Source of the DNA: Candidatus Zixiibacteriota bacterium
GTDB taxonomy: Bacteria; Zixibacteria; MSB-5A5; UBA10806; 4484-95
Assembly (NCBI GenBank): GCA_029932605.1
Contig: JAOZPT010000028.1
Location: 1 to 30,289, forward strand
DNA length: 30,289 nucleotides
Direction of reading: 5' to 3'
This document shows positions 1 to 30,289 of this stretch, piece by piece. The position numbers and the translations under genes were made by a program. Positions within the stretch are counted from its first letter, which is position 1, and each line of letters starts with the position of its first letter. The notes beneath the pieces are model-generated. The model had not been told where the DNA came from. It did not search any database and saw only the letters and a program-made list of their open reading frames with translations.

Positions 1-81
1 AACTAAAATGGATACGCCAAATGAAAAAATCTTACACACAAATCTTGACATTACCTGAGGAAATTCCAAGTTATTTTTATC

Positions 82-110
82 TTGACATTTGGTCGATATT
101 ATTGTATAAG
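82..110 (+). promoter_or_regulatory. sigma-70-type promoter for the riboswitch-btuB operon
   Basis: TTGACA (82-87), 17-bp spacer, TATAAG (105-110), just upstream of the riboswitch. Confidence 0.7.
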
Positions 111-126
111 AATATACAAGTAAATA

Positions 127-281
127 GCGGTCTGGTGCCTTTTATGGTTAAAAGGGAAGGCGGTGAGAGGCCGCCACAGCCCCGCTACTGTAAACGGTTA
201 TTTTCGGCCTTATGCCACTGTCTTGTATGGGAAGGCATAAGATAATTTATCGACCGTAAGTCAGGAAACCTGCCATACCGC
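127..281 (+). ncRNA. cobalamin (B12) riboswitch
   Basis: Conserved elements in order: GGTGC..TAAAAGGGAA, GGCGGTGAGAGGCCGCC hairpin, CAGCCCCGCTACTGTAA, GCCACTG..TGGGAAGG, and B12 box AAGTCAGGAAACCTGCC. P1 pairs GCGGTCTGG (127-135) with CCATACCGC (273-281). Upstream of a TonB-dependent receptor. Confidence 0.95.
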
Positions 282-316
282 AAGCCTTTAACGAGACCTT
301 CGAGGGGAGGTTGGCT

Positions 317-2515
317 ATGAGCCCTCAATTTTTCCTCCGGAAGTCCCGGAGTTTTTTAATTCTAACTTTTACGTTAAGTATTTGCTTTTTGACAATAGTA
401 TATTCATATGGCCAGACTGCTCTCAAAATATATGGTCAGGTGATAAACCAATACGGCCCTGTAGGGAATGTCGTAGTGAAAGTTGATAATACTGTTTTTC
501 ACACCGTTACCGACCAGAGCGGTTATTACTATATTTTTGATGTTCCACCTGGGAATTACAAACTGTCGTGTCATTTTGGTGAAATACAGGTTACTACCGG
601 TGATTATGTGGTTGTGGGAGATGGCCCGGCTGTAAGGCGTGATATTTACTTTGAGAAAAACATCATAAATATCGCACCTATTTATGTTGAGGCTGTTCCC
701 CAAGCCGAAGTATTAGAATCAGGTTTTGAGGTTAAGGTTTACCCTGTTCGGAGAAAGGGAATTAATGAAATCAAGGAGCTGTTGCATGAAATCCCGGGTT
801 TAAATCTGATGATATCTCCTGCCACATCCGAGATATTTATCTCTACCGGAGGGATAAGACCAGAGGGTGTAAATGTCCTTGTTGATGGCCGCAAAATAAA
901 TTCGCTCCTAACCGGCAGGGCAGACCTAAGCCAGATTCCGCTTAATGCAATTAAGAGCATAGAATACTATTCTCCCGGTTTAACCTCAAATGCGTCAGAA
1001 GGTGGACTTGGAGGTACAGTCAATATTGTTACTGTTGACAACAGAAATCAGGATTTTTTGCATGTGTCTTTTTCGAGGGGTGATTATGATTTGGAAAACT
1101 ATGAAGCCGGTTTTGGTTTTATCAGGCCTGATTTGGGTAATATAAAGATAACATGGGAAAACGGCTTTTCGAGAAACGATTATAAATATACTGACTTGTT
1201 CGGTCGTTCAAGAGTTAGAGAGAATGCTTATTGTAGGTATGAAAAGTATTACATATCGTACTCAAATATAATTCTTGGAAATTATATTAGCGTTTCCGGT
1301 TTTGGTTATAGTGGTCATAGCGGTGTTCCCGGGCAGACAATTATGCCCTCAAAGGAAGCTCAATCTATAAAGGAGACGATCTCTATTGGCAGTGAATTGT
1401 CGCGAAAGTTTAGCAACATACATAGAATTGGGATAATGTTATCCTATCTGAAAAGGGATACCGAATATAACGACACCAGTATGTTTATTCCTTATGATAA
1501 TAAGTATATTGAAAAAGAGGCATCTCTTACTTTAAGAGGAAATTTATCGGCTTCCAGGAAACTGAACATCGATTTAAAGGCATGTTTCACAAGCGGTTTC
1601 CTCAAGGGGATTGATCATATACGGCCGCTTTATTCGCTTGGCGAGGTGAAGCGGGAGGTTTATAAGCTTTATGGTGGGGCTCGCTATCATCGTGATATAG
1701 GGAAAGTCTCTTTCTCGACTGGTATTTCACAGGCCTGGGATTTCATTGACGGCACCAGCTACCCATCGATGTCGGCAACTGCTACCGTCACTTGTAAGAA
1801 CCTAACTTTGAGTTCTCTCAAGTTTACAGTGGGGTCGACTTTAGCATATGCAAAGACCTTCCGCCTTCCGGGACTGGCAGAGCTCCACTGGAAAGAGGAT
1901 GTATTCGTTACGCCTAACCCGGACTTGAATCCGGAAAAATCCCGTTCAGTTTCCTCAGAGATTTTCTTCAGGTATCAGCTATTTGGCAATTGGCGCTTAT
2001 CTATTGGATACCGTGATATTCGTTATAAGGATTTGATTTACTGGCGACGTTCCCAGGGGATTAAGTATAAGCCGGTAAACGTATCCTCCTCGGATTATTT
2101 TGGCACCACTGTCTCAATCTCATATAAGTCACCGGCTGACATTATAGATATCGATTTTTCAAGGGTGAAATCAGCTGCTTTGAACAAGGAAAAGGGGCAG
2201 CCTTATTATGGAAAATATATAACTTTCCAGCCCCCTTATACCAACCGGTTGACAATCGCAATAAATTATCGTGGCTTTTACGCCAAGTCCAGTATGATTG
2301 ACAGCGGTCACCGGTATTTCCTTGAGGAGAACACGAAAAGGCTTAATGCATATACTTTAGTTGATTTCAGGGTTGGTTTTGATGTTACATGTAAGAAGAT
2401 TACCACTAACCTGGAGTTCAAAATTGAAAATGTAACCGATACCAGGTACGAACTTCTGGAATATCAGCCAATGCCCCCGCGTGTCTATAATTTGGGTCTA
2501 ACCTTAAAAATCTGA
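317..2515 (+). CDS. TonB-dependent receptor, BtuB-like cobalamin importer with an N-terminal carboxypeptidase-regulatory-like domain
   Basis: Signal peptide; TDQSGYY..VPPGNYKL N-domain; plug motifs (IPGL, VLVDGRKIN, DLSQIPLNAIKSIE, GGTVNIVT); NPDLNPEKS; C-terminal barrel strand (PPRVYNLGLTLKI); B12 riboswitch upstream. Start set at ATG 317 (SD GGGAGG 305-310); the ORF track uses TTG 311. Confidence 0.88.
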   Translation: MSPQFFLRKSRSFLILTFTLSICFLTIVYSYGQTALKIYGQVINQYGPVGNVVVKVDNTVFHTVTDQSGYYYIFDVPPGNYKLSCHFGEIQVTTGDYVVVGDGPAVRRDIYFEKNIINIAPIYVEAVPQAEVLESGFEVKVYPVRRKGINEIKELLHEIPGLNLMISPATSEIFISTGGIRPEGVNVLVDGRKINSLLTGRADLSQIPLNAIKSIEYYSPGLTSNASEGGLGGTVNIVTVDNRNQDFLHVSFSRGDYDLENYEAGFGFIRPDLGNIKITWENGFSRNDYKYTDLFGRSRVRENAYCRYEKYYISYSNIILGNYISVSGFGYSGHSGVPGQTIMPSKEAQSIKETISIGSELSRKFSNIHRIGIMLSYLKRDTEYNDTSMFIPYDNKYIEKEASLTLRGNLSASRKLNIDLKACFTSGFLKGIDHIRPLYSLGEVKREVYKLYGGARYHRDIGKVSFSTGISQAWDFIDGTSYPSMSATATVTCKNLTLSSLKFTVGSTLAYAKTFRLPGLAELHWKEDVFVTPNPDLNPEKSRSVSSEIFFRYQLFGNWRLSIGYRDIRYKDLIYWRRSQGIKYKPVNVSSSDYFGTTVSISYKSPADIIDIDFSRVKSAALNKEKGQPYYGKYITFQPPYTNRLTIAINYRGFYAKSSMIDSGHRYFLEENTKRLNAYTLVDFRVGFDVTCKKITTNLEFKIENVTDTRYELLEYQPMPPRVYNLGLTLKI

Positions 2516-2526
2516 AGGAGGTTGTT

Positions 2527-3825
2527 ATGAAAAGATCAATTGTGGCAAGTTTAATTATCTTATTTTTTTCTGTTTCTCTTTTTGCGCAGGCCTATGTTTA
2601 TGTTCTTAATGGCCTTGCCGAGACACTTTCAGTTATAAACATCGAAACAGGAGAGATTGAAAACCATGTTGTTACCTTGGGAGCTGTCCCCAACCAGGTG
2701 GTTTATTATGATGGTTTACTGTATGTGGTCAATTCGGGTTCAGCCAGCCTTCAGGTGATAGATCCAATTAGCTATAGCACATTGGCAAATATTCCGCTTG
2801 AGTTAAATAGCAATCCCTGGAATGTTGCTTTCATCGGTGATTATGCTTATGTAACTGGTTTCGCAACCGCCAGTGTTTATAAAGTGGATTTGGAATCAGG
2901 TTCCGTTGAAAATACATTTAGTGTGGGGCAGGCGCCTGCCGGTATAGTTGCCTATAATGATAGATTGTATGTCGCCAACACCGGTTTTAACCCTGATGAT
3001 TACACTTATGGCCAAGGAACGATTACTATATTGAATCCCCAGAACGGTGACCATTTTGCGGATGTGGATGTTGGTAAAAACCCCCAGACGTTGGCCGTTG
3101 GTCCTGGCCAGATGATAAATGTCGTTTGCACTGGAAATTATTTTTCAATAAGGGGTATAATTTATTTCCTTGAGGCGACAAGTCATTCGGTGATTGATTC
3201 TCTGCCCATTGGTGGTGATCCCTATTGGCCAGTCATGAACTCGTCAGGCGTCTGTTTTGTCACAGCTGGAGGCTGGTCCGATGATGGTTTTGTTTTTTGC
3301 TATGATGCCGTATCTCGAACAGTTATTCGGGATGAGGATAACCCTATCAGAGTCGGGACTGGAGCAATGGGGCTGGCGATCGATTCATTAGGGATGCTCT
3401 ACAGCACTGGATTGATTGCCAATTCCGTAACGGAGTTTGACGACCAGGGAACAGTTCAGGTGACCTATCCGGTTGGAAGCGGGCCGCTATCGTTAACCAT
3501 ATCGGATAGCCGAACTTATATTGGAGATGACGTGGTCGTAATCCCAGATAATGTAAGGCTGGGGAAACCATATCCAAATCCGTTTAATGAATCGGTGGTT
3601 TTGCCTTTGATTGGTGATGTAGATAAGTTAATTGACATAGTGGTTGAGATTTACGATGTTAATGGTAGGTATGTCTGTGGGTTAAACCTGCGTCAAAAAC
3701 AATCGATAAATCGATATATAAGGTGGAATGGTGTAAGTTATGCTGGTAAAGGTGTCTCCTCGGGGGTCTATTTTGCCCGTTTGAGGGGAACAAATCAGGT
3801 AGCCAGGATGGTTCTTATAAAATAA
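2527..3825 (+). CDS. YncE/BtuG-like beta-propeller with C-terminal T9SS-type/FlgD-Ig sorting domain
   Basis: Signal peptide (SLFA|QA); repeated YVxN/VGxxP propeller blades; C-terminal [33 protein letters not shown]; 11 bp after the receptor gene. Confidence 0.8.
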
Positions 3826-3832
3826 ATTATTC

Positions 3833-3860
3833 TTGCATGAGCAATGTTAATGTGTATATT
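3833..3860 (+). promoter_or_regulatory. possible promoter for the rpmE operon
   Basis: TTGCAT, 16-bp spacer, TATATT, about 20 bp before the rpmE ATG. Confidence 0.35.
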
Positions 3861-3878
3861 TATGTAGCAGGAGGAAAG

Positions 3879-4082
3879 ATGAAAGATAAGATACATCCTA
3901 AGTATTATAAGACAAAAATCACCTGTGCCTGTGGTAATGTAATTGAGACTCGCTCTACCGTTAAAGACATTACGGTGGAGATATGTTCAAAATGCCACCC
4001 CTTTTTCACGGGCAAACAGAAACTGGTTGATTCAGCCGGTCGGGTGGACAGATATAAAAAGAGATACGGGCAAAAGAAGTAG
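3879..4082 (+). CDS. rpmE: 50S ribosomal protein L31 (Zn-binding type)
   Basis: [44 protein letters not shown] before ATG 3879. Confidence 0.97.
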
Positions 4083-4145
4083 GCTTTTTACAGCGGCATT
4101 TCAATCTTTTTCGAGGGTGTCACTATTTTTATTTCTGGAGAAATT

Positions 4146-5126
4146 TTGAATTTTTTAACTGCGTCATTATCTTACGCCTTTTTAGGTGTTGATAAAAATG
4201 TTGGTGGCCAAGCTGTCATCGAGGGGGTGATGATGCGTTCCCCGGTGAAGGTTTCGACTTCGGTAAGACGTCCTTCCGGAGAGATAATAACCCGCACCGA
4301 ACCTTATCTATCGCTTACAAAAAGGCACAAGCTTCTGGGAATTCCTATAATCAGGGGAATAATATCCTTTTTTGAGATGCTGGTTTTAGGAATTAAAACT
4401 TTAAATTATTCTGCTGAGATGGCGGTTACCGATGTTTCTATTGACCAGAAGATCGCCGGCCCGGCTTCCCGGAAGATGAGTGTTACTCTGGCTGTGACAG
4501 TTGTCATATCACTAGCGTTGGCGATAGGGCTATTTTTCTTTTTGCCCATATTATTTGCCCAGCTTATTAACATCCATCGTGAAGCGTTAATGTTTAATCT
4601 TGTTGCAGGTATATTCAGGGTAATGATTTTTTTAGCTTATGTTATGGCTATGTCAAGTCTAAAAGACATACAAAGAATATTCGCGTATCATGGGGCTGAG
4701 CATAAATCGATTTTCGCTTTTGAGGCGGATCTTCCGCTCACAGTAGAAAACGCTGCCAGATTCGTCACCCTCCATCCTCGTTGTGGTACAAGTTTTATTA
4801 TAATAGTGGCGCTCTTAGCCATTTTGGTGTATTCGATATCAGACACTTTTTTGGCAATGATTTTAGGTCATCAACCTGCTATTTTGCAGAGGTTTGCTCT
4901 TCACTTTTCGCTTTTACCTTTAGTGGCAGGAGTTTCTTACGAGCTCTTAAAAATTTCCGGCAAAACACGCAATAACCTTTTGACAAGAATACTTATCGCC
5001 CCCGGGTTATGGCTTCAGAGAATAACAACTCGTGAACCTGACACCGACCAGCTTGAGGTGGCTTTGACCGCTTTAAAATCGTCTATTGAGGGAACCAACC
5101 TCTCTACTCGGTTTGTCGGGGTGTAA
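4146..5126 (+). CDS. DUF1385 family membrane protein
   Basis: [40 protein letters not shown] motifs; usual rpmE/prfA context; start uncertain. Confidence 0.9.
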
Positions 5127-5128
5127 TT

Positions 5129-6226
5129 ATGAAATTCTCTATTATTAACCTTTTAGAGCCTTTAAAAAAACGTCTTAAAGAACTTGATGAAGAGCTTACT
5201 GACACCAAGGTTTTGGCCGACCAGAAGTTTTATAAAAAGATCGCCAAAGAACGTTCTGATGTTGAAGAAACTGTAAACAAAGGTGAGGAATATAGCAGAC
5301 TGTTAAAAAGTATCGAGGATAATGAGCAGTTGATAAAAGAGGATCCGGATAGTGAATTAGCCCAGCTTGCTCATGAGGAGTTGGAAGGATTAATGGCCAA
5401 GAAACAGAAACTGGAAAAAGAACTTGAGTTGAGATTGATACCCAAAGATCCTGATGATTCCAAGAATGTAATTATGGAGATAAGAGCTGGCACTGGAGGT
5501 GAGGAGGCAGCTCTGTTTGTGGCTGACCTTTTTAGGATGTATTCCCGGTTCGCTGAACAGAGAGGTTGGCATGTTGATGTTATGAACTCCAACATAACCG
5601 GTGTGGGAGGATTCAAGGAGATTATTTTTTCGATTGAGGGTGATGGTATCTTTGGCGATTTGAAGTTTGAATCAGGTGTTCACCGGGTTCAACGGGTGCC
5701 GGCTACTGAGGCCTCAGGAAGATTGCATACTTCAGCAGCTTCAGTGGTGGTTCTTCCCGAAGCTGAGGATGTTGAGTTGAATATTGATCCGCTTGATTTG
5801 AGAATCGATGTTTTCAGAGCTTCGGGGCCGGGAGGACAACATGTGAATACCACCGATTCGGCGGTGAGGATTACCCATATACCTACTAATACCGTTGTTA
5901 CGTGCCAGGATGAAAAATCTCAACATAAGAATAAGACCAAAGCATTAAAGGTCTTGAGGGCACGCCTTTTGGATAAGCTTAACGCCCAAAAAAATGAACA
6001 GATATCTAAAACACGTAAATCTATGGTTGGATCAGGTGATCGCTCGGAGAAGATTAGAACCTATAATTTTCCACAAAACAGGGTAACCGACCACCGCATA
6101 GGTTTAACTCTTTATGACCTTGAGAACATTATTAACGGTAAACTTGATGAATTGATTGCCGGAGCGAAGAAATCCGCTTTTGAAAAAAAGATTAAGATGG
6201 TTAAGGAGAACCAGACTAAGGTTTAA
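5129..6226 (+). CDS. prfA: peptide chain release factor 1
   Basis: [22 protein letters not shown] (RF1 PxT motif), [22 protein letters not shown]. Confidence 0.97.
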
Positions 6227-7065
6227 TGATATTTTTAAAGACCCCTTTCTTTAGAATTGTCTCTGCTCTTCTTTTGACTGTTTTACTATCGGGCATATCA
6301 AAAAAACTTTCAACTCGAAATCCAAAAGATATTCGTTTCAAACAGGGTGATATTATTGTTGAACATACTACGGTTACCGAGGTCAAACCGGATCTCATTG
6401 CCACAGTCAGGTTAAAATTAACCGGTTGTGATTCGGCGAATATTAACGGTTTTCTATATTATAATTTTTTGGGCGGAGAAGAGCGAAAAATCGCTATGGA
6501 ATATTCCGGTGATGGATATTTTTCAGCGATTTTACCTCGGGGGCATATAGGTGATAGATTGTTTTACCGTATCGAGCTTACCGATGAACGTTCTGTTCTG
6601 GCAAAAATTCCTCAGAATGGCCGGAAAGGGTTTTTGGTCAAGTATAAAGGCAATATCTCACCATATGTTTTGATTCCTCATATAATTTTAATTTTCGCCT
6701 CACTGTTCATTGCTTTTTTAACATTTTTCTATGGCGTGAAAATACTCAAAGGCGATGATTGCGTAAAGCAGGCGGCTGTTTTAGTATTGCTGACATTTCT
6801 GTTCTCTTTAATAGGGGGTATATTAATAGGGGTTGAGGTTACCCGGCAGACGTTCAACGAGGGTTGGGGAGGTTATCCCATAGGTCGTGATGTTACCGAT
6901 ACTAAAACGGAGATTTTCGTATTTTTCTGGCTGGTAACGTTGATTTTTGGGTGGAATGCTTTAAGAGGTAAACAAATGATAATTTCAGATAAAACTTTTG
7001 GGATTTTAATAGTTGCAAGTTTTTCAATAAATTTACTTGCATTTTTAATTCCTCATTCCCTTTAA
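6226..7065 (+). CDS. hypothetical membrane protein (N-terminal anchor, soluble domain, about 4 C-terminal TM helices)
   Basis: 279-aa ORF overlapping the prfA stop (TAATG); hydrophobic segments flank a WGGYPIGRDVTDTKT loop. Confidence 0.75.
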   Translation: MIFLKTPFFRIVSALLLTVLLSGISKKLSTRNPKDIRFKQGDIIVEHTTVTEVKPDLIATVRLKLTGCDSANINGFLYYNFLGGEERKIAMEYSGDGYFSAILPRGHIGDRLFYRIELTDERSVLAKIPQNGRKGFLVKYKGNISPYVLIPHIILIFASLFIAFLTFFYGVKILKGDDCVKQAAVLVLLTFLFSLIGGILIGVEVTRQTFNEGWGGYPIGRDVTDTKTEIFVFFWLVTLIFGWNALRGKQMIISDKTFGILIVASFSINLLAFLIPHSL

Positions 7066-7072
7066 TACATAT

Positions 7073-8518
7073 ATGGATGATGTGAAGAAAGCGGGCATGA
7101 TAGCCCTTGAAAAAGCTGTCAGTGCAGGGGCCAGCTATGCCGATTTCCGCTATACTTACACCGAGTCAGAATCGCTTTCCTATAATAATGGTGCACCAGA
7201 GAGTGTTGATGAAAGTCTTGATAAAGGATTTGGTGTTAGGGTTATTGCTGATGGTGCCTGGGGTTTTTGCAGTTCTGCTGATGTTACTGAGAATGAAATA
7301 ATTCGAGTTGCTGAAAAAGCTGTTGAGATAGCTAAAGCTTCAGCAATTTTACAAACAAAACCGGTGGAATTGGCTCCTATTGAAATATACACCGACTCGT
7401 ATATATCAAGCTTTAATGTTGACCCTTTTAAAATTTCCACGGCTGAGAAACTTCAGTATCTGGCATACCTTGACGAGTTAATGTCCCAAAATGAGGGTAT
7501 TAAATACCGTAACAGCTTTCTTGATTTCCGCAAGATCAATAAAAACCTCCTTAGTACCGAGGGTTTAGATATCCATCAGCTTATCGTTCAGAGCGGTGCT
7601 GGAGTTAGTGTAACCGCCATGAGATCTCACCGTGAACGCGCCAGAAGGAGTTACCCGGCCAATGAGGGGATTTTTGAATGCAAGGGTTATGAGCTTTTAG
7701 ATGAGGTCGATTTCGAGAATAATATACCGATAATTTGCCAGGAGGCGGTGGCTCTTTTGGAGGCTGAACCCTGTCCAAGTAAAACTTGCGATATAGTGTT
7801 GGATGGTTCGCATGTATCTCTTGTTATCCATGAATCAATAGGCCATGCCCTCGAGCTTGACCGTGTATTCGGTGGTGAACGCAATTTCTCCGGTACAAGT
7901 TTTGCCACGCCGGAAAAACTGGACAATTTTAAATATGCATCGGACATCGTCAGTGTTGTTGCCGATGCAACCTCACCACATGGGCTGGGCAGTTTTGGTT
8001 ACGATGATGACGGGGTTAAAGCGCATGAGTCAGATTTGATAAGAGAGGGCATTTTGGTAGGCTATCTTTCATCAAGGGAAACTGCCAAGCGTATAGGTAA
8101 ATTATCTTCCGGGGCTATGCGGGCTGATGGCTGGGGTAATGTCCCGATTGTTCGGATGACCAATACTAACCTCAAACCGGGCAACTTGACCTTGGATGAG
8201 CTCATATCGGGGGTTGATGATGGGCTCTATATGCAAACTACATCATCGTGGTCGATTGACGATACCCGTGAGAATTTCCAGTTCGGTTGCCAGATAGCCT
8301 GGGAGATAAAAGGTGGTAAGCTAGGGAAGATGATTAAGAATCCAACCTATGGAGGAAACACTGTCTCATTCTGGAATTCCTGTGATGGTATAGGCAATCG
8401 ATCTTTATGGAGAGTTTGGGGCACACCTAACTGTGGTAAGGGGCAACCTGGTCAAAATGGTCGTGTGGGGCAGGGGGCAGCACCGGTGAGGATCAGGAAT
8501 GTGAAGGTTGGTTTCTGA
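7073..8518 (+). CDS. tldD: TldD family metalloprotease subunit (copy 1, no signal peptide)
   Basis: GFGVRVIADGAWGF, HESIGH metal motif, YDDDGV, PIVRMTNTNL, CGKGQP. Confidence 0.92.
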   Translation: MDDVKKAGMIALEKAVSAGASYADFRYTYTESESLSYNNGAPESVDESLDKGFGVRVIADGAWGFCSSADVTENEIIRVAEKAVEIAKASAILQTKPVELAPIEIYTDSYISSFNVDPFKISTAEKLQYLAYLDELMSQNEGIKYRNSFLDFRKINKNLLSTEGLDIHQLIVQSGAGVSVTAMRSHRERARRSYPANEGIFECKGYELLDEVDFENNIPIICQEAVALLEAEPCPSKTCDIVLDGSHVSLVIHESIGHALELDRVFGGERNFSGTSFATPEKLDNFKYASDIVSVVADATSPHGLGSFGYDDDGVKAHESDLIREGILVGYLSSRETAKRIGKLSSGAMRADGWGNVPIVRMTNTNLKPGNLTLDELISGVDDGLYMQTTSSWSIDDTRENFQFGCQIAWEIKGGKLGKMIKNPTYGGNTVSFWNSCDGIGNRSLWRVWGTPNCGKGQPGQNGRVGQGAAPVRIRNVKVGF

Positions 8519-9843
8519 TGAGCCGGATAATCGATATATTTGAACAAAGTTTAAAAAAGTCCACAGCCGACCAGACCGAGCTGGTTTGTGAAAAAGAGGA
8601 ATTTTATCTTACTCGTTTTGCTGAAAGCCGAATTCACCAGAACATCGGCAGAGCGGACCATACGCTTTGGTGCCGAGCTGTTATTGGAAAGAAGATAGGC
8701 GTTGCCAAGACTAATATCCTCTCGCAGGAGTCTATAAATGAACTTGTGAAAACAGCCATAGAAATTTGTTCTCAGCAGGTTGAGAATCCGCGATTCACAT
8801 CATTGGTAAGCTCGCCTAAGGCTCAACAGACAGAAGGTTTTTATAAATCGACTGCTGAGTATTCCCCGCTTAATAGAGCTAAAGCTGTAAAGACAATTGT
8901 TGATATAGCCGGCCAAGATAAGCTGGCTACAAGTGGTATGTTTCAGACTTCTACAACCGAGCTTGTGGTTGCCAATTCACTTGGCACCCGTCAACAGGGG
9001 AAAGTCACCGAGGCGAAAATATCGATTACTTTAAGCGACAATTCCGACCGCTCGGGATTTGCCCAGGCTTATTCAAGGGATATAAAAGATATTGATTTTA
9101 GGGATGTTGCCAATCGTGGTGTGCAAAAAGCATCCAGGCCGAATAAACAAGTCGAACTTCAACCAGGAACATACACTGTGATACTTGAACCTGAAGCGGT
9201 AGCTGATTTTTTACTGTTTTTGGGATTTCTTGGTTTCGGAGGTAGGGGGATGTTTAACCACAGAAGTTTTATGGCAGATAAAATTGGCTCTGCAATTATG
9301 AGTGAGAATGTTACAATCGCTGAAGACCCTATTAATCCGGTTATTCAATATATGAGTTTTGACTATGAGGGGGTTCCCCGCAGTAAGGTTGTGATTGTGG
9401 AAAAAGGAATTGCTAAGGGTGTTGTTTATGATAGCTACTATGCACACTTAAACAATGTTCAATCGACCGGTAACGCTCTTCAGCCTGATAATAGCTATGG
9501 TCCTTATCCCAAGGCAATGGTTATGGATGCAGGTGATAAATCCCTTGATGAAATGATTGCCTCAACCGGGCGTGGAATATTGATTACGCATTTCTGGTAT
9601 CTAAACTTCATCAATCCCATGCTTACCACTGTAACTGGCACAACCCGCGATGGAACTTTTTTAATTGAGAATGGGAAAATAACTGCTCCTGTAACCGATA
9701 TGAGAATATCTCAATCGATGCTTGAGGCTTTTAATAACGTCGAAGCTCTTTCGAAACAACGTCGGTTGGTTCCCAAGTTTGGTGTTTTGATGTATGTTCC
9801 GGCGATGAAAATTGACAATTTTAATTTTGTTTCTTTAGCGTGA
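8518..9843 (+). CDS. TldE/PmbA family subunit (copy 1)
   Basis: TRFAESRIHQN, PGTYTVILEPEAV, FDYEGVP, TGTTRDGTFLIENGKI; no HExxxH; TGATG overlap with tldD. Confidence 0.88.
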   Translation: MSRIIDIFEQSLKKSTADQTELVCEKEEFYLTRFAESRIHQNIGRADHTLWCRAVIGKKIGVAKTNILSQESINELVKTAIEICSQQVENPRFTSLVSSPKAQQTEGFYKSTAEYSPLNRAKAVKTIVDIAGQDKLATSGMFQTSTTELVVANSLGTRQQGKVTEAKISITLSDNSDRSGFAQAYSRDIKDIDFRDVANRGVQKASRPNKQVELQPGTYTVILEPEAVADFLLFLGFLGFGGRGMFNHRSFMADKIGSAIMSENVTIAEDPINPVIQYMSFDYEGVPRSKVVIVEKGIAKGVVYDSYYAHLNNVQSTGNALQPDNSYGPYPKAMVMDAGDKSLDEMIASTGRGILITHFWYLNFINPMLTTVTGTTRDGTFLIENGKITAPVTDMRISQSMLEAFNNVEALSKQRRLVPKFGVLMYVPAMKIDNFNFVSLA

Positions 9844-10445
9844 ATATTCGTTTTTTATTAATAATGATTTTATTGTCGACATCCATGGTTTCTGCCGAGC
9901 AGAAAAGCGATTTGGCGTCGCCCGAAAGGATTACCGCCCGTTTGGGAGTATTGTATATTCCTGTTGGTGCAATTAAATTTATACCTCCTGATACCGAAAA
10001 CGATTTTTATGATAATTTTGCTTTCAGGATTTCGGCAGAATATTTCATCTCCGGATTCTTTTCGCTTGGTCCAGGGATTGAATATCTTATTAAACATGTA
10101 GAACCGGAACAGGGTTATCCATTTGAAGCCGATATCAAACTTTACAATTTTTATTTTGACTGCCGATATGGTTATCCTTTGACGGATTCGGAAACAAACT
10201 ATCTCGTTATGGGTATGGGTTCCGGCATAGGGAATTTGCAGGAATCTATGGAATTAGGTGATGCCCGGGGAACAGGTTTTTGTCTTTATGGTCTGTTTGG
10301 TTTTGATATAGCTTTATCCAATGATATCGGTTTGGATATTTTATATAGGTATCAGACAATCAGGATAACGATCGATGGTGAACGGAACTACCGTTTTGAG
10401 GGCTCCGGTCTTCAGGCGGGTTTGAATTACAGGTTTAAGTTTTGA
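9840..10445 (+). CDS. small outer-membrane beta-barrel protein
   Basis: Signal peptide (VSA|E), alternating beta-strand pattern, C-terminal AGLNYRFKF; GTGA overlap with the upstream gene. Confidence 0.78.
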   Translation: MNIRFLLIMILLSTSMVSAEQKSDLASPERITARLGVLYIPVGAIKFIPPDTENDFYDNFAFRISAEYFISGFFSLGPGIEYLIKHVEPEQGYPFEADIKLYNFYFDCRYGYPLTDSETNYLVMGMGSGIGNLQESMELGDARGTGFCLYGLFGFDIALSNDIGLDILYRYQTIRITIDGERNYRFEGSGLQAGLNYRFKF

Positions 10446-10666
10446 AAAGAAGAGAATTTATAGGCGCGTGCACCATAGTTGGACTGGGCCTGGCGATTGG
10501 CCTGCCAGGAGAGATTTACAGTCAAACACCAAACGTATCGGTAACCAGCCCCTCATTAGGAACCTTGACCATGTTTGCATCACCCCGCGGGGGATGTACT
10601 GAGTCTGGATTAACTCTTTATGATAAGGGGCCATTAAGAGATGATTGTTTCGGACTGTTAGATTAA
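10442..10666 (+). CDS. 74-aa twin-arginine (Tat) signal-bearing small protein
   Basis: MKRREFI plus hydrophobic stretch; TTGA overlap with the upstream stop; ends 2 bp before the prmC ATG. Confidence 0.6.
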   Translation: MKRREFIGACTIVGLGLAIGLPGEIYSQTPNVSVTSPSLGTLTMFASPRGGCTESGLTLYDKGPLRDDCFGLLD

Positions 10667-10668
10667 CT

Positions 10669-11532
10669 ATGGCATTGACTGTGGCAGAGCTTATTGCCGA
10701 GGGAATAGGCTGTCTTAAATCTGCCGGTATCGATGATGCTGAAATTGCCCCACGTTCAATTCTTCAATATCTTTTAAAACAAACTTCGTCCGGTTTGCAG
10801 GTTATCATCGACAAAGCTGTTCCTGAAGAAACCGCTGAGCTTTATAGAAAGCTTGTTAAAAAAAGATGTGGTCATGTTCCAATACAATACATTTTAGGTG
10901 AGGTTGAATTTTATAATGTCAAGCTTGGGATTGATAGGCGGGCAATGATACCTCGCCCCGAAACGGAGATTCTGGTTGAAAATACGATTTCTATTCTTAA
11001 TAGTTTTTCCAATCCTTACGTTCTTGATATCGGAACTGGTTCGGGCAATATAGCAATCGCTATCGCTAGTAATGTCGATAATGTAAAAATAAAGGCTGTT
11101 GATATCTCGGACGAGGCTTTAAATTTAGCTGTTGAAAACGCACGTTTGAATGATGTATTAGATGATATTGAATTTATTCAGGATGATTGTCTGCGAGAAC
11201 GTTTCTGGGAAGAAGTTGGCAGGTTCGATGTCATCGTCTCGAACCCGCCTTACGTTGATGCTGGAGATTTTGATAAGTTACAACCTGAAATAAAACTTTA
11301 CGAACCTAAAATAGCGTTGATAACCCCCGGTAACCCACTACTGTTTTTTAAGGCTATTGCTCAACATGGGAGATGTGCTCTTGATGTCAATGGTGCTATA
11401 TGTTGTGAGGTGGGAATTGGTCAGGCGTTGAAAGTTTCTGAGATATTGAAAAAATACCTTGGCGACGTCGATTTGAAGATAGTAAAAGACTTAACTGGCA
11501 TCGAGAGAGTCATTATCTGCCGCTTGATTTAA
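10669..11532 (+). CDS. prmC: release factor glutamine methyltransferase
   Basis: PIQYILG, IPRPETE, LDIGTGSG, VSNPPY; start moved to ATG 10669. Confidence 0.95.
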   Translation: MALTVAELIAEGIGCLKSAGIDDAEIAPRSILQYLLKQTSSGLQVIIDKAVPEETAELYRKLVKKRCGHVPIQYILGEVEFYNVKLGIDRRAMIPRPETEILVENTISILNSFSNPYVLDIGTGSGNIAIAIASNVDNVKIKAVDISDEALNLAVENARLNDVLDDIEFIQDDCLRERFWEEVGRFDVIVSNPPYVDAGDFDKLQPEIKLYEPKIALITPGNPLLFFKAIAQHGRCALDVNGAICCEVGIGQALKVSEILKKYLGDVDLKIVKDLTGIERVIICRLI

Positions 11533-11724
11533 AGATTGACTTATTAACAGTTTTTATAATGTTTGCGAAAACATCGGCATTTTTACATGCTTTTGAAACA
11601 TCAATATAAGTCTGCGTATATATCCTGTGAATTGTAACTTTATCATGAGAAAATAAAAAAACATATCAAAATTATTTTTACCATTTTTTAATCATGCTTT
11701 TTGTTTTGAATGTATAAAAAAAGT

Positions 11725-11753
11725 TTGACAAAATTTTAAAACAAGTCTAAAAT
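11725..11753 (+). promoter_or_regulatory. sigma-70-type promoter of the enhancer-binding protein gene
   Basis: TTGACA (11725-11730), 17-bp spacer, TAAAAT (11748-11753). Confidence 0.7.
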
Positions 11754-11764
11754 CAATTTTGTAA

Positions 11765-13576
11765 ATGAATGTTAGGATAAAAAAGAGAAGTAAACATTTC
11801 GCTGAAATTTTAGAGGGGTTTAAAACTAGTAGCATTGTTAAAGCTTCTGTATTATGTAACCTGGTTTCTTCTTTAAAAAATGATTGCCGGGATATTGTTA
11901 AAAGTGGCCATAAACAGAATCAACGTCTTAAGCAAGTTGTATCTGATATCGACGATTTGGAATTGTCGATTAATGAACTTTCAGATTATATCACTCAGGG
12001 TACAGGTAAACTTGTCAAGGAATATAGCTGGCTTAAAAACAAATTGGGACTGTTGGAAGATGAGCGGCAAAATTTTAAAATCTTGTATGAGCTGTCCTCG
12101 ATTCTTGATAAGGAGACAGAGCTTGAAAAGCTTCTGGATGCCGTTATAAATTCGATAAAGAAAATTCTTGATGCTGAATATGGTGTTATCAAGCTTATCG
12201 ATGAAAAAAGGAATATCAGGTTTAGTAAAGAGGTCACTTCAAAAAATAATGATGAGGTATTACTTGAGTTAAAAGATAAGGTTGTTGATGCTGCCGTAGA
12301 TAGTAGCAGTTCCATAATTATGAACAACCTTATTCTTAAAAATAAAAAGAATGGAGATCGCGGTAAGTTTGGCTCGGTTATGTGTCTGCCGTTAAAGTCG
12401 GATGAGAATATTATCGGTACCATGTATTTCGGGGCTTATCGAAAAAGTTTCACTGCGGATGAGGCCGATCTCTTGGAGGCTCTTGGCGAGAGGATAGCAA
12501 AGACCGTGGAAAGCAATTTTAAATACAACCAGGTGATCGAGTCCCAGCAGAAAATACTGGCCGATTTGCGAAACAGATATGATTTTGATGAGATAATCGG
12601 CAACTCGCCCGAGATGGCCGCTGTTATGTCAACCATCTCTGACGTTGCCGAAAGTGATACCACGGTTTTAATCGAGGGTGAATCTGGCACAGGTAAGGAG
12701 GTAATAGCCAGGGCCATACATAAAAACAGTCTCAGGGAAAATGATCCTTTCATCCCCATCAATTGTTCGGCCATTCCTGAGACGCTTCTTGAATCCGAAC
12801 TGTTTGGTTATGAGAAAGGAGCGTTCACTGGTGCTGTTAGCCGCAAAGAAGGCAAATTTGAGCTGGCCAATGGTGGAACGATTTTTCTTGATGAGATTGG
12901 TGAGCTTTCCATGGCCCTTCAGGTGAAACTGTTAAGGTTTTTACAGTCACATGAATTTGAACCTCTGGGTTCTAACAAACTCATTAAATCCGATGTCAGG
13001 ATTATTGCAGCGACTAAAAGGGATTTGACTAAAATGGTAGAAGAGGGGAAATTTCGCGATGACCTTTTTTACAGGATAAACGTTATAGATATTTTCATCC
13101 CGCCCTTAAGAGAACGCAAGGGGGATATACCGCTTCTTGTAAACCACTTTATTAAGAAATACATCGATAAGAACAAAAAAGAAATCGACGGTATTAGCAA
13201 AGAGGCTTTAAACATCATTGAACAGTTCAGTTTTCCCGGTAATGTCAGAGAACTTGAGAATGTGATAGAGCGAGCAGTTGTTCTCTGTAAAAATAAAATA
13301 ATTGGTGTGGATGATCTTCCTGATGTCATAAGATCAGCTGTAAAGGAAGGTTCTGGTGTTTTGCCACAGAACTCTGAACAGCTCAGAAACATTAAAAAAA
13401 AGCTGATACAAGATTCCGTAGAACCGCTTGAAAAAGATTTCATCATCAGGGCGTTAAGAAAGACTGGAGGGAATATATCTGAGGCAGCACGAGTCACACA
13501 GATGGGCCGCAGGCAATTCCAACGCCTGATGAGACGTTACAACCTTGAGCTTCAGGATATTTTTAATCCGGCATAG
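11765..13576 (+). CDS. sigma-54-dependent transcriptional activator (N-terminal helical region, GAF, AAA+, Fis-type HTH)
   Basis: [64 protein letters not shown]-like [24 protein letters not shown]. Confidence 0.95.
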
Positions 13577-13596
13577 CAATTAAAATTTTATGCAAC

Positions 13597-13614
13597 TGTG
13601 ACATTGTTGTCGCA
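13597..13614 (+). promoter_or_regulatory. candidate upstream activator sequence 1
   Basis: TGTGAC-N6-GTCGCA dyad, about 170-185 bp upstream of the -24 box. Confidence 0.65.
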
Positions 13615-13647
13615 TCAATTTGTGTAATTTTTTACTGGGTGTGATGC

Positions 13648-13660
13648 TAACTTGTTGATA
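13648..13660 (-). promoter_or_regulatory. IHF consensus site
   Basis: Minus strand TATCAACAAGTTA matches WATCAANNNNTTR exactly. Confidence 0.55.
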
Positions 13661-13665
13661 TATGA

Positions 13666-13683
13666 TGCGACTGCTATGTCGCA
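13666..13683 (+). promoter_or_regulatory. candidate upstream activator sequence 2
   Basis: TGCGAC-N6-GTCGCA with perfectly inverted half-sites, about 100-115 bp upstream of the -24 box. Confidence 0.7.
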
Positions 13684-13779
13684 ATTTTTTATCTTGTTAT
13701 ATTTCAATGGGTTCAGGGCTATATTTATAACCTCTTAACCAACATATCGTTACGATTATTTGAAATTAAAATAGTAATA

Positions 13780-13796
13780 CTGGCATATATTTTGCG
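13780..13796 (+). promoter_or_regulatory. sigma-54 (-24/-12) promoter
   Basis: CTGGCATATATTTTGCG: GG-N10-GC (GG 13782-83, GC 13794-95), directly downstream of an EBP gene. Confidence 0.85.
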
Positions 13797-13819
13797 TTTA
13801 TTAAGTTACAGGTATTTGT

Positions 13820-14215
13820 ATGGGCAATAATAGGTTAGAAAAAGCTACAAGCCGAGGGCTAAAAAGCCTGCAAAATCAGGTCACCGAGGCTGCTCTTGAG
13901 GTGCAAAAAAACATAGGACCGGGGTTTTCTCCGCACGATTATTGCCAGGCTTTAGCATACGAGTTTCAATTGCGGGATATACCGTTCGAGCGGGAAAAGA
14001 ATGTTAAGCTTTCTTATAAAGGTAATGTGGCTGGTCATTATAAACTCGATTTTGTTGTGAGGGAAAGGATGATATTAACAATCCTTTCCGTAGATGAGAT
14101 CTCCGATTCTGACAAGTCGAAGATGAGGAATTTCTTAAGGGCGTTGAATATTAAACTGGGGATGATGCTTAATTTTTCTCGGGGGAAGGTTGAGATTAAA
14201 GCGGTTTATAATTAG
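13820..14215 (+). CDS. GxxExxY family protein (PD-(D/E)XK-like fold) with degenerate motifs
   Basis: AALEVQKNIGPGF..Y..ALAYEF..IPFEREK..YKG..LDFVV..LGMMLNF fits the family pattern, but the signature E and the ExK are substituted. Confidence 0.85.
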   Translation: MGNNRLEKATSRGLKSLQNQVTEAALEVQKNIGPGFSPHDYCQALAYEFQLRDIPFEREKNVKLSYKGNVAGHYKLDFVVRERMILTILSVDEISDSDKSKMRNFLRALNIKLGMMLNFSRGKVEIKAVYN

Positions 14216-14253
14216 GCAAATCGTTCAATTTTAAACTATGAAAGGAGGTGACA

Positions 14254-14358
14254 ATGCCAGCTAAGAGGAAGAAAAAAGCAACCAAGAAAAAAGCGACTAA
14301 GAAGAAAGCAACCAAGAAAAAAGCAACAAAGAAGAAAAAAACTAAGAAACGTCGCTGA
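14254..14358 (+). CDS. 34-aa Lys-rich histone-H1/protamine-like peptide (not in the ORF track)
   Basis: SD AAAGGAGGTG (14241-14250), ATG 14254, MPAKRKKKATKKKATKKKATKKKATKKKKTKKRR, tandem stops TGA TAA; repeat units differ at synonymous sites. Confidence 0.85.
   Translation: MPAKRKKKATKKKATKKKATKKKATKKKKTKKRR
14269..14337 (+). repeat. 15-bp imperfect tandem repeat encoding KKKAT
   Basis: AAGAAAAAAGCAACC / AAGAAAAAAGCGACT / AAGAAGAAAGCAACC / AAGAAAAAAGCAACA / AAGAAGAAA. Confidence 0.9.
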
Positions 14359-14412
14359 TAAACTGGTTGTTATAGTATAATTGAACATTATTAAATATAA
14401 CCAGAATGGTTG

Positions 14413-14444
14413 ATAAGCCCGCCAATGACGGGCTTATTTTATTT
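14413..14444 (+). terminator. intrinsic terminator of the sigma-54 operon
   Basis: ATAAGCCCG-ccaatga-CGGGCTTAT followed by TTTATTT. Confidence 0.8.
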
Positions 14445-14482
14445 GCTTTGATATTTTAAAAAACTTTGTATATTTTTATATA

Positions 14483-14875
14483 ATGATATTTTGGCGTTAT
14501 CATTTCCCGGTTATCCTATATGCCGGCTTGATTTTTTTAGCTTCTTCGATTTCGTCTTTACCGACAAAAGTGCCTTTTTTCACCTTTAGGGATAAACTAA
14601 TACATTTTTTAGAATACGCTGTTTTCGGTTATTTATTATGGCAATCGGTAACTAGATGGAAAATCGATACCAGCCTGGCAGGGTTAATGTTGTTGGCGCT
14701 GTTGCTTGGGACGGTTTATGCCGGAAGCGATGAAATCCATCAATATTATGTCCCCGGTAGAGATGCTAATGTTTTCGACTGGATAGCTGATGTTATAGGG
14801 CTTGCGGTTGGTCTGACAACAGCTTATATTTTTACAGGAAGGAAGGTTTCGTTTGGAGGCAATAACAAGGATTAA
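14483..14875 (+). CDS. VanZ family membrane protein
   Basis: IFLASS, DKLIHFLEYAVFG, SDEIHQYYVPGR, DWIADVIG. Confidence 0.9.
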   Translation: MIFWRYHFPVILYAGLIFLASSISSLPTKVPFFTFRDKLIHFLEYAVFGYLLWQSVTRWKIDTSLAGLMLLALLLGTVYAGSDEIHQYYVPGRDANVFDWIADVIGLAVGLTTAYIFTGRKVSFGGNNKD

Positions 14876-15007
14876 ATGAGATATGGAATAACTTATAATT
14901 GGTTAAATTAAGTCGATAATTTAAAAGTCGGGTTAAACCGGCTATATTTTTAGGAAGGAAAACTTATAAATTATGGTCAATCTTTTATACGGAATAAAAA
15001 GGTTCTA

Positions 15008-16837
15008 ATGGTTTATTTGAAAACCGCATACCGTACTCATAGTTGTGGTGAACTCGACATCAAAACGGTTGGTGAAGAGGTTGTTCTCTGTGGTTGGGTA
15101 GCTGGTTGGCGCAATCTCGGTGGAGTGATATTTATCGATCTTCGAGACCGCTGGGGTATTACACAGATAACTTTTAATCCTCAACTATGTTCACATGACT
15201 TAGTCGATGCCGCCAAGAAGTTGCGTTATGAGTTTGTAGTCCAGGTTAAGGGTAAGGTTCGGCTTCGGCCCGAGGAGGCAATAAATCCGAGAATGCCAAC
15301 AGGGAAAATCGAGATTTCAGCAAACAGTCTGAAGGTTTTAAGCATATCTGATACGCCGCCATTTCTAATTGAGGATGATGTTGATGCTTCAGAGGAGCTT
15401 CGTCTTAAATACCGATACTTAGATTTACGCCGACCTATATTGAAGGATAAATTACTGCTCAGGCATAAGGCTATACTGGAGATAAGAAAATATCTCGACA
15501 GCTGGGGGTTTGTTGAAATAGAAACACCTTTATTGATAAGGTCAACGCCGGAAGGAGCCAGGGATTTTGTTGTACCCTCACGTGAACGGCCTGGTTGTTT
15601 TTATGCCTTACCGCAATCGCCACAGCTTTTCAAGCAGATACTTATGATTTCTGGGTTCGACAGATATTTTCAGATAGCCCGATGTCTCCGCGATGAAGAC
15701 CTTCGCGCCGACCGTCAGCCTGAACATACACAGATAGATATGGAAATGGCTTTTGTCTCAATGGATGATGTTTTTGAGGTCGTTGAAGGAATGATGGTGC
15801 ATCTTTATAATAAAGTTTTAAATATAAAACTTGATGCGCCGTTCCCCAGATTGACGTTCGATGAGGCAATGGCTAAATATGGTACTGATAAACCCGATTT
15901 ACGTTTTGGTGTGGAGATTGTAAATCTCACCGATGATGTTGCTCATTGCGGATTTAAGGTTTTTGAGAATGAGGCATCAAACGGTGGTTTTATTGGTGGG
16001 TTGCTTTATAAAGGGGGAGCTGGTCTTTCACGGAAGAATCTTGATGAACTTCAGGAGATTGTGAAAAAAAATGGTGGCAAAGGGCTTATACACATTAGAC
16101 TTAAATCCGAGGGCATTAAGTCTCCATTGAGCAAGTATGTTGATGAGGAAAAAATTGGACGAATCGTAAATAAGATGAATGCGTCTGAGGGTGACCTTAT
16201 CCTGATTGTTTCTGCTCGCAGATTGTTAGCTTTGACCTGCTTGGGAGCTTTAAGGCTTGAAATAGGTAAAAGATGCAATTTAATAGATAAAAAATTGTGG
16301 AGGTTTGTCTGGGTGTATAAATTCCCTTTGTTTGAATATAATTCCGATTTAAAACGTTTCGACGCTATGCACAATATTGTAACCTCTCCATGTGAGGATG
16401 ATATCGGCAAACTCGATGAGGGCTTCAACTCAGAGCTACCGTTTGATGATGAAAACCACCCCTGGGCAAAGATTTATGCTAACCAGTATGACCTCGTCTG
16501 CAATGGGGTTGAACTGGCCTCGGGTGGTATAAGGATACATCGCTCGGATTTGCAGATGAAGATATTAAAGATTCTGGGGATGTCAGAAGAGCGTGCTGAA
16601 AGGATGTTTGGTTTTTTGTTGAGAGCTTTTCGTTATGGTGCACCACCTCATGGGGGTATTGCTCCCGGTCTCGACCGGATAATTGCTCTTATGACGAACA
16701 GCCCATCCATCAGGGATGTTATAGCTTTTCCAAAAACAACGGGTGGCCGTTCTTTAATGGATGAAACTCCAGCCCCTATAGATCCACAGCAATTGGATGA
16801 ACTCGGCTTACAAATTAAAAAGAAACCGGTGGAGTGA
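15008..16837 (+). CDS. aspS: aspartate--tRNA ligase
   Basis: [76 protein letters not shown]. Confidence 0.97.
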
Positions 16838-16841
16838 CATC

Positions 16842-17807
16842 TTGGCTATTAAAAAGATTTTCATAGATGACGTTGACCAGAGGTTGTTATTTGGATATAA
16901 TAACGCTAACTTACGGTTGATCGAAAGCGAGTTTTCTGCAAAAATCACAGCTCGAGGCGATTGGGTTCAGCTTGAGGGTGATGATGACCAAATAGAGGCT
17001 GTGGCCAAGGTCATAGATGATATTTCTGACCATCTGAAAGCAACAGGTGAGCTCTCAGACCGGTATATATTGTATTCGTTGGCCATGATCAAAGAGAGCG
17101 GTATAGGACCGCATTCCCAGATATTGGATTCGGAACCTCTGGTTGTATCACTTACCACTCACAGAAGTATAAAACCTAAAACAATCGGTCAGAAGGAGTA
17201 TGTGAGGGCTATCGATAAGAACGATCTTGTGTTCTCCATCGGACCGGCAGGTACCGGTAAAACATACCTGGCAGTTGCCAAAGCGGTAATGGCGTTTAAG
17301 CAAAAACTTGTAAACAGGATTATTTTAACCAGACCGGCAGTTGAAGCGGGGGAGTCGTTAGGTTATTTACCTGGTGATATCAGGGCAAAAGTCGATCCCT
17401 ATCTGCGACCGCTTTACGACGCGCTGCATGATATGGTTGAAGCTGAAAAAATCAAGAAGCTTATGGAACTTGGAGTAATTGAAATCGCTCCCCTTGCTTT
17501 CATGAGGGGAAGGACATTAAACAGCTCCTTTGTTATTCTTGATGAAGCTCAGAACACTTCCCATGGCCAGATGAAAATGTTTCTTACTAGGCTTGGCCTG
17601 GGTTCCAAGGCGGTGGTTACCGGTGATATTACCCAGATCGATCTTGAGGATTCGAAAAAGTCGGGTTTACTCAGAGTTAGAAAGATTCTCAGTGGTTTAA
17701 AGGGAATGGCGTTTGTGGAGTTGAGTGAAAAGGATGTTGTCAGACATAGACTGGTTCAACAGATAATAAAAGCTTACGAAAAATATGAAGCTCGGAGAAA
17801 AAAGTAA
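16842..17807 (+). CDS. phoH: PhoH family ATPase
   Basis: GPAGTGKTYLA, LTRPAVEAGE, APLAFMRGRTL, LDEAQN, GDITQIDL; probable TTG start 16842 after GGAGTG. Confidence 0.93.
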   Translation: MAIKKIFIDDVDQRLLFGYNNANLRLIESEFSAKITARGDWVQLEGDDDQIEAVAKVIDDISDHLKATGELSDRYILYSLAMIKESGIGPHSQILDSEPLVVSLTTHRSIKPKTIGQKEYVRAIDKNDLVFSIGPAGTGKTYLAVAKAVMAFKQKLVNRIILTRPAVEAGESLGYLPGDIRAKVDPYLRPLYDALHDMVEAEKIKKLMELGVIEIAPLAFMRGRTLNSSFVILDEAQNTSHGQMKMFLTRLGLGSKAVVTGDITQIDLEDSKKSGLLRVRKILSGLKGMAFVELSEKDVVRHRLVQQIIKAYEKYEARRKK

Positions 17808-20033
17808 TTGAAAAAATTTCGTAAGTCTAACAACGATATTTTAAAGTCAAGTGAGATCCCTTTAGAAGAAACCAGGAGACGCCAGCGATTTAATAAAAAC
17901 CTGGTTTATAAAGTAACTATCGGGGCGATTTTGATACTTGGTATTACTTTTTTATACCCAATGGATAAAATATATCAGCCATTGGATGTCCCGAGTATTA
18001 ACGAAATTTCATCGGAAAATATCAGAGCACCATTCGATTTTCCGATTTTTAAAAACTCTGAAGAGCTTAAAAAAGACAAGCAGATAATCATAGAAAATCT
18101 CAAACCGGTGTTGAGCTACGATACATTGATTACAAAAATTATTATCAGCAGGGTGAAAGGTTTTTTTAATTTCATTGATTCTTTAAAATCGGATACGCTT
18201 GACCAGCAGAATAGAATTTTTATATTAAAGAGCCGTTATCCCAATCTCCCCGATTCGGTGGTTTCATTTATCTTTTCAACACAACAATATAGCCTGATAA
18301 AAACTTCGACATTACAGATTGTTGATAGTCTGGTTTCGGATGGTGTTGTTGAAAACGTCAACAGCTTGCCCCTTCAGAGTTCAGGATTGGTCATTATTCA
18401 TAGCCCCGACAAGATTAAAACTGTTGCCCGCGATAGAGTATTTGATTTATCTCGTGCTCGGAATTTTATTTTAAAACGGGCTACGGAATTAGACAAGCAT
18501 GATAGGGATGTTACCAGAGCAATCGTTGAAATTGCGGTGATGTTTTTAGAGCCAAACCTTATGTTCGACAGGGAAAAAACAAAGCAGAACCGAAACGCTG
18601 AACTTGAGGCAATCCCCAGGATCAAGGGTTTGGTACTTAAGGATGAATTAATAATCAAAGCCAACGAACGGGTAACCCAGGTTCATCGCGACAAGCTCGC
18701 CTCGTTAGCTAAATATAAGCGTCAGAGGTTACAGGGTAAGAACCTGTGGCAGTTTCTACTGCCACCATTGGGAAGGATGTTTTTTGTTGCCTTTCCTATC
18801 TTGTTTTTCTTCTTCTTCTTGTATTTTTTTAAAAAACAAATTTATAACTCCAGTAAAAATCTCATCGTTTTTGCTCTTCTTATTGGAGCAGAGGTTATAC
18901 TTCTGGATGTAGTTGTTGCTCAGGAAATACTATCGAGATACTTGGTTCCATTGACTATTGCCGCTATGCTGGCAACAATTTTATACGATGAGGAGGTCGG
19001 GCTGACTCTAAGTGTTTCTTTGGGGATGCTGGTAGGTGTTTTATCAGGTTTTAAACTTGATATCGCCTTTGTAACGATAATCTCGGGAACGGTGGCCTGT
19101 TTTTCAGTGCGTAAGGTGCGTCACCGTCACGAGTTTTATCGTCCGATTATCTATCTCTGTCTAACATATGCTGGTTCGGTTTACATAATCGAATCGCTGA
19201 AACTGACACCTGTTCCGGAGCTCTGGCAACATGTGAGTCTATCTGTGATTAATGGTTTTCTCTCACCGATATTGACTATCGGGCTGTTGTCTCTTTTTGA
19301 GACCGGTTTTGGTTTAACCACTGATGTTACTCTTCTTGAGCTTTCGGATTTAAATCTTCCTCTTTTGAAACGCCTGGCGCTGGAGGCCCCTGGGACTTAT
19401 CAGCATTCCATAATGATTGGCACTTTGGCGGAGGACGCTGCCGAGGCGATAGGTGCCAATTCACTCTTGGCAAGGGTGGGTTCGTATTATCATGATATAG
19501 GCAAAATGCTAAAACCTGAATATTTCGTTGAAAACCAGATAGGTGCTGAGAATAAACATGAAAAATTAGCTCCTACAATGTCTGCATTGATCCTTGAGTC
19601 TCATATCAAAGAGGGAGTAGACCTGGCGTTGAAACATAACCTTCCTAAAAGTATTATTGATTTCATTACCGGCCATCATGGGACCGGGGTCATGACTTAT
19701 TTTTATGAAAAGGCAAAAGAAGAGATGGGTGATGATGTCGATGTCAAGGATTTCCAATATCCTGGTCCAAATCCGAGATCGAAAGAAGTAGCAATAGTTA
19801 TGCTGGCCGATTCGGTTGAGGCTGCCTCACGTACTCTTGATGACCCAAAGCCATCACGTATAAGAAGCCTTACTCACACCATCTTTATGAACAAACTTGA
19901 TTCTGGTCTGCTGGAAAACTCCGATTTGACCCTTCGTGACATCAAAAAGATCGAGGATAGCTTTGTCAGGGTGCTTACTGCTTTCTTCCATCGGCGTATA
20001 AGATATCCGGAGCAAAAGGAGATCGAAGTATAA
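17808..20033 (+). CDS. 7TM-HD (HDIG) phosphohydrolase, PgpH-like
   Basis: N-terminal TM, extracellular domain, multi-TM block, APGTYQHS, YYHDIGK, HHGT, YPGPNP, MLADSVEAA. Confidence 0.9.
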   Translation: MKKFRKSNNDILKSSEIPLEETRRRQRFNKNLVYKVTIGAILILGITFLYPMDKIYQPLDVPSINEISSENIRAPFDFPIFKNSEELKKDKQIIIENLKPVLSYDTLITKIIISRVKGFFNFIDSLKSDTLDQQNRIFILKSRYPNLPDSVVSFIFSTQQYSLIKTSTLQIVDSLVSDGVVENVNSLPLQSSGLVIIHSPDKIKTVARDRVFDLSRARNFILKRATELDKHDRDVTRAIVEIAVMFLEPNLMFDREKTKQNRNAELEAIPRIKGLVLKDELIIKANERVTQVHRDKLASLAKYKRQRLQGKNLWQFLLPPLGRMFFVAFPILFFFFFLYFFKKQIYNSSKNLIVFALLIGAEVILLDVVVAQEILSRYLVPLTIAAMLATILYDEEVGLTLSVSLGMLVGVLSGFKLDIAFVTIISGTVACFSVRKVRHRHEFYRPIIYLCLTYAGSVYIIESLKLTPVPELWQHVSLSVINGFLSPILTIGLLSLFETGFGLTTDVTLLELSDLNLPLLKRLALEAPGTYQHSIMIGTLAEDAAEAIGANSLLARVGSYYHDIGKMLKPEYFVENQIGAENKHEKLAPTMSALILESHIKEGVDLALKHNLPKSIIDFITGHHGTGVMTYFYEKAKEEMGDDVDVKDFQYPGPNPRSKEVAIVMLADSVEAASRTLDDPKPSRIRSLTHTIFMNKLDSGLLENSDLTLRDIKKIEDSFVRVLTAFFHRRIRYPEQKEIEV

Positions 20034-20464
20034 ATATTTCATTTGAATTTTCTGACAGAAGATTCAAACTTCCTGTCGGTGAGATAAAAAAAGTTTTACG
20101 AAGGCTTTCAGATGATAACAAGGTTCGTGGTGATCTGCTTATCGTTTTTAGTAAGGACAGTCAAATGAAGGACTTAAATCACCGTTTCAGGGGCAAAAAT
20201 AAGTCTACCGATGTTTTAGCATTTAACCTTGCGGATAGTGTGACGAAGAGGTATATTGAGGGTGAAGTTTATGTTAATTTGCAGATTGCCAGAAGGCGGG
20301 TTTATGATATCGGGGTAGATTACTTTGAGGAAGTAACCAGGCTTTGCCTTCATGGCTTTTTGCATCTTTTGGGTTATGACGATAAGAAAGCCAGAGACAA
20401 AAAAGAAATGTGGATGGTTCAGGAAAATTATTTAAAGGGAATAATTGATGGAGAACAAGGATAG
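20030..20464 (+). CDS. ybeY: rRNA maturation RNase YbeY
   Basis: MKDLNHRFRGKNKSTDVLAF, GEVYV, HGFLHLLGYD. Frame is open upstream of ATG 20165; proposed ATA start at 20030 (see findings). Confidence 0.88.
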   Translation: MNISFEFSDRRFKLPVGEIKKVLRRLSDDNKVRGDLLIVFSKDSQMKDLNHRFRGKNKSTDVLAFNLADSVTKRYIEGEVYVNLQIARRRVYDIGVDYFEEVTRLCLHGFLHLLGYDDKKARDKKEMWMVQENYLKGIIDGEQG

Positions 20465-21359
20465 CCCAGAGCCTCCCAGTAGAAAAAAGGGGCTACTACG
20501 TATTTCGTTAGCGATCAAAAACTTTTTGGAAATATTTTCCAAAAAATATGCACCCGCTAAACCTTCCTCTGACCAGAGAGACACTCTTATAGAAAAATCT
20601 ATTGAGGAGTTTTCCAGTCATGTGTCTAACAATAATATCATGCTTGAGGAAACCGCCAAGGAGATGATCTATGGTGTGGTGGAGATATCTGAAAGAGCGG
20701 TTAAAGAGATAATGGTCCCGCGTGTAGATATTAAGGGGGTTGAACTTGGAACACCACTAAAAGAGGTTATAGAATTAGTAAAAAAAACAGGTCATTCGAG
20801 GTTCCCTTTCTATAAGGAATCTTTAGATGATATAAGAGGTATCCTTTATATAAAAGATATTTTCGTAGATGGACTGACATCCGGGGATGTTCTTGTTGAT
20901 ACGAAAACTCGACCGGCATTCTTCGTACCCGAAAACAAGAAAGTTAGTGAGCTGCTGAAGGAGATGAAGAAGAGAAAGGTTCATCTTGCCATAGTAGTGG
21001 ATGAATATGGCGGAACAGCTGGTCTGGTAACGCTTGAGGATATCCTTGAGGAAATAGTGGGTGAGATTGAGGATGAGTATGATAAGGAAGCTCTTCCGGT
21101 TAAGAGAATAGATGATAAACATTATTCAGTAAAGGGTGGTTTGCCCATTCATGACCTTAATGAGGAGCTTGATTTAGAACTTCCCGAGGACCAATTTGAG
21201 ACCGTGGGAGGAGTCATTTACGATATAGTGGGCAGTCTTCCCAAACAAGGGACCATAGTCGACTACAAGGGGTTAAAGTTTATTGCGGATAAAGTGGTGG
21301 GGCAACGTATAACCAGAGTTATCGTAGAACTACCTTCCGATAAGAGCTCACAAGAGTAA
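20448..21359 (+). CDS. CBS-pair/CorC-HlyC transporter-associated domain protein
   Basis: VKEIMVPRVD, GHSRFP, AIVVDEYGGTAGLVTLEDILEEIVGEIEDEYD, ETVGG; no multi-TM N-terminal domain; follows ybeY. Confidence 0.9.
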   Translation: MENKDSPEPPSRKKGLLRISLAIKNFLEIFSKKYAPAKPSSDQRDTLIEKSIEEFSSHVSNNNIMLEETAKEMIYGVVEISERAVKEIMVPRVDIKGVELGTPLKEVIELVKKTGHSRFPFYKESLDDIRGILYIKDIFVDGLTSGDVLVDTKTRPAFFVPENKKVSELLKEMKKRKVHLAIVVDEYGGTAGLVTLEDILEEIVGEIEDEYDKEALPVKRIDDKHYSVKGGLPIHDLNEELDLELPEDQFETVGGVIYDIVGSLPKQGTIVDYKGLKFIADKVVGQRITRVIVELPSDKSSQE

Positions 21360-21649
21360 TATATAAACTACCAACCAGTTATTAACCAATATATGTTAAA
21401 AGTCAGTTTGAATAAGTTGTCTTTGCATTAAAATGAAAATCCACTACTTGACGATTTTTCTAAAAATAGGGGAAACTTTTTGATGTTTTTAATTGGATAA
21501 TTAAGGCCTCGCTGTTGTAATTTTGGATAATAGGAACATCCTTAAACTCTTTCGCAACAACAGGAGGCCCGGATGAATTTAACAAAAATAACAGGTAAAT
21601 TGAAAGCACAAATTCAGATTTTTTCGGGAAACTCCAAATAATTTTCCCC

Positions 21650-21678
21650 TTGACACGTTTACTCTATATTTTTATATT
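21650..21678 (+). promoter_or_regulatory. sigma-70-type groESL promoter
   Basis: TTGACA (21650-21655), 17-bp spacer, TATATT (21673-21678). Confidence 0.8.
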
Positions 21679-21692
21679 CGGCGGGAACAAAA

Positions 21693-21719
21693 TTAGCACT
21701 CCCTTAGTAAGAGTGCTAA
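21693..21719 (+). promoter_or_regulatory. CIRCE element (HrcA operator)
   Basis: Exact TTAGCACTC-N9-GAGTGCTAA upstream of groES. Confidence 0.97.
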
Positions 21720-21799
21720 TAAAGAAATATAACTAGCTGTAATTCAACAAAGTAGGAATTGGGCTGAGCCCTCTGAACCACTAAAAAAGGAGGATGTTA

Positions 21800-22084
21800 A
21801 TGAAGGTTAAACCGCTGTCTGACCGGGTACTGGTTAAACCACTTGAGGAAATGGAAATGAAAAAGGGTGGAATCATTATCCCGGATACCGCTAAAGAGCG
21901 ACCGATGCAGGGTGAGATAATTGAGGTCGGTCCTGGACGTACTGAGGATAGCAAGAAAATCGATATGGAAGTTAAAAAAGGTGACAAGGTTCTATATGGT
22001 AAATATTCCGGTACTGAGGTAACGATAGATGACGTTGAATATCTAATAATGCGCGAGTCTGATATCCTCGCCATTTTGGCTTAG
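21800..22084 (+). CDS. groES: co-chaperonin GroES
   Basis: [44 protein letters not shown] 21800 is 6 nt from SD AAGGAGG. Confidence 0.98.
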
Positions 22085-23740
<1,656 letters not shown>

Positions 23741-23766
23741 ACCGCACTATAAGCTTCAAAATATAT

Positions 23767-23800
23767 AGGGGCGTAAATCAATACGCCCCTTTTGATTTTT
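23767..23800 (+). terminator. groESL intrinsic terminator
   Basis: AGGGGCGTA-aatcaa-TACGCCCCT followed by TTTGATTTTT, between convergent genes. Confidence 0.85.
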
Positions 23801-23845
23801 CATGCGGGGTCCGATACGTTGTTATTCTCAGTTAGTTAATAGACC

Positions 23846-25171
23846 TTAAGAACCCACCTTCATCCTTTTCACCATCAATGTGGGAGAATTGAACCTTCTG
23901 TAAAAAGTGATATCATCACAGATCGCTACCAGACCATCTAAAATCTCCTCAACACTGGCGGCGATAGTAACATTAGCCACCGGTTTTATCCATTTGCCGT
24001 TTTTAACAAGTATACCATTTATGCCAGCTGAATACTGTCCATTTATACTGTTAAGTCCCCAACCCTGGGTATCCTCAACGATGATACCTTTCTTGCACGA
24101 TGCCACAATATCCTCGACCTTATCATTGCCTGGAGCAATGTATAAATTACTTGGCCAGATATCGGGGAAAGAATTATAGTCATGTCTTAAGGCGGAGGCG
24201 GTTGAACCAACCCCAGCTTTAGCAGCGTTTTTGGTATCATACATAAAATTACAGAGAATACCCCTTTCTAAAAGAGTCAGTTTCATTGAGGCTGTTCCTT
24301 CATCATCGGCAGGACGGCTGGCGATTCCTCGAGACATTAAAGCGTCATCGTAAACTGTAAAATTATCCACAGCAACCCTTGTCCCCTTTTTCCCGGCAAG
24401 GAAAGATGAACCTTTAAGGTTATTTTCTCCGTTGAGAGCAAAACTTAAACCCCAGAGAATGGAAAGGGCAGCTTGGGGTGTAAAAATTATTTCATAATCC
24501 CCGCCCGTAACAGTGGTGCCACCGATAAGCCTAACAGCCCTGGAGGCAAACTGTTCTACAATTTCGTCAGGTTTGGGTAGGTCACTAAAATGCCGGGCAG
24601 ACACGTCCCCCTCGCCTGGATACATCTCGCCCTTTTTCGAAGCCACAACCGATATCTTAACATTATAAGAAGTTGATTCATAACTCACCTCCACACCCTT
24701 TGAATTAACAAGCGTATGAGTGGTTATTGTTTCATTATAGGAGACGCCGTTTGATTTTTTAATAAGAGGATCATATTTTAAAGCCATCTCTTCGAGATTT
24801 AATAAGTAATCGATCTTACTTTCGACCGGTATGTCTATGAAGCTGGAATCGAAAATATCTAAATCGTATTTATAGTTTTGCGGTCCCGGTAAAGTGGCAA
24901 ATTTATCTTCACCAGTCTTCTTGGCAAGCTTGGTTAACCGGGAGATTATGTTGTCTATTGCTGAATTAGATGTGTCGGTAGTGTGGGCAAATGCCGATTT
25001 CCCAAATGAAAAAAACCTGATAGCCAGACCACCTGGAGTTGCCTTTTTAACTGATTCAACTTTGCCATCTCTTACAGATATCGATAATGTTTTTTGAGAA
25101 AGGTCAAAGACCTCAGCCATCTCAGCACCTGCCCGAATACACTTATCGAGTATTCTATTTATGGAATTCAT
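23846..25171 (-). CDS. TldE/PmbA family subunit (copy 2)
   Basis: GAEMAEVF, PADDEGT, LLERGIL, GQYSAG, PVANVTIA; no HExxxH and no signal peptide; downstream of tldD copy 2. Confidence 0.88.
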   Translation of the reverse strand: MNSINRILDKCIRAGAEMAEVFDLSQKTLSISVRDGKVESVKKATPGGLAIRFFSFGKSAFAHTTDTSNSAIDNIISRLTKLAKKTGEDKFATLPGPQNYKYDLDIFDSSFIDIPVESKIDYLLNLEEMALKYDPLIKKSNGVSYNETITTHTLVNSKGVEVSYESTSYNVKISVVASKKGEMYPGEGDVSARHFSDLPKPDEIVEQFASRAVRLIGGTTVTGGDYEIIFTPQAALSILWGLSFALNGENNLKGSSFLAGKKGTRVAVDNFTVYDDALMSRGIASRPADDEGTASMKLTLLERGILCNFMYDTKNAAKAGVGSTASALRHDYNSFPDIWPSNLYIAPGNDKVEDIVASCKKGIIVEDTQGWGLNSINGQYSAGINGILVKNGKWIKPVANVTIAASVEEILDGLVAICDDITFYRRFNSPTLMVKRMKVGS

Positions 25172-25180
25172 TGTTTCCTC

Positions 25181-26683
25181 CTAAACGCTTCCACCTACCG
25201 TTATCCCTTTGGCCACCCTGACTGTAGGTATGCCGGCAGTTACCGGTACCCATTGACCTTTTCCGCATATTCCAACTCCAAGCCTGAGATCGTTGCCCAC
25301 AGCATCGATATTTGATAAAACATCAATACCTTTGCCGATTAGAGTTGCACCCGACACCGGTGTTGTCACTTCACCATTTTCAATCAAGTAAGCCTCACGC
25401 ACTATGAAGTTGAACTGGCCTGATATTATATCAACAGAGCCACCTGAAAGAGCTTTAACATAAATACCCTTTTTAGTGTCAGCAATGATATCCTCGGGAT
25501 TTGAATCACCGTTATCCAGGAAAGTATTGGTCATCCTCGGGATAGGATAATGCCTATAAGATTCCCGACGGCCATTGCCAGTGGGTGACACCCCCAACAT
25601 CTTTGACGAGATTAAATCTTGCATGAACCCAATAACCACACCCTTTTCGATAAGCACGTTTCTCCGACCGAACGTACCTTCATCATCGAACTCAGTAGTG
25701 CCGCGTGCGTTTGGCCAGGATGAATCATCAATCAATGTTACCAACCTCGAGCCCACTTTTTTGCCGAGTTTGTCAGCATATATCGAGGTCCCCTTGTAGA
25801 TGAAATCAGCTTCAAGACCATGTCCAACAGCTTCGTGGATGAGCACTCCTCCCCAGCCGGGGTGAAGGACAACTGGCATTACTCCTGACGGTGCCGGCTT
25901 AGCCTCAAGCATATTAACCGCCTCTTCGGCAGCATTAATAGCAGCCTCAACGATATCATTGTCATCAAAAAATTCGAAACCCTGATGCGCCGAAATGCGA
26001 TACCTTCCCTGGTGGCGGACGCCATTTTTTTCAGCTAAAACTTGAATCACAACCCATATTAACGGTATTTCGTTTTCTATGCGAAGGCCATTTGAATTAG
26101 CGATGCTTCTCTTTCTTAACTGGTCATAGTAGGTAATATCAACCTGTTTTATGTTCGAGTTGTAATTTCTAGCAACCTCCTCGGCTTTTTGTACAAGTTC
26201 CATCTTCTGTTTTTCGCCTACCGTCTCAATCGGTATTTTTACGGTAACGGTTCCGGGGGACTCAACCCTGGCAGGTTCAGCGATCTTGGTTACCTGGTTG
26301 ACTGAAGCGATGTGGGCAGATGTTTTAGCGGCCTCGAGAGCGCCGGAGAAATCATAATCGTTAATGTAAGCATAGCCATTCTTATCACTATCGACAGTTC
26401 TAACACCCACACCTTTCGAGAGACCAATAGTGGCTGTGGAAAATAATCTCTCGGACATCTTAAATGATAATGATGTTACTTGTTCGATGAAAACCTCAGA
26501 GAAATCACCACCCCGTGTCAAGGCATTTGATAGTATGGCGGCAATCTGTGTTTCATCGAAACCGGGTTTAACTGCTGGTGAACAACCGATGTCGGCCAAC
26601 ATGCTGAAAAGTCCTGGTCCAACGGCGGCTGTGGCAGATATGGCTGCCGTTTTCTTTAAGAACTCTCTTCGGTCTATTTCCAT
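25181..26683 (-). CDS. tldD: TldD family metalloprotease subunit (copy 2) with twin-arginine signal peptide
   Basis: DRREFLK signal; GGDFSEVFIE, HEAVGHGLEAD, FDDEG, TGNGRRESY, PRMTNT, CGKGQ; SD GGAGGTGA. Confidence 0.92.
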   Translation of the reverse strand: MEIDRREFLKKTAAISATAAVGPGLFSMLADIGCSPAVKPGFDETQIAAILSNALTRGGDFSEVFIEQVTSLSFKMSERLFSTATIGLSKGVGVRTVDSDKNGYAYINDYDFSGALEAAKTSAHIASVNQVTKIAEPARVESPGTVTVKIPIETVGEKQKMELVQKAEEVARNYNSNIKQVDITYYDQLRKRSIANSNGLRIENEIPLIWVVIQVLAEKNGVRHQGRYRISAHQGFEFFDDNDIVEAAINAAEEAVNMLEAKPAPSGVMPVVLHPGWGGVLIHEAVGHGLEADFIYKGTSIYADKLGKKVGSRLVTLIDDSSWPNARGTTEFDDEGTFGRRNVLIEKGVVIGFMQDLISSKMLGVSPTGNGRRESYRHYPIPRMTNTFLDNGDSNPEDIIADTKKGIYVKALSGGSVDIISGQFNFIVREAYLIENGEVTTPVSGATLIGKGIDVLSNIDAVGNDLRLGVGICGKGQWVPVTAGIPTVRVAKGITVGGSV

Positions 26684-26787
26684 ATCACCTCCAATGTCTT
26701 TTAATGAAAAGAATAATCATGATTAAATTATGTCAATCATTTTTTTATTCACTGATTGTCGATTTGTTTTATTCTTGACATTTTTGA

Positions 26788-26815
26788 TTGACATAAATAT
26801 TTGGCTTGGTAATAT
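26788..26815 (+). promoter_or_regulatory. probable promoter of the M50-HlyD gene
   Basis: TTGACA (26788-26793), 16-bp spacer, extended -10 TGgTAATAT (26807-26815). Confidence 0.55.
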
Positions 26816-26877
26816 TACATATATGGATTAGTGGATTTTCAAAAGGCATTTTAATAAAAATCCATAAGGAGGCTTTT

Positions 26878-29163
26878 ATAACAAAGCGGTTTTTTAGGTT
26901 CAGAGATGACCTGGAAATATCCCAACAGGAATCGTTTGGAGTAAAGTTCTATATCATTAAGGATCCTATCAGTGGTAAGTTCTATCGCTTAAAGGAAAGA
27001 GAATATTTTATCGCCAACCTTTTTGATGGTCGAAATGATGTTGATACCATCGCCGAGAAATTTTCTGCTGAGTTTAACTTGAAAATAAACGCCGAACAGA
27101 TTGAGATTTTTGGAAAGAAACTTTCCGATACCGGCCTTGTTGAAAAGATGGAGTTTGCCAGTAAACCCACCGGTATAGGTCGAAAAAGGTCGCTTTTAGG
27201 GAAACTGCTTTTTATAAAGATAAAAGCTTTCAATCCCGAAAAACTGGTTGAAAGAACCTATAAACTGGCCCGCCCTTTTTACAGTAAATCTGCTGTAAAA
27301 CTGTATATCCTGCTTGTTATCCTTGCCGCCGTAACGACAATAGCAAACTATACCGATTTGAAAAACCAGGCCCTGCGCTTCTTCGTCCCCGGTATCATAC
27401 CGCTTGTCTGGGTGACGATACTTTTCGTAACCCTTCTGCATGAGATGTCTCATACCTATAGCTGCCGGTTACAAGGGGGCAGAGTGACTGATATGGGATT
27501 TTTGCTTCTATATTTCCAACCCTGCTTTTATAGCAATGTCTCCGATGCCTATCTTTTTCCTGAGAGGAAAAAACGGATAGCGGTTACCATCGCCGGTATA
27601 ATCAGCCAAATAGTTGTCTGGGCGCTGGCAGTTTATATTTGGCGGATAACCTCGACCGACAACATAATAAACAGCATAGCCTTCATAGTAATTGTTCTTT
27701 CGTTTATAGGTATTACATTCAATTTAAATCCGCTGTTAAAATTAGATGGTTATTACTTTTTGGTGGATTTCTGGGAGATACCCAATTTGCGATATAAAGC
27801 GTTTTTGTTTTTACGACAAAAACTATTGGGTTTAGCCCCCGACGAACAACGTTTGCAGGTAACACGCCGTGAGCAGAAAATCTTTTTATATTATGGTACG
27901 GCAGCATTGATTTACTCGGGTATATTGATTGGATATATAGTGTATCGAGTAGGGAAATTCATAAACGGTCAGTTTGGCGTTTTTGGAGTGGTATTTCTGG
28001 CAATGGTTTTATTATATTTGGTTTTCGATGCTATGAACAAAGGGAAGATATTTCAGGTGGCATATAACCAGAGAGGGGCAATACTTAAACCCGGACGACT
28101 GCTGACATCCGGCGCCGTGCTGGTTGTTATCTTACTGGCACTAATCTTCATAAAAGCTCAATTACGAATAACAAACAATTGTTTGATTCTGCCCTTAGAG
28201 CAGGTTAACCTTCGCTCAACCTCACCCGGTTCGGTAGAATTGTTGGTGGAAAGAGCAAATGAGAAAAAGAGATTAAAGCAATTTCAGCTGGTAGGCCAGG
28301 ATTTCTCGGTTCTTTCAATTGACCCCAAGTTAAAAGTAGGTGATACAGTCAAGTCCGGTGACCTGATAGCCAGCATTGAATCTAACATTTACGAATCTCA
28401 GAAGCTTGAGCGTTACGCTAACCTTCAGAGAGCCAGAAGGCAGCTTGACCTTTTAGAAAAAGGACCTCAAATCGAAGAAGTAAAGCAGACCGAGGATATA
28501 ATAAAACAGGTTCGCTTAAAATTTGAAAAATCGTCTCGTGACCTGCTTCGCGCGGAGAGTTTATTTGCCAAGGGGATGATTTCGGCTGATGAAATCGACG
28601 ACACCAGAACGGCAAATCAGGTGTTGAAATCCGAGCTTGATTTTTACAAAAACCAGCTTGCCCTTTTAAAGAGGGGAGCCCGTCCCGAGGAGCTCGATAT
28701 GGCCCGGGCTCAGGTCAGCCAACTTGAGGCCAAACTCAAACATATGGAAAGCCAGCTTGAACAAACGATAATAGAATCGCCTATCGACGGAATCGTCACC
28801 AAGGTAAACGAGGACAACACAATTATTTCCATCGCCCGATTGGATACGGTCAGGGTTCGGATATATGTGCCTGAAAAAGAGATTTCGGTGGTTTCCGCTG
28901 GCAATAAAGTCAAGATGAAGGTGCGCTCTTTCCCCGGATTGGTTTATTCAGGGATTGTCACCCGAATCGATCCTCTTGTGGTGGATGACACTGAGCAAAA
29001 GCCGGTGATAGTAGTAACCGCCAATGTGGCAAACAGCGAGGGGCTTTTAAAACCCGGTATGACAGGCAAAGCCAAAATCAACTGTGGGAAAAAACCGTTA
29101 TACCGGCTAATTCTCTGGCGGTTGGTGAGATACTTGAGAGTTGAGTTCTGGTCATGGTGGTAA
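26878..29163 (+). CDS. PqqD/RRE-like domain + M50 site-2 peptidase + HlyD-type membrane fusion protein
   Basis: N-terminal FRDDL..YIIKDP..FDG..L..GLV; HEMSH; NLNPLLKLDGY; coiled coil with GARPEEL; IESPIDGIV; LKPGMTG. ORF track starts at TTG 26806; proposed start ATA 26878. Confidence 0.85.
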   Translation: MTKRFFRFRDDLEISQQESFGVKFYIIKDPISGKFYRLKEREYFIANLFDGRNDVDTIAEKFSAEFNLKINAEQIEIFGKKLSDTGLVEKMEFASKPTGIGRKRSLLGKLLFIKIKAFNPEKLVERTYKLARPFYSKSAVKLYILLVILAAVTTIANYTDLKNQALRFFVPGIIPLVWVTILFVTLLHEMSHTYSCRLQGGRVTDMGFLLLYFQPCFYSNVSDAYLFPERKKRIAVTIAGIISQIVVWALAVYIWRITSTDNIINSIAFIVIVLSFIGITFNLNPLLKLDGYYFLVDFWEIPNLRYKAFLFLRQKLLGLAPDEQRLQVTRREQKIFLYYGTAALIYSGILIGYIVYRVGKFINGQFGVFGVVFLAMVLLYLVFDAMNKGKIFQVAYNQRGAILKPGRLLTSGAVLVVILLALIFIKAQLRITNNCLILPLEQVNLRSTSPGSVELLVERANEKKRLKQFQLVGQDFSVLSIDPKLKVGDTVKSGDLIASIESNIYESQKLERYANLQRARRQLDLLEKGPQIEEVKQTEDIIKQVRLKFEKSSRDLLRAESLFAKGMISADEIDDTRTANQVLKSELDFYKNQLALLKRGARPEELDMARAQVSQLEAKLKHMESQLEQTIIESPIDGIVTKVNEDNTIISIARLDTVRVRIYVPEKEISVVSAGNKVKMKVRSFPGLVYSGIVTRIDPLVVDDTEQKPVIVVTANVANSEGLLKPGMTGKAKINCGKKPLYRLILWRLVRYLRVEFWSWW

Positions 29164-29289
29164 AAATTGCTTACTATGTCTCAAAATGATAGACGTAGAG
29201 AGTTATGGTTTATCGACTTAATAATTAACAGCATTATATTTACCGTTGTACATTTAGTTTTCCCAACTTTTTAATTGCAGGAAATTGTC

Positions 29290-30186
29290 ATGGGTAAGAT
29301 AAATATTCGCAGATGCCAAAGGAAAAATCTCCTGCCGGCATTAAGACTGATGAGAACATGTGTTAATCATCTCAGACGGAAGACTGGTAAGGAGCCATTT
29401 AGATGGCGAATAAGTAAAATCCCTCCTTTTTTCGACCATCTGTTAAAAACTGACCCCAATACATTTTATTGCGCTATCAGTGGTGAAAAAATAATCGGTT
29501 TTGCAGGAGCGATAATTCGAGGGAAGCAGTGGTATCTTGCTTACCTGTTCGTTCATCCTCGTTACCAGAATAAAGGGCTTGGCAAAAAGCTTATACAGAA
29601 AGTCTGGCTTGATAGTCAAGGTATGTCTCATGGTCTTTGCACATTTGCTTTTAATATGCAGGCGGTGGGACTTTACAGCAAGGTCGGCCTGATGCCTTTG
29701 TGTAATCTCCTCTGGATGGAGATCGTGCCCGATAGATTAAAGAAGTTAAAACCCACTGGCTTGAAAATATATGACACCATTACCAGAGCTGATATAACCT
29801 GGATAAACAAACTTGAAAGCAAAATCAGAGGTTATCCTCATCCATCCGAATGGAGATTTTGGGTAAAAGACGATTTGTATAAGCCCCATATACTTAAATA
29901 CAGAGGTAAAAGGGTAGGTTATAGCGTAATTGGCGATGATTACCAGATAGCCCCAGCTGGCGCTATCTCAAATGATTATCTGTTAAAGGTGATGAATGAA
30001 ACGCTCCGTGTGGTCAAACCCAAAAAGGGAGGTAAAGTAAAGCTCTGGTGTCCTACGCTTAATATCAACCTTTACCGTTTTCTTATCGATATTGGATTTC
30101 GGGCCAGTGAGATGGAGATATTTATGGCGGATAAGCCCTATCCCGACTGGCAGAGATATGTCCCGGCAACCCTGGCTGTGATTTAA
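29290..30186 (+). CDS. GNAT family N-acetyltransferase
   Basis: IIGFAG, LFVHPRYQNKGLGKKL (motif A), N..AVGLYSKVG; ATG 29290 after CAGGA. Confidence 0.85.
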   Translation: MGKINIRRCQRKNLLPALRLMRTCVNHLRRKTGKEPFRWRISKIPPFFDHLLKTDPNTFYCAISGEKIIGFAGAIIRGKQWYLAYLFVHPRYQNKGLGKKLIQKVWLDSQGMSHGLCTFAFNMQAVGLYSKVGLMPLCNLLWMEIVPDRLKKLKPTGLKIYDTITRADITWINKLESKIRGYPHPSEWRFWVKDDLYKPHILKYRGKRVGYSVIGDDYQIAPAGAISNDYLLKVMNETLRVVKPKKGGKVKLWCPTLNINLYRFLIDIGFRASEMEIFMADKPYPDWQRYVPATLAVI

Positions 30187-30289
30187 TTTATATATGATTA
30201 ATGGAAGTTTTTTGTAACATAATCTTTATGTTGAATTCTACTGACGGATTGCAAAAAATTCATGATTGAATTAACGCCAGAACCATACT

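Follow-up and report, generated by a model that had tools for sequence, protein, structure and literature searches.

A conserved sigma-54 unit encoding a degenerate GxxExxY protein and a lysine-rich micro-polycation in Zixibacteria

Lysine-rich pentamer repeats of variable number are described for chlamydial Hc2 in PMC2848022, and PMC10597470 reports that the corresponding gene, hctB, is transcribed under an alternative sigma factor. The control of sigma-54 activators by direct contact with a partner protein is described in PMC10084136, and RtcAB, nucleic-acid enzymes encoded in the RtcR regulon, are reported to bind the N-terminal domain of RtcR and to feed back (PMC9650030). Here we analysed a locus within a stretch of 30,289 nt from a Candidatus Zixiibacteriota bacterium (the whole stretch is called “the window”), for which an earlier note had proposed a self-contained sigma-54 module. 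The locus contains the following features:

11725..11753, + strand: TTGACA-17-TAAAAT, sigma-70-like promoter ahead of the activator gene (11/12 match, putative function)
11765..13576, + strand: GAF-AAA+-HTH enhancer-binding protein (the activator), 603 aa, coiled coil in the N-terminal part (domain profiles)
11990..12124, + strand: coiled coil leading into the GAF domain (residues 76-120), candidate contact site for the GxxExxY protein
13505..13525, + strand: HTH recognition helix (GRRQFQR in the window), co-varying with the dyad type
13597..13614, no strand: distal enhancer dyad TGTGAC-N6-GTCGCA, 185 nt upstream of the GG
13648..13660, - strand: exact IHF-consensus match between the dyads, role uncertain
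13666..13683, no strand: proximal enhancer dyad TGCGAC-N6-GTCGCA, 116 nt upstream of the GG
13781..13795, + strand: sigma-54 -24/-12 promoter, TGGCA-N6-TTGC, start predicted at 13807
13820..14215, + strand: degenerate GxxExxY (PDDEXK_3) protein, 131 aa, weak ribosome-binding site
14242..14251, + strand: Shine-Dalgarno (SD) sequence AAGGAGGTGA of the peptide gene
14254..14358, + strand: 34-aa Lys/Ala/Thr pentamer-repeat peptide (19 K and 3 R)
14412..14446, + strand: intrinsic terminator (-17.1 kcal/mol, z -3.4)

Organisation and conservation of the unit

From 5′ to 3′, the unit consists of the activator gene, two dyads, a sigma-54 box, the degenerate GxxExxY gene, the gene for the Lys-rich peptide, and a terminator. 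The predicted sigma-54 transcript extends from 13807 to about 14444, i.e. about 640 nt. All elements were found where the earlier note had placed them: the GAF-AAA+ activator with an intact GAFTGA, the two TGYGAC-N6-GTCGCA dyads (at 13597 and 13666), the sigma-54 promoter (box at 13781), the 34-aa peptide with 22 Lys/Arg behind a strong SD (AAGGAGGTGA), and the terminator (hairpin 14412-14438). No RNA run was listed among 17 sequencing runs; two DNA read runs of four aligned span most of the cassette nearly unchanged, which supports the assembly only. An Rfam search of 11400-15100 at E 1 gave zero matches.

Among 285 genomes of the phylum (Zixibacteria), 52 carry the degenerate GxxExxY gene, always as a single copy at a single position, and these 52 genomes represent 8 families. 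The fractions of loci with box, peptide and SD were taken over 47 named loci. The GGCAY-N5-TTGC box and a GGAGG upstream of the peptide gene are present in 47/47, a typical Lys-rich peptide gene in 46/47, and a terminator-like hairpin, identified with a strict script, in 32 of the 46 scorable loci. The check for linkage across relatives that the note had asked for thus came out positive (box 47/47, peptide 46/47), and the locus is a self-contained, co-conserved sigma-54 unit. A scan for the dyad pair only retrieved 62 loci, 16 of which have a sigma-54 box 94-100 nt downstream; 15 of the latter lead to the peptide, and the remaining one stops at a contig edge. Genome G027 has two sigma-54 cassettes, the first with the peptide alone and the second with both genes.

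A literature search (supplements aside) did not find the combination of activator, GxxExxY protein and polycation described, and we regard the circuit as undescribed. The best explanation is a dedicated sigma-54 circuit with built-in feedback, to which we assign a probability of about 0.45. All parts fit within 2.7 kb and could be rebuilt in a laboratory strain.

The activator and its promoter

The sigma-70-like promoter ends 12 nt upstream of the activator ATG and was the top of 18 in the promoter scan. The activator combines GAF, sigma-54 AAA+ and HTH_8 domains, with Walker A/B, GAFTGA, arginine finger and sensor II in the AAA+ domain and the HTH at the C-terminus. GAFTGA is present in 52/52 orthologues, and Walker A is typical in 50 of these. 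An orthologue was not found in two of the 52 cassette genomes (G258 and G260, 81 and 85% complete), and in two further ones the activator is present and cut by contig ends. All 25 matches listed for named NCBIfam activators (NifA, RtcR, PspF, NorR, and others) are below the equivalog cut-off, the best score being that of NifA (425 versus 529). For the GAF ligand, the nearest solved structures are generic GAF domains only (4mcw, Nlh1, PDE5, and NifA), and an Atlas search with residues 1-125 yielded only low-score coiled-coil leads.

The genome encodes rpoN. Within the genome (2.53 Mb), the motif TGYGAC-N6-GTCRCA is confined to the two sites of this locus, against an expectation of 0.35 per genome, and the position of the distal dyad is kept in relatives. 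The genome contains 60 sigma-54-like boxes, and close dyads accompany none of them except that of this promoter; the search for a wider regulon revealed no further dyad with ≤1 mismatch anywhere in the genome, and one dyad with three mismatches lies near another sigma-54-like box. The IHF consensus pointed out by the earlier note is indeed an exact match at 13648, but the sequence is common (262 matches genome-wide), and a match with ≤1 mismatch is found at the same position in only 4/47 loci, a weak positional signal. The genome carries two genes of the HU/IHF family.

Recognition helix and dyad type switch together in 27/27 scorable linked loci, i.e. a [KR]Q helix is paired with GCGAC dyads (16/16) and a [VM]E helix with YAAC dyads (11/11), with two changes on the tree. 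Therefore, the linked activator very probably serves this promoter, as had been claimed. The unlinked activators of family f19 have RVELHR in all 11 cases with a C-terminus, as expected from the YAAC dyads of the f19 cassettes, and the unlinked activator of G004 has RKQFQR alongside GCGAC dyads. The helix switch, which involves two residues and follows the type of enhancer, represents a ready-made specificity code.

The two products and their possible roles

Across the loci, the peptide consists of 54.5% K, 16.5% A, 13.6% T, and about 0.1% acidic residues, and its length ranges from 13 to 146 aa (median 29 aa). The label “protamine-like” had to be abandoned, as the peptide is a Lys/Ala/Thr pentamer of the H1/Hc2 type and not Arg-rich; the analogy with Hc2, in contrast, held for the Lys/Ala-rich pentamer repeats of variable number. 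The window peptide gave zero matches to the Hc2/H1-like models PF07382 and NF038053, and the best of six peptides reached 19.3 versus 40 and 24.9 versus 80 bits, respectively. The peptide search had a second match in the genome, a Lys-rich protein whose C-terminal part is folded and which we take to be SWIB-like. Additional MPAKKK genes in families f8, f12, and f19 (11 loci) were rejected as other small proteins that have no sigma-54 box.

The alternative that survives best leaves the regulatory circuit unchanged and assigns RNA, ribosomes or polyphosphate to the peptide instead of the chromosome. The shortest peptides (13-17 aa) are short for DNA bridging, the MPAKKK start is also found on unrelated small proteins, and composition alone does not set the choice of polyanion. 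However, pentamer repeats with a tenfold variation in length mirror Hc2 as described in PMC2848022 and therefore argue against a fixed ribosomal site, and the longest peptides score weakly on H1-like models, so that we consider this alternative rather unlikely.

The earlier note had read both products as probable nucleic-acid-binding proteins that form the output of a switch for nucleoid condensation, DNA protection or global silencing. Co-transcription in 46-47 of 47 loci is compatible with this view, as are the PD-(D/E)XK fold of the GxxExxY protein (see below), its conserved basic residues (R52, K60, K63, K67, K101, and K107), and the net charge of +6 of the window protein. However, the mean net charge over 48 proteins is near neutral (-0.9), and the first cassette of G027 encodes the peptide only. 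In addition, a lineage of the window's own family (G002, G006, G003, and two metagenome loci) has lost the GxxExxY gene and kept activator, promoter and peptide, so that the peptide is the constant output. G007 was counted with this lineage, its cassette unseen, because of its place in the phylogeny and because the search of its genome, 88% complete, was negative. For the leaders of the lineage, a remnant of GxxExxY was not significant (E 0.64), though plausible by eye in G002.

Joint binding would also leave unexplained the erosion of the activator coiled coil. Nine columns of the coiled coil are conserved, and the activators of the GxxExxY-less lineage differ at 4-6 of these, compared with 0-3 in 44 bearers, whereas their ATPase is unchanged. 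Conservation falls most within residues 76-120 (-0.17 and -0.21; no control beyond -0.07), which include the conserved positions Y87, K91, E100, R101, and Y108. The loss represents one clade (SH-aLRT 88), and the erosion thus counts only once; the g4 branch has an eroded GAF domain as well, which fits a general decay of the input region. Complex prediction for the GxxExxY protein with activator residues 1-270 yielded no interface; its value was 0.58 (best control 0.32), with agreement of the runs in at least 85% of contacts and a partner pLDDT of 81. The mark for such predictions was reached by 116/157 solved and 2/215 mismatched pairs, and the range at 0.60 or under, with 18 of the 157 solved pairs and both mismatches, is more often wrong than right. 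Erosion and prediction together weakly suggest that the GxxExxY protein binds the coiled-coil region and acts on the activator, and joint DNA binding by both products is unlikely.

The degenerate GxxExxY protein passes the cut-offs of PF13366 (91.1 versus 22 bits) and TIGR04256 (97.1 versus 35 bits). The predicted model (pLDDT 91) has the alpha-beta-beta-beta-alpha-beta core of the PD-(D/E)XK fold, and its top structural matches are PD-(D/E)XK proteins, with Cas4 SSO0001 (Z 7.6, rmsd 3.1, 98 aligned), R.SwaI, and 3ijm tied. Nothing was retrieved under E 0.001 in a Foldseek search with the model, no solved relatives were found by sequence, and PADLOC defence models gave 0 families at E 0.1. The window protein reads GxxPxxY, without the glutamate of GxxE, and has neither the glutamate and lysine of ExK nor the two residues of QxxxY. 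The canonical D-ExK is present in 0/48 proteins of the degenerate subfamily versus 90/102 canonical proteins, and the QxxxY glutamine is replaced by K/R in 48/48. The absence of the catalytic motifs noted earlier is therefore clear; “dead” is likely rather than proven, because a migrated active site is possible, given that acid 77, acid 98/99 and K/R101 are kept in 47/48. We infer that cleavage has probably been lost. Second domains are degenerate in 37/44 tandem GxxExxY proteins, and such a domain is a possible origin of the subfamily. A heterodimer with a canonical GxxExxY partner was ruled out by the absence of a second genomic copy.

That the protein is an active nuclease whose catalytic residues have moved to the second core helix (D/E77 with D98 and K89 or K101), the peptide protecting or packing what the circuit cuts or trims, is decidedly unlikely. 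Migration of the E or K to this helix is documented in PMC3424549, E38 and K89 are present in 29/48 and 32/48 proteins, respectively, and purifying selection is strong (median dN/dS 0.04 among relatives, 64 of 1128 pairs with usable dS). Yet, apart from the absence of D-ExK, residue 77 varies among D, E and Q, the residues that are lost differ from clade to clade (22 patterns over 10 sites), and the window copy has none of E38, E87, and K89.

A role of the GxxExxY protein as chaperone or antidote of the peptide would be compatible with its conserved acids (E27, E48, E57, E73, D98, and E125), with the position of its gene first in the transcript, and with an anti-SD sequence past its stop codon in 13/26 long-gap loci (about 1 in shuffles), suggesting coupled translation. 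It is highly unlikely, as the window has no such anti-SD sequence, the peptide persists without the protein, and the weak ribosome-binding site of the one versus the very strong one of the other gene makes 1:1 binding improbable. That the gene is a once-mobile passenger without a role, inserted by chance into the leader of the peptide gene, is barely credible, in spite of the multiple transfers of the canonical family described in PMC3424549 and the loss in one lineage, in view of the dN/dS of 0.04 (64/1128 pairs) and of a gene that is single-copy and fixed in position across 52 genomes (8 families).

Under the feedback circuit that we prefer, the activator would very probably be produced from its own sigma-70-type promoter, bind both dyads, and open the sigma-54 promoter, yielding one transcript. 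The strongly translated second gene would give a disordered polycation that, by analogy with Hc2 and H1 tails, binds a polyanion independently of sequence, with chromosomal DNA as the somewhat favoured target. The weakly translated first gene would give a nuclease-fold protein, its cleavage probably lost, and the chance that this protein closes the loop by binding its own activator at the coiled coil and the entry to the GAF domain, much as PspA acts on PspF or RtcAB on RtcR, is slightly less than even. Negative feedback, which would limit how much of a potentially toxic polycation is made, would be the likelier sign.

A more speculative extension, which is unlikely, is a chromosome-coating homeostat, in which the pseudonuclease would use its former cleft, with the invariant K101 in place of the metal, to sense nucleic acid that is exposed or damaged, and would set the polycation level by binding or releasing the activator coiled coil, while masking of the nucleic acid by the peptide would turn the loop down. 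If true, it would amount to a bacterial counterpart of a linker-histone tail under signal control, with a pseudonuclease as the sensor, and micro-polycations under sigma-54 control would recur as a design among uncultured phyla. In eight families of slow-living sediment bacteria, an unannotated Lys peptide of 13-146 residues matters enough to be given an activator and a promoter of its own, and the circuit may bear on how these bacteria protect or silence DNA. For the GxxExxY family, which is large and uncharacterised, the feedback circuit would offer the first role of any member that is concrete and testable, and possibly an example from nature of a nuclease fold that became a transcriptional partner.

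Comparison with described systems

The protein shares with the GxxExxY family (TIGR04256, PF13366) scores above both cut-offs and the predicted fold. In contrast to that family, it belongs to a separate subfamily (at least 161 versus at most 102 bits), is devoid of D-ExK and QxxxY, and is encoded by a single copy fixed in a sigma-54 operon.

PspA, HrpV, and FleN belong to the regulon of their own activator. In PspF-PspA, HrpS-HrpV, FleQ-FleN, and NifA-NifL, a partner protein regulates the sigma-54 activator by contact, which is weakly predicted here; the partner has a PD-(D/E)XK fold, its candidate binding site is a coiled coil ahead of GAF, and the circuit produces a micro-polycation. In RtcR-RtcAB, regulon-encoded nucleic-acid enzymes act on the activator N-terminus, as is weakly predicted here for the nuclease-fold protein. 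However, GAF and coiled coil replace CARF, there is no ligase or cyclase, rtcB and rtcA being absent from the unit, and the PADLOC RtcR matches to the activator span ATPase and HTH only.

Chlamydial Hc2 (HctB) and the H1-like proteins of Burkholderia and Bordetella share Lys-rich pentamer repeats of variable number with the peptide, and hctB is likewise controlled by an alternative sigma factor. In contrast, the peptide is far shorter (median 29 versus 165-237 aa) and below the family cut-offs, hctB is controlled by sigma-28 and depends on sigma-54 only indirectly, and the Hc2/H1-like systems have no nuclease-fold partner.

Anatomy and surroundings of the unit

The earlier note described a self-contained sigma-54 module, and all elements that it listed were found in the sequence of the window:

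11765..13576, forward strand, activator (EBP)
13597 and 13666, two dyads
13781, sigma-54 box
13820..14215, forward strand, degenerate GxxExxY gene
14254..14358, forward strand, Lys-rich peptide gene
14412..14446, terminator

A domain search identified GAF, sigma-54 AAA+ and HTH_8 domains in the activator, which scored below every named NCBIfam cut-off among the matches listed. The unit is flanked by prmC on one side and by vanZ-aspS on the other, and a promoter scan placed one sigma-70-like promoter before the activator and a second one after the terminator. The genome contains rpoN. The two dyads are its only perfect TGYGAC-N6-GTCRCA sites (0.35 expected), and only one of its 60 GGCAY-N5-TTGC boxes, that of the unit's promoter, has close upstream dyads.

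In the stretch 11725-11765, the predicted start of the activator message lies about 5 nt before the ATG, without a Shine-Dalgarno (SD) motif, i.e. the message would be near-leaderless. A small hairpin (14399-14411) directly precedes the terminator; its ACC-RGGAT-GGT is kept in five aligned family members. Elsewhere in the window, a span of 20 kb includes two separate pairs of TldD/PmbA genes, one on each strand (7073-9843 and 23846-26683), and there is a 785-aa protein (26806-29163) in which weak PqqD-like and M50 peptidase matches are joined to a HlyD membrane-fusion domain, and which looks like a peptide-export component.

Distribution and activator-dyad pairing

A profile search of 285 genomes of the phylum separated degenerate from canonical GxxExxY proteins cleanly. 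The degenerate form was found in 52 genomes from 8 of 20 families at 161 bits or more, and canonical copies reached at most 102 bits. When all 1.84 billion representatives were searched, three single-domain proteins of the degenerate type scored at least 132 bits, with canonical ones next. Among 40 relatives, all 21 loci with a degenerate gene have a Lys-rich peptide gene behind it, and the single canonical locus has none.

A scan of species genomes yielded 47 loci, which were chosen by a fixed peptide pattern, overlap the 285-genome set and are no test of more distant subfamilies. Their record titles name Zixibacteria (25), uncultured Ignavibacteria (15), uncultured bacterium (6) and Terriglobales (1); the non-Zixibacteria titles are probably submitters' labels, because these loci interleave with Zixibacteria in the tree. 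The co-conservation check proposed in the earlier note came out in favour of a module: a sigma-54 box, and GGAGG followed by a peptide with at least 45% K/R, are present in 47 of 47 loci (in L053 in a shifted frame), and an activator orthologue in 50 of the 52 cassette genomes, in the same families as GxxExxY. The activator adjoins in 28 of the 47 loci. In L053, two extra bases behind the start of the peptide gene lead to an Arg-rich frame, by assembly error or a recent break. The module is patchy, as neither gene was found in G001, G008, G017 and G023 with the queries used.

A scan for the dyad pair only retrieved 62 metagenome loci, 16 of which have a box 94-100 nt downstream; 15 of these lead to the peptide, GxxExxY being present in 13 and absent from 2. 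In some metagenome contigs (L177, L180, L189, L225, L230) the same dyad pair is arrayed every ~145 nt; these arrays, without activator or promoter, are an unrelated repeat element.

In linked loci, a [KR]Q recognition helix is paired with TGCGAC (16 of 16) and a [VM]E helix with TGYAAC (11 of 11), one further linked locus being unscored; two changes are needed on the tree, so that the pairing represents about two events, not 27. As predicted, all 11 unlinked f19 activators with a C-terminus have RVELHR, and the unlinked G004 activator, with GCGAC dyads, has RKQFQR. None of 13 other activator-like matches in the genome has a recognition helix of this type. Judged from this joint switch of dyad type and helix, the activator is cognate to the unit's promoter. 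In 17 loci of the unlinked-activator clade (L032, L035-L037, L042, L045-L049, L051, L052, L054, L055, L057, L062, L064) a third, conserved box, TGTAACA-N5-ATGACA, lies inside the transcribed leader, ~47 nt past the promoter GG (23 nt in L052), and is possibly a repressive activator site.

The peptide as the constant output

Three genomes of the window's family (G002, G006, G003) have kept activator, dyads, promoter, peptide, terminator and vanZ, with a leader of 163-238 nt and without GxxExxY. The genome G027 has two tandem sigma-54 cassettes, the first with the peptide only. By comparison of these loci, the peptide is the constant output of the circuit. Its length varies between 13 and 146 aa (median 29), Lys makes up 54.5%, acidic residues are nearly absent, and AAG is used over AAA (581 to 322). 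Fixed composition and free length fit a non-specific polycation. Anti-SD hexamers occur between the GxxExxY stop and the peptide start in 13 of 26 long-gap loci versus about 1 in shuffles, suggesting translational coupling; the window's own gap has none.

The second Lys-rich gene of the genome (L026:1596-2018, minus strand), at which no sigma-54 box was seen, encodes pentamer repeats joined to a folded C-terminal portion, which we take to be SWIB-like. Unannotated 34-65 aa proteins at other loci (L147-L154, L162, L170-L172) start with MPAKKK behind GGAGGTGA, and most have CxxC...CCG; they are probably metal-binding. The genes before some of them are presumably rubrerythrin-, peroxiredoxin- or ferritin-like.

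The GxxExxY protein, proposed feedback and comparison with known systems

With a median dN/dS of 0.04 and a maximum of 0.35 (64 of 1128 pairs, those with dS 0.1-1.5), the GxxExxY gene is evidently under strong selection. The predicted fold is a PD-(D/E)XK core (pLDDT 91), which matches Cas4 SSO0001 (Z 7.6, rmsd 3.1, 98 aligned). While 90 of 102 canonical proteins have the canonical D-ExK, none of the 48 degenerate ones does, and all 48 carry K or R in place of the QxxxY glutamine. The residues lost differ between clades, suggesting relaxed catalysis. Yet 47 of 48 proteins retain acids at 77 and at 98/99 as well as K/R101, on a helix that, according to a survey (PMC3424549), can take over catalytic residues by migration, and this counts against lost activity. 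On balance, the protein has probably lost its activity. Tandem GxxExxY proteins (P0003-P0031 and other tandem matches) combine an intact first with a degenerate second domain in 37 of 44 cases, suggesting that the family acts as an asymmetric dimer.

When GxxExxY was modelled together with two copies of activator residues 1-270, the predicted complex scored 0.58 versus 0.32 for the best control (contacts agreeing to at least 85% between runs, partner pLDDT 81, no interface given). Among solved pairs, 116 of 157 attain the prediction mark, and among mismatched pairs 2 of 215; scores of 0.60 or below account for only 18 of the 157 solved pairs and for both mismatches. The prediction thus lends weak support to a complex.

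Activators from the lineage without GxxExxY were compared with those from genomes bearing it, with three of unclear status set aside, one duplicate dropped, and G007 placed in the loss lineage without its cassette seen. At 9 conserved coiled-coil columns, the five loss-lineage activators show 4-6 deviations versus 0-3 in 44 bearers; ATPase deviations number 11 versus 11-14 in the family. Identity of residues 84-112 to 40 outgroup orthologues falls from 0.38-0.42 to 0.17-0.27 with loss, and that of the ATPase is 0.63-0.65 in both. In sliding windows the drop is greatest at 91-120 (-0.17) and 76-105 (-0.21), and a second one lies in the helix that exits the GAF domain; in bearers no window drops by more than 0.07 anywhere along the activator. 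The GAF core is unaffected in G002 and G006 and eroded too in the g4 branch. The five activators form one clade in the tree, and feedback is weakly indicated, by one evolutionary event and one weak prediction.

Four points follow from sequence comparison: the anatomy, the pairing of the activator with its own dyads, the constancy of the peptide output and the selection on GxxExxY. Beyond these, the activator would drive transcription from the sigma-54 promoter, the peptide would be made in abundance and would bind a polyanion, and GxxExxY would bind the activator as a partner, with a negative sign of feedback. We give the full model, i.e. cognate activator, sigma-54 promoter, polycation output and GxxExxY feedback, a probability of about 0.45.

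The module is real, conserved and, as far as searched, undescribed: the literature covered, with few subscription journals, yielded no description of these parts together. There, GxxExxY had a passing mention, Zixibacteria with sigma54 retrieved nothing, and Zixibacteria with histone retrieved unrelated papers; the survey lists the function of PDDEXK_3 as unknown (PMC3424549). The peptides resemble chlamydial Hc2, the length of which varies likewise (PMC2848022), but six peptides tested were far under the Hc2 family cut-offs. For Chlamydia hctB, PMC10597470 reports sigma-28 control and only indirect sigma-54 dependence. Partner control of activators has precedents in PspA, HrpV, FleN and NifL (PMC10084136) and in RtcAB (PMC9650030). 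The logic is of a known type.
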